From Clostridia bacterium (lineage in GTDB: Bacteria; Bacillota; Clostridia; Oscillospirales; CAG-272), in assembly GCA_017466625.1 (NCBI GenBank), contig JAFTTT010000064.1:1-54623 (forward strand): 54,623 bases of DNA, given 5' to 3'. The notes beneath the pieces were generated by a model. The model had not been told where the DNA came from. It did no database searches and was given only the letters and a program-made list of their open reading frames with translations. Below, in pieces: positions 1 through 54,623 of the stretch. A program made the position numbers and the translations under genes. The number at the start of each line of letters is the position of its first letter. Positions within the stretch are counted from its first letter, which is position 1.

Positions 1-351
1 AACACAGCCCATTTTGCCTGCAAAATGCAGTACCTCTTTTTTCACGTACAGCTCGCGGCAATCCTGGATAGTTACTGCCGGCTTTTTGGATGCCTTGAGC
101 ATCAATCCGGGTATGATTGATTTACGGTTATCCAAAACAAGCACGTCTATCTTCTCAAGAGTTTTACCGTATTTGACGGCTTCTTTAATAAAGCTTATAT
201 AGCTTCCGTTATGCACCTTGTGGCGAGCGTCCTGAGAGACGGAACCCTGTGTTATCGAATACAGGGTTCCCATCTCGGAAAAAACCTTATAAAGCTCGCG
301 CAAACGGCCGTCGTAATCAAAGTTGCCGTTTGAGATCAGAAAGAGATTCAT
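1..351 (-). CDS. Partial CDS (first 117 codons, continues past the window edge); polysaccharide-locus protein, possibly a glycosyltransferase
   Basis: Absent from the ORF track because there is no stop in the window. ATG at 349-351 overlaps the TGA (348-350) of the upstream gene (ATGA coupling). My translation MNLFLISNGNFDYDGRLRELYKVFSEMGTLY... stays open to base 1. Function guessed from context only. Confidence 0.45.
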   Translation of the reverse strand, partial: MNLFLISNGNFDYDGRLRELYKVFSEMGTLYSITQGSVSQDARHKVHNGSYISFIKEAVKYGKTLEKIDVLVLDNRKSIIPGLMLKASKKPAVTIQDCRELYVKKEVLHFAGKMGCV

Positions 352-1427
352 TTGTCAAATCTCCCGATAAAATCCGTAGAAGCAACGTCGACCAGCGGAA
401 GCTTGACCGGCTTGCCGGTAGCGGCAGACTGATAAACAGCCAGAACCATCTCAAGCGCGTTTCTGCCGGCAACTGCATCTATGTACGGCTTTCTGTCGTT
501 TTCAATAGCGTCCATAACGTCTGCAAACAAGCTGGTATGGCCGTTTCCGTAAACGTTGGAGGTCGCTTCCTTCAGCCCCTTATTCTGCTGATCGGCTTCG
601 CCTTCATCGGCAAAATCCCATACGTCGATATTATTCGTCGAGGTGCCGCCGATCTTGACCGTGCCCTTTTCGCCGAACAGATAAAGCGTCTCCTCCAAAT
701 TCTTCGGATAAACGTTAGTGGTACCCTCGATCGTAGCAACGGCGCCGTTCTTAAACTTGACGATAGCGGTTCCGACGTCCTCGCACTCGAGATAATCGTG
801 GAACTGCTGCTTGGTGGTTCCGTATACCTCGTCCACCTCGTCGCCCATCATCCAACGCAGAAGGTCGATTCCGTGAATACACTGATTCATAAGGCAACCG
901 CCGTCCTGCGCCCACGTGCCGCGCCACGGTGCCTGGGTATAATAATCCTGATTTCTGTTCCAACGCACGTTGATAGAACCGTGCGACAGTCTGCCGAAGC
1001 GTCCCGACTCAAGCGCCTGACGGAGCTTCTGCACCGCGACGTTAAAACGGTTCTGATGGCAAGCAGAGACCTTGACGCCCTTTTCTTCGCTGCGGCGAAT
1101 GATTTCCTCTGCGTCATTGATCGACATAGCCATCGGCTTTTCAATGATGACGTTGATGCCGTTATCTATGCAGTAAAGCGCGATCTCGGCATGGCTGCCG
1201 CTTTCGGTCGCAATACTTGCAAGAGTGATATCGTTCTCGCTGAGCATTTTTTTATAGTCGGTATAACGCTTAATGGATTTATCGTTCTCCAAGCCGTGCT
1301 TTGCCAGCAGTGACTCCATTTTTTCGGGGAGAATATCACAAACGGCAACAATCTCAAGCTCGTTATTTACGGCTGCCTTGATGTGGTTGGTAGCAATACG
1401 GCCGCAACCGATCAGTGCGTATTTCAT
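348..1427 (-). CDS. Gfo/Idh/MocA-family NAD-dependent oxidoreductase, WbpB-like (UDP-GlcNAcA 3-dehydrogenase candidate)
   Basis: 359-aa ORF. N-terminal Rossmann motif MKYALIGCGRIATNH. Sits in an operon with WbpA/D/E-like genes. Confidence 0.75.
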   Translation of the reverse strand: MKYALIGCGRIATNHIKAAVNNELEIVAVCDILPEKMESLLAKHGLENDKSIKRYTDYKKMLSENDITLASIATESGSHAEIALYCIDNGINVIIEKPMAMSINDAEEIIRRSEEKGVKVSACHQNRFNVAVQKLRQALESGRFGRLSHGSINVRWNRNQDYYTQAPWRGTWAQDGGCLMNQCIHGIDLLRWMMGDEVDEVYGTTKQQFHDYLECEDVGTAIVKFKNGAVATIEGTTNVYPKNLEETLYLFGEKGTVKIGGTSTNNIDVWDFADEGEADQQNKGLKEATSNVYGNGHTSLFADVMDAIENDRKPYIDAVAGRNALEMVLAVYQSAATGKPVKLPLVDVASTDFIGRFDK

Positions 1428-1451
1428 TTTTCTTCCTCCATTGACAGAATA

Positions 1452-2771
1452 TTAGAGCACCTCAATATTCGCCTTGTTTTCGATATTCTTGGTTACGTTC
1501 TTGCAGTCGAACACGGGAACGCCTGCGTTAGCTACCATATTGTAGTCAACGGTAGTATGGCCGGTAGTGATGCATACGAGGTCGTACTGATTAAGGATCT
1601 CGGTGCTGATCTCCTTAAGACCCTCGTGCCACTGACCCTTCTCGCGGTATTTTGCAATAAAGGGATCGTAGAAGTCTACGTTTGCACCGGTCTTGTGGAA
1701 CTCTTCGATCACACGGATAGCGGGGCTTTCGCGGTAGTCGTCGATATCCTGCTTGTAAGCAACGCCGAGGATAAGGACCTTCGAGCCGTTGAGCGACTTC
1801 TTATATCTGTTAAGGATCTTTCCTGCGCGCTCTACGGTGTATTCGGGCATACGGTCGTTGACCATCATAGACGCCTCGATCATAGAGGTATGGAAGCCGT
1901 ACTCACGTGCCTTCCAGCTGAGGTAGTAGGGATCAAGAGGAATGCAATGTCCGCCGAGACCGGGTCCGGGATAGAATGCCTGGAAGCCGTAGGGCTTGGT
2001 CTTTGCGGCGTCGATAACTTCCCACATATTGATGCCCATCTTGTTGCACAGAATGGTAAGCTCGTTAACGAGACCGATGTTTATATTACGGTAGGTGTTC
2101 TCAAGGATCTTCTCCATTTCAGCTACTGCGGGAGAGGAAACGGTGTGAACGTCGCCGTCGAGAATTGCGCGGTAAACCATTGCTATGACCTCAACTGCGT
2201 CGTCGCCGATAGCACCTACTACCTTAGGAGTATTGCTGGTCTTGTAGATAAGGTTACCGGGATCGACTCTCTCGGGAGAGAAGCCGAGATAGAAATCCTC
2301 ACCGCAAACAAGGCCGCTTCCCTCTTCGAGAATGGGCTTAAGAAGCTCCTCGGTGGTTCCGGGATAGGTGGTGGATTCAAGGACTACCATAGTACCCTTG
2401 GTGAGGTGCTTCGCAATTTCGATAGCGGAGTTCTTAACGTAGCTGATATCGGGCTGCTGATGTGCATCGAGAGGAGTGGGCACGCAGATAGCAATGAAGT
2501 CTACGTCCTTAACGAAGCTGAAATCGGTGGTTGCTCTGAGCATACCGTTACCGACAAGCTCCTCAAGGTCTGCGTCTACAACGTCACCGATGTAGTTCTT
2601 ACCCGCATTTACAAGATCGACCTTTTCCTTCTGTACGTCGAAGCCGATGGTCTTGAAGCCGTGCTTCGCCTTGTCGACTGCGAGGGGCAGTCCAACGTAG
2701 CCGAGGCCGCAAACGCCCATTTTTAAGGTCTTGTTCTGAATTTTCTCAATAAGCTGTTCCTTGATAGACAT
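1452..2771 (-). CDS. UDP-N-acetyl-hexosamine 6-dehydrogenase (WbpA/WecC/Cap5O family nucleotide-sugar dehydrogenase)
   Basis: 439-aa ORF. NAD loop GVCGLGYVGLPLAV and catalytic-Cys region GLGGHCIPLDP typical of UDP-sugar 6-dehydrogenases. Confidence 0.85.
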   Translation of the reverse strand: MSIKEQLIEKIQNKTLKMGVCGLGYVGLPLAVDKAKHGFKTIGFDVQKEKVDLVNAGKNYIGDVVDADLEELVGNGMLRATTDFSFVKDVDFIAICVPTPLDAHQQPDISYVKNSAIEIAKHLTKGTMVVLESTTYPGTTEELLKPILEEGSGLVCGEDFYLGFSPERVDPGNLIYKTSNTPKVVGAIGDDAVEVIAMVYRAILDGDVHTVSSPAVAEMEKILENTYRNINIGLVNELTILCNKMGINMWEVIDAAKTKPYGFQAFYPGPGLGGHCIPLDPYYLSWKAREYGFHTSMIEASMMVNDRMPEYTVERAGKILNRYKKSLNGSKVLILGVAYKQDIDDYRESPAIRVIEEFHKTGANVDFYDPFIAKYREKGQWHEGLKEISTEILNQYDLVCITTGHTTVDYNMVANAGVPVFDCKNVTKNIENKANIEVL

Positions 2772-2772
2772 A

Positions 2773-3351
2773 TTAAAGTATCTCCTTTACTTCATTGTTT
2801 TCGTTCATATTGTATTTCATTCCACAGGCGGAGCAAGTAGCATTGCCGTCCGTAAAATTCAGCTTTGAGCCGCATTGGCAAACGTAGCCCTTGATCCGTG
2901 CGGGAGATCCGTATACCATTGCGTAATCGGGCACGTCCTTCGTTACGACGCTGCCTGCTCCGACAAAGGCGTATCTGCCGATATCGTGGCCGCAGACGAT
3001 CGTCGCGTTCGCTCCTATGCTTGCGCCCTTTTTAACTGTCGTTTTGCGGTATTCATCCTTTCTTTCGATGAATGCACGCGGATTTATCACGTTAGTGAAA
3101 ACACAGCTCGGTCCGAGGAACACTCCGTCCTCACAGATGACGCCCGTATAGACCGAGACGTTATTCTGTATCTTGACGCCCTGTCCCAAAACGACTCCGG
3201 GGGAGATGACCACGTTCTGACCGATATTACATTTCGGTCCTATGACGCTTCCCTTCATTACGTGGGAGAAATGCCATATCTTGGTACCTTCGCCGATCTC
3301 GCATCCCTCGTCAACGTAGCTGGATTCGTGCACGAAGTAATTCTTATCCAT
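2773..3351 (-). CDS. Left-handed beta-helix N-acetyltransferase, WbpD/WlbB-like (UDP-2-acetamido-3-amino-2,3-dideoxy-glucuronate N-acetyltransferase candidate)
   Basis: 192-aa ORF with hexapeptide repeats. Collinear from memory with WlbB (IWHF.HV...IQNNVSVY...VFTNV.NPRA.IERK.EY...[16 protein letters not shown]). C-terminal CxC...CxxC. Confidence 0.8.
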
Positions 3352-4478
3352 TACAGTGCCTCCATGATCGCATCTATAATGATCTGCTGCTCGTCCTTAC
3401 CGAGATACGGGTGCATGGGCAGTGAGAGGGTTCTTGCACAGTAATCGTTCGATACCGTGAACTCCTCGTTATAGGTCGGCTCGTTCTCAAACACGGGAAG
3501 GCCGTGCTGAGGAGCCGGATAATAGATCATGTTGGGGATCTTCTTTTCGGTGATATGATTAACGACTCTGTCTCTCGTTTCGGTATCCTTTGCGAGTATG
3601 GCATACTGAGCGTAAACGCTGATGCAGTCCTCCTGAACGAAAGGAGTCTGGAAGTTTTCCTTCAGCGCTTCATTGTATCTCTTCGCTACCTCCTGGCGTT
3701 CGTCTATCTCGTGATCTGCCAGCGCCTTGAGCTTCGGAAGCAGGATTGCCGCCTGAAGGGTATCGAGACGGGAATTGACTCCGACTCTTACGTTATCGTA
3801 CTTTCCTCTCGGTCCCTTGCCGTGAACGCAAACGGAACGGATAAGCGCGTCAAGCTCGTCGTCGTCAACGAATATCGCTCCGCCGTCTCCGTAGCAGCCG
3901 AGCGGCTTTGCGGGGAAGAAGGACGTCGTTGCGATCTGACCGAAGGCGCCGCATCTCTTTCCCTTGTAGCTTGCGCCAAAGCTCTGAGCGGCATCCTCGA
4001 TAAGTATAAGACCGTATTTTTCGCAGATCGGGATTATTTCGTCGTAGTCGCAGGGGTTGCCGAGAATGTCGACTGCCACGACCGCCTTCGGGGTCAATTT
4101 GCCTTCGGCAAGCACCGCCTTGATCTGTCTTTCCAAGCTCTTCGGACAGAGGTTGTAGGTATCGGGCTGAACGTCACAGAACACCGAAGCGGCACCGAAC
4201 ATCTTTGAGGGCTCCGTTGAGGAGATAAAGGTAATGTCGGGACAGAAGACCGCGTCGCCTTCGCCGATGCCGTATATCATGTAGGCGATCTGAAGAGCAT
4301 CGGTGCCGTTTGCGCAGGTGATGCAATGCTTGCGTCCTACAAATTCAGCCAATTTTGCTTCAAGCTCCTTCACGTACGGTCCGCCAATGTACTGGCCTGC
4401 GTCCAAAACTGCCCTGATATTTTCGTCGATCTCATCCTTGAGCAGTTTGTACTGTGCCATCAAATCAATAAATTGCAT
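3351..4478 (-). CDS. DegT/DnrJ/EryC1/StrS-family PLP aminotransferase, WbpE-like
   Basis: Track ORF 3351..4508. Start moved to ATG 4478 ([11 protein letters not shown]...), which is preceded by GAAGGA. The longer form would overlap the upstream GT gene. Typical DegT N-terminus and length. Confidence 0.85.
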
Positions 4479-4504
4479 TTTTTGTCCTTCTTTCTTGCGC
4501 CAAC

Positions 4505-5725
4505 TCATCCCTCGATGACCGACAGCAATTTTTTTGTAAGCGCTTCAAACGAATATTCCTCGGAGACCGCCAAAGCGTTTTCGCTGTACATGCGGTACTG
4601 CTCCTCGTCCATATTCGCGAACCTCATGACCGCATCGGAAATATTTTCCGGCGTGGGTTCGGTAACCTCTACACCCGCATTTCCGATAACAGCGGGATTG
4701 TGACCGCAGGGGAAGTCGGACAGCACCGGCTTGCCTGCCGCCAGATAGTCGAAAAGCTTATTAAAGCTTATACCGTAACGGAATATGGGCGACGGGGTGT
4801 TATGGGCGATATTCAGATCCGCCCTGCTCACTATACTCGGCACAAATGATTTATTTACCCTGCCCTTGAATACGACGTTGTCGATCTTTTCATTGGCAAC
4901 TCTCTTCTTAAGCTCGGGCAGCTCGTCGCCGTCTCCCCAGATAAGGAAACGTACCCTCAGATCTTCTATTTTCTTTGCCGCGTCCAACAGCAGGCCGAGA
5001 TTATTGACCTTGCGGATAGAGCCGGTATAGACCACCTTAAAGAGCTCTTTGTTATCCAGGTCGCTATCTTCTGCCACAAAATTGTCCCGATTATATTTGA
5101 ATGCAGACAACTCCACGCCGTTATTGACGTAAAACACCTTCGATTCGGGGATCTGCTTTTCCCAGCCCTGCTCTCTTATGTACTGATAAGCGTTTTCCAT
5201 GGTAAATACCACGGCGTCGGCTTTTTTATAGATCCATTTTTCGAGGATCCTCAAGAGGATCACCGCAGGATTATTCTTGCCGGCAATACCGTAAGCAACA
5301 ATAGATTCAGGCCAAAGATCGGCAATTTCTGCTATTCCCTTGCACTTATACTTTTTTGCAAGCTTCACCCCCGCCGCACAAGACATAGGCGGCATTGACG
5401 TTGAAACGATGGCGTCGGGCTTGGGGAATTTCTTACATACGCCGGGCAGCTTCCAAGCAAACTCGCACATATTGTATATTCGCTTGAGTCCGTTATCACG
5501 GTAATCCATACACTTGATGTAAACGTAGTGCACACCGTCCACCGTCTCCTCGCGGAAGCGCTGTTTATCGGTGATCAAATTCATATCCGAATTATGAACC
5601 GTGCTGGCGGCGAAGATGGTCACGTCATGACCCAGAGCCATTAAATGCTTAGCAAAATTCGTCTGTCTGGCTAACGGATAATACTTTGGCGGAACCGCAT
5701 AATGGTTTATCAACCAAATATTCAT
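4505..5725 (-). CDS. GT4-family glycosyltransferase (WbuB-like), first gene of the operon
   Basis: 406-aa ORF. N-terminus MNIWLINHYAVPP..YPLARQTNFAKHL is typical of GT4 WbuB-type transferases. Followed by the sugar-nucleotide genes. Confidence 0.75.
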   Translation of the reverse strand: MNIWLINHYAVPPKYYPLARQTNFAKHLMALGHDVTIFAASTVHNSDMNLITDKQRFREETVDGVHYVYIKCMDYRDNGLKRIYNMCEFAWKLPGVCKKFPKPDAIVSTSMPPMSCAAGVKLAKKYKCKGIAEIADLWPESIVAYGIAGKNNPAVILLRILEKWIYKKADAVVFTMENAYQYIREQGWEKQIPESKVFYVNNGVELSAFKYNRDNFVAEDSDLDNKELFKVVYTGSIRKVNNLGLLLDAAKKIEDLRVRFLIWGDGDELPELKKRVANEKIDNVVFKGRVNKSFVPSIVSRADLNIAHNTPSPIFRYGISFNKLFDYLAAGKPVLSDFPCGHNPAVIGNAGVEVTEPTPENISDAVMRFANMDEEQYRMYSENALAVSEEYSFEALTKKLLSVIEG

Positions 5726-5785
5726 ACTTCATTCTGCCTTTCTGCGCAAATATCGCATTATATCATACATAGTTATACATTGTAT

Positions 5786-5814
5786 ATTATATCACACAAT
5801 ACAAGCATTTGCAA
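5786..5814 (-). promoter_or_regulatory. Putative sigma-A promoter of the polysaccharide operon
   Basis: On the minus strand TTGCAA (5809-5814), 17-nt spacer, TATAAT (5786-5791), about 60 nt upstream of ATG 5725 in an AT-rich gap. Confidence 0.45.
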
Positions 5815-6071
5815 CCTTTTTCATCTTTTTTTTGCAAAATGAGCAAGCATAAGCAATATCGTGTTTTGTGATGAAACATTTTAGTAAAAAGCACAATAAA
5901 CTTCACATATAGCCGCCTGTTTTTCCATGTAACTATAATTTGCGCCCTTTACTTTTTTCTTCAAATAATGTATAATCTTAACGTCGAGTCAAGCGCGCCG
6001 ACCTTTTCATCGGTCCGTTCGGCTCGCGAGGCGAAGAGATCGAAACGTTTTGCATACAGAGGAATCAATAA

Positions 6072-6848
6072 ATGAAATACTTGATCATTGTCATAGTCAC
6101 TTTTTTTGCCGGAATGGGAGCCGGTATCGGAACCGGATTCGCGGGAATGAGCGCCGCTGCGGTGATAAGTCCCATGCTCATAACCTTTCTCGGGGTCGAG
6201 CCGTATACGGCAGTCGGAATAGCTCTTGCATCCGACGTTCTGGCAAGCGGGATCTCGGCGTACACCTACAAAAGAAACAAAAATCTCGATATTAAAAACG
6301 GCCTGCTCATGATGGCAGCCGTTCTCGTTTTCACCGTCATCGGCAGCTTCGTTTCGAGCATAGTGCCATCGAAGACGATGGGCGGCTTCAGCACGTTTAT
6401 GACGCTTATCCTCGGAGTAAAATTCATTCTGAAGCCGGTAATGACGACCAAGCAGGAAATGGAAGCAGTCAGCACGCGTAAGATGGTACTCGGCTCGCTT
6501 ATCTGCGGGTCTCTCATCGGTTTTATCTGCGGATTTATCGGTGCGGGCGGCGGAATGATGATGCTGCTCATCCTTACGAGCGTGCTCGGATACGAATTAA
6601 AGACCGCCGTCGGTACAAGCGTTTTTATCATGACCTTCACTGCACTTACCGGTGCAATATCCCATTTTTCCTTTGGGGATAAGCCCGATCTTCTCATAAT
6701 GGGGCTCTGCGTTGCTTTTACCCTCATCTGGGCACGAATATCCGCCGTTTTCGCCAACAAAGCAAAGCCCGAAACGCTTAACCGCGCCGTCGGTGCGGTT
6801 CTCGTTATATTGGGAATAGTTATCCTCGTGTTTGAATATGCGGTCTGA
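6072..6848 (+). CDS. TauE/SafE (DUF81) family anion-exporter membrane protein
   Basis: 258-aa polytopic ORF. Two glycine-rich repeats (FFAGMGAGIGTGFAGMS and GFICGFIGAGGGMMM) typical of the family. Confidence 0.75.
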   Translation: MKYLIIVIVTFFAGMGAGIGTGFAGMSAAAVISPMLITFLGVEPYTAVGIALASDVLASGISAYTYKRNKNLDIKNGLLMMAAVLVFTVIGSFVSSIVPSKTMGGFSTFMTLILGVKFILKPVMTTKQEMEAVSTRKMVLGSLICGSLIGFICGFIGAGGGMMMLLILTSVLGYELKTAVGTSVFIMTFTALTGAISHFSFGDKPDLLIMGLCVAFTLIWARISAVFANKAKPETLNRAVGAVLVILGIVILVFEYAV

Positions 6849-6948
6849 AGGTTAAAAAAGGACGCAAAACAACGCAAAATATGTTCTTTTATATTCTTTG
6901 ACGATGTGATATACTGAACGCAGATAAAGCACAAAGGAGAAAACCTTT

Positions 6949-9393
6949 ATGAAGCTCATTGATCTTAACGGAAAATGGAACGGTCAGTGTTACCGCGACG
7001 GGAAGCACGATTTTTCCTTTACCGGAACAGTTCCCGGCTGCGTGCATACCGATCTTATGGGGAGTCGCATTCCCGAGGATATTTACTACCGCGATAACGC
7101 CGACAAGTGTCAGTGGATCGAGGACTGCGACTGGAAATACGAGCGTTCTTTCGCGCTTGACGAGATTCCGCAAAACGCGTTCCTCGTTTTTGAGGGGCTC
7201 GATACCTACGCAGATATTTACCTCAACGGCACTCTCATCGGCAAGACGCAGAATATGTTTATCCGTCACGAATTCCCCGCGTCGGAGCTTCTCAAGATCG
7301 GTGAAAACACGCTTTCGGTCTATTTCCGCTCGCCCGTGCGCGAGGTTGAAAACGAGCCCGAGCGCCCCGCGGCGTTCACCTACGAGCGCCTCTATACGCG
7401 CCGAGTTCAGTGCACGTATGGCTGGGACTGGGTTGCAAGATTCGTAACCTGCGGTATCTGGCGAGACGTTTATATTGAGACGAACGACGGCTTTGACGTC
7501 AAAAAGCCGTATATTTACACGGAAGCAGCAAACGAAAATTGGGCACAGATAGTAGTCGAAGCCGAGACCGTGAATTACGAAAACGGTGCTTATTACGATA
7601 TTGCAGTAAAGGATCCCTCGGGAAAGACCGTCTACGAGCATCGCTTCTACACGAAAGAGCCGTCCTTCAAGCACTACATCAACATCCGTAACGCCAAGCT
7701 TTGGTATCCGCACGGCTACGGAAAGCAGCCGATATACACCCTCTCAATTTGCGGCAAAGAATACAAATTCGGCATCAGAACGGCAGTTATCGAGGAGCTT
7801 CCCGACGATGTCGGAAGTCCATACTACGAAAAATGCCTTGAAATAAAGGAAACCGAAAGCGGACGCGAATACGACAAGACCGAAAATTTTTCGGGCTTCC
7901 GTCTGCTTATCAACGGCACGCCCATTATGTGCAAGGGCGCGAATTGGGTTCCCTCCGAGCCGTTCCCGTCCCTTGAAAATGACGAGAAGATCACAACGCT
8001 TCTTTCCCTTGCGCGCGAGGCGGGAGTAAACATACTCCGCGTATGGGGCGGCGGAATCTTCGAGAAACAGCATTTCTATAACGAATGCGACCGCCTCGGA
8101 ATACTGCTTTCGCAAGACTTTTTGATGGCTTGCGGTCACTATCCCGAGCAGAATGAAAGCTTCATTTCTCACGTTCGCTCCGAGACCGAATTTGCCGCTT
8201 ACGAGCTTCGCAATCACCCCGCCCTCGTCTGGTGGTCAGGTGACAACGAAAACGCCGCCTTCGGCTACGACGACGCAGAGGATTACCGAGGCAGAACGGT
8301 AGTTCATAAGGCAATAATGCCGATCCTAAACAAGCTTGACCCGAGACGCCGTTACCTGCTTTCAAGCCCCTACGGCGGTAACGTCTACGCTTGCAGAACC
8401 GCAGGCACGACTCACAACACGCAAAGTCTCGGCTTCACGTTCCCCTATGTATTCGACACCGACATGACCGATTACAAGGAGTATTTTAACTCAATGCCGG
8501 CGCGCTTCATGGCAGAGGAGCCGACGATGGGCGCGACCTCGCTTCCGTCGCTTCGCAAGTTTATGACGGAAAGTGACATTTACGATGAGAGCGAAATGTG
8601 GGAATATCACACCAAGCCGAACCCGTCGCTTCCCTTTACGCTCTTTGAGTTCCTTAATACATTCACTTACAAGGTACTCGGCGAGTATAAAGACGGCTTC
8701 GACCGCCTCTTCAAACTCAAATACGCGCAGTACGAATGGGTGAGAGTTACATTTGAGAATGCACGCCGAAACCGCGGATTCATGAACGGAATGATCTACT
8801 GGATGTGGAACGACTGTTGGCCTGCGTCAAGCGGTTGGTCGTTCGTCGATTACTACTGCCTGCCGAAGGCGTCCTTCTATTCCTTCAAGCGTTGCGCCTC
8901 CGAGCTTGTCGTATCGGTAAATAAAACGAATAAATACGATATTTACCTCTGTAACGACGGCTTTGACGGTCACACAGCCGAGCTTTCGCTCTCCTATCTC
9001 AAGGACGGCAAGGTCGTTCATATCGAAAACGCAACGGTATCGATCGGCGCCGAAATCTCCGAATGTGTGTATTCTCTTTCCCTTAACGCAGTTCCCGACG
9101 GCGCGATGCTCATCTGCGACGCGATAAGCGATAAATTCCGCGCCCGCGCGTTCTGCAAGGACGGAAATCTTCCGATATTCCCCTGCTCCGCGCCCGAGAT
9201 CGTTGCGCAGAGCGAAAACAGCATAACGCTGACCGCAAAGGAATATATACACGCAGTCGAGCTCGAGGGTGAATATATCTTCGACGACAACTACTTCTCC
9301 CTCATGCCGAACGAAACGAGAACGGTCAAGCTCAGACCGACAGAAAATGCGGAGACAAAAGAAATAACCGTAGCGGGTTATACAGTAGAATAA
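6949..9393 (+). CDS. Glycoside hydrolase family 2, beta-mannosidase-like
   Basis: 814-aa ORF. N-terminal sugar-binding domain pattern (W.G.....VPG.VH.DL). GANWVP, VWGGG.FE and WMWNDCWP motifs typical of GH2 beta-mannosidases. No signal peptide. Confidence 0.8.
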   Translation: MKLIDLNGKWNGQCYRDGKHDFSFTGTVPGCVHTDLMGSRIPEDIYYRDNADKCQWIEDCDWKYERSFALDEIPQNAFLVFEGLDTYADIYLNGTLIGKTQNMFIRHEFPASELLKIGENTLSVYFRSPVREVENEPERPAAFTYERLYTRRVQCTYGWDWVARFVTCGIWRDVYIETNDGFDVKKPYIYTEAANENWAQIVVEAETVNYENGAYYDIAVKDPSGKTVYEHRFYTKEPSFKHYINIRNAKLWYPHGYGKQPIYTLSICGKEYKFGIRTAVIEELPDDVGSPYYEKCLEIKETESGREYDKTENFSGFRLLINGTPIMCKGANWVPSEPFPSLENDEKITTLLSLAREAGVNILRVWGGGIFEKQHFYNECDRLGILLSQDFLMACGHYPEQNESFISHVRSETEFAAYELRNHPALVWWSGDNENAAFGYDDAEDYRGRTVVHKAIMPILNKLDPRRRYLLSSPYGGNVYACRTAGTTHNTQSLGFTFPYVFDTDMTDYKEYFNSMPARFMAEEPTMGATSLPSLRKFMTESDIYDESEMWEYHTKPNPSLPFTLFEFLNTFTYKVLGEYKDGFDRLFKLKYAQYEWVRVTFENARRNRGFMNGMIYWMWNDCWPASSGWSFVDYYCLPKASFYSFKRCASELVVSVNKTNKYDIYLCNDGFDGHTAELSLSYLKDGKVVHIENATVSIGAEISECVYSLSLNAVPDGAMLICDAISDKFRARAFCKDGNLPIFPCSAPEIVAQSENSITLTAKEYIHAVELEGEYIFDDNYFSLMPNETRTVKLRPTENAETKEITVAGYTVE

Positions 9394-9394
9394 T

Positions 9395-9434
9395 AAAAGC
9401 CCATTGGAACAACAAAATTCCAATGGGCTTTTAT
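9395..9434. terminator. Bidirectional intrinsic terminator
   Basis: AAAAGCCCATTGG-loop-CCAATGGGCTTTT, flanked by an A-run and a T-run, between convergent genes. Confidence 0.75.
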
Positions 9435-9461
9435 TATTCTATTAAGGTCAAACCGATATGC

Positions 9462-9881
<420 letters not shown>

Positions 9882-9905
9882 CTATATTTATTAAACAAAT
9901 ATTGC

Positions 9906-10244
9906 TTATCCGATCTTTTTGTACGTATTGTCAGTGCCTTTTATCACAAGTTTTCCGTTTTTATAGACAAGCGTAGTATACACATCAACCCTTCTTGTGC
10001 CATCGGAGAGATACCGACCATAATATAATATTACTTTCGAGCCGTCAATTTCCCAAAATCCTTCCTTGGTTCCGTTCGTCCAACTTTTGTTCTCTGCGCT
10101 GAATTCTATAACGTGCGCATACCCCGCCGGGTCTTCCCACGCCCAAGTTCCTATAATATCCTCTTCTTTGGGAGCAGCGCAAGCAACGAGAGAAAATATC
10201 ATAATAAAAGAAAGCGCCATACAAATAAATAATTTAATTCTCAT
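9906..10244 (-). CDS. Small lipoprotein (hypothetical)
   Basis: Start moved to MRIKLFICMALSFIMIFSLVAC (signal peptide plus LVAC lipobox). The track ORF extends to 10319 without support. Confidence 0.55.
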   Translation of the reverse strand: MRIKLFICMALSFIMIFSLVACAAPKEEDIIGTWAWEDPAGYAHVIEFSAENKSWTNGTKEGFWEIDGSKVILYYGRYLSDGTRRVDVYTTLVYKNGKLVIKGTDNTYKKIG

Positions 10245-10365
10245 AAAATATCTCCTTTTTAGTGTAATAAATGGCATCTTGTCAAATATTACAATACCAT
10301 AGTATTTTTGTTTTGTCAAGTATTTTGAGATAATAGTATTGTAATATTTTTATTAGAGGAAAATT

Positions 10366-10644
10366 ATGTTAAGTAAAAAAATATGCGAATTACGTTCTTC
10401 CTTTGGTTGGACACAGGTACAATTAGCGCAAAGATTAGGGGTAACAAAGCAAACCGTTTCGAACTGGGAAAACGACAATATTCAACCTTCAATCGAGATG
10501 CTGGTAAAGCTATCGAAAGTGTTTAACGTATCAACCGATTCTCTGTTGGGTCTAACGCCTACAAGCTCAATAAACGTCGATGGGCTCCCGGCGGAATTTG
10601 TTGCCCACATAGTTCAAATCATAAATGACTACAATATCAAGTGA
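10366..10644 (+). CDS. XRE-family helix-turn-helix transcriptional regulator
   Basis: 92-aa ORF. Classic HTH_3 signature WTQVQLAQRLGVTKQTVSNWENDNIQPSIEMLVKLSKVF. Confidence 0.85.
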   Translation: MLSKKICELRSSFGWTQVQLAQRLGVTKQTVSNWENDNIQPSIEMLVKLSKVFNVSTDSLLGLTPTSSINVDGLPAEFVAHIVQIINDYNIK

Positions 10645-10672
10645 AAAACCGAGGCGTTTGCCTCGGTTTTTC
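10644..10672. terminator. Bidirectional intrinsic terminator
   Basis: AAAAACCGAGG-CGTTTG-CCTCGGTTTTT between the convergent XRE and GH172 genes. Confidence 0.75.
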
Positions 10673-11728
10673 TTATATTATCTCAAGCTCGTCTTTTCCG
10701 GGGAAATTCGGATAAACGTCGTCAAGGGTGTCGGAATACCAATACGCGACCGACGAAATGTCGTCCTGAAGCGGCATATATCTCTTTTCGCTGCGCCAGC
10801 CGAGCGCCTGGATCGTTACTTTAAGGTCTTCCTTGAAGTAGATGGGATCGGTAATATGCCAACGGTACATATCGAAATAAAGCTGTGATCTGTAGAGCCG
10901 ATCGGTGCTGCCGACCTTATACATTCCTGCGTAAGGCGTCGTGTACTCAACGTACTCGCCGTTGACGTCGAAATTGTACGCACCGCAGAAATAGTCCTCT
11001 GTTCCCGTTCCGCAGACGGTCGGGAACTCCCTGTCGCCGTCGATATAGAACTTGATCTCGCCCTCACCCCACCAGCGGTTGCTCTTAACGCCCCAATGCA
11101 TGTAGGTGCCGACGTAGTGGCCGTTACCCTTTATATTGTCAAGGATAACGTACGGCTCTTTGTACGGAAGCGGATTTACGCGGCGGAACTGCGCATGGAA
11201 ATAGAGGGTTTCGGGATCAAGCACCTTTTCCTCACAGTCGATCTGGTAATAGATCTGACATTCGTCGGGTCCGATGTTTTCGACCTCGATCTTGAAGCCC
11301 TCAAAATACGGCATCTCAAAATAGCAATTGAGCCCCTTTCGCGGATTAGCGCACATAGCGATGCTCGAAAGCTGACGGTATTCCATATAGTCGGCGTTCG
11401 CGAAAAAGTCGGAGATCGGTGCTTCAACGGCGGGATTTTCGTGACCGTCGAAATAGATGCGGAGTATGAGCAGACGCCCTGCCTTCGCGCTGTCGGTAAG
11501 CCAGATGTGCTTTATCGCGCCCCGGCCCTTAATATCGGCTAGGACCGTTCTCGTCCCGGGCTGAAGCATCAGAAACGGATTTACCTTCCAGCCCTGCCCG
11601 AGCTCGCGCGACGCAAGCGAGGCGCTTCCCTCTTTTGCCATTCCGCCCTTGCCCTTTTCGCCCGTCAGATTTTCGGGAGAAACAGAAAAGGTCGTTATAT
11701 TCTTTTTCGTTGTCAGATCGCTTAACAT
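10673..11728 (-). CDS. DUF2961 / GH172-family glycoside hydrolase
   Basis: Start moved to ATG 11728 (MLSDLTTKK), preceded by GGAGG. Motifs WWGEGEIKFYIDGD and CGTGTEDYF are typical of DUF2961. Confidence 0.75.
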   Translation of the reverse strand: MLSDLTTKKNITTFSVSPENLTGEKGKGGMAKEGSASLASRELGQGWKVNPFLMLQPGTRTVLADIKGRGAIKHIWLTDSAKAGRLLILRIYFDGHENPAVEAPISDFFANADYMEYRQLSSIAMCANPRKGLNCYFEMPYFEGFKIEVENIGPDECQIYYQIDCEEKVLDPETLYFHAQFRRVNPLPYKEPYVILDNIKGNGHYVGTYMHWGVKSNRWWGEGEIKFYIDGDREFPTVCGTGTEDYFCGAYNFDVNGEYVEYTTPYAGMYKVGSTDRLYRSQLYFDMYRWHITDPIYFKEDLKVTIQALGWRSEKRYMPLQDDISSVAYWYSDTLDDVYPNFPGKDELEII

Positions 11729-11799
11729 TTGACGCCTCCACGAAGGTTTAATACACCGTAATTGTAGCATAACGATCGATTAAATGCAACCTATACAAG

Positions 11800-11826
11800 C
11801 AAAAAACAGGGCTTTCGCCCTGTTTT
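11800..11826 (-). terminator. Intrinsic terminator after the DUF4091 gene
   Basis: Minus strand reads AAAAAACAGGGC-GAAA-GCCCTGTTTTTT directly after the TAA at 11827-11829. Confidence 0.7.
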
Positions 11827-13458
11827 TTATTTTTTCTTCATTGCCGCTTCAAGAGCGTTACCGATCTCAATGCGGAGCGACGCGAAGATGTCGCTCGTCG
11901 TGTATTCGGTAACGGTCGGCGTGCCTTCCTTTGTCTTTTCGATTATCCAGTCCTTGTCGAGATACTTTTCGGCAAGATAGAAAAGCTCAACGTCCTCTGC
12001 ACCGTCGCGAAGGATCTTTGCGCGGATAGAGGGGACGCAACCCTTAACTCCTACGTCCTTTCCGGGATAGAAAAGGAATCCGCAGCCGTAAATTGCCTTG
12101 CCCTCTCCGTTAGCTATTCCCGTGTTTGTGCTTTCCCAGGGATCAACGTGATTTCCCTTCTTGTCGTATCCGTAATACGCGGTCGTCCAATAGAGGAAGC
12201 CCTCGACGTCTCTCTGATACATCTGCCAGAACATCAGACGCTGAACTACGCCCTTCGTGTCAATGAACATCTGCGCGTATGGGTCGTCGGGGTCGTTACA
12301 TACGTAAGCCCAGAGCTTATCGCCGCTTGCCTTTTGCTCTGCCATTCGCTCTGCAAAGGTCTTCTCGGGCGTATAATCAAGATAGTCCCCATAGGATCTT
12401 TCATCGTCCCAAAGACAGAGCTTCGGACACCAGAAATCCATATATTCAGCCATATCGTCGGTCTGGTCTCTGCCGTCGCCGAGCGGAAGATTCGTATAGT
12501 ACGGTGCCGTCATGGGTATCTCGGGGCAAAGCTCCTTAAGCGTTTTGTTCCACTGTCTGAGCTGAACGAGATGCTCCTCGGTTCTCGGCTCGTCGAGCGG
12601 GAGGAAATACGCCTTTTCAAGCCAATCGGAGTTTGACTTGATCTTATTGTAATACTTAAGCAGCAGTTCTTCATTTATCGTGCCGTCCTCATTCTCGGGT
12701 ATCGGAACGATAAATGACGTTCTGCGCGGGTCGGACATATACTCGTTTGCCCTATCGTCAAGTATATCGTAAGGCATATCATATGTATTTATGCCGTGCT
12801 CGATCTCCATATCGTGCCAAAGCTTATACATTTCGTCCGAGGAATCGTTATTCGAATACTGCGCCATCCACGGGCGGCTGAGTCCCGCAGAGGTCGCAAA
12901 CGATCTGTCGCTCGGAAGAGCAAAATCCCAAACGTGAACAGTTATATTGTACGTCGCATAGACCTCTCCCGATCTGGTCTTCAGCTCATAAACGTACTCG
13001 TAATCGCCTGCGGGAGTGTTTTCATCAGTCTTAAACTCGATCATAAACGGGAGAACAGTCTTTGCTTCAAGCAAAAGCCGTGTACCGTAGTAAGGAATGA
13101 GCGCATCCGTGTACTGCTTTTTGCCGATCTTATGGGTCTTATTCATGGAATAGAGCGAGACTTCGATCGCATCGTTTTCGCCCGACGCCAGTGTCAGCAT
13201 AACGTTCTTTATCCGTTCATCGGAATAGATCGCAACCTGACAGCCCTCTGTCTCTCCCTTGGCAAGATAGACCGTATAATCGGTCGAAAGATCGCCCTCA
13301 GGCGCAATATTTACAACCGTTTTTTCAAAGCTGTGAAAAGCCCACGCCTGTATTTTCACAGACGTACCGCCTCCGTTATCTGCCTTATTTTTTCCTCCGC
13401 ACGAAACAAGTGACGTCACGGTGCAGAATACAAGAATAAATAATAATGCTTTTTTCAT
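11827..13458 (-). CDS. Lipoprotein, DUF4091-like putative glycoside hydrolase (GH123-related)
   Basis: 543-aa ORF. Signal peptide plus lipobox MKKALLFILVFCTVTSLVSCGG. The family call comes from overall resemblance and the glycosidase neighbourhood, and is less certain. Confidence 0.55.
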   Translation of the reverse strand: MKKALLFILVFCTVTSLVSCGGKNKADNGGGTSVKIQAWAFHSFEKTVVNIAPEGDLSTDYTVYLAKGETEGCQVAIYSDERIKNVMLTLASGENDAIEVSLYSMNKTHKIGKKQYTDALIPYYGTRLLLEAKTVLPFMIEFKTDENTPAGDYEYVYELKTRSGEVYATYNITVHVWDFALPSDRSFATSAGLSRPWMAQYSNNDSSDEMYKLWHDMEIEHGINTYDMPYDILDDRANEYMSDPRRTSFIVPIPENEDGTINEELLLKYYNKIKSNSDWLEKAYFLPLDEPRTEEHLVQLRQWNKTLKELCPEIPMTAPYYTNLPLGDGRDQTDDMAEYMDFWCPKLCLWDDERSYGDYLDYTPEKTFAERMAEQKASGDKLWAYVCNDPDDPYAQMFIDTKGVVQRLMFWQMYQRDVEGFLYWTTAYYGYDKKGNHVDPWESTNTGIANGEGKAIYGCGFLFYPGKDVGVKGCVPSIRAKILRDGAEDVELFYLAEKYLDKDWIIEKTKEGTPTVTEYTTSDIFASLRIEIGNALEAAMKKK

Positions 13459-13687
13459 ATACAGTTCTCCGAATCAAGCTTCAAAATCGTTGTGTCGGTT
13501 GAGCAAAAAGTAAATACCCCCAAGAGAGGAGCAGCCCCCCGCCAAAGGCCATGATATTCGCACGATTGCCAACCTTCTATGCTTATGATACACTATATCC
13601 GTGCAAATGTATTTGAAGAATTATCCCCGATATTTATACAATCGTACCCAAAGGTAACTGCGCAATATATACTGCCGTTTTTTTGGA

Positions 13688-15469
13688 TCACTTCACCATC
13701 GTCCAGACGAGCATATCGCTTTCTTCCCTGTTTGCAAATGCGAAATAGGGAATGAGACGCGCTCTGAAGGGGACGCAATTATCGTTTTTCAATGAATACA
13801 AACGCTCAGTCTTGGGACGGCGGCAAGCATCCACATAGATCACGGGTGCCGGAATGCCTTCTTCCGGCTTGACCTCGATATTTCCGTTTTCAATGAGAGT
13901 TATATCACGGAGATTTTCGCCGTTATCAAGCTCCTCCAGGCAGTAGACGACAGGTCCGCGCTGAACTGCGTATCTGCCCGAATTGTCCTGTGCGTAGGGA
14001 TTCGCCTCGATGAAATGCACCTCCATCGGAAGCTCGACCGTTATCTTATCACCGCCGGCAAGGTCGAAGCGCGCGTAACCGTTTTCGGTCTCGCCCTCGT
14101 ATTCAACGCACCATTCAGGGATTCTGACGTAAAGAGACGTCGGCTCGCCCTCGTATTCGAAGGTCACCTTGCCGTCGTAGGGGTAATTTGTCGTCTGCTT
14201 GATGACCGCGTCCTTACCGCCGATAACGAGCTTTGCTTCGCTTGTTGCAAACTGGTTACAGTAGATGTTATCTCCGTCAAGAGTATACATATATCTCGGA
14301 ATTGACGCAAGAGTTCTTACGACGTTAGGAGGACAGCAGGAGCAGCCGAAAACCTTAACACGCTGACATATCGGCTGATAGGTGCTGCGCGCATATTTCT
14401 TTCTGTCTATCTCAAGCGGGTTGGTATAGAAGAACTTTTCGCCGTCAAGAGAAAGACCCGAAATGAAGCCGTTATAAAGCACGCGCTCGATAACGTCGCC
14501 GTAACGGCTGTCCGCTCTGCCCTCCTGCATTGCGTTGGCAAAAAATGCAAGCGCGATAGCGGCGCAGGTCTCATTATACGTATCGCTGTTCGGAAGATCG
14601 TAAGCATACGAAAACCTTTCGCCGCTATGATCGGAGCCGACACCGCCAGTTACTGCCATTTTGCAATTTACTATGTTGTCGAATATTCTGTCGCAGGCGT
14701 CTGCAAGCTCCTTGTCACCGTCAACGTTTGCAAGCATCTTCATCGCGGTGTAAAGATAGCACGCGCGGACGGAATGTCCGACAGCTTCGTTTATTTCTCG
14801 GAGCGGAACGTTTGACTGTATCTGATCCCATTTTGCTTCCTTATCGTTACTTCCTCTTTGATCGATAAAGAATTTCGCGAGTGCCAGATGCTTTTCGTTT
14901 CCGAGGTAATTATAAAGCTTAAGAAGCGCAAGCTCGATCTCCTCGTGACCGGGCGTAACAAACGCCGCGCTTCCCTCCTCAACGAACACTCGATAGACCA
15001 TATCAACGTTCTTGAGAACGCAGTTAAGATACTTGTCCTTTCCCGTCGCCTTATGGTAAGCGATCGCGGCTTCAATGCTGTGGCCGAGACAGTAAAGCTC
15101 GTGACAGTCGCGGTCGGTAAATATCTTCGACGGCTCGATCGTAAGATAATACGAATTAAAATATCCGTCGGCGCGCTGGTTTCTGCAGATGTCGTCTATC
15201 ATTTCGTCGGCAAGCTTTTCCCATTCGGGTGCGGGCGCTTCCTCTATCATGTACGCTACGCCCTCAATCCATTTTACGACGTCGGAATCCCAATAAATAT
15301 GCGGCTTGTTCGGCATTCCCTCGCGCCAGTTACATTTGAGCGCGTCGAAGCGTCCCGTTTCCTTAAAACGCTCGTAGACGTTCTTTACGACCGACGAGCG
15401 GTTAAGGTCCATATAGTATCTCCAGAAGCCGTCCTTTATCTTCACGTTTTCCGCGGCAAGATTTTTCAT
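13688..15469 (-). CDS. GH127 beta-L-arabinofuranosidase-family protein (DUF1680)
   Basis: Start moved to ATG 15469 (MKNLAAENVKIKDGFW), preceded by GGGAGG. Motifs YWDSDVVKWIEG and the Zn-Cys cluster FGCSCCPPN are typical of GH127. Confidence 0.8.
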   Translation of the reverse strand: MKNLAAENVKIKDGFWRYYMDLNRSSVVKNVYERFKETGRFDALKCNWREGMPNKPHIYWDSDVVKWIEGVAYMIEEAPAPEWEKLADEMIDDICRNQRADGYFNSYYLTIEPSKIFTDRDCHELYCLGHSIEAAIAYHKATGKDKYLNCVLKNVDMVYRVFVEEGSAAFVTPGHEEIELALLKLYNYLGNEKHLALAKFFIDQRGSNDKEAKWDQIQSNVPLREINEAVGHSVRACYLYTAMKMLANVDGDKELADACDRIFDNIVNCKMAVTGGVGSDHSGERFSYAYDLPNSDTYNETCAAIALAFFANAMQEGRADSRYGDVIERVLYNGFISGLSLDGEKFFYTNPLEIDRKKYARSTYQPICQRVKVFGCSCCPPNVVRTLASIPRYMYTLDGDNIYCNQFATSEAKLVIGGKDAVIKQTTNYPYDGKVTFEYEGEPTSLYVRIPEWCVEYEGETENGYARFDLAGGDKITVELPMEVHFIEANPYAQDNSGRYAVQRGPVVYCLEELDNGENLRDITLIENGNIEVKPEEGIPAPVIYVDACRRPKTERLYSLKNDNCVPFRARLIPYFAFANREESDMLVWTMVK

Positions 15470-15581
15470 TTTTTGTTTCCTCCCGATTGACAAATTACAG
15501 ATTATTATCTATAATCATTGTATAGTATCCAAAAACCGATTTCAACGGCAAAATCTGTATAATAGGAGCAAAAATCCGACC

Positions 15582-16343
15582 ATGTTTGAAAGCGTCACCT
15601 ATCACGGAGCGGGAAAATTCGTTTCATACGGCGAGTGGATGCATCCCGATAGGATCATCGATTCTTCCGAGATCATTTTCGTCATCAAAGGGCGGGTCCA
15701 TATAACCGAGAGCGAAAAGCGGTACGAGTTAAAGGAAAACGACGTTCTTCTGCTTGAACGCGGTCTCCGACACTTCGGTCACGAAAAAAGCTCAAACACC
15801 TCGTTTTTCTGGGTTCATTTTAACGGCGCGCCTGAAATTGATCCGGCAATGAAGCTCCGCAACATGAAAAGCTCGTACGACCTTCCTCTGCTCTTTAAGC
15901 AGCTCGTTCACTACCGAGCGGAAAAACGATCAAGCGAAGCAATGGATTACCTTACCCGTCTCATATTGATAGAGTGCTTCTCACCTCAAAATAACGAGAG
16001 CGCAAACCGCGCGCTTTCCGAGATCGCCGCCTGGATAAAGGCAAACTGCGGCAAAATAACCAAGGCCGAGCAGGTTGCCAAGCATTTCGGCTATAACGCA
16101 GACTACCTGAGCCGCATCTTCAAGGAAAATTACGAGAAGCCGCTCAAGGAATATATCGACGCAGTCAGGATGAGTTACATAAAGCGGTTGCTTCTTTCGG
16201 GCGAAAAAACGCTTGCGGACGTCTCTTGCGAAGCGGGCTTTTCCGACTACAAATATTTTCTTAAATATTTCAAATACCACGAGGGGATCACCCCGACACA
16301 GTTTTTAAGTACCTATCCGAAAACGCACATAAACACGAAATAA
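15582..16343 (+). CDS. AraC-family transcriptional regulator (cupin sensor + HTH_18)
   Basis: 253-aa ORF, divergent from the GH127 gene. C-terminal AraC signature (ADYLSRIFKE...LLLSGEKTLADVSCEAGFSDYKYFLKYFKYHEGITPTQF). Confidence 0.85.
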   Translation: MFESVTYHGAGKFVSYGEWMHPDRIIDSSEIIFVIKGRVHITESEKRYELKENDVLLLERGLRHFGHEKSSNTSFFWVHFNGAPEIDPAMKLRNMKSSYDLPLLFKQLVHYRAEKRSSEAMDYLTRLILIECFSPQNNESANRALSEIAAWIKANCGKITKAEQVAKHFGYNADYLSRIFKENYEKPLKEYIDAVRMSYIKRLLLSGEKTLADVSCEAGFSDYKYFLKYFKYHEGITPTQFLSTYPKTHINTK

Positions 16344-16463
16344 CGGCGATATTGTATTTATCCGTGCAATATGACTTTTGAGCAGCATGGAATTTGAAGA
16401 CCCAAAGTGACTACCGTCTTCGGCAAGCAGCCGCGATGCTTATCGCAGAGCGGCTAAAATAAT

Positions 16464-16491
16464 AAAAGTCCCCCGTGAAGGGGGACTTTTA
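16464..16491. terminator. Bidirectional intrinsic terminator
   Basis: AAAAGTCCCC-GTGAA-GGGGACTTTT between the convergent araC-like and trkA genes. Confidence 0.75.
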
Positions 16492-17142
16492 TTATTTTAG
16501 CTTCTGAAGCTTCGCAGTATTTGCAATAACGATAAGCTGACTTCCCTTTTTAAGGGGAAGCGTCGGATCGACCGTTGTGCTTATTTTGTCGTCTTCCCTG
16601 ACCGCAACCACGTTTATCGAATACTTTTTGCGCAGATCAAGCTCAATAAGCGTCTTTCCGACCCATTCGTCTTTAACGTCAAGCTCGACCATCGAGACCT
16701 CGTCCGAAAGCTCTATCATTTCCGCAAAGCCCGAGGTAAGGAGATTTTTCGCCAGGCGCGTTCCCGATTCCTTTTCGGGGAAGATGACCTTATCGGCTCC
16801 GATTCGGGTAAATATCATCTGATGCATCTCGTTTCCGCATTTGACGATCACGGTCTTGACGCCCGCCTCCTTGCAGAGAGTTATCGCCATGACGCTCGCC
16901 TCGAGATTACTTGCCATTGCAACGATGACGACGTCGATATTCGATATTCCGAGTCGTTTTATCACCTCCGGACGCGTTATGTCGGCACACTTACAGACGG
17001 GTATCGTCTTTGCGGCGTTATCGACGTTTTCCCGGTCGATATCGACAGCAAGCACCTCCGCACCGTTTTTGACAAGCTCCTCGGCAACCGCTATTCCGTA
17101 TCTGCCGAGTCCGAATACTGCGTAATTCTTATTTATACTCAT
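16492..17142 (-). CDS. trkA: Trk/Ktr potassium-uptake NAD-binding (RCK) subunit
   Basis: 216-aa ORF. VFGLGRYG Rossmann loop and RCK_N + RCK_C layout. Immediately downstream of trkH. Confidence 0.85.
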   Translation of the reverse strand: MSINKNYAVFGLGRYGIAVAEELVKNGAEVLAVDIDRENVDNAAKTIPVCKCADITRPEVIKRLGISNIDVVIVAMASNLEASVMAITLCKEAGVKTVIVKCGNEMHQMIFTRIGADKVIFPEKESGTRLAKNLLTSGFAEMIELSDEVSMVELDVKDEWVGKTLIELDLRKKYSINVVAVREDDKISTTVDPTLPLKKGSQLIVIANTAKLQKLK

Positions 17143-17155
17143 ATTTTTCTCCCTC

Positions 17156-18514
17156 TCAACCGACGCTGATTTCCTCGGTTGGATTTTTAACTATATTCTG
17201 AACTTCTTTTCCGCTCTTAAAGGCAAGCGCAAGTGATATAGGCCCGACTCTGCCGAGATACATCGTGAGTATTATGATAAGCTTTCCGAGCGTGTTAAGC
17301 GACGAGGTCAGATTTCTCGTAAGTCCTACCGTCGCCGTTGCCGACACCGTCTCGTACATAACGTCAAGCGCGCTCGCGCTCGTTACCGCCGACAGAAGCA
17401 CGGTTGAAACGAACATGATTATAAACGACATGCTCGTGACAGCGACCGCCTTGCTTACCGCCTCCTTTGTCAGGCGGCGTCCGAAGAGCTCGGTGTCCTC
17501 CTTGTTGCGTATCGACGCAAAAGCCGAAGAGAAAAGCACGGCGACCGTGACGGTCTTGATACCGCCTGCGGTTCCGACGGGTGAGCCGCCGATAAACATC
17601 AGAAGCAGGCAGAGTATCGAGGACGCATTCGTAAGATTTTCCTGCGGAACAGTTGCAAATCCCGCAGTTCTGGTCGTCACGGACTGGAAGAGGGAAAGTT
17701 CAATTTTTTCCCATACCGTGCAGTCCTTCATCGTCAATGGATTATTGTATTCAAACGCAAATATCAGCGCCGCGCCGACGAATATCAGAACAAGCGTCGC
17801 CACGATGGCAATTTTGCTGTGAAGGGTCAGGTCTCTGAAAAACCTCACCTTTTTACGGCGCGAGTCCTTTATCAGACGAATGACGTCCCACCAGACGATA
17901 TATCCGATGCCGCCGAGGATTATGAGCGCACAGGTAACTGCGTTTATCATCGGGTTCAGTGCGTAACCGCACAGACTGTTTTCGGCGATTATGTCTATAC
18001 CGGCGTTGCAGAACGCGGAGACCGAAGTAAATACCGATATCCATATTCCGCGCATACCGAACTCCGGCACGAAGACCGTCATATACAATAAAGCACCGAT
18101 GCTCTCCACGATCAGCGTTCCGAGCACAACGTTTTTTACGAACCGTATGAGCCCCGAAAGCGAGTTCAAATTGAACGCGTCCTGCAAAAGAAGACGGTCG
18201 CCGATACCCATCTTTTTGTGAAGCATTATCATAATGGCAGACATTATCGTTATTACGCCGAGTCCGCCTATTTGAATGAGGATAAGAATGACCGCCTGTC
18301 CGAAAACGCTCCACGAGGCCACCGTAGGAGTGACGACAAGCCCCGTCACGCAGGTCGACGTCGTCGCAGTAAAGAGCGCGTCGACAAAAGGCGTTGCGCT
18401 TCCGTCAGCCGAGCTTATCGGCAGTGAAAGCAACAGCGCACCTATCATTATCGCCGCCATGAAGCTGACGAGGATTATATGGGTTGTCGACAGTTTTAGC
18501 CGCTGTTTTCTCAT
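17156..18514 (-). CDS. trkH: TrkH/KtrB-family potassium transporter membrane subunit
   Basis: 452-aa polytopic ORF. Repeated selectivity-filter-like segments (TCVTGL, FCNAGI, RTAGF, TVGLT). Confidence 0.85.
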   Translation of the reverse strand: MRKQRLKLSTTHIILVSFMAAIMIGALLLSLPISSADGSATPFVDALFTATTSTCVTGLVVTPTVASWSVFGQAVILILIQIGGLGVITIMSAIMIMLHKKMGIGDRLLLQDAFNLNSLSGLIRFVKNVVLGTLIVESIGALLYMTVFVPEFGMRGIWISVFTSVSAFCNAGIDIIAENSLCGYALNPMINAVTCALIILGGIGYIVWWDVIRLIKDSRRKKVRFFRDLTLHSKIAIVATLVLIFVGAALIFAFEYNNPLTMKDCTVWEKIELSLFQSVTTRTAGFATVPQENLTNASSILCLLLMFIGGSPVGTAGGIKTVTVAVLFSSAFASIRNKEDTELFGRRLTKEAVSKAVAVTSMSFIIMFVSTVLLSAVTSASALDVMYETVSATATVGLTRNLTSSLNTLGKLIIILTMYLGRVGPISLALAFKSGKEVQNIVKNPTEEISVG

Positions 18515-18644
18515 AAGTAAAATACCTTATTACAGTTTTATACGCACATTATATCAGCTTTTTTCTTTTTTTGCAATACGGACAGGCAAAAAAACGAATA
18601 CAGCCGCTCATCTCTGAATACCTTATCAGTACGGAGGTGATCTT

Positions 18645-19112
18645 TTGAAGATAGATTTCAAAAAACTTATAATAAATATCGCGATACCGCTCGGCGTAGG
18701 CGCATTGTCCGCGCTCATCAGTATGGGAAGCATGGAAAGCTTCGCGTCGCTTAACCAGCCGCCGCTTTCGCCGCCCGCGTGGTTATTTCCCGTCGTGTGG
18801 TCTATCCTTTACGTCCTTATGGGAATTTCGTCCTATCTCATAACCCAATCGGATGAAACGGCAAGCACAAAGACCGCGCTCACCGTCTACGGCGTCCAGC
18901 TCTTCTTCAACTTCATGTGGTCGATCATATTCTTCAATTTCGAAGCGTATCTTTTCGCATTTATCTGGCTCATCGCGCTTCTCGCTCTCGTTATCGCAAA
19001 CGCGGTCCTCTTTTACCGCATCGACCGCCGCGCAGGACTTCTCTTTATCCCGTACATTCTGTGGGTAATATTCGCCGGATATCTCAATTTCGGCATTTTC
19101 CTTTTGAATTGA
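18645..19112 (+). CDS. tspO: TspO/MBR tryptophan-rich sensory protein
   Basis: 155-aa ORF with a TTG start 7 nt after GGAGG. Five helices and Trp-rich motifs (PPAWLFPVVWSILY, FFNFMWSIIFF). Confidence 0.8.
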   Translation: MKIDFKKLIINIAIPLGVGALSALISMGSMESFASLNQPPLSPPAWLFPVVWSILYVLMGISSYLITQSDETASTKTALTVYGVQLFFNFMWSIIFFNFEAYLFAFIWLIALLALVIANAVLFYRIDRRAGLLFIPYILWVIFAGYLNFGIFLLN

Positions 19113-19300
19113 CGATTCCGCCGTATAAAAACAATGTTGCTATTGCATCGACACCGCTTGATGCGCAACCTACTCCTCATCCGTCAACCTGTCGGTTGAC
19201 ACCTTCCCCTCAGGGGAAGGCAAGACAACGCACCGATACTTCGCTACGTTGTTTGTAGGGGCCGAAGTCCTCGGAAGCCCGCATAAAAGCGCTGTTGCCG
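19113..19300 (+). repeat. Intergenic mosaic repeat, short form (copy 1); related to 32880-33055
   Basis: CCGCCGTATAAAAACAATGTT..., hairpins 19183-19200 and 19202-19220, then GGCAAGACAACG. About 100 nt align by hand with 32890-32980. Confidence 0.8.
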
Positions 19301-19309
19301 CATTGATAC

Positions 19310-19709
19310 AGAAATAAATATCCCCCCGCATAGCGGGGGGTATTTCAGTTTCGGGCGCAGCCCTAATATTACTGGCTGCGCACAAGTGCGCTTTAGTCCC
19401 ACCTGCCAGCCATGCATTGGATACTTGCTACCCATAAATGGGTTTCGCTCTTGGCCTCCCTTGTGTAAAGGGATGGTGCAAGTGGCATAGCCACGACCGG
19501 AGGGATTGTATATAAGCTTTTCTAACTTCTTACAACCCCTCAGTCTTCAGTAGTTTGCGCTTCGCGCAACCTACCGCAGACAGCTCCCCTTGCACAGGGG
19601 AGCCATTGGCACAAACTTCCCTTAAACTACATTTTTCTTTACATCATTTCTGTTCATCGCTTAACCTTTTTTGAACCACGCTCCTCACGCGTGGTTTTCA
19701 TTTACAAAA
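19310..19709 (-). repeat. Intergenic mosaic element, long form, copy A (candidate structured ncRNA or MITE)
   Basis: Its reverse complement matches 47632-48086. The 5' block (19599-19706) and the 3' block (19312-19444) are near-identical, the core is divergent. It ends in the hairpin CCCCCCGC-TAT-GCGGGGGG plus a T-rich run. Confidence 0.85.
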
Positions 19710-19744
19710 AAAGGCCGAAGCTTAGCTAAGCTTCGGCCTTTTTG
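19706..19744 (-). terminator. Intrinsic terminator after the 19745-20314 gene
   Basis: AGGCCGAAGCTTAGCTAAGCTTCGGCCT long perfect hairpin with flanking A/T runs, directly after the TAA at 19745-19747. Confidence 0.8.
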
Positions 19745-20314
19745 TTATTCAACTGTATAGTCGTAAAGGCGAACGATTCCCTCGCAGCCGGTGAGCCCGA
19801 TATAAAACTCCTTCGGAATATCCTCGACGCGGAGTCTGATCTTGTGACCGTCAACGTCGATATTCAGATAATACTCCTCAACGTTTACCGTAAGGGTATG
19901 AATGTCGTTTTCGCTTACGTCAAAGGTATCACCGAGGCGAAGATGCCAATGGCATCTGCCGTCCTCCTCGCGGAAGTGACGCCATACGTTGATACCGTTC
20001 TTCCAAAGAACGATCTCGAAGCAAGCTCCGTAACGGACCTCGCCGTCGGGGCAATTTTCGATCTCAGGAACGATTATTATCTCGGGACATCCGATATCCT
20101 CAAACGCGCAGCGAAGCGTTGCAGTGACACCTGCCGAGTGCTTTTCATGCGTGAGCAAGCTTATATTGTCGAAGCCCTCGCGGTGCTCCTTGTTTACGAG
20201 CGTCGTTACGTATCCGTCCTTCTGCGTGAACTTCGGATTTTCCGTAAAACGGAATGAATATGCAGTCGTCAGCTCGTTGTTCCATTCTGCGCTGCCAAAG
20301 CTTACTTTTTTCAT
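19745..20314 (-). CDS. Hypothetical cytoplasmic protein (about 190 aa), last gene of or just after the Dlt-like operon
   Basis: Start moved to ATG 20314 (MKKVSFGSAEWNNELT). No motif that I recognise. Confidence 0.5.
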   Translation of the reverse strand: MKKVSFGSAEWNNELTTAYSFRFTENPKFTQKDGYVTTLVNKEHREGFDNISLLTHEKHSAGVTATLRCAFEDIGCPEIIIVPEIENCPDGEVRYGACFEIVLWKNGINVWRHFREEDGRCHWHLRLGDTFDVSENDIHTLTVNVEEYYLNIDVDGHKIRLRVEDIPKEFYIGLTGCEGIVRLYDYTVE

Positions 20315-20380
20315 AATATTAAAACCCTTTCTGCTTGAACGGGCAGACACCGCTTGGGTGTCTGCAGTTATTGTTTACGT

Positions 20381-20890
20381 TTATACGGGAAGGTACTCTA
20401 TCGAAATGACCTTGCCGTCCTTAAGAACGAAGCTGAGCGTTGCGTTACCGTCGGTATAGGCAAGCATCGTCGAGGTCTCCTCGGTCGTCTTTCCGTAGAT
20501 TCCCTTTACCGCCTCCGCCGTCATACCAACGTAAGCGCCCTGCGGAGTCTGTACGCTGTCATCCGAAAGCTGTATCGAGTTAACGTAATCCTTCTTGCCG
20601 TTGGGACGGGTAAGGATAACGTAGCCGGCGTAGGTATAGGTCTTATCAAGACCGTCGAAGGCACAGGACGCCGCCTCAAAGTACTTAAGCGGCTCGCCGA
20701 GTGCCTCAAGCACGTCAGCCATATCCGCGTCGATCTTGACTTCGTAATTATTCTTGCCGGCAACAACAAAGAAGTATTTGCTATCCTTTGCGGGGCTTCC
20801 GTTTTCGCCGCCGTCATCAATCGGTGCGGTGCAGGATGCAAAGGAAAGAATAAGGATCGCACTCAAAATTACCGTTAAAAATCTTTTCAT
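20381..20890 (-). CDS. Small lipoprotein (hypothetical)
   Basis: 169-aa ORF. Signal peptide plus lipobox MKRFLTVILSAILILSFASC. 11-nt gap to the upstream gene. Confidence 0.6.
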   Translation of the reverse strand: MKRFLTVILSAILILSFASCTAPIDDGGENGSPAKDSKYFFVVAGKNNYEVKIDADMADVLEALGEPLKYFEAASCAFDGLDKTYTYAGYVILTRPNGKKDYVNSIQLSDDSVQTPQGAYVGMTAEAVKGIYGKTTEETSTMLAYTDGNATLSFVLKDGKVISIEYLPV

Positions 20891-20901
20891 GATATACTCC
20901 T

Positions 20902-21981
20902 TTAATCAACTACGTCGTAAGGACAGCTTTCCTTATCGTACGCATAATAGTTCGGTTTGTCGGGACGCGTTGCGGAATACGCATCGACCTCGGAATCAGT
21001 GCGCAAAAAGCATCTGAACTGATTAGTCTTAAGCGTCGGACAGGCGTCAAAATGATACCAATTACCGTCAATGAAAACGATCTGCCAGAAGTGATCGGGG
21101 CCGCCAAGGCGCTCGATGTCATAGCTTGGAATACCCGCCATAGTGAGCAGTGCCTTTGACGCTGCCCAATAGTTTACGCAGTCACCCTTGTTCGTCGTAA
21201 GTCCCGTGTAAGCACGGCCGATCCAGTTGCGATCCTCGGTACTGTTAACGTACTTGATCTTTGCAACTCTTACGTAGATTGCTTCCGCCTTCTGTCTGTC
21301 GGTCATTCCGTCTTCGAGTATGTCTTCGAGAATGCTTTGGCACAGAGCGTCAAGCTCTTCCTTTGTGCAAACGCTTGAACCCGGATCTTCTCCGTCAAGA
21401 ACCTCAAGCACCGAAACCTTCGCCGTTACCGTCGCGGTGTTACCTCTCTTGTCTGTCGCGGTATAGGTAACGTCGTAAGCACCGAGACGTGTAAGGTCGA
21501 CCTTGGTCGCGTCGACCGAGAAGGTCACGTTTTCATCGTCGTTATCGGTAACTGTAACGCCGTCGCGGTAAGAAACGGTTCCGCCGAGATAAACTACAAG
21601 ATCCTTGATTCCCGAAAACTCGGGCGCGGTCGTGTCCGCGGGCTTGATCGTAAGAGACGATTTTACGACCTCGATGGCCGGATCGTCACAGTAGTAGCGG
21701 AGGTCGTACCGACCCTCGGTAAGCTCGGTCACCTCGCTTCCGTCTTCCCTTGATAGTATCTTGACCTTCACCTCAAACGGCTTTCCGCCCTCGGTAAAGA
21801 CACCCTCCGAAAGTGCATTCGCGATGAACTCGGGAGAGTCGTCCGCGTATACCGTTATATTGCTTCTCACTCCCGAAATAACGGGAAGCTCGGTCGTTAC
21901 GGCTTCACCGCCGCCACTCGCGCAGGCGGAGAGAACAAGGACCGCCGCGATGACCGATATCAACAAAATTAACTTCTTCAT
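20902..21981 (-). CDS. Lipoprotein with Ig-like domain(s) and a C-terminal transglutaminase-like cysteine-protease core
   Basis: 359-aa ORF. Lipobox LVLSAC. Ig-like segment DTTAPEFSG...VTYTATDKRGNTATV. C-terminal GDCVNYWAASKALLT...HFWQIVFIDGNWYHFDA (Cys/His/Asp arrangement of Transglut_core). Confidence 0.7.
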   Translation of the reverse strand: MKKLILLISVIAAVLVLSACASGGGEAVTTELPVISGVRSNITVYADDSPEFIANALSEGVFTEGGKPFEVKVKILSREDGSEVTELTEGRYDLRYYCDDPAIEVVKSSLTIKPADTTAPEFSGIKDLVVYLGGTVSYRDGVTVTDNDDENVTFSVDATKVDLTRLGAYDVTYTATDKRGNTATVTAKVSVLEVLDGEDPGSSVCTKEELDALCQSILEDILEDGMTDRQKAEAIYVRVAKIKYVNSTEDRNWIGRAYTGLTTNKGDCVNYWAASKALLTMAGIPSYDIERLGGPDHFWQIVFIDGNWYHFDACPTLKTNQFRCFLRTDSEVDAYSATRPDKPNYYAYDKESCPYDVVD

Positions 21982-21990
21982 TTTTACCCC

Positions 21991-23835
21991 TTACGCCTTG
22001 AGTCCGTAACGCTCGCAAAGCATCGTAACAGTCATAACGATGAGCAGATAGTCTATCTCGTAAGCTCCCATGAGACGGAAGTCGTCGGCAAGATAGACCT
22101 TCTTCATCTCGTTTACCTTGTTAAGATCGAATATATCGTACTTCTTTATAAGCGAGTCGGAAAGGAACTCGATCTCGCCGTTCGCCTTTTTCACCATCGA
22201 CGACATGCCGGGCGCCTGGAACGGGAACTTTCTTCTCTTAAGTATCTCGTCGGGAACTATTCCCTCTCCCGCTTTTTTAAGAATGTACTTTTCCTTTGCG
22301 CCGTTCATCTTGTACTTATCGGGAATGGTCTTGACAAACTCGAGCAGATCGCGGTCAAGGAAGGGATGACGTCCCTCTACCGAATGAGAGAAGAACATTC
22401 TGTCGCCGTGCTCTGTGAGCAGATGATCGGAAAGGCGGAGCTTGTAGTCGATATACGATCGGCGCTTCTGCGAGGAAAGCCCCTTGACGCGGTCGACGTT
22501 TATCGGACTCGTCTTAAATGCCGAGAAGCTGTCGATCTCGCCTCTTACGCGGTCACTGTATACCGTTTCGTGTATCTTTCTTATTTCGGGATGATTTCTT
22601 TCGTAACGGAAATAAGGATCGCCCCAGAGACGCTCGTTTATTTCGCATTCTTCCTTGGTCATCTTACCCTTCTGCATTTCGCGGAAAAGGTCCACCATAT
22701 ATCCGACGTATCCGCAGAAGAACTCGTCGGAGCCCTGACCGGTAAGAACCGCCTTTGCGGGCGACTGCTGGACGAGCGACGAAAGCATAAACGCCGCTAC
22801 GTCGTAGCTTTCCTTGAGTCCCGACTCCGCATGATAAACGACGTCGTAAAGGTTCTTCCAGATCTCCTCCTCACCGACCTTCGTCTTATAGTGAGTGGAA
22901 TTAACGCACTCCTTGACGATCTTCTGGAATCGGCTTTCGTCGAGATCGGCTTCGCCGATCTCTGCGGAAAAGGAATAATAGCTGTCGAGCAGGAATTTTC
23001 CGATATAGCAAGCGACGACCGAGCTGTCAAGACCGCCCGAAACGTAGAAACCGACAGGAACGTCGGCAACAAGACGGCGCTTGATCGACTCCTTCATCAT
23101 CTCGCGGAGCTTTTCAACGTAATACGCCTCTCCCTTGTCGTCCTCTTCCTCGGCGTTATATATGAGATCCCAATATTCGATATCCTTGATCTCCTGATGA
23201 CGCTTAATGACGAGCAGATGTCCTGCACGAAGCGAACGGATGCCGTCAAAGAATGTCTCGGGGGAAACGACACCGGGATAATTCATAAGCTGATCGACTG
23301 CCTTAAGGTTAAGCTTTCTTTCTACCCAAGGACATTCGAGAATACCCTTGATCTCCGAGCAGAATATGACCTGACCGTCGGCAACGGTATAAAACAGCGG
23401 ACAGATTCCTATCTGGTCGCGCACGAGAATAAGCTGATCTTCCTTCTTGTCGTAAAGCGCGATAGCGAACTGACCGTTGAGCTTGTTCGGGAAATCGAGA
23501 CCGTGCTCCTCGTAAAGATGGAGAATTACCTCAACGTCGGTCTGCGTCTTAAAGACGTGACCGAGAGCGATAAGCTCGCTTCTCAGCTCACGGTAATTGA
23601 ATATCTCACCGTTACAGATGAGAGTCAGAGTATCGTCCTCATTCGTTATCGGCTGCATACCGCCGTTAAGGTCGATAAAGCTGAGACGGTTGAAGCCAAA
23701 GCCGACGCCGGGCATAATTTTTGTCTGCGAGCCGTCGGGACCGCGGTGGCGGATCGCCGTCAGCATCTTGTTTATCATTTCACTCGTGATAAGGCGGCTT
23801 CCCGTATTATCGAATATTCCGCAAATTCCACACAT
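21991..23835 (-). CDS. asnB: Glutamine-hydrolysing asparagine synthetase-family amidotransferase (AsnB-type)
   Basis: 614-aa ORF. Ntn nucleophile N-terminus MCGICGIF and PP-loop SGGLDSS. The start is 1 nt after the preceding stop. Confidence 0.8.
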   Translation of the reverse strand: MCGICGIFDNTGSRLITSEMINKMLTAIRHRGPDGSQTKIMPGVGFGFNRLSFIDLNGGMQPITNEDDTLTLICNGEIFNYRELRSELIALGHVFKTQTDVEVILHLYEEHGLDFPNKLNGQFAIALYDKKEDQLILVRDQIGICPLFYTVADGQVIFCSEIKGILECPWVERKLNLKAVDQLMNYPGVVSPETFFDGIRSLRAGHLLVIKRHQEIKDIEYWDLIYNAEEEDDKGEAYYVEKLREMMKESIKRRLVADVPVGFYVSGGLDSSVVACYIGKFLLDSYYSFSAEIGEADLDESRFQKIVKECVNSTHYKTKVGEEEIWKNLYDVVYHAESGLKESYDVAAFMLSSLVQQSPAKAVLTGQGSDEFFCGYVGYMVDLFREMQKGKMTKEECEINERLWGDPYFRYERNHPEIRKIHETVYSDRVRGEIDSFSAFKTSPINVDRVKGLSSQKRRSYIDYKLRLSDHLLTEHGDRMFFSHSVEGRHPFLDRDLLEFVKTIPDKYKMNGAKEKYILKKAGEGIVPDEILKRRKFPFQAPGMSSMVKKANGEIEFLSDSLIKKYDIFDLNKVNEMKKVYLADDFRLMGAYEIDYLLIVMTVTMLCERYGLKA

Positions 23836-23836
23836 T

Positions 23837-24916
23837 TTAATTTGCCTCTGTATTTTCTTTCTCTTTTTCGTATTTTTCGTACTTTTCTGTTTTGTCTTTC
23901 TCGTATAGCTCGATCTTGTCTAACCAACGAGCTGCAAGCTCGCTCTCACCGCGTCTGTCAGTCAGACCCATATTTTCGGTCAGATACTTGCCGAGCCAGG
24001 ACGCGAGCTTTTCTGCGCCCTCAACGTTCATGTGAAGGCCCATATCGTAGGTGTCTTTCGTATAATCAACGCCCGTTTCCGCTTGAATCGTTTCATCAAG
24101 GAAGTTTATATAGGTAAGCTCATGCTTTTCGGCATATTCCACGACCTGCTCATCGTATTCGGGATACCAATAAGGATACAAGCTCGGTGCCTTTATGAGA
24201 AGAAGCTTGATTCCCTTTTTCTCACAAAGCTCGACCATCATATCAAGATGCTTCCATGCCTTCTCGGTAAACTCATAATTCGGAAGCGGTCTGCCCTCCG
24301 GCACGTTTTCTGCGGGCTTGACGCCGACCTTCATAAGGTAGCCGTTATGCGATACCTTTTCCAATTTGAACATATAGGCAAGATCGTCCTTATCAAGCTT
24401 GCTCCAGCGGCTGTGATAGCGGAGGATCGGGAAAACGTAGTCGAGGAACTGCTCATCCTCAAGCATTGAGGAATTGATCGCACCTATCTTTGAGGGCGAC
24501 CACTTCATTCCATCGATCGACATTCGGTTATACGCCTCTTTTGCCTCGGCTTCTCTTTTCGGGTCAAGCGCCTGAACGTTGAAAACGACGACCTTGGGAG
24601 TTTCGTAGCGAAGCGTATCCTCAAGCAGATAGTACGACTGATAAATGTACTGATCGGCGCTACCTCTTATGTAGCTGTTTATACCGTAATCGCGCCAGAG
24701 GACGATGGGAGAGAAGTTCTCGTAGACCTCGCAGTCTCCGACGAATATAACGTCGTGATCCTTAGTTTCACCGTAATATTCGGCAACGAACGCTCCCTCA
24801 AAAGGTCCGTCCACCGAATACTTCGGCATAAGGATCGCCTGCAGAAGTGAGAGCGTCACGACAACGATAACGGCAGAAACTATAAATTTTATCCACTTTT
24901 TAGCGGCAGCTTTCAT
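23837..24916 (-). CDS. Membrane-anchored SGNH/DltD-like protein (fourth component of the Dlt-like module)
   Basis: 359-aa ORF. N-terminal TM helix. Block I-like VIFVGDCEV (Cys where GDS has Ser) and block V-like DMGLHMNVEG. Positioned after the MBOAT gene as dltD is. Confidence 0.55.
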   Translation of the reverse strand: MKAAAKKWIKFIVSAVIVVVTLSLLQAILMPKYSVDGPFEGAFVAEYYGETKDHDVIFVGDCEVYENFSPIVLWRDYGINSYIRGSADQYIYQSYYLLEDTLRYETPKVVVFNVQALDPKREAEAKEAYNRMSIDGMKWSPSKIGAINSSMLEDEQFLDYVFPILRYHSRWSKLDKDDLAYMFKLEKVSHNGYLMKVGVKPAENVPEGRPLPNYEFTEKAWKHLDMMVELCEKKGIKLLLIKAPSLYPYWYPEYDEQVVEYAEKHELTYINFLDETIQAETGVDYTKDTYDMGLHMNVEGAEKLASWLGKYLTENMGLTDRRGESELAARWLDKIELYEKDKTEKYEKYEKEKENTEAN

Positions 24917-24931
24917 AGTTAAAAATCTTTC

Positions 24932-26524
24932 TTAGAATTGGTTGTATATAAATTGGCTTGCGTCGTAGCCGATTCCGTACGCGCCCATAAGGATAATGAT
25001 AAGGAACAGTCCGTAGTAGATCATAAATCTCACAGGATACGGTAAACGGAATATCTGCTCGCGCACGCTTCCCTTTTCCTGAAGCAAGCTTACCGTAAGC
25101 ATCAGAAGCACACCGCCGAGAAGAATTATATAATCGAGCGAGGTGAGTCCGAGCTTAAGAAGCGAGCCGTCGAAGAGAACGTGATAGTTGCTCGCGCCGA
25201 ACGCCGAGAAGAATACCTTACCCGTCGTTGCTATCGAAACGTAGCAATCGAAAAGGTTGAGCGCGCAGACAAGCGCAAAGGTACGAAGGATCCTGAAAAG
25301 CGTATACGGGAAGCTCTTCGTAAACTTGAATTTATCGTTGAATTTCTTATAAAGCGGCTCAAGCTCCTCGGAGATCATAAGAACGGCAAAGTTTGCCATT
25401 CCCCAGACGATGAAGTTCCAGCTTGCGCCGTGCCAGATACCCGTCGAGAACCATACTATCGCGCTCGAAAGGTAGAGAGGAATGCGCTTGCCGACCTTAT
25501 CGCCGAAGACCTTTTTACTAAATTTCGTAATCCCCTGCATCGGCTTGCTTACCGATACGGGATAGAAAAGGTAATCACGGAACCACGAGCACATAGATAT
25601 ATGCCAGCGTCTCCAGTATTCCTTAAGCGACTTTGAGAAATACGGACGGTCGAAGTTTTCGGAGAGGCGAATGCCCATCGCTTCGGCAAGTCCGATCGTA
25701 ATGTCGATTCCGCCCGTGAAGTCGGCGTAAAGCTGTACCGTATAGAACAGCATAATGACGATAGCGTACGCTCCGTTATAGGTCGACGGATCGCCTATCA
25801 TCGTGCTGACTGCAACGAAGAGGCGGTCTGCGATGACGACCTTCTTGAAATAACCCCAAAGGACTCTCTCAAGACCGAAGCCGACCTGCTTGCTGTCGAA
25901 GTTATGCGGTATGTAAAGAGTTTCGCTCATATCTCCGTATCTTCCGATAGGTCCCTGAACGAGCTGTGGGAAGAAGGAGACGAAGAGCGCGTATTTGAAA
26001 ACGTTCTTCTCCGCCTTTACCGTTCCGCGGTAAACGTCAATAAGATAACCTATCGACTGGAAGGTGTAGAAGGAAATTCCGAGCGGAACTATCATATTGA
26101 CGAACGACAGTACGTTCTTCGAGCCGAACGACGTCAGAGCCGAATTTATATTGGAGATAAAGAAATTCGCATACTTGACGGTCGCAAGAATGCCGAGATT
26201 AAGAAGCAGACAAAGGACAAACCAAAAGAGCTTTTTTCTCTTCTGCTTGTCCTTAAATATCTTCTTTTCTTCCTTTGACAGCTCTTCCTTATGCGCTTTA
26301 AGATAGGCGCTCTGCTTATCCGCGATGCTCTGCATTAAGCGGGCAGTCAGATAGACCGTCAAGGTCGTCGCCGCGATAAAGGGAAGGAACTGCGGCCCTG
26401 CTATAAAGTAGAACGCATAGCTTGCGATCAAAAGCAGGGGCCACTGTGCTTTTTTCGGGATTATGTAGTAAAGCAGTAAAAGAACTGCGCAAAATCCCAA
26501 AAATTCATACAAAGTAAAAAGCAT
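24932..26524 (-). CDS. MBOAT-family membrane O-acyltransferase (DltB/AlgI-like)
   Basis: 530-aa polytopic ORF. Signature region EYWRRWHISMCSWFRDYLFYP with the conserved His. Confidence 0.85.
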   Translation of the reverse strand: MLFTLYEFLGFCAVLLLLYYIIPKKAQWPLLLIASYAFYFIAGPQFLPFIAATTLTVYLTARLMQSIADKQSAYLKAHKEELSKEEKKIFKDKQKRKKLFWFVLCLLLNLGILATVKYANFFISNINSALTSFGSKNVLSFVNMIVPLGISFYTFQSIGYLIDVYRGTVKAEKNVFKYALFVSFFPQLVQGPIGRYGDMSETLYIPHNFDSKQVGFGLERVLWGYFKKVVIADRLFVAVSTMIGDPSTYNGAYAIVIMLFYTVQLYADFTGGIDITIGLAEAMGIRLSENFDRPYFSKSLKEYWRRWHISMCSWFRDYLFYPVSVSKPMQGITKFSKKVFGDKVGKRIPLYLSSAIVWFSTGIWHGASWNFIVWGMANFAVLMISEELEPLYKKFNDKFKFTKSFPYTLFRILRTFALVCALNLFDCYVSIATTGKVFFSAFGASNYHVLFDGSLLKLGLTSLDYIILLGGVLLMLTVSLLQEKGSVREQIFRLPYPVRFMIYYGLFLIIILMGAYGIGYDASQFIYNQF

Positions 26525-26532
26525 TAGTTAAA

Positions 26533-26763
26533 TCAGTCCTCGTCGGAAAGTCTTTCGATAAGTGCGTAAAGTGCCTTTGCGGAGTTGAAGTTTGCGGGAA
26601 TGATGTCCTTTGCGGTGATGGTAACGTCGTACTCCTCGCTGATCTCGGTGATGAGCGAGATGATGTCCATCGAATCGAGAATGCCGTCGTCGATAAGGTT
26701 TTCCTCGGTCTCGAAGTCAACGTCGGAGTGAAGATCGGTAAGAATTTCAAGAAGCTTTTCCAT
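26533..26763 (-). CDS. Acyl/D-alanyl carrier protein (DltC-like)
   Basis: 76-aa acidic ORF with the phosphopantetheine attachment motif GILDSMDIISL. Confidence 0.8.
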   Translation of the reverse strand: MEKLLEILTDLHSDVDFETEENLIDDGILDSMDIISLITEISEEYDVTITAKDIIPANFNSAKALYALIERLSDED

Positions 26764-26777
26764 GATTTTTATCCTTT

Positions 26778-28310
26778 TCAGTAAATATTATTTTCGAAGT
26801 TATTTTTCAGCTCAACGCGGTTGAGCTTTCCGTTGGCAGTCAACGGCATCGTTTCAAGACGAATGAGCTTGTTCGGTATCATATAACGCGGCAGGCGCTC
26901 CTTAAGCGCGACCGTAAGCTCCTTTTCGGTACAGGTGCCGACGTAGAAGAGAACGATCTTGCCCTTTGTCTTATCGTAGATGCAAGCTGCCATCTGTACC
27001 GCCTCTATCATATTCGCGCTGACCTCGATCTCGCCGAGCTCGATGCGGTGTCCCATGTGCTTTATCTGATAGTCGCGGCGCGAAACGAAAACAAGCTCGC
27101 CACGCTCGTTCAGCTTACCCATATCACCCGTCTTGTAGATGATCTCTTGATAGGCACTGTTGAGCGGATTCTGAACGAACGCCTTTGAGGTGCGCTCGGG
27201 ATCGTTATAATAACCGAGAGTGACGGCGGTACCGCGGATGCAAATTTCACCCTCTTGACCCTGCTCGGCAAGCTTGCCGTCGTCGGTCAGAAGCAGGATC
27301 TCTCTGTTACGGAAGGGCTTTCCGATCGGGATCGCCTCGCCGTCCTCGAAGTCTCTGTCTGCGTGGAAGTAGCAGCACATTCCCGTTCCCTCAGTCGGAC
27401 CGTAGAGATTCGTAAACGACGCGTTCGGAAGCGCGTTTTTCCAGAGTCGGAACTGCTTTATCGGGAACACCTCCGAGCCGAATGCAACGGTGTGCAGATA
27501 TTCCGGCTTGATAATATCAAACGTACCGAACGCACTTACCATAGTAAGCGCCGAACCGACCCCTCAGACCGTGTTTATCTTATGCTTGTTAAGATACTCA
27601 AGAAGCGCTACGGGCTGTGAGAATAGCGTTTTCGGGATAAGGTAGGTAGTCGCGCCGAATTTGAGCGTCGGGTAAAGCTCCTTCAGACACGCGTCGAAAT
27701 ACAGCGGCGTCTGATTTCCGAAAACTGTGTTTTCGTTAAAGGAGAGCACCTCGGAAAGCTGCTCGATATAGTCGATGACCGAGCGGTGGCAAGCGGCAAC
27801 TCCCTTCGGGATTCCCGTCGAGCCCGACGTGAAAACTATGTATATCGGATCAATGTCAAGCGAACGCGCATAGATACCGTCGATCGCCTCATGATCCGGC
27901 TCTGTCTTTAATATTTCGTCATAAAGGACGACTTTCCCGTCCGGAATATCAAAATTCGACGCAACGGGAAGCGTGTCCTCGTCGCAGATAACGAGAGGCG
28001 AACGCACGTTATTCAGTATAAGCTGGATACGGTCGCGCGGCATTTCCTCGTCTATCGGAACGTAGAAGCAGCCGCCGCTGATAACCCCGAAAAAGGCAGT
28101 TACCTCGCGCGGCGATTTTCTCATAAAGACAACGACGGGGCGCTTATATATTTCGTTTTCGTTCAGATACGAGCCGATGCGACAGGCGCGGTCGTAAACG
28201 TCAGAAAAGGTGAGCGAAAGCTCGCCGTCCGAAAAAGCGATCTTGTTAGGTTTTTTCGGTACTATATTGCGTAGATACGCTAAAACGTTATGTATTCTCT
28301 CCGAAGACAC
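26778..28310 (-). pseudogene. DltA-like carrier-protein ligase (AMP-forming adenylation enzyme) interrupted by one in-frame TGA at 27564-27566
   Basis: Track ORFs 27564..28310 and 26778..27542 are in the same frame, 8 codons apart. Joined they give about 510 aa with FTSGSTGIPKG (A3), YGPTEGT (A5) and a GTFDIIKPEYL... continuation. The stop falls where DltA has a conserved Trp (I.VW.STPS). GTG start preceded by GGAGG. Confidence 0.75.
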
Positions 28311-28384
28311 TTGTCATCCTCCATCGGTTCGCAGTATAAGTATTTTTGGGCGCACAAACAAACGGGTGCATGGACACCCACTGT

Positions 28385-28413
28385 ATAATATCATATATTG
28401 TAGAAAAAGTCAA
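28385..28413 (-). promoter_or_regulatory. Putative sigma-A promoter of the Dlt-like operon
   Basis: Minus strand TTGACT (28408-28413), 17 nt, TATTAT (28385-28390), just after the dxs terminator and about 75 nt upstream of GTG 28310. Confidence 0.5.
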
Positions 28414-28424
28414 GCAAAGAGCTG

Positions 28425-28454
28425 CAAAAAAGGACGGCTTTTACCGTCCTTTTT
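28425..28454 (-). terminator. Intrinsic terminator after dxs
   Basis: Minus strand AGGACGG-TAAAAG-CCGTCCTTTTTT directly after the dxs TAA (28455-28457). Confidence 0.75.
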
Positions 28455-30284
28455 TTATTGGTCCTTCACTATCTTGACAATATCGCTTCCCCCGATGCCG
28501 AAGTCGGAATAAACATCTCCCGTGGCAAGCGGCGTATCAAACACGTCGTCGATTCCGAGGTGAACGTATGAGCATCCCTTAGGCAGCGACATTTCCTTTG
28601 AAAATACCATTCCGGCGCCGCCGTTTTTAATTCCCTCTTCAAGGAAAACGACCTTCCTTACGCCCTTCGGCAGTATGCCGTTCAAAACGTCGCAGATCGG
28701 CTTTACCGGCTTGAGCTGTTCAATGAGTATAACTCCGCAGGACGGAAGCTCGGACGCCGCTATAAGCGCTTCCGAAACGATCCTTCCGTAGGTGATTATT
28801 ATGTTTTCACGTTCGCCGTCGAAATTTCTGTAAACGTGATCCGAAACGCGGTCGAAGCCCGAAAACTCCTTAATATCTCCGCAGTTTGCGTATCTTACCG
28901 CGACGGGGGAATTTATATCCGCCGTCTCTTTCATTATTCGCTCAAGAGACACAAACGACGCGGGAGCAAAGACCGACATATTCGGTATCTGCATAAGGAA
29001 CGAAACGTCGAAAATTCCGTGATGGGTCGCACCGTCGCCCTCGCTTATTCCCGCGCGGTCAACGAGCACGGTCACGGGGAGATTTTGGAGCGCGATATCG
29101 TGAATGAGGTTGTCGTAACCTCTCTGCAAAAACGACGAATACACCGCAAAATACGGCTTATAGCCGTTCGCGGCAAGTCCTGCGCAGAAGGTAAGCGCGT
29201 GCTCTTCGGCAATACCGACGTCAAAAAATCTGTTCGGGTGCGCCTTTTCAAAGCCGACAAGACCCGTTCCCGCCGCCATTGCGGCAGTTACGGCGCAAAC
29301 CTTTTCGTCTTCAGAGGCAAGCTCGGTCAGCACCTCGCCCATTTTTGCCGAGAAATTCTTTTCCTTGACCGTTCCCTTCGGCGAAACGCTGTGGAATGAG
29401 CCGGGGTCTTTTTCTGCAGGCATATATCCTCTGCCCTTGACTGTACGCAGATGAATTACCGTGCTTTGCGAAGCGTTCTTCGCCTCGTGAAGAAGCCGCT
29501 CGACCTTGGCTCCGTCGTTTCCGTCGGCGGGGCCGAGGTAGTAAAGCCCGAGATCCTCGAAATAATTACTTCTGTAAAGCTTGTTCTTTATTCCCTGCTT
29601 TATCTTTTTGATGAGCGCGAAAAGCCATCTGCCGATAAGAGGTATCTTCTTGATGACCTTAACGGTACGTCTTTTATTCTTGTAGTAGTTTTTCGATGCG
29701 CGGATCTTCGCTATAAGCGAAGCAAAGGCGCCCGTATTTTTCGAGATCGACATCTCGTTTTCGTTCAGGATTATAATAAGCTTCAGGTCGCGTCGGCAGT
29801 TGTTGAGCGCCTCGTGTACCATTCCGCCCGTAAACGCGCCGTCTCCGAGAACGGCAACGGTATACTTGTCGCTTCCGTTCATTCTTTCCGCCTCGGCAAA
29901 TCCGATGGCGGCAGAGACCGACGTACTGCTGTGTCCTGCACCGAAGCAGTCGTACTCACTCTCCTCGCGCTTCGTGAAGCCCGACATTCCGCCGCGGCGG
30001 CGGAGCTTGTCAAAGCCGCTTCGTCTGCCTGTCAGTATCTTATGCGTGTAGCACTGATGGCCGACGTCGAATATCAGATGGTCGTTCGGGAAATCAAATA
30101 CTCTGTGGAGCGCAACGGTAAGCTCAACGACACCCAGGTTCGATCCGAGGTGACCGCCGTTTTCCGTCACCTTTTCGATAAGAAATTCCCTTATCTCGGA
30201 GCAGAGCTCGGGAAGCTCGTCCTTGCCCATTTTTTTGAGCTCATCGTTATTCTCGGCTCTGGTTATAAGCGGATATTTATCCAT
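28455..30284 (-). CDS. dxs: 1-deoxy-D-xylulose-5-phosphate synthase
   Basis: Start moved to ATG 30284 (MDKYPLITR), 7 nt after AGGAGG. Motifs GGHLGSNLGVVELT, DVGHQCY.HKILTGR and the ThDP motif GDGAFTGGM. Confidence 0.9.
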   Translation of the reverse strand: MDKYPLITRAENNDELKKMGKDELPELCSEIREFLIEKVTENGGHLGSNLGVVELTVALHRVFDFPNDHLIFDVGHQCYTHKILTGRRSGFDKLRRRGGMSGFTKREESEYDCFGAGHSSTSVSAAIGFAEAERMNGSDKYTVAVLGDGAFTGGMVHEALNNCRRDLKLIIILNENEMSISKNTGAFASLIAKIRASKNYYKNKRRTVKVIKKIPLIGRWLFALIKKIKQGIKNKLYRSNYFEDLGLYYLGPADGNDGAKVERLLHEAKNASQSTVIHLRTVKGRGYMPAEKDPGSFHSVSPKGTVKEKNFSAKMGEVLTELASEDEKVCAVTAAMAAGTGLVGFEKAHPNRFFDVGIAEEHALTFCAGLAANGYKPYFAVYSSFLQRGYDNLIHDIALQNLPVTVLVDRAGISEGDGATHHGIFDVSFLMQIPNMSVFAPASFVSLERIMKETADINSPVAVRYANCGDIKEFSGFDRVSDHVYRNFDGERENIIITYGRIVSEALIAASELPSCGVILIEQLKPVKPICDVLNGILPKGVRKVVFLEEGIKNGGAGMVFSKEMSLPKGCSYVHLGIDDVFDTPLATGDVYSDFGIGGSDIVKIVKDQ

Positions 30285-30358
30285 ACCGTTACCTCCTTTC
30301 GACACATTTCTCCATCAATTATACCCTCATTCGGTAAAAAAGTCAAGGAGTTCGGCCG

Positions 30359-30387
30359 TTGACACGGCAAATGGAGCGTGGTATAAT
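30359..30387 (+). promoter_or_regulatory. Consensus sigma-A promoter, probably giving a leaderless GNAT mRNA
   Basis: TTGACA (30359-30364), 17 nt, TATAAT (30382-30387) with TG at -15/-14. The ATG at 30397 is only 10 nt downstream and has no Shine-Dalgarno. Confidence 0.55.
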
Positions 30388-30396
30388 AAAGCTACC

Positions 30397-30969
30397 ATGA
30401 AAAACGAAAAGCATTTAACAAAATTTGACGAAAGCACCGTGATCTCAAGCGAGGTCAAGGAGCTTCCCGATCACACGCTGAAAACCTATAATCTATACGT
30501 CTGTAACAAGCCCGAAAAAAGAGGCGCGAGCGGAAGAATGATCCCCGCGCAAGGCCGTCCCGAAGCGCCGCTCCTTCTTGCGCAAATGGCGGCATCACTC
30601 GGGCTTGAGCCAAGCGAAAAAGAGATAAAAGCCCTTGCAGAAAAGGAGAATAACGGGCTTTATCTCTGGGATGACGGCGGCGTCTGTGCCATCGCGCGCA
30701 TAGCGTTTATCGGCGAAAGATACGCGCGGATAAACACCGTCTACACCTTCCCCGAAAAGCGCGGACGCGGCTACGCCGCCGCGCTCGTTTCCGCCCTTGC
30801 CGAAAAGATTGTCGGTGACGGACTTATCACGACCGTCCTTGCAGACGAAAACAATCCCGTATCAAACGGGCTCTACCTTTCCCTCGGATTTGCCACCGAC
30901 GGAAAGATATATGAATACTTAAAAAACGGCGTTGCGCACAGCGAAAACGCAATATTCTATATAAGGTAA
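30397..30969 (+). CDS. GNAT-family N-acetyltransferase
   Basis: Start moved to ATG 30397 (MKNEKHL). The track start 30223 would overlap dxs and the promoter. Acetyl-CoA motif PEKRGRGYAAALVSALAE. Confidence 0.7.
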   Translation: MKNEKHLTKFDESTVISSEVKELPDHTLKTYNLYVCNKPEKRGASGRMIPAQGRPEAPLLLAQMAASLGLEPSEKEIKALAEKENNGLYLWDDGGVCAIARIAFIGERYARINTVYTFPEKRGRGYAAALVSALAEKIVGDGLITTVLADENNPVSNGLYLSLGFATDGKIYEYLKNGVAHSENAIFYIR

Positions 30970-30973
30970 AGAC

Positions 30974-31888
30974 ATGGAAAACATCATCGAAATAACCAAC
31001 CTGAAAAAATACTTCGGAGAAGTAAAAGCCGTCGACGGGATATCGTTCTCGGTCAAAAAGGGCGAGCTTTTCGCCTTTCTCGGTCTTAACGGCGCGGGAA
31101 AAAGCACGACGATCTCCGTCATCTGCGGATCCATCAAAAAGGACGGGGGCGAGGTCGTGATCGGCGGTAAGAGGATAGAAGACGATCCGAACGCGATCAA
31201 ATCGCGCATCGGCGTCGTGTTTCAGAACTCTGTTCTCGATAAGCCCCTTTCGGTATACGAAAACTTAAGAAGCCGCGCCGCGCTCTACGGAATAACCGGA
31301 AAAGCGTTCGAAAAGCGCCTTTCCGAGCTTTCCGAGATGTTCGAGCTCGAAGGACTTATGCGCCGACCCGTCGGCAAGCTTTCGGGCGGACAGAGACGCC
31401 GTATCGACATCGCACGCGCGATGATACACCGTCCCGAGCTTCTCATTCTCGACGAGCCGACGACGGGACTTGACCCGCAGACGAGACAGACCGTCTGGCG
31501 CGTTATAGACGAGCTTCGCAAGACCGAGGGAATAACCGTCTTCTTAACCACCCACTATATGGAGGAGGCGGCAGAGGCGGATAACGTAGTCATTCTCGAT
31601 GCGGGAAGGATCGCCGCCGAGGGTTCTCCGCTCTACCTCAGAAACCGCTTTTCCGCCGACGCGCTCACGCTCTATTCGGTAAGCGAGGATGACGTCAAGG
31701 CATTCAACCTGCCCTATACCAAGATAAACGGCGGCTTCAAGATCTATATGGGTGATACCTCCGTCGCGACAAAGCTTATACTGAAGAATCCCGATCTTTT
31801 CCGCGATTACGAGCTGACGAAGGGAAAAATGGACGACGTTTTCCTTACCGTCACGGGCAAGCACCTGAACGGAGGTGAGTCAAAATGA
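30974..31888 (+). CDS. ABC transporter ATP-binding protein
   Basis: 304-aa ORF. Walker A GLNGAGKST, signature LSGGQRRR, Walker B LLILDEPT. Confidence 0.9.
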   Translation: MENIIEITNLKKYFGEVKAVDGISFSVKKGELFAFLGLNGAGKSTTISVICGSIKKDGGEVVIGGKRIEDDPNAIKSRIGVVFQNSVLDKPLSVYENLRSRAALYGITGKAFEKRLSELSEMFELEGLMRRPVGKLSGGQRRRIDIARAMIHRPELLILDEPTTGLDPQTRQTVWRVIDELRKTEGITVFLTTHYMEEAAEADNVVILDAGRIAAEGSPLYLRNRFSADALTLYSVSEDDVKAFNLPYTKINGGFKIYMGDTSVATKLILKNPDLFRDYELTKGKMDDVFLTVTGKHLNGGESK

Positions 31889-32775
31889 AAACACTTCGCG
31901 CACTGATCCGAAGAAACGTAAAGCTGTTCTTCAACGATAAGGGAGCGTTCTTCACCTCCCTGATAACTCCGCTTATACTCATAATGCTCTTCATCACCTT
32001 CCTCGGCGAGGTCTACCGCGACGCATTCGCTTCGGCGATCCCCGAAGGAGTGACGATCTCAAAATCGCTCGAAAACGCATTTGTGAACGGCTGGCTGTTC
32101 TCGTCGCTTCTAGGCGTCTGCACCGTCACGATATCGTTCTGCTCTAACCTCCTTATGGTCCAGGACAAGGTGAACGGAAGCCGCTCCGATATCGACGTTT
32201 CGCCCGTTTCCACGACCGTCCTTTCGCTCTCCTACTACGCGGCGTCGGCTATTTCTACGCTGATAATCTGCTTTCTCGCCCTCGTCGTATGCTTTACGAT
32301 AATGGCGTTCACGGGTTGGTACCTCTCGTTTTACGACGCACTTATGACGGTGCTCGATACCGTCCTTCTCGTGCTTTTCGGAACGTCGCTTTCGTCGATA
32401 ATCAGCCACTTCCTTTCTACACAGGGACAGATGTCGGCAGTCGGCACGATCGTGAGCTCGGTCTACGGATTTATATGCGGCGCATATATGCCGATCTCGG
32501 AATTTGCACCGGCAATAAGGACCTTCATTTCCCTGCTCCCCGGTACCTACGGAACGGCGCTCCTCCATCTGCACCTGATGCAGGGCGTCTATAAGGAGCT
32601 CGACGGCAAGATACCGAGAGAAGCCATCGAGGGTCTTAAGACCGCCTTTGACGCAAAGCCCGAATTTTTCGGGCATAACCTCTCCGAGGGCATAATGTTC
32701 GCGATCCTCATAGGTTCGGTCATGGTCCTCACCGCGGTATACGTCATCATCTGCCGTAAGCAAACAAAGAAATAA
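31885..32775 (+). CDS. ABC-2 type transporter permease
   Basis: 296-aa, six-helix ORF overlapping the ATPase gene stop by 4 nt. Confidence 0.75.
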   Translation: MKTLRALIRRNVKLFFNDKGAFFTSLITPLILIMLFITFLGEVYRDAFASAIPEGVTISKSLENAFVNGWLFSSLLGVCTVTISFCSNLLMVQDKVNGSRSDIDVSPVSTTVLSLSYYAASAISTLIICFLALVVCFTIMAFTGWYLSFYDALMTVLDTVLLVLFGTSLSSIISHFLSTQGQMSAVGTIVSSVYGFICGAYMPISEFAPAIRTFISLLPGTYGTALLHLHLMQGVYKELDGKIPREAIEGLKTAFDAKPEFFGHNLSEGIMFAILIGSVMVLTAVYVIICRKQTKK

Positions 32776-32778
32776 TAT

Positions 32779-32809
32779 AAAAAACACCGCCGAGGCGGTG
32801 TTTTCTTTT
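32779..32809 (+). terminator. Intrinsic terminator after the ABC-2 operon
   Basis: AAAAAACACCGCC-GAG-GCGGTGTTTTCTTTT. Confidence 0.8.
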
Positions 32810-32879
32810 GACTCTGTTGCAAACGATCGGGAGCAAGCTCGGAACCCCCAAAGCTCATTTCATTCGCTTCGGGGAACCC

Positions 32880-33055
32880 CACGCGCTCCCGCCGTTAAAA
32901 AACAATGTTACATCGCACCCGAACACCTCATCCACCACCTTCGGTGGTCCCCTTCCCCTGAGGGGAAGGCAAGACAACGTATCGAAGCTTCCTTAATCCG
33001 AAAGGGAATTCCAAAGGGGAAAACGTATAAAAAACGCATTCGCGTTTTTTGTCGG
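32880..33055 (+). repeat. Intergenic mosaic repeat, short form (copy 2), ending in its own terminator-like hairpin
   Basis: CCGCCGTTAAAAAACAATGTT..., hairpins 32934-32948 and 32951-32969, GGCAAGACAACG, then AAAAAACGC-ATTC-GCGTTTTTT (about 33029-33050). Confidence 0.8.
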
Positions 33056-33123
33056 TTGTCCCCTTGGCGTGTTTCTTTGCGAGCGTTTCTTTTCACGAGA
33101 AAAGAAATGCGAAAAAACTCATC

Positions 33124-33152
33124 TTGACAAATTTCGATATCAATAATATAAT
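33124..33152 (+). promoter_or_regulatory. Consensus sigma-A promoter of the Rrf2-ThrE operon
   Basis: TTGACA (33124-33129), 17 nt, TATAAT (33147-33152). Confidence 0.55.
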
Positions 33153-33190
33153 CATACTACAAACTTATCCCAAAAAACCAGGACGCAAAA

Positions 33191-33595
33191 ATGAAAATAA
33201 ACATGGAAACCGACTACGCCTTCCGCATAATGCGCGCACTCGCCCGTAAAGGTGAGCTCACCGACGCGTCGACCATCGCGGAAAGCGCCTCCGTACCTCA
33301 AAGATTTACGCTCAAGATCCTCGGCAAGCTCGTAACAAACGGACTCGTAATGTCGAAAAAGGGTGCAAACGGCGGCTATGCCCTCTCGCGCGACCCAAAG
33401 GAGATAACGCTTCTCGACATACTCGAGGTAATTGAAGGACCCATCGTAATGTCAAAATGCCTCGGCGACGACTTCGTCTGCCGTCACGACGGCGTAAACG
33501 AGCATTGCGACTGCTTCTTCAACCGCGTTTTCGACGACATTTCAATGACGATAGCCAATAAGCTCAAAAGCGTAACGGTGGCAGATTCAATATGA
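33191..33595 (+). CDS. Rrf2-family transcriptional regulator
   Basis: 134-aa ORF. N-terminal winged HTH (TDYAFRIMRALARKG...GANGGYALSR) plus a C-terminal Cys cluster (C..DDFVC.....NEHCDC). Confidence 0.8.
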   Translation: MKINMETDYAFRIMRALARKGELTDASTIAESASVPQRFTLKILGKLVTNGLVMSKKGANGGYALSRDPKEITLLDILEVIEGPIVMSKCLGDDFVCRHDGVNEHCDCFFNRVFDDISMTIANKLKSVTVADSI

Positions 33596-34386
33596 ATAAC
33601 TGTGTAGAAAATACCGATCTCCTCTTAGATACCGCACAGCTCGCGGCGCTCATCGTGCTTGAGAGCGGCGGCGAGACATCACGTGCGGAAGAGATCGCAA
33701 CGATAATCTGTAAAAGCGGCGGCAGAGATGCCGAGGCAATAGTTCTTCCGACAGGCGCGTTCCTCACGGTCAAAAACTGCGAGGGCAAAAAAATATCAGC
33801 CGCGGCAAGAATCAAGGTCAGAGGCGTAAACCTCTACAAGGTCGAAAGAGCAAACGCGTACTCGCGCGATTTTTCGGCAGGTAAAATAACCCTCGAAAAG
33901 CTCTACGAAAACCTCTTGAAGCTCCGTTCAAGTATGCTCTATTCCCAGAGTGCCGTTATCCTCGCATCGGGACTTTCGGCGGCGCTCTTCGCGCTTCTTT
34001 TTGAGCCGACTCTCGGATGGGAGTGCTTGTTCGATATGCTCGTCGCGTTCGGCGCCACCGCACTCGCGCAGTGGGTGGGACTCTCCTCACGGCTCAAAAA
34101 CGCATATCAGTTCACGGTGACCTTCGTATCGTCCGTAATTCTCGCGCTCGCCACGCTTGCGTCGGTGCATTTCTCGGGAATCGGGAATTTCGACTGTATA
34201 ATAATCGGCTCGATAATGCCGCTTCTTCCCGGTCTGTCCTTCACGAACGCCATACGCGACACAGTAATGGGCGACCTTATATCGGGAACGGTACGAGTCG
34301 TTGAGACGCTTCTGATCGCCGTCGGCATCGCAAGCGGCGTCGGCGTCGTGCTGATAGCTTATATGAATATGGGGGGTGTGATATAA
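33592..34386 (+). CDS. Threonine/serine exporter family protein, ThrE N-terminal type (DUF1212)
   Basis: 264-aa ORF with ATGA overlap with rrf2. Soluble N-domain then five helices. The family call comes from architecture and pairing with the next gene. Confidence 0.6.
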   Translation: MNNCVENTDLLLDTAQLAALIVLESGGETSRAEEIATIICKSGGRDAEAIVLPTGAFLTVKNCEGKKISAAARIKVRGVNLYKVERANAYSRDFSAGKITLEKLYENLLKLRSSMLYSQSAVILASGLSAALFALLFEPTLGWECLFDMLVAFGATALAQWVGLSSRLKNAYQFTVTFVSSVILALATLASVHFSGIGNFDCIIIGSIMPLLPGLSFTNAIRDTVMGDLISGTVRVVETLLIAVGIASGVGVVLIAYMNMGGVI

Positions 34387-34838
34387 TGCTTATCTACTAC
34401 CTCCGCGACTTCGTTGCCTGCTTCGGCGCAACGATATTCTACTGCATTATAATGTCGCTTCCGAAAAAAGCGCTTTGGATGTCCTCACTGTCTTCGGCAC
34501 TGACCTACATCATATACAGAGTAGTGTTCCTGTCGATAGATTCCGAATATATGGGCTATCTTGCCGCATCCTGCTTCGCGGCGCTTTCCGCAGAGGTGCT
34601 CGCGCGTGCCTGCAAAATGCCGGCAACGATATTCATATTCCCCGCAGTCATCCCCCTCGTCCCCGGACTCGGTCTTTACAGAACGATGCTCTGCCTCGTG
34701 CAAAGCGACATGAACGGCTTCGCGTCGGAGGGAACGAAAACGCTTATCATCTCGGGAATAATAGCAGTCACGGTCGCAGTCGTGAACGCATTTTTCCGAA
34801 ACATACTCAAAAGAAAACAACTACCGAAAAAAGAATGA
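34386..34838 (+). CDS. Threonine/serine exporter family protein, ThrE C-terminal type (DUF3815)
   Basis: 150-aa four/five-helix ORF with a start overlapping the previous stop. This is the usual partner of DUF1212 genes. Confidence 0.6.
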   Translation: MLIYYLRDFVACFGATIFYCIIMSLPKKALWMSSLSSALTYIIYRVVFLSIDSEYMGYLAASCFAALSAEVLARACKMPATIFIFPAVIPLVPGLGLYRTMLCLVQSDMNGFASEGTKTLIISGIIAVTVAVVNAFFRNILKRKQLPKKE

Positions 34839-34869
34839 TAAAAGCCACCGCTTCCGCGGTGGCTTTTTA
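34839..34869 (+). terminator. Intrinsic terminator
   Basis: AAAGCCACCGC-TTCC-GCGGTGGCTTTTT. Confidence 0.8.
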
Positions 34870-34929
34870 CATAATTTTCATAAAACCCGCCGATAATAAT
34901 TTTAATAATTATAAGCGAAAGGGTACGTT

Positions 34930-37900
34930 ATGAAAAACCGCCGCATAAATATAAAGCTTCTGACAGGATCTCTTTACAAAAAATACGGGAGCTCCGAAAT
35001 ATTCCCGCTCATTTTTCCGTACACGGAAAAGCTGAAGGGCAAGATCGACTGCCCGAGGTTTTTCGAATCGGTAAAAAAGACGGTTTCACCGGTCTTTACG
35101 ACCGATCCAAAGAAAATAACCAAAGCAGTCGGCGATAACGTAAGCTACAAGGAGCTGTCCCGTTTTTACACCTATGCGGTAATAAACGCGCTCGTTGCTC
35201 TTGGCGAGGCGCCGCCGACGGAGGAGCTGCTGGCAAAGACGGTCGATTATCTGAAGACACTTTATTCCATCGAGATCGACGGGCTTTATTACGAGCTTTC
35301 AGAGGCGGAAAGAATACTGTCGGAGAGCAAATACTTCAAAAGCTGTGACGCAGACACCAAAAACGAATGCCGCAGGCAGGTGACCGTTTCTGCCAAACGA
35401 CGCAAAATAAGCGAAAGCGAGGCAGCGACGCTCTTCCTTTCGCGAGACCCGTTTGAGCATGAAAAAAGCGTTGCATCGCGGCTGTATTTTCCCGTGCTCG
35501 GAATAATGACGGCGGCTTTCTCCGTCGTAACTCTTACCGTGACGAAAAATCCCGCCTTCTTTTTGTTTACGCTGCTTCCGATGTCGGAGGGCGCGAAGCA
35601 GCTTACCGACTATATATTCTCACATTTCGTAAGGACCGTCCCGATCCCGAAGAAAAAGCTTAAAAGCATTCCCGACGACGCCAGGACCTTAACGGTAATA
35701 ACATCGCTTCTGACGGGCAAGGAGAGTGACCTTGAGCTTTGCAAAAAGATACGCGACTGCGCCTACGCAAACAAGGACGCAAACGCCTATTTCGGACTTC
35801 TCTGCGACTTAAAGGAGGCGGACAGCCCGACGTCCCCCACCGACCGTGACACCGAAAACAGAATAGCCGACGCCGTCGACGAAATGAACTCAATATACGG
35901 CACGAATATAATACTGTTCGTAAGAGACCGACGCTACGCGCCGAGCGAGGATAAATATATGGGCTGGGAGCGGAAGCGCGGAGCGATAATAGAGCTGACG
36001 CGTTACCTCAAGGGAAATGAGACCTCGATCCGCGTCCTTTGCGGTGATCCGACGCCCCTTTCCGATATTAAATATGTAATAACGCTCGACTCCGACACGC
36101 GCCTTTATACGGGGGCAGTCACCGACCTCGTCGGCACGATGCTCCATCCGTCCAACAAGCCCGTCATAAAGGGCGGCAGAGTAATAAAGGGACACGCGAT
36201 CCTTCAGCCGAAGATGGAGGCGTCTCTGCTCTCGGCGGAAAAGACGCCGTATACGGTACTGACCTCCGACGGAAGCGACGACGTATACGCAAGCGCGTCC
36301 TACGAGACCTACCAGAGCATATTCGGCGAGGGCATATTCTGCGGGAAGGGCATCTTCGATCTCGACGCATATTCGTCGCTTATCGACGGCGCGTTCCCCG
36401 ACGGGGCGGTGCTCAGCCACGACCTGCTTGAGGGAAGCCGCCTCCGTGCGGGCGCCGTGACAGATATAACCCTTACCGACGATATACCGAAAAGCCCGCT
36501 CTCATCCTTCGACCGAAGCCACAGATGGATAAGAGGCGACGTCCAGGCGCTCGCCTTTGCCGGGAAATACTGTAAAGATGAAAACGGAAAGCAGTACCGC
36601 AACCCGATCTCTCCCCTCTCGGTATATAAGATATACGACAACGTCCGACGCGCACTTGTGCCGATATCCGCCTTTGCCGCGCTTATTCTCTGCATTTTCC
36701 GTCCGAGCCATCTTTCGCCGTATATCTCGCTTCTCGCGCTGGCTTATCTTGTGATACCGTTTTTCTTATCGATAATATCGACGCTGAAAAGCACGGGCAG
36801 ACGCTTCTTTTCACATCTTATCCCCGCATCACTTTCGGCGCTGCTCAACTTCATCTATTCCCTTTCCTCTCTTACCCATACGGCAATAAGAAACGCCGAC
36901 GCGATCCTCCGTGCCGGCTACCGAGCACTGTTTTCGCGCAAAAAGCTCCTCGAATGGAAGACGGCGTCGGAAAGTGACGGCATAAAGGGACTTCCGCTCG
37001 TTCTTTATTCGATGCTCCCCTCAATGGCGGTAGGACTTTCGCTTCTTATCTTCTGTCCCCGTCTGCCGCTTAAGATACTCGGCGCTTTGACCTTTCTTTT
37101 CCCGTTCGCCTGCCATATTCTCGGCAAGCCCTTCAAAACGCCCGAAAAAATATCGGAAAGCGATGAAAAGCTACTCCGAGAATACGCGCGCGACTCCTGG
37201 AAATTTTTCTCGGAAAGAGTAAACAAGGAGGAAAACCACCTCCCTCCCGACAATATTCAGTTCACCCCCGACGAGCGCGTCGCGCACAGGACGTCGCCGA
37301 CGAATATCGGTCTTTATCTGCTCTCGGTCTGCGCCGCGGCAAAGCTCGGGCTCATAAACGAAAAGGAAGCGCTTTCCCGTATTGATAACACGCTGAACAC
37401 GGTAATGCACCTCCCGAAGTGGCACGGGCATCTATATAATTGGTACGATACCGAAACGCTTTTCATTCTGGGGCAAAGCTACGTGTCTACCGTCGATTCG
37501 GGCAACCTTATAACCGCCCTCGTCGCACTAAAGGAGCTTTTACGCTCCGATTTTGAAAAGGACGGGCGCCGTGACGAAATAATAAAGAAGGCAGAAAAGC
37601 TGATAAAGGACGCCGATTTTTCATACCTGTATAACGAAAAGAAAAAGCTTATGCTTATCGGAATAAACCCCGAAAAGCTTGAAAACGACCCGCCGTGCTA
37701 CGATTTCTTCACGAGCGAGGAAAGAACTACGTCCTTCTACGCAATAGCACGCGGCGACGTTCCGCGCGAGCATTGGAGATATCTGCGCCGTATACCGACC
37801 GTGATCGGCGGATACACTGCCCTGACCTCCTGGACGGGAACCGCCTTTGAATACCTTATGCCGTCGCTTCTGACTCCGACAGTACGCGGCTCGCTCTCCT

Positions 37901-40900
37901 ACGAGGCGCTGTCAAGCGCGGTGAGAGAGCAGAAGAAAACGGTCTGCCACGGCGTCTGGGGACGCTCGGAGAGCGGATACTTCGATTTCGACCGAGACCT
38001 GAATTATCAGTACAAGGCGTTCGGCGTTCAGTCGCTCGCTCTCAAAAACGGAATTGACAAGGAGAAGGTAGTCTCACCCTATTCGTCCTTCCTTGCCCTG
38101 CCCTTTGACAGAGCCGCGGCGATATCGAACCTCAAGCGTCTGAAAAGAAAGGGAATGTACGGTGAGTACGGCTTCTACGAGGCACTCGATATGACGCCCG
38201 AGCGGGTAGGCCACGGCTACGCGGTGATAAAAAGCCAGATGTCGCACCACGTCGGAATGTCGCTTACAGCCATCGCGAATGCGTGTCTGAACGAGGTATT
38301 CGTCCGCGCCTTTATGTCCGACCCATACTGCTCGTCGGCGCTCGGACTTCTCACCGAGAGAGTGCCGAAAAACGCAGTTTCCATCAAGCGCAAGCGTTCA
38401 GTAGCGAAAAAAACGGTAATACCCGAGCCGCTTCCGCGTCTTTTCGCGCTCGATAGACCGAGCGAAAATGAAAGCGCCTCTCTGATATCCGAGGGCGGAG
38501 CGTCCGCCGTCATGATGGGGGATATGCTTCGTCTTTCGGCGCTAAAGGGCGAGATCACGCTTGACCCGTTCACCTTCGGGCGGATATACCGTCCGCGTCT
38601 TATCATGTCGGTCGACAATACGACCTTCGACCTGATGAGCGGAAAGCCGAAGGACGGTAACGGCAGGATCGCAAGAGTATACGATACGCGCCGTTTCATC
38701 TCCGAAATGTCGCTTTCACTCTTTCCGAGGTCAAAGACCTTCGTCATGAGCGTATCGGTCGAGGGACACGTAAAGACCGTTACCCCGATGCTCGTGCTTT
38801 TCCCGACCATCGCGCCAAACGCGGACCGCCTTTCGCATCCTCCATACTGTGACATTATGGTAGTATCCGAATACTGCGAAAAGGAACGCGCGCTTTTATA
38901 CAGAAAGCAGGAAAAGAGCGCCGAGGACGGTGAAAGATGCTTCGCGGTCTCCTTTGAGAGCGGAAGCGGCGGCGAGGAATTTATAACAGGGCGCGATATC
39001 CTTCCCGAAATGTTTAGCGAAAGCGATATTGAAGCGCTGATAAAAAAGGAATTTGATAACGAAACGGGCGCCTTTTCCGAGCCGTTCTGTGCAGTGAAAA
39101 AGACGTCGCAGACGAACGGAAAATATCTTCTCAATATTCTCATCGCCGTCGGACGGAGCAAGGAAGAAACGCTTTCGCGCCTTACCCTTGCCCGAAAGGA
39201 GATAAAGGACGGCAGAGGTAAAAACGGCGCGCATATCGCCGAGCAGGCGATTAAGTCGAAGAACAACGGCTTCCCCGCCGTGACGTCCGACCCGCGCTAT
39301 AAGACTCTTCTTTGTGAGATACTGTCCTCCCTGCTCGTTCCGAAAAAGAGAACTCCGAGGGGAAGCTACGCAGTTTCGGATTTCTGGCGCCACGGAATTT
39401 CGGGCGACAACCCGATAATGACTATCACACTCGGACGCGATTTTTCGCGAAGCTCGCCCGCATATAAGTGGTTCAAGCTTTTCGTCCTCTGCCACAAGCA
39501 GTTAAATCTGAGCGGAATAAAGCTCGACACCGCCGTCCTTTACGACGACGGCGGAGAATATATGTCGAAGACGAGATCGGCTCTTATCGAAGCGGTAAAC
39601 GAATGTGCCGCCGGCTTCTTTTTGAAGGGCGGAATATTCCTTATCGACGGCGAAAATGACCGCGACCTTTTTGAAAACACGGCGTCGGTCACGGCAGAGC
39701 TTGACACCGCCTTCACTCTTGACGCCTTCGTTATAAAAAACAGAGGCGAACGCACCCATAAGACCCAGCCGATAACGGCGGTGACGAGGGTCAAAAGCTA
39801 TCCCCCGAAGGACGCCCTCCACGTTCACGGCGGATATTTTACCGAAAACGGCTTCACGCTTCTCAAATCGGAACGAGGCGGCAAGAAGCTGCCCCATTCC
39901 TACGTTTACGCCTTTAATCACTTCGGCACTCTCGTGACCGATTCCTCGCTCGGCTACACCTGGATAGGCAACAGCCACGAAAGAAGAATAACCGCGTATA
40001 TCCCCGATCTGCGCCGTCACCTGAACGGTGAACGCCTTATCGCGACGGTGGCTGACGCCGAATACGACCTCGTCGCCTGCTCGCACACCGTGTCGTTCAA
40101 CCGCGGAGAAGCGGTATGGGAGGGTAAGGCGGGGCCCGTATCTTATACAGTCACGGCGAGCATCGATCCGAAGCTCCCCTGTAAGGCGGTCACCGTGACC
40201 TATATCGGAAGCGCCGATATAAAGACAGAGTATCGCATACGTCCCGTCCTCGGCGACATCGAACGGCGAAACCGTCCGATAAGGGTCGAGATGCTCGACG
40301 AGCTCACCGTATACACTCCGACTGTATCGGACTGCCCCGACACGGCGTTCCTTTACAAGCGTGAGTTTGATAACACCGTCTGCTTTCTCCTCGGTGCCTT
40401 TCCGAGCGGACGGACGAGGGTCCTTGATACGGTAATGAGGAAATATAAGACCCGCGAAAGCTTCCGAAACTGCGCAGAAGAATACGAAAAGCACGTTTCT
40501 TCACTTCTTCCGTCGCTCAGAATGACCTCGCCCGACCGTTACCTCTCCGTAATGACCGAATACTATCTTCCCTATCAGGCGCTCGTCTGCCGCTTCTACG
40601 GACGGACGGGCTTCTATCAGTCGGGCGGCGCATACGGCTTCCGCGATCAGCTTCAGGACTGCCTTTCTATAATGCTCTCGGCACCGTCGGTCGCAAGAAC
40701 TCACATTCTGCGCTGCGCCTGCCGCCAGTACGAGGAGGGCGACGTCAACCATTGGTGGCACGTCACAAGAGGCGTCTGCCGCGGCGTTCGCACTCAGTAC
40801 ACGGACGACCTTTTGTGGCTCCCATACGTTGCATCAAAATACGCGTCCTTCACGGGCGACCATGAAATTTTCGACATCGAGCTTCCCTATATCGTCTCGC

Positions 40901-41982
40901 CTCCGCTTCGCGATAACGAACGCGACCGCTACGAGCGTCCCGAAAAAAGCAAATACCGCTCGTCCCTCTATATTCACTGCGTAAAGGCGATAGAACGCTC
41001 GCTCGAGCTCGGCTCTCACGGACTCCCCTTAATGGGCGGTGGCGACTGGAACGACGGAATGAACGAGGTCGGACAAGACGGCGGTGAAAGCGTATGGCTC
41101 GGAATGTTCCTCTCCGTCGTCCTTGACTCCTTCGCGCCGATAGCAACACGAATGGGCGACCTTTCGGGCGCATCAAAATACCGACGCATCCGAGACGAGC
41201 TGATCGCGTCGGTCGAAAAGTGCTTTGACAGCGACAAATATCTCCGCGCCTTCTTCTCTGACGGCACGCCGATAGGCGGTGACGGCTTTACCGATATTCT
41301 TCCGCAGGCGTTCTCTGTGTTTGCAAAATGCGACGAAAAACGGTCAAAAACTGCACTTAAAACGGCGTTTAAGCGTCTCTTTTTGCCCGAAAACGGCACG
41401 TTTTTGCTCCTTTCTCCGCCCTTTTCGCGTCCAAGCGAGCGCGAGGTCGGCTATATATCCTCCTATCCTGGCGGCATCCGCGAGAACGGCGGACAGTACA
41501 CTCACGCCGCCGCATGGGCGGTAATGGCGATGACGGAGATCGGAATGAACGACGAGGCGACCGAGGCGGTGACGGCGATAAATCCCGCGTCGATCTGCCA
41601 AAGCCGCGAGGGTGCCGAGCGTTACCGCGGCGAGCCCTATTTCGTTGCAGGCGACGTGTCGGGCGCGCCCCAAAGCGTCGGCAGATGCGGCTGGTCGCTC
41701 TACACCGGCTCTGCCGGCTGGCTCTTTAACGCGGTCTTTGCGTCTATCCTCGGCATCGTCATCGAGGGCGACGCCTTCACGGTAAGTCCCACCCTCTCCG
41801 AGCGTCTGCCTTGCTATTCGGTAGTTTTCACTCACCTCGGCACGACCTACGAGATCACCGCCCACCGCGGCGAAAGGACGCAGTATATCCTCGACGGCAA
41901 AAATGTAAACAATTTATTTTATTTTGATAAAAATTACCATTTACTCGAAATAACGGTTGAAATTTCCTCCGAATTGCAGTAA
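34930..41982 (+). CDS. Cyclic beta-1,2-glucan synthase-like multidomain protein (GT84 transferase + transmembrane block + alpha/alpha6 glucanase/cyclase-like domain + GH94 phosphorylase)
   Basis: 2350-aa ORF. GT84-type motifs: DSD (36088-36096), SHDLLEG, HRWIRGD (36520-36540). TM segments around aa 580-740. GH94 motifs: FRDQLQD (40639-40659), HWWH, DDLLWLP, GDWND (41041-41055), ENGGQYTHAA. Confidence 0.8.
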   Translation: MKNRRINIKLLTGSLYKKYGSSEIFPLIFPYTEKLKGKIDCPRFFESVKKTVSPVFTTDPKKITKAVGDNVSYKELSRFYTYAVINALVALGEAPPTEELLAKTVDYLKTLYSIEIDGLYYELSEAERILSESKYFKSCDADTKNECRRQVTVSAKRRKISESEAATLFLSRDPFEHEKSVASRLYFPVLGIMTAAFSVVTLTVTKNPAFFLFTLLPMSEGAKQLTDYIFSHFVRTVPIPKKKLKSIPDDARTLTVITSLLTGKESDLELCKKIRDCAYANKDANAYFGLLCDLKEADSPTSPTDRDTENRIADAVDEMNSIYGTNIILFVRDRRYAPSEDKYMGWERKRGAIIELTRYLKGNETSIRVLCGDPTPLSDIKYVITLDSDTRLYTGAVTDLVGTMLHPSNKPVIKGGRVIKGHAILQPKMEASLLSAEKTPYTVLTSDGSDDVYASASYETYQSIFGEGIFCGKGIFDLDAYSSLIDGAFPDGAVLSHDLLEGSRLRAGAVTDITLTDDIPKSPLSSFDRSHRWIRGDVQALAFAGKYCKDENGKQYRNPISPLSVYKIYDNVRRALVPISAFAALILCIFRPSHLSPYISLLALAYLVIPFFLSIISTLKSTGRRFFSHLIPASLSALLNFIYSLSSLTHTAIRNADAILRAGYRALFSRKKLLEWKTASESDGIKGLPLVLYSMLPSMAVGLSLLIFCPRLPLKILGALTFLFPFACHILGKPFKTPEKISESDEKLLREYARDSWKFFSERVNKEENHLPPDNIQFTPDERVAHRTSPTNIGLYLLSVCAAAKLGLINEKEALSRIDNTLNTVMHLPKWHGHLYNWYDTETLFILGQSYVSTVDSGNLITALVALKELLRSDFEKDGRRDEIIKKAEKLIKDADFSYLYNEKKKLMLIGINPEKLENDPPCYDFFTSEERTTSFYAIARGDVPREHWRYLRRIPTVIGGYTALTSWTGTAFEYLMPSLLTPTVRGSLSYEALSSAVREQKKTVCHGVWGRSESGYFDFDRDLNYQYKAFGVQSLALKNGIDKEKVVSPYSSFLALPFDRAAAISNLKRLKRKGMYGEYGFYEALDMTPERVGHGYAVIKSQMSHHVGMSLTAIANACLNEVFVRAFMSDPYCSSALGLLTERVPKNAVSIKRKRSVAKKTVIPEPLPRLFALDRPSENESASLISEGGASAVMMGDMLRLSALKGEITLDPFTFGRIYRPRLIMSVDNTTFDLMSGKPKDGNGRIARVYDTRRFISEMSLSLFPRSKTFVMSVSVEGHVKTVTPMLVLFPTIAPNADRLSHPPYCDIMVVSEYCEKERALLYRKQEKSAEDGERCFAVSFESGSGGEEFITGRDILPEMFSESDIEALIKKEFDNETGAFSEPFCAVKKTSQTNGKYLLNILIAVGRSKEETLSRLTLARKEIKDGRGKNGAHIAEQAIKSKNNGFPAVTSDPRYKTLLCEILSSLLVPKKRTPRGSYAVSDFWRHGISGDNPIMTITLGRDFSRSSPAYKWFKLFVLCHKQLNLSGIKLDTAVLYDDGGEYMSKTRSALIEAVNECAAGFFLKGGIFLIDGENDRDLFENTASVTAELDTAFTLDAFVIKNRGERTHKTQPITAVTRVKSYPPKDALHVHGGYFTENGFTLLKSERGGKKLPHSYVYAFNHFGTLVTDSSLGYTWIGNSHERRITAYIPDLRRHLNGERLIATVADAEYDLVACSHTVSFNRGEAVWEGKAGPVSYTVTASIDPKLPCKAVTVTYIGSADIKTEYRIRPVLGDIERRNRPIRVEMLDELTVYTPTVSDCPDTAFLYKREFDNTVCFLLGAFPSGRTRVLDTVMRKYKTRESFRNCAEEYEKHVSSLLPSLRMTSPDRYLSVMTEYYLPYQALVCRFYGRTGFYQSGGAYGFRDQLQDCLSIMLSAPSVARTHILRCACRQYEEGDVNHWWHVTRGVCRGVRTQYTDDLLWLPYVASKYASFTGDHEIFDIELPYIVSPPLRDNERDRYERPEKSKYRSSLYIHCVKAIERSLELGSHGLPLMGGGDWNDGMNEVGQDGGESVWLGMFLSVVLDSFAPIATRMGDLSGASKYRRIRDELIASVEKCFDSDKYLRAFFSDGTPIGGDGFTDILPQAFSVFAKCDEKRSKTALKTAFKRLFLPENGTFLLLSPPFSRPSEREVGYISSYPGGIRENGGQYTHAAAWAVMAMTEIGMNDEATEAVTAINPASICQSREGAERYRGEPYFVAGDVSGAPQSVGRCGWSLYTGSAGWLFNAVFASILGIVIEGDAFTVSPTLSERLPCYSVVFTHLGTTYEITAHRGERTQYILDGKNVNNLFYFDKNYHLLEITVEISSELQ

Positions 41983-42015
41983 AATAGTAGGAGTAATTCC
42001 CGAAAGGATAAACCT

Positions 42016-43311
42016 ATGCTACCGATAAGGAAAATGATAGGCGACGGAGTCGCACTGAATATCATACCGACCGATAAATTTAAGACGAACTGCATAACCG
42101 TCCGTTTCCTCTGCCCGATGGCGGAGGAGACGGCGGCGCTCAATGCTCTGCTTCCGTCGGTACTCAAAAGGGGATGTCTGCGTCTGCCGACGATGACGGA
42201 CATCGTAAAGGAGCTTCAGATGCTTTACCGCTCGGAGCTTCAGAGCACCGTCGGGCGCTTCGGCGACACGCAGTATTTCGGTTTCACCTCCTACCCGCTT
42301 CGTGCATCGTACACCGAGGGCACGAACGTAACGGAGCAGATACTTTCCCTTATGTCGGAGCTTATGAATAAACCGCTTCTTGAAAACGGCGTGCTTAAAG
42401 CAGAGTACGTCGAGGGCGAAAAGAGGACGCTTGCCGACCGCGTAAGGGCGGCGATAAACGACAAGGGCTCTTACGCCATCCGCCGCTGTGTTGAGGAGAT
42501 GGGAAAGGGCGACGCGTCGTCGATCCCCGACACGGGAACCATCGAACAGATCGAGGCGGTAACTCCCGAAGCGCTTACGAAGCATCTGAGCAGCGTTATA
42601 AACACTGCCCGTATCGAAATATGGTGCGCCGGTGTATTCGATCAAGATGCGCTCGAGAATGACTGCCGCCGTCTCTTCGTGCGTGAGGGCAGAACGCCCT
42701 GCGCCGAAGCCGAGGTCACTCCCATCGCGCCCGCCGACACCGTCAATAACGTGACCGAGGATCAGCCCGTTAAGCAGGGCAAGCTTTCCCTCGGCTTTAC
42801 GACCTCTATCCGTCCGACGCCCGAGGTCTCGGCGTCCTTCAATCTTTTCCTCGGCGTTCTTTCGAGCTCGCCGACCGCGAAGCTCTTTATGAACGTCCGC
42901 GAGAAGCTTTCGCTTTGTTATTACTGCTATGCGCTTCCCGACCGTCAGAAGGGCACTCTCGTAGTTTCGAGCGGAATTGAGGTCAAGAACAAGGACGTTG
43001 CAGAGCGCGCCATCATAAACGAAATTGAAGATATTAAGCGCGGCAAGGTTACGGGCGAGGAGCTCGAATCTGCAAGAAAGGCGCTCATCAGCGGCTGGAG
43101 AAGCGTCTGCGACGACGAAATGGCAATCATAAACTGGTATTTCTCGCAGATACGTTGGAACGGATTTATTTCTCCCGAGGAATTAGCCGAGAAATGCGCC
43201 GATATTACCGTTTCCGATATTGCGTCGGTCGCTTCAACTCTGAAGCTTCATACCGTATATTTCCTTAACGGAACGCTCATCGGAGAAAGTGAGGACGAGG
43301 ATTATGAATAA
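42016..43311 (+). CDS. M16 (pitrilysin/insulinase) family peptidase, non-catalytic-type subunit
   Basis: 431-aa ORF with M16-like fold features but no HxxEH motif. Paired with the catalytic-type paralog downstream. Confidence 0.65.
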   Translation: MLPIRKMIGDGVALNIIPTDKFKTNCITVRFLCPMAEETAALNALLPSVLKRGCLRLPTMTDIVKELQMLYRSELQSTVGRFGDTQYFGFTSYPLRASYTEGTNVTEQILSLMSELMNKPLLENGVLKAEYVEGEKRTLADRVRAAINDKGSYAIRRCVEEMGKGDASSIPDTGTIEQIEAVTPEALTKHLSSVINTARIEIWCAGVFDQDALENDCRRLFVREGRTPCAEAEVTPIAPADTVNNVTEDQPVKQGKLSLGFTTSIRPTPEVSASFNLFLGVLSSSPTAKLFMNVREKLSLCYYCYALPDRQKGTLVVSSGIEVKNKDVAERAIINEIEDIKRGKVTGEELESARKALISGWRSVCDDEMAIINWYFSQIRWNGFISPEELAEKCADITVSDIASVASTLKLHTVYFLNGTLIGESEDEDYE

Positions 43312-44590
43312 GCCGATAACGGTCAAAAACGATCTGCTCGGCGAGCAGTATTCGGTCGTCACTCACAAAAGCGGTCTTAAAATATACGTTTTCCCGAAGG
43401 ATCTGACGTCGTCCTACTGTCTTATCGCGACCCGCTTCGGCTCTGTCGACAACACCTTCAAGGTCGGAGACGAGAATGAATACGTGACCGTCCCCGACGG
43501 CGTTGCACATTTTCTTGAGCACAAGCTTTTTGAAAACGAGGACGGCGAGGACACCTTTGTGAAATTCGCGCGCACGGGTGCTGACGCAAACGCCTACACG
43601 TCCTTCCGCGTGACCGCTTACCTCTGCTCCTGCACAGACGAGCTTTATCCGTCGCTCGAGATACTGCTCCGATCCGTTTTCTCGCCGTATTTCACCGAGG
43701 AGAACGTCAAAAAGGAGCAAGGCATAATCGCCCAGGAGATAAGAATGGGCGAGGACAATCCCTCTAACGCCGTTCAGTACGGAATGCTTGAGGGTCTGTA
43801 CGAAAGGAACAGCGTCCGTATAAACATCGCAGGCACCGTTCCGTCGATAATGAAGATAACGCCCGAAACGCTCTATCGCTGTCACAAGGCGTTCTACAAT
43901 CCGTCAAATATGGCTCTCTGCGTTTGCGGACGAGCCGAGCTCGACGAGGTCCTTGCAGTCGCGGACAGGTGCTTGAGCGGAATCGAGCCGATCCCCGTCG
44001 CAAGTCAGACCGTGACCGAGGGGAATACCGCGTTCAAGAAACGCGTCGTGCAGAGGATGCAGGTATCGAAGCCGATCGTTTGTATCGGTGTAAAGGACGC
44101 CGACATTTCGCCCGATCCCGAGGAAAGAGTTAAAAAGAGCATCGCCTTTGATCTCATTTCCGCCATTTGCTTCGAAAAATCGTCCGATTTCTACGCGTCG
44201 CTATACGAAGGCGGACTCATCTCCCCCTCGTTCAGCACCTGGTACGAGCATACCGAGTCCTTTTCCTTCTTCTCGGTGTTTACCGACACCGACGAGCCCG
44301 AAAAGCTCTTCGAAAAATTTGAAGAATACTCCCAAAACGGCTTGACCGACGCCATCACCGACGAAAGCTTCGAGCGGTGCCGACGGGCTCTGTATTCGTC
44401 GTTTATCAAGAGCTTCGACAGCGTGGACGAAATCGCGAACAATCTTATCGTTGATTTCGCGCTCGAGGGTGCCGAGCTCTTCGGTTATTTGGATCACGTG
44501 AAAAATATTACCGCCGACTACGTCAAGGACGTTGCAAAAAAGCTTTTCGTTCCCGAGGCGTACACTATGTCGGTCGTAGAACCATTATGA
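43304..44590 (+). CDS. M16 family zinc peptidase (HxxEH type)
   Basis: Start moved to ATG 43304 (MNKPITVKN), overlapping the upstream stop. Inverted zinc motif HFLEH followed by ...E.GIIAQEI. Confidence 0.75.
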   Translation: MNKPITVKNDLLGEQYSVVTHKSGLKIYVFPKDLTSSYCLIATRFGSVDNTFKVGDENEYVTVPDGVAHFLEHKLFENEDGEDTFVKFARTGADANAYTSFRVTAYLCSCTDELYPSLEILLRSVFSPYFTEENVKKEQGIIAQEIRMGEDNPSNAVQYGMLEGLYERNSVRINIAGTVPSIMKITPETLYRCHKAFYNPSNMALCVCGRAELDEVLAVADRCLSGIEPIPVASQTVTEGNTAFKKRVVQRMQVSKPIVCIGVKDADISPDPEERVKKSIAFDLISAICFEKSSDFYASLYEGGLISPSFSTWYEHTESFSFFSVFTDTDEPEKLFEKFEEYSQNGLTDAITDESFERCRRALYSSFIKSFDSVDEIANNLIVDFALEGAELFGYLDHVKNITADYVKDVAKKLFVPEAYTMSVVEPL

Positions 44591-44600
44591 GGTACAATAT

Positions 44601-45575
44601 ATGAATCATATATCGTTTCCCGGCCTCGGGATAAAGGAATTTGCCGTTAACCCTCAAGCTTTTGAGCTTTTCGGCCGTCCCGTTATGTGGTACGGAGTCA
44701 TCATTTCCTTCGGAATGATCCTCGCCGTGCTCTACGTTCTCTACCGCGCAAAGCACAATGAAAATATCAAACAGGACGACGTTTTCGATTACGCCATCTG
44801 GGCAGTTCTCTCGGGCGTTATCGGAGCGCGCATTTACTACGTCGCGACGAAGTTCGAGGACTACAAGGCGGACACTCCTCTTGAGACCTTCAAAAACTGT
44901 ATCGCGATATGGGAGGGCGGAATCGCCATCTACGGCGCGATAATCGGAGGGCTTCTTGCCGTCATCGCCGTTTCTTACTTTAAGAAGATCAAGCTCGGCA
45001 AGGCGCTCGATATGATATCCCCTGCCGTGATGCTCGCACAGTCGATCGGACGTTGGGGCAACTTCTTCAACGCCGAGGCGCACGGCGGACCTACCACGCT
45101 CCCCTGGCGAATGGGTATCCGCAACGACGAATTCCCGAGTGCGGTTTACGTTCATCCGACCTTCCTTTACGAGTCTCTTTGGAACATCCTCGGATTTGTA
45201 CTTATAAATCTCTTTTATAAAAAGAAAAAATACGACGGGCAGATCTTCGTTATGTACCTGACCTGGTACGGCTTCGGAAGAATGCTCATTGAGGGTCTCC
45301 GTACCGACTCGCTTTACGTCGGCTCCTTCCGCATATCGCAGGTGATTGGCTTCCTCTGCTTCTTTATCGGAGCTTGCTTCCTTTCCGCTATGGAGATAGT
45401 ACGTCACCTTCGCAAAAAGGACGAGGAGACGGCCGCGCTTGAAGCAAATGACGAGGAAGAAAAAGCCGAGGAAGAAAAAGCCGAGGTCAAAGAGGAAGAA
45501 AAAGCAGAAGAAAAGAAGGACGACGGAGTTTTTGAGATCGCCGACAATTACAGTGGCGACGAGGACGATGACTGA
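44601..45575 (+). CDS. lgt: Prolipoprotein diacylglyceryl transferase with an acidic low-complexity C-terminal tail
   Basis: 324-aa ORF. Motifs GGIAIYGAIIGG, GRWGNFFNAEAHG, PTFLYESLWN. Extra Glu/Lys-rich tail of about 55 aa. Confidence 0.85.
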   Translation: MNHISFPGLGIKEFAVNPQAFELFGRPVMWYGVIISFGMILAVLYVLYRAKHNENIKQDDVFDYAIWAVLSGVIGARIYYVATKFEDYKADTPLETFKNCIAIWEGGIAIYGAIIGGLLAVIAVSYFKKIKLGKALDMISPAVMLAQSIGRWGNFFNAEAHGGPTTLPWRMGIRNDEFPSAVYVHPTFLYESLWNILGFVLINLFYKKKKYDGQIFVMYLTWYGFGRMLIEGLRTDSLYVGSFRISQVIGFLCFFIGACFLSAMEIVRHLRKKDEETAALEANDEEEKAEEEKAEVKEEEKAEEKKDDGVFEIADNYSGDEDDD

Positions 45576-45587
45576 AAGGACAAACCC

Positions 45588-46427
45588 ATGAACATAATCA
45601 ACGGAAAAGAAATATCGGCATCTATCCGCGCCGAGATCAAGGCAGAAACAGAAAAAATGAGTGTCCGTCCCGGACTTGCCGTCATTCTCGTCGGCAGCGA
45701 CCCTGCGTCGCAGGTCTACGTTCGCAACAAGAACAAGGCGTGCGAGGAGGTCGGCTTCTACTCGGAAATGTATACCCTTCCCGAGGAAACAAGCATGGAG
45801 GATCTGCTCGGTCTTATCGATCAGCTCAATCACAGTCCGCAGATACACGGTATCCTCGTTCAGCTTCCGCTCCCGAAGCACCTTGACGAGGAAAAGGTCA
45901 TTCTTGCCATCAGCCCCGAAAAGGATGTTGACGCCTTCCATCCCGTTAACGTCGGAAAGATAATGATAGGAAACCACTCCTTCCTTCCCTGCACTCCCGC
46001 AGGCGTTATGGAGCTTCTTTCGCGCTCGGGAATTGACGTCAGCGGCAAGGAATGCGTCGTTATAGGACGGTCGAACATCGTCGGTAAGCCCCAGGCGATG
46101 CTCCTGCTTCACGCGAACGGTACAGTCACCGTCTGCCATTCGAGAACCAAGAATCTAACCGAGATCTGCGCCCGTGCCGACATTCTCGTCTCGGCTATCG
46201 GAAAAGCGAAGTTCGTAACTCCCGATATGGTAAAAGAGGGCGCGGTCGTTATCGACGTCGGTATAAACCGCGACGAAAACGGCAAGCTTTGCGGCGACGT
46301 TGACTTTGACGCCGTTGCTCCCAAGACGTCCTTTATCACTCCCGTGCCCGGCGGCGTCGGCCCCATGACCATCACGATGCTGATGAAAAATACCCTCACC
46401 GCTGCCAAAAATATCGAAAATAAGTGA
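45588..46427 (+). CDS. folD: Bifunctional methylenetetrahydrofolate dehydrogenase / methenyl-THF cyclohydrolase
   Basis: 279-aa ORF. Motifs [46 protein letters not shown]. Confidence 0.9.
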
Positions 46428-46463
46428 GTTTACAGAAAGTTTACATTTGCATATTCAAATCTG

Positions 46464-46493
46464 TTGACAAACCGATAAATTAAATGTTATAAT
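46464..46493 (+). promoter_or_regulatory. Putative sigma-A promoter of rplU-prp-rpmA
   Basis: TTGACA (46464-46469), 18 nt, TATAAT (46488-46493) with an upstream TG. Confidence 0.55.
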
Positions 46494-46595
46494 GTCATTT
46501 GCCGCGTGATCTACGGGTCATAAAAAGTACTTCGTACTTACCCGTATCAGCGAGTCTGCGGTTAAAATCCGCGTAATGAAAGTGAGGTGCTTTTC
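46494..46595 (+). promoter_or_regulatory. Structured 5' leader of the L21 operon (possible r-protein autoregulatory leader)
   Basis: Nested stems TACGGGT (46512-18)/ACCCGTA (46540-46) enclosing AGTAC-TTC-GTACT. GCGG (46558-61) can pair either with CCGC 46502-05 or with CCGC 46569-72, next to the RBS. Confidence 0.4.
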
Positions 46596-46907
46596 GTGTT
46601 TGCAGTTATTGAAACCGGCGGAAAGCAGTACAAAGTCTCCGAAGGCGACGTAGTTTACGTAGAGAAGCTCGACGTAAACGAAGGCGAAACTGTTACCTTT
46701 GATAAGGTTCTTGCAGTTTCGGCAAACGATTCTTTCTCCTGCGGCGCTCCCTACGTTGAGGGCGCTACCGTTACTGCCAATGTCGTTAAGAACGGCAAGG
46801 GCAAGAAGATCCACATTCTTCGCTACAAGGCAAAGAAGAATGAGAAGAAGAAGATCGGTCACAGACAGCCTTATACTAAGGTTCAGATCACCGCTATCAA
46901 CGGCTAA
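46596..46907 (+). CDS. rplU: 50S ribosomal protein L21
   Basis: GTG 46596 ([14 protein letters not shown]), 7 nt after GTGAGGTG. The track ORF starts 3 codons earlier. 103 aa. Confidence 0.9.
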
Positions 46908-46913
46908 TCTGAC

Positions 46914-47264
46914 ATGATCAAGGTCACATTCTTCAAAAGAGACGGCGTTTATTACGGCTTCAGAGAAACCGGTCATGCGGGATTCGACGATGCCGGTAAG
47001 GATATCGTTTGTGCGGCTGTGTCCGCTATGACGATGCTCGTCATAAATGCTATTGAGGTCTCTTACGAATCAAACGTTGAGTATTCTATCGACGAGGACA
47101 CCGCTGATATCGAGGTCAGAGTGCCGAGCGCGCTCCCCGAGAACAGCGACGACGAAACGAAGCGTTTCGCCGTATCGGGTCTTATCGGTGCGTACTTCCT
47201 TCAGCTTATCGATATGCTTGAGGATTACGACGAATATCTTGACGTAAACGAGGTCGAGGACTAA
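46914..47264 (+). CDS. prp: Ribosomal-processing cysteine protease Prp (YsxB family)
   Basis: 116-aa ORF between rplU and rpmA. Motifs GHAGF...G.DIVCAAVSA (catalytic His/Cys). Confidence 0.85.
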   Translation: MIKVTFFKRDGVYYGFRETGHAGFDDAGKDIVCAAVSAMTMLVINAIEVSYESNVEYSIDEDTADIEVRVPSALPENSDDETKRFAVSGLIGAYFLQLIDMLEDYDEYLDVNEVED

Positions 47265-47311
47265 CGGTGCCTCGGCGCAACACATTTAACGATTAACGGA
47301 GGTAAGAAACG

Positions 47312-47590
47312 ATGTTGAAGCTTAATCTTCAATTCTTTGCTCATAAGAAGGGCGTTGGTTCCACTAAGAACGGCCGTGACTCTGAGTCCAAGCGTCTTGG
47401 TGCGAAGAAGGCAGACGGCCAGAGCGTAATCGCCGGCAATATCATTGTCAGACAGCGCGGAACTCACATCCACCCCGGTAAGAACGTAGGTCGCGGTAAG
47501 GACGATACCCTTTTCGCACTCACGAACGGTGTGGTCCGTTTCGAGCATATGACTCGTGATAAGAAGCGCGTCAGCGTTTACGAGGACTGA
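47312..47590 (+). CDS. rpmA: 50S ribosomal protein L27 with N-terminal propeptide
   Basis: 92-aa [12 protein letters not shown]|[15 protein letters not shown]: the Firmicute-type extension removed by Prp. Confidence 0.9.
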
Positions 47591-47600
47591 TTCACCAAAT

Positions 47601-47629
47601 AAAAAGAACGCCGAACGGCGTTCTTTTTT
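47601..47629 (+). terminator. Intrinsic terminator after rpmA
   Basis: AAAAAGAACGCC-GAA-CGGCGTTCTTTTTT. Confidence 0.85.
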
Positions 47630-47631
47630 AT

Positions 47632-48086
47632 TTGTGAATGAAAACCACGCGTGAGGAGCGTGGTTCAAAAAAAGGTTAACCGATGAACAGAAATGATGTA
47701 AAGAAAAAATGTAGTTTAAGGGTAGTTTGTGCCAATGGCTCCAACTCCGGAGTAGTTTGCTGCGCAACCTACGGGAGCTGTCACCGAAGGTGACTGAAGG
47801 AGCCATCGGGCGAGAAACGTCCGATAGAAGATATTTACAGAACCGCCCTAATGAGAAGGGCAACGCTCTATAATTCCTTTCATCGCGTGCTCCTTCCGTC
47901 TTTTTGCTTCGCAAAAATCCACCTCCCTCCCGGAGGGAGGCAATGAAACGTCCCTGAACCCATTTATGGGTAGCAAGTATCAAATGCATGGCTGGCAGGT
48001 GGGACTAAAGCGCACTTGTGCGCAGCCAGTAGTATTAGGGCTACGCCCGAAAATGAAATACCCCCCGCTATGCGGGGGGATATTTG
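47632..48086 (+). repeat. Intergenic mosaic element, long form, copy B (candidate structured ncRNA or MITE)
   Basis: Matches the reverse complement of 19310-19709 at its 5' block (47634-47742) and 3' block (47957-48084). 214-nt hairpin-rich core. Ends in CCCCCCGC-TAT-GCGGGGGG plus ATATTTGTTTTT. Confidence 0.85.
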
Positions 48087-48092
48087 TTTTTA

Positions 48093-49205
48093 TCAGTTCG
48101 TTGCGTCGGGAGCGCTCGTATCGGGTGCGGGAGTTTCAAGCGGTGCGCGGGTACCGGTCTCAAGTGTGACCGTTACGATAAATCCGTTCATATTATCACC
48201 GCTTACCGTATAGGGACGGTTTTCCGGCACGGGAAGTCGAAGCGTTCCTTCCTCAGGTGCTTCAACGTAGTATACCTGATAGGTATTTCCGTCCTTGCTT
48301 TCAAGAGTGTAGCTGTTCGTCACGCCGTTGTGGTCCGCGGCAAGCTTCGAAAGATACTCTTCAAGGCAAAGCTCATTCTGATACATATACTCCGCGTGGG
48401 GCATTCCCACGTAACGGAGTTGCCACGGCTCTGCATAGCCGACGATATTTTTCTTGTCGCTCGGTGCGCGGAAGATGAAGCCGTACTCGTGTGCATGCTC
48501 CTTTATCCACTTCGGCTCACTTGCGGTCGTGATATTTACCGTCTTTCCCGTTTCGGAATTATAGCCGTTGAAACGGAAGGTCGCACCGCTGTGCCAGTCG
48601 CTCGCGCCTGCGGGAGTATCTGTCTGTCCCTTATCAAAGAGGTTCTTCTGCGAATCAAAATCGTAATACGCCTTATTGATGTTCAGATACTTATATTTGG
48701 TCACGATATAGAAATCGTCCATCATTTCGTTGAGCGCAACTACCGCGTCGTACTTCAGCATGTGGGTCGATTTCGATATCTGATATGACTTCGTGCTCGG
48801 GCGGTTCTCATAAAGAGAGGCAAGGAGATCGTCTTCCTTGAAGCCGTAAAGATGCTCTTCATTTATAAGCTGGAGAAGTCCGAGCTTGAGCCCCTCTCTA
48901 TCCTTATTTATAAAGGTCATCTTAAGGGTGTCGTCGGATTCCGAAGTATCGGGCGTATCATCTCCCTTTCCGTCCGTCGTTGTGCTGCCGTCGGTAGTCA
49001 CCGCCGGGGGGTCGATCTTCGGCTTATCGCCGCCCTTTTTGTCGGCGAAAAGTCCCGTTCCCGTTACCGACATAATGAATATCACGACAAACGCGATTAT
49101 CACCGCCGTCATTACAAGCACGAGTGCCGTGCGGACCGGATTTGGCTTATTCTGATTCTTGTAGCTTCTGATCGGAGCGGATCCGAAGTCATTACCGTTA
49201 TTCAT
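48093..49205 (-). CDS. Membrane-anchored M15-family (VanY-like) D-alanyl-D-alanine carboxypeptidase
   Basis: 370-aa ORF. N-terminal TM helix and a Thr/Asp-rich linker. Motifs SDWHSG and EPWQLRYVG.PHA typical of peptidase M15B. Confidence 0.7.
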   Translation of the reverse strand: MNNGNDFGSAPIRSYKNQNKPNPVRTALVLVMTAVIIAFVVIFIMSVTGTGLFADKKGGDKPKIDPPAVTTDGSTTTDGKGDDTPDTSESDDTLKMTFINKDREGLKLGLLQLINEEHLYGFKEDDLLASLYENRPSTKSYQISKSTHMLKYDAVVALNEMMDDFYIVTKYKYLNINKAYYDFDSQKNLFDKGQTDTPAGASDWHSGATFRFNGYNSETGKTVNITTASEPKWIKEHAHEYGFIFRAPSDKKNIVGYAEPWQLRYVGMPHAEYMYQNELCLEEYLSKLAADHNGVTNSYTLESKDGNTYQVYYVEAPEEGTLRLPVPENRPYTVSGDNMNGFIVTVTLETGTRAPLETPAPDTSAPDATN

Positions 49206-49225
49206 ACAGTATGCCTTTCAGGTGA

Positions 49226-50320
49226 TTATTTGTAGTTTGAAATGCTCTCCGAGATCTTAAGGAGCTTTTCAACTTCCTTCGTTCTCATATCGCAGAATTC
49301 CTTCATCTCCGCCTGTCTTTCGGGAGAGTAGTTATTAAGCGCCTCGGGAGCGGACATTCCGGGAGTAAAGGTGCTCTTATAGAGCTTGTCTATAACGATC
49401 GCCTCCTGGATGTCGGTTGCAACCATCTCGCCGTCGCGCTCGCAGACGAACACGTTTTCCTTGCCCTCGAGGAGGAAGTCAACTGCCGCAACACCCATCT
49501 TTGCCGCGAGAACACGGTCGCGAAGTGTGGGCGAGCCGCCGCGGACGATGTGTGCAAGGCGTGCGAACTTGGTCTCAACGCCGGTCTCGGTCTGGATACG
49601 CTTAGCAAGGCCCTCTGCGTAGTTATCAACGCCCTCTGCTACGATGACGATGAAGTTACGCTTGCCTGCCTCGCGTGCGACCTTGATCTTCTCAATTACG
49701 TTTGCTTCGTTATAGTTTGCGTCCTCGAGAACGACGACTGCCGTTGCGCCGAGCGCGATAGAGGTCTCGAGTGCGATGTATCCCGCGTTTCTTCCCATGA
49801 CCTCAACGACGTTACATCTTGCGTGAGACTCGCAGGTATCGCGGAGACGGTCAACTGCCTCGATTACGGTATTCATTGCCGTATCGTAGCCGATGGAGTT
49901 ATCAGTGCAGGTGATGTCGTTATCGATCGTTCCGGGGATGCCGATACAGGGAATTCCGTGTTTGCAGAGATCGGATGCGCCTCTGAAGGTGCCGTCGCCG
50001 CCGATGGTTACGATACCGTCGATTCCGAACTCGTGGCAGGTGTCGACTGCCTTCTGAATGTATTCTTCCTGTTTGAACTCAACGCAGCGTGCGGAATAGA
50101 GAACGGTACCGCCTATGTTGAGGATGTTTGCTACGTCGTGGGGAGCGAACTTCTTGATGCTTCCCTTTCCCTCGATGAGCCCCTTGTAGCCCTCGTAGAT
50201 ACCGTATACCTCAAGCCCCTTGTTAAGAGCGTATCTCGTTACGGCTCTGACTGCCGCGTTCATTCCGGGAGCGTCGCCGCCCGAGGTAAGTATTCCTATT
50301 TTCTTAAACTGCTTTGCCAT
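49226..50320 (-). CDS. pfkA: ATP-dependent 6-phosphofructokinase
   Basis: 364-aa ORF. Motifs GILTSGGDAPGMNAA, TIGGDGT, PGTIDND, MGR..G.IAL. C-terminal extension of about 40 aa. Confidence 0.9.
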   Translation of the reverse strand: MAKQFKKIGILTSGGDAPGMNAAVRAVTRYALNKGLEVYGIYEGYKGLIEGKGSIKKFAPHDVANILNIGGTVLYSARCVEFKQEEYIQKAVDTCHEFGIDGIVTIGGDGTFRGASDLCKHGIPCIGIPGTIDNDITCTDNSIGYDTAMNTVIEAVDRLRDTCESHARCNVVEVMGRNAGYIALETSIALGATAVVVLEDANYNEANVIEKIKVAREAGKRNFIVIVAEGVDNYAEGLAKRIQTETGVETKFARLAHIVRGGSPTLRDRVLAAKMGVAAVDFLLEGKENVFVCERDGEMVATDIQEAIVIDKLYKSTFTPGMSAPEALNNYSPERQAEMKEFCDMRTKEVEKLLKISESISNYK

Positions 50321-50544
50321 TGTTATTCTCCTTTATGCCGTTAGTATTGCCAATTTATAGATATGATAATACATTTTCCCAAAAAAATCAATATAAAATC
50401 TGTAAATATTACCTTCCAAAACGAATTCTCGCCGGCAAACGAAACTTTACAATATATATAATTACCAAATTACCCTCATTTGACCTCAATTTATGTGCAA
50501 AAAATGTGCAGTCTGCCGAAAATACGGTATAAATGAATATCTTA

Positions 50545-50573
50545 TTGACAAAAATCAAAAAAGGTTGTAAAAT
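50545..50573 (+). promoter_or_regulatory. Putative sigma-A promoter of the str operon
   Basis: TTGACA (50545-50550), 17 nt, TAAAAT (50568-50573). Confidence 0.5.
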
Positions 50574-50636
50574 AGACTATGTCTGGTAAAATGCTTATCC
50601 GACGACAAACAAATACTAAAGAAAAGGAGGTGCGGT

Positions 50637-51050
50637 ATGCCAACTTTTAACCAGCTCGTTAAGCACGGCCGCTCGGAAAAGAACTACAAGTCGAAGTCCC
50701 CTGTTCTTCAGCACGGATTCAACACTCTTTCCGGAAAGCAGACCGATCTTAGCTCCCCGCAAAAGAGAGGCGTTTGCACAAAGGTAACCACCACGAGCCC
50801 TAAGAAGCCGAACTCTGCTCTTCGTAAGATAGCGAGAGTACGTCTTACCAACGGTCTCGAGGCAACGACTTATATCCCCGGTATCGGACATAACCTTCAG
50901 GAACACTCGGTTGTCCTTATCCGCGGAGGAAGAGTACGTGACCTCCCCGGTGTACGTTACCACATCATTCGCGGTGCGCTTGACGCTCAGGGCGTTGCAA
51001 ACCGTAAGCAGAGCCGTTCCAAGTACGGCGCTAAGAGAGCTAAGAAGTAA
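50637..51050 (+). CDS. rpsL: 30S ribosomal protein S12
   Basis: 137-aa ORF. Motifs MPTFNQL..., [15 protein letters not shown] and [12 protein letters not shown]. Confidence 0.95.
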
Positions 51051-51214
51051 TTTCCGCTCTCATCTCGACCGCCGAAAGGTGATATTGTTCGGCGGAGATC
51101 GTTTGTTTGTCAGTTGAGAATATATAAATTATTCCGATATCTGACGAGCACAAACGAAGAAATTTATTTTCGAGTACCTGTGATATCATATTTTTAATGA
51201 AGGAGGGAAGTACA

Positions 51215-51685
51215 GTGCCGAGAAGAGGTCAGATATCAAAAAGAGACGTCCTGCCGGATCCGCTTTACAATTCCAAGCTTGTTACCAAGCTTATCAATAA
51301 CGTAATGCTTGACGGTAAGAAGGGCGTTGCACAGAAGATCGTCTACGACGCATTTAAGGTTGTTGAGGAGAAGTCGGGAAAGAATGCTCTTGAAGCGTTC
51401 ACCACCGCACTTGACAACATAATGCCCGTTCTTGAGGTTAAGGCAAGACGTGTAGGCGGTTCTACCTATCAGGTTCCTATGGACGTTCGCCCCGAGAGAC
51501 GTCAGACTCTTGGACTCCGTTGGCTCGTTAACTATTCGAGAAGCCGCGGTGAGAAGACCATGGCAGACCGTCTTGCTGCTGAGATCGTTGATGCTATAAA
51601 CGGCGTCGGCGGAGCAGTTAAGAAGCGCGAGGAAACGCACAGAATGGCTGAAGCCAACAAGGCGTTCGCTCACTACAAGTATTGA
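51215..51685 (+). CDS. rpsG: 30S ribosomal protein S7
   Basis: GTG 51215 ([20 protein letters not shown]) follows AGGAGGGAAG. The track ORF starts 6 codons earlier inside the RBS. 156 aa. Confidence 0.9.
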
Positions 51686-51733
51686 TGATTTGTTGATTCC
51701 GATAAATTTCGGAATAAGATTAAGGAGAATCAA

Positions 51734-53806
51734 ATGCCAAGAGAATACCCTTTGGAAAGAACCAGAAACATCGGTATCATGGCGCACATCGACGCAGGTA
51801 AGACTACTACCACCGAGCGTATCCTGTTCTACACAGGTAAGACCCACAAGATGGGTGAAACGCACGACGGCGGTGCTACCATGGACTGGATGGCTCAGGA
51901 GCAGGAGCGCGGAATCACCATCACCTCCGCAGCTACTACCTGTTTCTGGAAGGACAACCGAATCAATATCATAGACACCCCCGGATACGTTGACTTCACC
52001 GTTGAAGTTGAGCGTTCGCTTCGTGTTCTTGACGGTTCGGTTACCGTTTTCTGCGCTAAGGGCGGTGTTGAGCCACAGTCCGAGACCGTTTGGCGTCAGG
52101 CCGATCAGTACGGCGTTCCCCGCATGGCGTATGTAAACAAGATGGACGTTATGGGCGCAGACTTCTACCGTGTCGTTGACATGATGAAGACCCGCCTTAA
52201 GACTAATCCCGTTCCGATTCAGCTTCCTATAGGTGCTGAGGATACCTTCAAGGGTATCATCGACCTTATGAACATGGAAGCAGACGTATATTACGACGAT
52301 ATGGGTAAGGACATGCGTGTCGAGCCCATTCCGGCTGATATGCTTGATAAGGCGCAGGAATATCACGATGCAATGGTTGAAGCAATCGCTTCTACCGACG
52401 ATGACCTTATGATGAAGTACCTTGAGGGCGAGGAGATCACGGTCGACGAGCTCAAGGTTGCTCTCCGTAAGGCGACCATCGCAAACGAGCTCGTTCCCGT
52501 TTGCTGTGGAACTTCTTATAAGAATAAGGGAGTACAGAAGCTCCTCGATGCTGTCATCGACTTCATGCCCTCTCCTCTCGACATTCCCGCTATCAAGGGT
52601 GTAAACCCCGATACCGACGAGCCCGACGAGAGAAAGGCATCCGATGACGAGCCCTTCGCAGCACTCGCATTTAAGATCATGACCGACCCGTTCGTCGGAA
52701 AGCTTTGCTTCTTCCGCGTTTACTCGGGTACACTTGAAGCAGGTATGACCGCTTACAACCCCGAGAAGAAGTCGAGAGAGCGTTTCGGCCGTATTCTTCA
52801 GATGCACGCTAACGAGCGTAAGGATATTGATAAGGTTTATGCAGGCGACATCGCAGCACTTATCGGTACCAAGAATACCACTACCGGTGACACCCTCTGT
52901 GACGAGAATCATCCTATCATTCTCGAGCAGATGGTATTCCCCGATCCCGTTATTAACGTAGCTATCGAGCCGAAGACCAAGGCAGGTCAGGAAAAGATGG
53001 GTATCGCCCTTGCGAAGCTCGCAGAGGAAGACCCCACGTTCCGTACCCACACTGACGAGGAAACCGGACAGACGATCATCGCAGGTATGGGCGAGCTCCA
53101 CCTCGAGATCATCGTTGACCGTCTCCTTCGTGAGTTCAAGGTCGAGGCAAACGTAGGTGCGCCTCAGGTTTCCTACAAGGAGACCATCCGTCAGGAAGCT
53201 ACCGTCGATACCAAGTACGCCCGTCAGTCGGGTGGTAAGGGTCAGTACGGTCACGTTAAGCTCACTATCTCCCCGAACGAGCCCGGTGCAGGTTACGTCT
53301 TTGAGAATACCGTCGTCGGCGGTGCTATTCCGAAGGAATACATTCCCGCTGTTGACGCAGGTATCCAGGGCGCTATGCAGAACGGTGTAGTTGCAGGTTA
53401 TAGCGTTGTTGACGTTAAGGTTAACCTCTTCGACGGTTCTTACCACGAAGTCGACTCTTCCGAAATGGCATTCAAGATCGCCGGCTCTATGGCGTTCAAG
53501 GAAGCTATGAGAAAGGCAGACCCCGTGCTCACCGAGCCGATCATGAAGGTCGTTATCACTACTCCTGACGACTACATGGGCGACGTAATCGGCAGCGTTA
53601 ACTCCCGCCGCGGTAACATCGTTTCGATGGATCCCGTTGCAGGTGCTACCCAGATCACCGCTCACGTTCCGCTTTCCGAAATGTTCGGATATGCAACCAA
53701 CCTCCGCTCCATGACTCAGGGACGCGGACACTACTCGATGGAGCCCAGCCACTTCGCAGAAGTGCCGAAGTCCATCCAGGAAAAGATCATTGCCGGCAGA
53801 AAGTAA
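51734..53806 (+). CDS. fusA: Elongation factor G
   Basis: 690-aa ORF. Motifs [33 protein letters not shown]. Confidence 0.95.
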
Positions 53807-53872
53807 GTCGGTTCTGATAAATAAAAACAAAAACAAAAAAATTAAATTTTTATTAAACGGAGGATATTAACA

Positions 53873-54623
53873 ATGGCAAAGGCAAAATTTGAAAGAACCA
53901 AACCCCATGTTAATATCGGTACCATCGGTCACGTTGACCATGGCAAGACCACCCTTACCGCAGCTATCACCAAGTACCTTTCTCTCGGAAACGGCGCAGA
54001 GTTCATGGCTTATGACCAGATCGACAACGCTCCCGAGGAAAGAGCTCGTGGTATCACAATCAACACCCGTCACGTTGAGTACGAGACCGCTAACCGTCAC
54101 TACGCTCACGTTGACTGCCCCGGACATGCTGACTACGTTAAGAACATGATCACCGGTGCTGCTCAGATGGACGGCGCTATCCTCGTTGTTGCAGGTACTG
54201 ACGGCCCTCTCGCTCAGACCCGCGAGCACGTTCTTCTCGCTCGTCAGGTTGAAGTTCCGCAGCTTGTTGTATTCATGAACAAGACCGACCTCGTTGACGA
54301 CGCTGAGCTTCTCGACCTCGTTGAGATGGAAATTCGTGACCTTCTCTCTTCCTACGACTTCGACGGTGACAATGTACCGATCATTCGTGGTTCCGCTCGT
54401 GACGCTCTTACCTCTGCTAACACCGATCCTTCTGCTCCTGAGTACGCTTGCATCGCTGAGCTTATGGACGCTGTTGACGAGTACATTCCTACTCCTGAGA
54501 GAAAGGCAGACCTCGACTTCCTTATGACCGTCGACGACGTATTCTCCATCTCCGGCCGTGGTACAGTTGCTACAGGTAGAGTTGAGAGAGGTACAGTTAA
54601 GGTTGGCGACGTTGTTGAAATCG
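53873..54623 (+). CDS. tuf: Elongation factor Tu, partial (3' end beyond the window)
   Basis: Not in the track (no stop). ATG 53873 follows GGAGGA. My translation [33 protein letters not shown]...DCPGHADY...NKTD stays open to the window edge. Confidence 0.9.

Follow-up and report, generated by a model that had tools for sequence, protein, structure and literature searches.

A two-hairpin module in a Clostridia genome is one half of a five-hairpin REP/BIME-type repeat dispersed between genes

The BIMEs of E. coli, like the intergenic mosaic elements of Neisseria, are made of small palindromes that alternate in orientation and are interleaved with other repeat modules; BIMEs bind IHF and gyrase, and dRS3 serves as a phage integration target. 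REPINs carry GTAG-type heads, are fairly homogeneous within a genome and go together with a single-copy RAYT gene flanked by REPs; as Bertels and Rainey are said to have reported in 2011, they are mobilised by RAYT transposases. The BOX element of Streptococcus is built from boxA, boxB and boxC modules and has no CGTC- or CCA-tagged hairpins, and RUP and bcr1 resemble insertion sequences in their inverted repeats and are flanked by target-site duplications. According to a 2013 survey by Di Nocera et al., the CGTC-tagged REPs are short (20-40 bp), high-copy, mostly intergenic palindromes with a CGTC head (also TGTC or CCTC) and a CCA tail, mostly arranged as head-to-head dimers round structured spacers, their stem and loop sequences being heterogeneous within a family (PMC3733652). 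The same survey places them between unidirectional or convergent genes, without an associated transposase; dRS3 is given as a CGTC-1 REP, the Sphingomonads S. wittichii and S. chlorophenolicum are reported as hosts, and the five phyla named do not include Firmicutes (PMC3733652).

Here we analyze a contig from a Clostridia bacterium (JAFTTT010000064.1, 54,623 nt, called the window below), in which a sequence-only reading had reported four copies of a module made of two hairpins and a common tail. All the sequences it quoted lie where it had placed them, and the letters of the tails match as well. Two copies belong to short elements (half-units S1 and S2, the latter being the focal one) and two are part of long elements A and B (Table 1). 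A covariance model, R1, was trained on 23 metagenome copies plus S1 (19172-19225), and from this mostly unrelated seed it recovers exactly the four window sites, a match that exceeds chance. The E-values in a 162-kb search were 3.5e-14 for S1, which belongs to the seed, 1e-8 for S2, which lies outside it (32923-32974), 1.3e-5 for the right half of unit B (47887-47946) and 3e-3 for the right half of unit A (19449-19509, minus strand). A further window match (19532-19605, plus strand, E = 0.018) is the mirror-image left half of unit A, and the remaining ones are antisense, to the palindromic hairpin 2. On single-strand folding, the two-hairpin structure is the minimum-energy fold of both strands in three copies (z = -2.7 to -5.7, with -5.7 for S1), and the fourth copy, 19449-19509, which has a bulged hairpin 2, folds weakly (z = -2.3 and -1.8).

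Table 1. Repeat features in the window, with strand and the basis or detail of each assignment
Feature	Position	Strand	Basis or detail
Hairpin 1, four copies	19183-19200, 32934-32948, 47901-47917; 19482-19494	+ (first three); - (last)	sequence
Hairpin 2, four copies	19202-19220, 32951-32969, 47922-47940; 19455-19476	+ (first three); - (last)	sequence
S2 head	32889-32909	+	CCGCCGTTAAAAAACAATGTT
Half-unit S2 (focal copy)	32923-32974	+	sequence, R1 match, fold on both strands
S2 junction motif	32923-32933	+	ACACCTCATCC
S2 hairpin 1	32934-32948	+	ACCACC/GGTGGT
S2 hairpin 2	32951-32969	+	CCTTCCCCT/AGGGGAAGG
S2 unit terminus	32968-32974	+	GGCAAGA
S1 head	19118-19140	+	CCGCCGTATAAAAACAATGTTGC
Half-unit S1	19172-19225	+	junction motif CTCCTCATCC; sequence, R1 match (seed member)
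S1 hairpin 1	19183-19200	+	CGTC-headed, GTCAACC/GGTTGAC
S1 hairpin 2	19202-19220	+	
S1 terminus	19219-19225	+	GGCAAGA
Inverted partner of S1 head	19243-19280		GCTACGTTGTTT-GTAG-GGGCCGAAGTCCTCGGAAGCCC
Long element A	19307-19712	-	alignment with B
Full five-hairpin unit A	19449-19609	-	sequence, R1 matches, homologous units in L011 and L012
Unit A right half	19449-19509	-	hairpin 1 19482-19494, bulged hairpin 2 19455-19476, terminus GGCCAAGA
Unit A left half	19532-19605		nested GTAG hairpin in hpB (second hairpin)
GTAG...CTAC mini-hairpin in unit A hpB	19550-19574	+	GTAGTTTGCGC ttc GCGCAACCTAC; sequence, alignment
Long element B	47632-48090	+	5' block 47632-47742, five-hairpin unit, 3' block ~47955-48090
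Full five-hairpin unit B	47734-47946	+	sequence, alignment with element A, R1 match on right half
Unit B termini		+	left AATGGCTCC, right GGCAATGA
Unit B hpA (far-left hairpin)		+	GCTCC...GGAGC, GTAG hairpin nested in loop
GTAG...CTAC mini-hairpin in unit B hpA loop	47752-47772	+	GTAGTTTGC tgc GCAACCTAC; sequence
Unit B hpB (second hairpin)	47780-47794	+	TGTCACC gaa GGTGAC
Unit B central stem	47797-47803 with 47889-47895	+	AAGGAGC/GCTCCTT
Unit B right half	hairpin 1 47901-47917, hairpin 2 47922-47940	+	CCGTC, hairpin 1, TCCA, hairpin 2

The module had been taken for an independent unit; it is one half, the right-hand terminal one, of a near-palindromic repeat of 120-140 nt with five hairpins. 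From left to right, a full unit comprises the left terminus YCTTGG, the far-left hairpin hpA (CTCCCC..GGGGAG), the second hairpin hpB with a TGTC/AGTC head, a central hairpin (GAGGGG..CCCCTC), hairpin 1, often headed by CGTC and tailed by CCA, hairpin 2 (CCTYCCC..GGGRAGG) and the right terminus GGCAAGA. Full units from other contigs have the same layout, and their ends (YCTTGG...GGCAAGA) are sharp, with one left and one right boundary common to eight independent copies in unrelated flanks. Hairpin 1 and hpB form a head-to-head pair of CGTC-type REP hairpins round a structured spacer, and hairpin 2 and hpA are conserved palindromes that flank this dimer. Dispersed and non-coding, this near-palindromic repeat lies between genes and is of the REP, REP-dimer or BIME kind, an ordinary class of bacterial repeat. 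The proposal of a REP/BIME-like mosaic is borne out by small palindromes nested in one another, and the module is, as had been supposed, neither coding nor a recent duplication. R1 gives 156 matches in 670 kb of metagenome loci, half-units and solo hairpins are common, and all three window sites are intergenic.

The window contains two full units nested in a species-restricted long repeat and two half-units beside GTAG-type REP-like sequences. The 5' and 3' blocks of long element A are 96-98% identical to those of B, whereas the five-hairpin unit inside differs, and the nested GTAG mini-hairpin sits in a different place and in opposite orientation relative to its host unit. Element B lies between the convergent genes rpmA (plus strand) and a VanY-domain gene (minus strand), its 3' block ending in a bidirectional terminator, CCCCCCGCTATGCGGGGGG. 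The relative L009 lacks it, and several contigs from metagenomes break off within it; the long-element 3' block, used as a genome-wide anchor, gave two matches only, both at contig ends of one MAG. The head of S2 resembles the inner flank of GTAG-type REP-like palindromes in relatives, where GTAGGGCGGGGGCTTGCTCCCGCCGCACAAAAACGATGT... is present in loci L001 and L003 together with its inverted counterpart, and in L003 the head comes before a half-unit.

S1 and S2 are plain sequence homologues (84% identity over 51 nt), with hairpin-1 stems essentially one double change and an indel apart, and the claim that these stems share no sequence fails for this pair; that pairing is kept as the stem sequence varies does stand. 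Six copies from the source species have six different hairpin-1 stems (GTCAACC, ACCACC, TTTTTGC, GTGGC, CATTTGC and GTCAGC). Within the tail that had been described as shared, only GGCAAGA, degenerate in both long-element copies, is the conserved terminus; the CAACG that follows is confined to S1 and S2.

The likeness to the CGTC-tagged REPs of the survey extends to high-copy intergenic palindromes, to the dimer (here in A, B, L011, L012, 22 metagenome units and Sphingomonas), to a spacer with complementary ends, heterogeneous stems and no dedicated transposase, and to the unidirectional or convergent gene setting and Sphingomonads as hosts (PMC3733652). They differ from the present repeat in their stems of 8-9 bp and loops of 4-5 nt, against 5-7 bp and 3-4 nt here, and in that only about 42% of our copies (56/132) have A/T at the first position and only about half have the exact head or tail; the CCTYCCC/GGGRAGG flanking hairpins and the YCTTGG/GGCAAGA termini find no mention in the text consulted (PMC3733652). 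The hairpin-1 head is CGTC or AGTC in 62/132 copies (47%), the rest having CGGC, CGCC or CGAC, and the tail is xCCA in 70/132 (53%), GACA in 25 and GGCA in 17. Within the window, the heads are CCGTC in S1 and B, CCAC in S2 and GGTC in A, and the tails are TCCA in B, ACA in S1, CC(C) in S2 and GCA in A. In the present unit, pairing is possible between the tail and the tag's G and C. The sequence-only reading could name no family for the module; this holds for Rfam families, but the description of the CGTC-tagged REP superfamily fits hairpin 1 (PMC3733652).

With REPINs the unit shares two inverted hairpins that can fold with their spacer into one long hairpin, singlet remnants beside doublets, high copy number and intergenic position; it differs in its CGTC-type head, not GTAG, and in stems that vary between copies in one genome. 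A search for a RAYT-like gene had been proposed, and a tblastn search with seven RAYT/TIRYT proteins found no homologue in 1.49 Mb of unit-bearing loci, which is a weak negative. Mosaic intergenic arrays with hairpins nested in other repeats recall the E. coli BIMEs and the Neisseria elements, although the sequences, dRS3 included, may be unrelated. BOX, RUP and bcr1 are likewise modular, multi-copy, foldable intergenic repeats of Firmicutes, but judged by description they have no evident sequence resemblance to the present unit. A literature search by sequence strings and general terms returned nothing relevant.

The pairing of the stems was analyzed in 132 distinct copies. In agreement with the claim that pairing is kept while the stem varies, the share of stem cells that pair is 92.8%, versus 73% in shuffles, hairpin 1 comes in 100 different sequences, and 14/15 stem pairs covary with changes on both sides; such both-side changes occur in 418 cells versus 142 expected, and slid controls score 0.05-0.14 versus 0.49. 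Hairpin-1 stems are mostly of 5-7 bp, with a loop of 3 nt in 61 copies and of 4 nt in 51. The compensatory changes that had been proposed are seen as strong covariation, but some of them reflect different recurrent hairpin classes and not step-wise change: the S2 class ACCxCC...GGxGGT-CCC recurs in metagenome copies and, with the stem ACCGC/GCGGT, in Sphingomonas.

Regarding the genomic context, the three window sites (3/3) and the eight Sphingomonas units (7 unidirectional, 1 convergent and 0 divergent) lie between unidirectional or convergent genes. Crude ORF calls for the metagenome loci gave 26 unidirectional, 13 convergent and 7 divergent settings, and by the same calls the orientation is the same as that of the upstream ORF in 31 copies and opposite in 24, with 28 versus 37 for the downstream ORF; the strand bias for which a test had been suggested is not seen. 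This metagenome analysis is only indicative, because naive ORF calling put 57/131 copies 'inside' long ORFs, which are probably spurious ORFs in GC-rich DNA.

These data bear on whether the unit is primarily a structured RNA, that is, a 3'- or 5'-UTR element stabilising mRNA, blocking exonucleases or modulating termination, or a small RNA. The strong covariation would suit such a role, as would the position downstream of genes, seen both in the window and in Sphingomonas, the several metagenome copies placed 15-30 nt upstream of a start codon, and the very stable hairpins with C-G closed TNC or TGCG loops, the latter being UNCG-like. Di Nocera et al. make a case for many REPs working as RNA (PMC3733652). 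However, G·T wobbles (~0.7% of stem cells) are as rare as A·C (~0.6%), both strands fold equally well, orientation to neighbouring ORFs is unbiased and whole hairpins are inserted, deleted or inverted among close relatives. Hairpin 2 is followed by CAAGA with no U-tract. The earlier reading had also left room for an already described RNA family, and none matches: at the gathering score Rfam gave nothing for the whole window or for 11 loci that bear units; the three intergenic regions, searched at E <= 10, yielded only weak terminator-like matches and, at E < 1e-3, nothing other than terminators; and one complete unit had no match at E <= 1. Of the two options that the sequence-only reading had put forward, RNA or a DNA hairpin recognised by a protein, the RNA one finds no support here, and we regard it as unlikely. 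The rarity of G·T, the folding of both strands and the hairpins that come and go between close relatives argue for a DNA-level repeat rather than a structured RNA. Because the covariation statistics look excellent, such units can be mistaken for structured RNAs.

Several events among relatives indicate how the unit changes. Hairpin 1 is missing from one copy of L002 and present in the orthologous copy of L003; the inner part of the unit is inverted in L011 versus L012; and insertions are nested within hairpin loops. An all-against-all comparison of loci for empty and filled sites gave one informative event only, a half-unit of 53-65 nt (its boundary being ambiguous) inserted in a small hairpin of L162 versus L107, and recovered no clean empty/filled site for a whole unit. 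The insertion in the L162 hairpin loop duplicates the arm of that hairpin in inverted form.

Sharp ends, termini that form imperfect inverted repeats of 12-13 nt, high copy number, unrelated flanks and nested insertions would also be expected of a classical MITE, which derives by deletion from a DDE-transposase insertion sequence and is moved in trans via its terminal inverted repeats, YCTTGSCYCCCTC. We consider this very unlikely, given that no target-site duplication is seen in eight copies with unrelated flanks, the inverted termini are themselves hairpin arms, no full-length partner element turned up in the 1.49 Mb of loci, half-units and solo hairpins abound, and the internal architecture matches REP dimers. 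It is also conceivable that no selection acts on structure, the elements being inert by-products whose pairing is kept by mutation bias (quasi-palindrome correction, template switching). The nearly always perfect Watson-Crick stems, with hardly any wobble intermediates, the hairpin-sized indels and the inverted arm in L162 are in line with this; it leaves unexplained the fixed order and spacing of the five hairpins and the fact that the unpaired junction motifs and the termini are conserved between Clostridia-type contigs and Sphingomonas, and we give it hardly any credence.

Our preferred reading, which we hold to be likely, is that the five-hairpin unit is a DNA-level element whose hairpin-sized pieces undergo copying, insertion, inversion and trimming, probably via single-stranded or cruciform hairpin intermediates. 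A putative enzyme would read the invariant junction motifs CCTCCG, CCA-CCTCCCC and GGCAAGA together with hairpin shape, and not the stem sequence; the stems would stay paired because recognition or templating goes by hairpin shape. Self-templating of the palindrome in replication may add to this pairing. The element would persist downstream of genes, where harm is least, and an effect on upstream mRNA stability or termination, if any, would be secondary.

Other identities were considered and set aside. An intrinsic terminator was rejected on the tail after hairpin 2; real terminators adjoin the elements and none lies within, and the single terminator-like call (47943-47919, minus strand) takes the arm of hairpin 1 as a T-run. 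A hammerhead ribozyme was suggested by CTGATGAGG in some left halves, but GAUGA is part of the central helix, stem II lacks a GAAA after it, and conservation is absent, other copies having GACTGAGGG or GACTGAAGG in place of the motif. For an ORF-less group II intron inserted behind a terminator, considered for the long elements, no GUGYG 5' end, domain V or Rfam match was found, and the screen run alongside Rfam found no tRNA or tmRNA. Among coding candidates, the 242-aa ORF at 47261-47989 (minus strand) crosses rpmA in antisense, lacks a Pfam match and is spurious, and a short ATG frame in the 5' block is broken by a 1-nt indel between A and B. The loose anchor pattern CCTCATCC..CCT..AGGCAAGA gave mostly chance or coding matches. 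As for transposase candidates, the ORF that two facing units enclose in L098 looks, on inspection of its sequence, like a glycosyltransferase, and the 143-aa gene adjoining rpmA in relatives has no significant Pfam match. In practice, units of this type break metagenome assemblies and yield spurious ORF calls in repeat-rich intergenic DNA.

The repeat is also found in another phylum. Over 131 nt, a unit from a gut metagenome is 75% identical to Sphingomonas DNA (E = 9e-9), R1 detects Sphingomonas half-units with E-values down to 1.5e-12, and full units there also carry two inward-facing hairpins round a central stem-loop, at a density of ~5 units per 50 kb, all intergenic. That Sphingomonas has nearly identical junction motifs would not be expected of a non-coding repeat. 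Tentatively, and with the odds rather against it, the five-hairpin unit may represent a single replicator lineage of gut Clostridia-type organisms and Alphaproteobacteria, ancient or horizontally transferred, mobilised by an enzyme that reads invariant junction motifs and hairpin geometry and not stem sequence. Furthermore, a CGTC-type REP dimer in an Eubacteriales genome extends the superfamily to a phylum unlisted in the 2013 survey. If the single lineage were true, its spread across phyla would make it possible to find the missing CGTC-REP enzyme by phylogenetic profiling, setting genomes that have the unit against those that lack it, and the result gives a concrete route to whatever propagates the transposase-less REPs.

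The window, a segment of a Firmicute chromosome, includes rplU-prp-rpmA as well as genes for proteins with TspO, TrkH, Rrf2 and VanY domains. Four copies of a module formed by two hairpins (hairpin 1 and hairpin 2) and a tail had been described in it from the sequence alone, and all four were present with the sequences and at the positions reported. Upon single-strand folding, the two-hairpin structure was the minimum-energy fold on both strands in three of the four (z = -2.7 to -5.7); in the copy at 19449-19509 hairpin 2 is bulged and folding was marginal. When hairpin 2 and its tail were used as a query, 10 loci were retrieved from viral contigs and at least 120 from metagenomes (human gut, giraffe and other JGI or ENA metagenome records). 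The matches listed from both scans combined comprise 128 distinct instances, among which the order is near-constant: a pyrimidine-rich junction motif (CCTCATCC, CCCCTCC or CCCTCTCC, with G mostly next), a highly variable hairpin, CA, CCTYCCC-loop-GGGRAGG and CAAGA. Upstream extension of these instances gave a complete unit of 120-140 nt, which runs from a YCTTGG left terminus through a far-left hairpin (hpA), a second hairpin (hpB), a central hairpin, hairpin 1 and hairpin 2 to a GGCAAGA right terminus. In copies with eight unrelated flank pairs the left and right boundaries were exactly common, no target-site duplication was found, and some copies carried extra small palindromes inserted in the hpA loop. 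The module sequences stand, but the module is not a unit of its own; the true unit is twice its size. In RNAfold predictions the unit formed five local hairpins or, alternatively, three arms closed by a long stem in which hpA pairs with hairpin 2. Solo hairpin-2 copies with the pattern CTTGGCCA-CCTCCCTCGCAGAGGGAGG-CAAGA also lie between both unit termini; such copies may represent collapsed units or, alternatively, empty palindromes that a REP dimer targets.

A covariance model of the half-unit (R1), trained on 23 metagenome copies and the short-element copy S1, recovered from the window the four module copies and the mirror-image left half of the unit in long element A, with no further matches there except antisense ones to the palindromic hairpin 2. 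Applied to 100 metagenome loci, R1 detected 156 copies. In a set of 132 distinct copies, standard pairs filled 92.8% of cells (73.0% when shuffled), both-side changes occurred in 418 cells (142 shuffled) and in 14 of 15 pairs (shuffled mean 9.9), and the covariation score was 0.49 against 0.05-0.14 with partners slid by 1-3 columns, figures that are biased towards structure by an alignment fitted to R1. The same pattern was seen by eye in an unfitted, right-anchored listing of copies. Hairpin 1 showed 100 distinct sequences in 125 copies. The compensatory stem changes proposed in the sequence-only reading hold in that pairing is kept; step-wise compensation, however, has to be given up in part. 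Hairpin 1 of the other short-element copy, S2 (ACCACC...GGTGGT-CC), and of some metagenome copies is of the same class as the left REP of one Sphingomonas unit (ACCGC...GCGGT-CCC), so that the apparent compensation partly reflects different recurrent hairpin classes.

Several results argue for a DNA-level palindrome and against a strand-specific RNA. At always-paired stem positions, the share of cells was about 0.7% for G·T or T·G (10 cells) and about 0.6% for A·C or C·A (9 cells); in structured RNA G·U is normally far better tolerated than A·C, and here structure is conserved without a wobble signature. Folding was equally good on both strands of the module, and orientation relative to neighbouring ORFs showed no bias with crude ORF calls. 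The units also change in hairpin-sized steps, through gain, loss and inversion of hairpins, and the solo hairpin-2 copies belong here as well. An 11-nt hairpin 1 of the ACCGCTATCGCGGT type is missing in L002 and present in the orthologous half-unit of L003, and a small hairpin, uninterrupted in L107, contains a half-unit of 53-65 nt in L162. The inner part of the unit, which comprises hpB, the central hairpin and hairpin 1, has opposite orientations in L011 and L012, beside the same 3' block; recombination between the two near-identical flanking palindromes, or insertion in both orientations, could account for this. Most hairpin-1 loops are TTC, TGCG, TGC or TAC. The complements GAA, GCA and GTA closed by C-G are unusually stable DNA triloops and TGCG is a UNCG-type RNA loop, so loop identity does not decide between RNA and DNA. 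At the RNA level, the unit may also have a secondary effect on upstream transcripts.

The REP/BIME-like interpretation advanced earlier was essentially right. No Rfam family matches the unit. The view that no named family matches does not apply to hairpin 1, which is covered by the CGTC-tagged REP superfamily defined by Di Nocera, De Gregorio and Rocco (2013; PMC3733652). That article describes hairpins headed by CGTC (or TGTC/CCTC) and tailed by CCA, whose stem of 8-9 bp begins with A/T and whose loop has 4-5 nt, mostly in head-to-head dimers whose spacer ends are often complementary, located between unidirectional or convergent genes and without an associated transposase; it places them in five phyla, Firmicutes not included, and mainly in Alphaproteobacteria, Sphingomonads among them. 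Hairpin 1 has this anatomy (CCGTC-stem-loop-stem-CCA), whereas the exact metrics agree only in part: the head is (C/A)GTC in 47% of copies and the tail xCCA in 53%, stems are mostly 5-7 bp and loops mostly 3-4 nt. The element belongs to a known kind of repeat.

Homology extends across phyla, as the same five-hairpin unit was found in replicons of Sphingomonas parapaucimobilis and S. sanguinis. A gut-metagenome unit is 75% identical to Sphingomonas over 131 nt (E = 9e-9), and R1 reached E values down to 1.5e-12 there. Density is about five units per 50 kb, 100% intergenic, with 7 units in unidirectional, 1 in convergent and 0 in divergent gene pairs. Units in the window as well as in Sphingomonas are positioned downstream of genes. 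The S. parapaucimobilis segment L192 contains many more paired palindromes (CCCTCCCGCxxGCGGGAGGG), 60-110 nt apart and with complementary loops; one pair has the central hairpin and lacks the REP arms, which suggests a scaffold occurring with or without CGTC hairpins. Its source record, NZ_CP155750.1, is labelled a plasmid and carries the housekeeping genes clpX, tig and gatCAB.

In the window, S1 and S2 hold the right half of the unit only and are homologous at the plain sequence level (84% over 51 nt; S2 has a 19-nt gap); their adjoining heads resemble GTAG-type REP-like palindromes of relatives (GTAGGGCGGGGGCTTGCTCCCGCCG...). These GTAG-headed palindromes (GTAGGGCGGGGGCTTGCTCCCGCCG ... CGGCGGGAGCAAGCCCCCGCCCTAC) form a second repeat family, whose inner flank is the CCGCCG..AAAAAC(A/G)ATGT head of S1 and S2. 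The long elements A and B are mutually inverted and have two blocks in common at 96-98% identity, one 5' (~111 nt) and one 3' (~135 nt); the 150-210 nt in between differ and consist of one full five-hairpin unit each. A GTAG...CTAC mini-hairpin is present in both units, each time within a different host hairpin, and the two have the appearance of GTAG-tagged REPs that inserted there. Element B, flanked by the rpmA terminator on one side and by the 3' end of the VanY-domain gene on the other, is identical in two metagenome contigs and is absent from the relative L009; several contigs stop within it, as expected of a multi-copy repeat. Matches to the 3' block were confined to the ends of two contigs, both from one MAG species (a "Eubacteriales bacterium" record). 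The long element may represent a mobile repeat specific to the species, or else a small RNA gene tolerating REP insertion at one site. A gene's terminator directly precedes each long element. The element's own bidirectional terminator abuts a convergent gene at its 3' end in B, L011 and L012, and the terminator end of A lies beside S1. The 3'-block hairpin CCCATTTATGGG reads CCCGTTTACGGG in L011 and L012, one compensatory A-T to G-C change. Elsewhere, the 415-nt gap around S2 contains two bidirectional terminator-like hairpins, a third, AT-rich one and, ahead of the Rrf2-family gene, a perfect TTGACA-17-TATAAT promoter sequence, and a 15-nt tandem repeat (GAGGAAGAAAAAGCC) lies within the 3' end of an ORF whose counterpart in relatives has an LGT domain.

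Coordinates of the repeat elements and neighbouring features
Feature	Sequence	Positions	Remark
Half-unit S1	window	19172-19225	plus
Half-unit S2	window	32923-32974	plus
Long element A	window	19307-19712	minus
Long element B	window	47632-48090	plus
GTAG...CTAC mini-hairpins	window	19550-19574; 47752-47772	mutually opposite in orientation relative to host unit; one conserved mismatch
GTAG-headed palindromes	L001	11105-11230	
GTAG-headed palindromes	L003	11107-11230; 11609-11800	
GTAG-headed palindromes	window	19243-19280	
415-nt gap hairpins and promoter	window	32781-32804; 33029-33050; 33084-33111; 33124-33152	
3'-block hairpin	window	47966-47977	CCCATTTATGGG
3'-block hairpin	L011; L012	126-137; 134-145	CCCGTTTACGGG
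15-nt tandem repeat	window	45438-45523	in ORF 44601-45575
Half-unit, hairpin 1 missing	L002	11488-11527	
Half-unit, hairpin 1 present	L003	~11855-11910	
Inverted inner part	L012 vs L011	1-260 in each	
Solo hairpin 2	L161; L162; L082; L107	1282-1324; 8243-8297; 437-478; 1328-1366	
Segment L192	NZ_CP155750.1	150000-199999	
Paired palindromes	L192	19267/19377; 21095/21158; 39280/39360	examples
Pair lacking REP arms	L192	15029/15106	

The unit is probably a non-autonomous DNA repeat that would propagate or rearrange via hairpin (single-stranded or cruciform) intermediates, with some factor reading the invariant junction motifs together with the shape of the hairpins. A tblastn search with seven RAYT/TIRYT proteins (PMC3733652 supplement) against 1.49 Mb of loci gave no matches. 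The presence of the unit in a Eubacteriales genome, its conserved flanking CCTYCCC/GGGRAGG hairpins and defined termini, and its strong similarity to the Sphingomonas copies are noteworthy, and together they could help to trace the propagator of transposase-less REPs.

Follow-up and report, generated by a model that had tools for sequence, protein, structure and literature searches.

Two hairpin-rich repeats behind terminators in a Clostridia bacterium are very probably transposase-less derivatives of IS200-group elements

Between rpmA and a convergent VanY/M15 peptidase gene, a contig of a Clostridia bacterium (54,623 nt; hereafter, the window) carries a hairpin-rich stretch without a credible ORF, and a second, inverted copy is flanked by genes for a 189-aa protein and for TspO. 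What kind of element is it? The preliminary description of this DNA read the two copies as members of a new large structured ncRNA family, and named a terminator-targeting non-autonomous mobile element as the main alternative. Our analysis favors the alternative: we consider both copies (W1 and W2) to be non-autonomous, transposase-less IS200-group derivatives of the IS200/IS605 family, with a probability of about 0.9, resembling the palindrome-associated transposable elements (PATEs). The member is new, and the kind has already been described (PMC10055086, PMC7290912).

A repeat search of the window confirmed the second copy, previously placed at about 19310-19709. With refined ends, W1 spans 47636-48088 on the plus strand and W2 spans 19703-19313 on the minus strand, each directly preceded by TTGT (Table 1). 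The search returned inverted arms of 133 nt with 96% identity at 19312-19444 and 47957-48089, whereas 47627-47742 and 19599-19712 were covered by three abutting inverted arms of 96-98% identity. By BLAST, W1 and W2 were 95.5% identical over 111 nt in the 5' block and 96.2% identical over 133 nt in the 3' block, in line with the roughly five differences per conserved end counted earlier by hand. The middles, about 214 nt in W1 and 154 nt in W2, could not be aligned base by base, as the preliminary description had noted. Terminator scans and the gene map also agreed with its account of the surroundings: each copy adjoins the 3' side of the upstream gene's terminator, in the same orientation as that gene, and lies between convergent genes.

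Table 1. Parts of the two copies and their flanks (window coordinates; LE, left end; RE, right end)
Feature	Position	Strand	Basis or remark
rpmA intrinsic terminator	47601-47628	+	terminator scan; flanking DNA, hairpin beside which W1 sits
TTGT, W1 flank	47632-47635	+	conserved tetranucleotide directly 5' of LE; putative target and left cleavage site
W1 LE	47636-47687	+	aligned with autonomous IS200-type copies L018 and L031-L041
W1 LE subterminal hairpin, AACCACGC-N7-GCGTGGTT	47643-47665	+	folding
W1 5' segment	47688-47734	+	transposase-less copies only; common to W1 and W2; stands where the full IS has the tnpA 5'UTR
Weak promoter-like match, TTGGCA-16-TACATT	47735 to 47708	-	promoter scan; in W1 and W2
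W1 core, ATGGCTCC ... GGAGGGAGGC	47735-47941	+	nested quasi-palindromic intergenic repeat; not tnpA-derived
W1 linker	47942-47956	+	
W1 RE of the IS	47957-48088	+	alignments; tnpA remnant, internal hairpins, terminal hairpin, tail
tnpA remnant PFMGSK in W1 RE	47960-47980	+	last codons; stop TAA now TAT
W1 RE terminal hairpin, CCCCCCGC-TAT-GCGGGGGG	48061-48079	+	
W1 RE tail, ATATTTGTT	48080-48088	+	
W2 flanking terminator	19743-19708	-	hairpin with A and T runs; belongs to upstream gene 19745-20314 (-)
TTGT, W2 flank	19707-19704	-	flanking DNA
W2 LE	19703-19653	-	hairpin at 19696-19674
W2 5' segment	19652-19607	-	transposase-less copies only
W2 core, shorter palindrome	19606-19454	-	type common to L012 and L021; alone in L028
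W2 linker	19453-19445	-	
W2 RE	19444-19313	-	hairpin 19340-19322; tail ATATTTATT at 19321-19313

When the ORFs of W1 and W2 were compared, none was conserved between the two. In the other copy, a 242-aa antisense ORF (47261-47989) and two short ORFs that begin in the 5' block were either missing or interrupted by indels of one base. The possibility that the 5' block is translated, as the peptide MKTTREERGSKKG or from a Cys-rich ORF of 36 aa, was rejected, because A runs that differ by one base put the two copies in different frames. No sense-strand promoter was found in W1 or W2 by promoter scan. The antisense promoter-like site in the 5' block, which faces the LE hairpin and recalls art200 of Salmonella IS200 (PMC4513863), carries little weight, because its -10 hexamer is not kept in two other copies (L016 and L026).

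We then looked for relatives with a genome scan seeded by aligned pseudo-translations of the 3' blocks of W1 and W2. The scan returned 19 loci, most of which were in a single MAG, Clostridia bacterium RGIG8739 from water deer colon; three others were in the Eubacteriales MAG SGB_2529, and one divergent locus was in a roe deer MAG. BLAST with both blocks detected about 19 right ends in RGIG8739 and over ten full-length copies, 430-460 nt in size. In many cases a right end is a few hundred bases or less from the edge of its contig, indicating that the element is a dispersed repeat that breaks MAG assemblies. The transposase-less architecture with the core of W1 was present in at least 12 copies, each at different flanks, indicating that it spread after the loss of tnpA. 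Two exact-pattern scans of viral contigs gave no match, and one degenerate-pattern scan of JGI metagenomes hit one coding region by chance and nothing else; evidently, the family is rare in JGI metagenomes, or the search pattern was too strict.

One locus in this set revealed where the conserved ends come from. In a multiple alignment, a 709-nt element (L018, 2231-2939) agreed with the window element over ~52 nt at its start (through GGTTAACCGATGAA) and over 133 nt at its end, and the DNA between these parts encodes a protein, MKKVS...HIHMLV...GYYVDTVG...PFMGGK, that is an IS200-type Y1/HUH transposase. It matched Pfam PF01797 (Y1_Tnp; E = 8.3e-41) and NCBIfam transpos_IS200 (NF033573; E = 1.6e-44), as well as PDB structures of ISHp608 and related Y1 TnpA proteins. 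No other copy with tnpA was found in the MAG that accounts for most transposase-less copies, and in L018 the gene carries a single in-frame TGA at the site of an Arg codon; P0002 is an intact protein with 99% identity. Intact 156-aa TnpA relatives with 85-99% identity are very abundant in gut metagenomes; those with 85-92% identity make up clusters of up to thousands of members, and nearly all of them come from ENA metagenome assemblies, mostly from contigs of about 0.7 kb. Eleven loci with intact TnpA (L031-L041) had the same LE and RE around the gene. Their LE begins directly after TTGT with ATAACGAAAACCACGCGATAGTCGCGTGGTT and runs to GGTTAACCGATGAA, and their RE contains GGCTGGCAGG, GGGCTATGCCC and, up to the tip, CCACCCGCTATGCGGGTGGATATTTATT. 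No cognate tnpA with the LE variant of the window (loop TGAGGA) was recovered among the loci found. Both this and the TGA in L018 count against our assignment.

The alignments also define what was lost. In autonomous copies the 3' block starts within the last six codons of tnpA, and W1 and W2 retain these codons with the stop changed to TAT. At the other side, the IS homology of transposase-less copies ends about 52 nt into the 5' block, and the next ~47 nt have no IS counterpart. Compared with the autonomous IS200 group, W1 and W2 thus lack tnpA, its promoter and the 5'UTR stem that sequesters the Shine-Dalgarno (SD) sequence, and contain unrelated sequence in their place, about 255 nt in W1 and 200 nt in W2. 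A tblastn search with TnpA detected no tnpA within W1 or W2, nor anywhere else in the 54-kb window.

The identity of W1 and W2 as IS200 derivatives rests above all on the homologous ends of autonomous copies with a Y1 transposase, and not on the hallmarks of MITEs. The preliminary description had looked to terminal inverted repeats and target-site duplications as signs of a MITE. We found no inverted repeats joining the termini of W1 or W2 and no direct repeat flanking either copy; the mobile nature of the element, by contrast, was borne out by the autonomous partner. Both hallmarks are unsuited to this case, because elements of the IS200/IS605 family have neither terminal inverted repeats nor target duplications (PMC5027513, PMC5934647). 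Classical MITEs are also short, non-coding, multi-copy and intergenic, and depend on transposase supplied in trans, but they differ from W1 and W2, which lack terminal inverted repeats and duplications and would rely instead on the single-strand chemistry of HUH/Y1 enzymes. Closer to the window copies are PATEs, which keep the LE and RE hairpins, have no protein gene, are multi-copy and are presumed to be mobilized in trans (PMC10055086, PMC7290912). The PATEs described there derive from IS605-type or tnpB-bearing elements, often with omega RNA (PMC10055086, PMC7290912), whereas W1 and W2 have a tnpA-only, IS200-type origin and carry another palindromic repeat as passenger.

A link to a named element is given by IS1541 of Yersinia pestis, whose TnpA has 67-68% identity to the one encoded here by the autonomous copies. 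IS1541 of Yersinia (pMT1) and an IS on a Subdoligranulum plasmid have TTGT directly before LE, as the window copies do, and a G+C hairpin about 10 nt into LE; over all these elements, the distance from the end to the start of the LE hairpin is about 8-11 nt. As in the Clostridial copies, a hairpin lies over the last tnpA codons, and RE closes with ATATTTATT behind a G+C hairpin; the Clostridial IS copies, Yersinia IS1541 and the Subdoligranulum IS all have the identical RE tail GGATATTTATT. Both elements also sit just 3' of a terminator hairpin. The plan agrees with that of Salmonella IS200, which is 707 bp long, with a bidirectional terminator hairpin at nucleotides 12-34 of LE and a stem in the 5'UTR that sequesters the SD sequence (PMC4513863).

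This homology bears directly on the reading preferred in the preliminary description, that is, large structured ncRNA genes, about 0.4 kb long, whose conserved 5' and 3' domains enclose a variable core and which end in their own terminator; we now regard this reading as very unlikely. Several properties do resemble those of an RNA gene. Both whole copies folded far better than their dinucleotide shuffles (z = -4.7 and -7.0). The 8-bp all-G/C hairpin and T run at the end of the element, described earlier as an intrinsic terminator, received a terminator score in both copies and on both strands. Five base pairs of the 3' block showed compensatory changes across copies, and LE of Salmonella IS200 yields regulatory RNAs, namely art200 and an sRNA derived from the 5'UTR (PMC4513863, PMC5435999). 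The fold of the 3' block that had been drawn on paper was largely reproduced by RNAalifold (ACCCA/TGGGT, GGGC/GCCC and the terminal hairpin), whereas the inner pairing of GCTGGC/GCCAG came out slightly differently. The RNAalifold consensus placed compensatory changes in the RE hairpins, and in the alignment the stem sequence of LE varied between copies yet remained self-complementary. Such covariation is no argument for an RNA, because Y1 transposases need those hairpins in single-stranded DNA. Against RNA genes, the conserved blocks are the LE and RE of IS200, with tnpA coding sequence in the 3' block, the core is exchangeable and is found alone elsewhere, the promoter scan gave nothing on the sense strand, and the element is missing from close strains. 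The preliminary description recognized no known RNA family in the repeat, and an Rfam 15 check of the whole window gave no match at the gathering score; at E values of up to 10 over both copies, only terminator-like noise appeared. An additional RNA role of W1 and W2 may nonetheless exist. The correction of a candidate structured ncRNA to transposon ends is the main value of this finding. Ends of the IS200 type are rich in hairpins, covary, finish in a terminator and lie behind genes, and they therefore mimic ncRNA genes and can be expected to turn up again, as false positives, when gut Clostridia are scanned for new RNAs.

Another RNA-based reading holds that W1 and W2 are PATEs encoding a guide RNA (omega RNA or reRNA) for a TnpB or IscB encoded elsewhere. 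PATEs often encode omega RNAs (PMC10055086), and at RE the 3' block offers about 110 nt that are conserved and structured, in the place where the guide scaffolds of TnpB are located. The same RE, however, occurs on autonomous relatives of about 0.7 kb that are IS200-only and have neither tnpB nor iscB, and Rfam gave no match to HEARO (IscB-associated) or to any other family. Moreover, a guide could not be read from the flank, because the strong terminator hairpin before the last 9 nt would stop the transcript. We therefore consider a guide RNA extremely unlikely.

If W1 and W2 are IS200 derivatives, they might still be immobile fossils, in which tnpA was deleted in place from two IS200 copies that were never mobilized afterwards, through two independent decay events or a segmental duplication. 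The ends of W1 and W2 differ by 4-5% and their cores differ, the RE tail of W1 reads TTTGTT in place of the consensus TTTATT, and the window has no tnpA within 54 kb, all of which speaks for fossils. On the other hand, one and the same combination of 47-nt replacement segment and core recurs at no fewer than 12 different flanks, and the hairpins and tails of LE and RE are intact in both W1 and W2. In-place decay is accordingly improbable in our estimation, and we retain the interpretation of W1 and W2 as derivatives that were mobilized without their own transposase.

The DNA between the ends has a history of its own. The W1-type core is the same in the transposase-less copies counted above and also occurs alone, without IS ends (L025, 3211-3402). 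The W2-type core is present in two further elements (L012 and L021), where it is inverted, and likewise occurs alone (L028, 2672-2800). The cores match themselves on both strands and are therefore large imperfect palindromes of G+C hairpins, which agrees with the chains of hairpins seen by eye in the preliminary description. A core that is merely decayed tnpA was discarded, since neither tblastn nor blastn detected any similarity to tnpA. Given this lack of relationship and the stand-alone copies, the core is, judged by its sequence, an intergenic repeat in its own right, independent of the IS200 derivative in which it is nested or by which it is carried. It could have inserted into an IS that had suffered a deletion, or been acquired through recombination with stand-alone copies. 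REP/BIME, REPIN and ERIC repeats are likewise intergenic palindromes, and the core resembles them in its length of 125-200 nt, its G+C hairpins and its occurrence alone; the similarity is one of resemblance only. An Rfam search of the stand-alone core and the other repeat family gave terminator-like noise only. A hammerhead-like motif noticed by eye in the core of L026 and L025 (CUGAUGAG) was dismissed: it lies within a hairpin loop, and Rfam gave no ribozyme match.

We next compared contigs encoding a 100% identical L27 protein. In three of them (L004-L006), the element was present nearly unchanged behind rpmA. In the seven others (L001-L003 and L007-L010), similarity stopped 1-5 nt past the rpmA terminator and the element was absent. 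One of these (L007) had only two back-to-back terminators behind rpmA, along with an unoccupied TTTGT; other small repeats were present there in L008-L010, and three extra genes in L001-L003. These results indicate that the element is dispensable and polymorphic at the rpmA site. An exact empty site, with the same flanks joined precisely at TTGT, was not found among the strains compared, and strain differences in the rpmA-VanY spacer go beyond the element; these two points weigh against our assignment. For W2 no empty site was found either: every contig with an identical upstream protein had the same 632-nt spacer, indicating that these contigs represent the same strain. End homology, loss of tnpA, multiple copies, presence or absence among strains and a constant position beside terminators together form the basis of our assignment.

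Between LE and RE, tnpA has been swapped for a short family-specific segment and an unrelated palindromic repeat. By analogy with IS608 and ISDra2 (PMC5934647, PMC5027513, PMC2806898), the life cycle of the element can be outlined as follows. TnpA made elsewhere in the genome would bind, as a dimer, the top-strand hairpins of LE and RE and cut behind TTGT of the flank and behind the tip of RE, so that the top strand would leave as a single-stranded circle. The circle would then be pasted 3' of TTGT in a single-stranded target, typically the lagging-strand template ('peel and paste'), with neither inverted repeats nor target duplication resulting, and with the end of a terminator T tract as the preferred target. 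Cleavage in IS608 is guided by pairing of the cleavage site with the four bases that precede each hairpin on its 5' side (PMC5934647). In the window element, these bases are AAAA in LE and AATA in RE, with TTGT and TTAT(T) as candidate cleavage sites; guides of this kind would fit IS608-type pairing.

The orientation of the copies was compared with the GC skew. W1 and W2 face opposite ways, and the GC skew is negative over most of the window with no switch between them; therefore, at most one of the two copies fits the lagging-strand-template rule.

The position directly behind a terminator held for every flank examined. We looked at 24 independent left flanks, comprising 21 Clostridial sites (transposase-less and autonomous), two IS1541 copies and one Subdoligranulum IS, and found a strong hairpin followed by a T run directly before the junction in all 24, as the terminator-targeting alternative had suggested. 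The folding energy of the left flanks was -14 to -26 kcal/mol over 45 nt, compared with a mean of -4.6 kcal/mol for the right flanks. The last four bases of the flank were [T/A]TGT at 22 of the 24 sites, the exceptions being TTAG and TTGC. The G+C stem of the flank terminator ended 8-13 nt before the junction; this distance was counted manually, as automatic measurement of the distance from hairpin to junction was confounded by pairing between A and T tracts. In the RE of the element itself, 9 nt separate the G+C stem from the tip. The rule of insertion beside a terminator is thus very consistent and is shared with Yersinia IS1541; one paper notes IS1541 in Yersinia between pheL and pheA, a position behind an attenuator terminator (PMC3082878). 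No stated terminator preference of IS200 or IS1541 was found in the searchable literature; older IS200 and IS1541 papers and ISfinder were beyond our reach and may already record such a rule. Intrinsic terminators are also the homing sites of class C group II introns, which insert in the orientation of the upstream gene but are unrelated: the window copies have no intron domains in Rfam and have IS200 ends.

What might draw the element to terminators? The flank, consisting of a G+C hairpin, 8-13 T-rich bases and TTGT, resembles RE, from which we infer that a terminator would look like a right end to TnpA. The resemblance is apparent in the sequences of the targets, and TnpA may make use of it. 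Alternatively, TTGT may merely be common where T tracts end, or selection may spare only those insertions that fall behind terminators. Taken to its full extent, mimicry of RE would mean that a clade of IS200 elements (the Clostridial copies, IS1541 and the Subdoligranulum IS) homes to intrinsic terminators guided by structure, beyond the 4-nt pairing of the IS608 type, and that the transposase-less copies serve as carriers of the second palindromic repeat and of fresh bidirectional terminators between convergent genes. We put this extended proposal forward as a doubtful one.

Carriage of a second, uncharacterized palindromic repeat is a feature of interest in itself, as is the capacity of the element to replace or supply terminators at convergent gene junctions. 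The RE hairpin of W1 lies 5-13 nt past the stop of the VanY/M15 gene (48093) and scores as the terminator of that gene on the minus strand, and judging from this position and score it probably terminates the convergent gene.

The spacer between rpmA, which encodes L27, and the convergent VanY/M15 peptidase gene, where the transposase-less IS200-group derivative W1 is situated, is hypervariable across strains sharing an identical L27 (window compared with L001-L010, loci on other contigs).

Coordinates of spacer contents, IS200-related features and other repeats
Feature	Sequence	Position
Spacer: IS200 derivative	window; L004-L006	47629-48092 (window)
Spacer: two bare terminators	L007	784-850
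Spacer: other small repeats	L008-L010	
Spacer: 143-aa ORF and two HTH genes	L001-L003	3280-4620
Interrupted tnpA	L018	2360-2830
Divergent relative	L029	3925-4131
Promoter-like TTGGCA-16-TACATT, antisense to element	window	47735-47708 (-); 19606-19633 (+)
Core types standing alone	L025	3211-3402
	L028	2672-2800
Hairpin-module repeat	window	19113-19311; 32821-33010
	L003	4620-4930
	L008	1060-1212
	L009	855-919
	L017	2300-2439
	L020	3587-3713
	L022	6828-6917
	L026	1216-1389
Tandem 15-nt repeat	window	45438-45523

Only one tnpA-bearing copy (L018) was recovered from MAG RGIG8739, and its tnpA is interrupted by a single in-frame TGA at Arg46 (CGA to TGA). The DNA examined from this MAG contained about 19 right ends (REs), yet no demonstrably intact transposase. 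Among the loci of intact IS copies, L037 and L039 have a common left flank and different right flanks, and the right flank of L037 was also found at L032; this sharing suggests either that IS copies have recombined or that the assembly is chimeric at the repeat. Like other copies, the divergent relative in L029 (RE identity, 76%) lies directly 3′ of a terminator, which here is followed by TTTGT. Since no left-end (LE) hairpin was recognisable in its left ~70 nt, this relative is a solo-RE derivative that has kept the right end alone.

Both W1 and the second derivative, W2, carry the promoter-like site in the segment specific to transposase-less copies, directed toward the LE hairpin, an arrangement reminiscent of art200, the antisense sRNA of Salmonella IS200. 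L016 and L026 do not preserve the –10 hexamer of this site. W1 and W2 are in opposite orientations, and GC skew across the window (1-54623) is mostly negative, climbing to about zero only past ~44 kb. Thus, unless replication switches where the skew changes, near 44-48 kb, no more than one of the two can be on the lagging-strand template.

The cores found without IS200 ends match themselves on both strands as quasi-palindromes, and their form is similar to that of ERIC or REPIN elements. A further intergenic repeat family consists of hairpin modules, ACCTCATCC-hairpin-CCTTCCCCTCAGGGGAAGGCAAGACAACG and GTAGGGG-hairpin, and had no match in Rfam. One copy fills the gap from W2 to the TspO stop codon in the window, and the 3′ half of the W1-type core bears a likeness to this family.

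We also observed a tandem 15-nt repeat, GAGGAAGAAAAAGCC, in about four copies in the 3′ part of ORF 44601-45575, where it encodes an E/K-rich tail. By position, this ORF matches the gene called LGT (PF01790) in L001.
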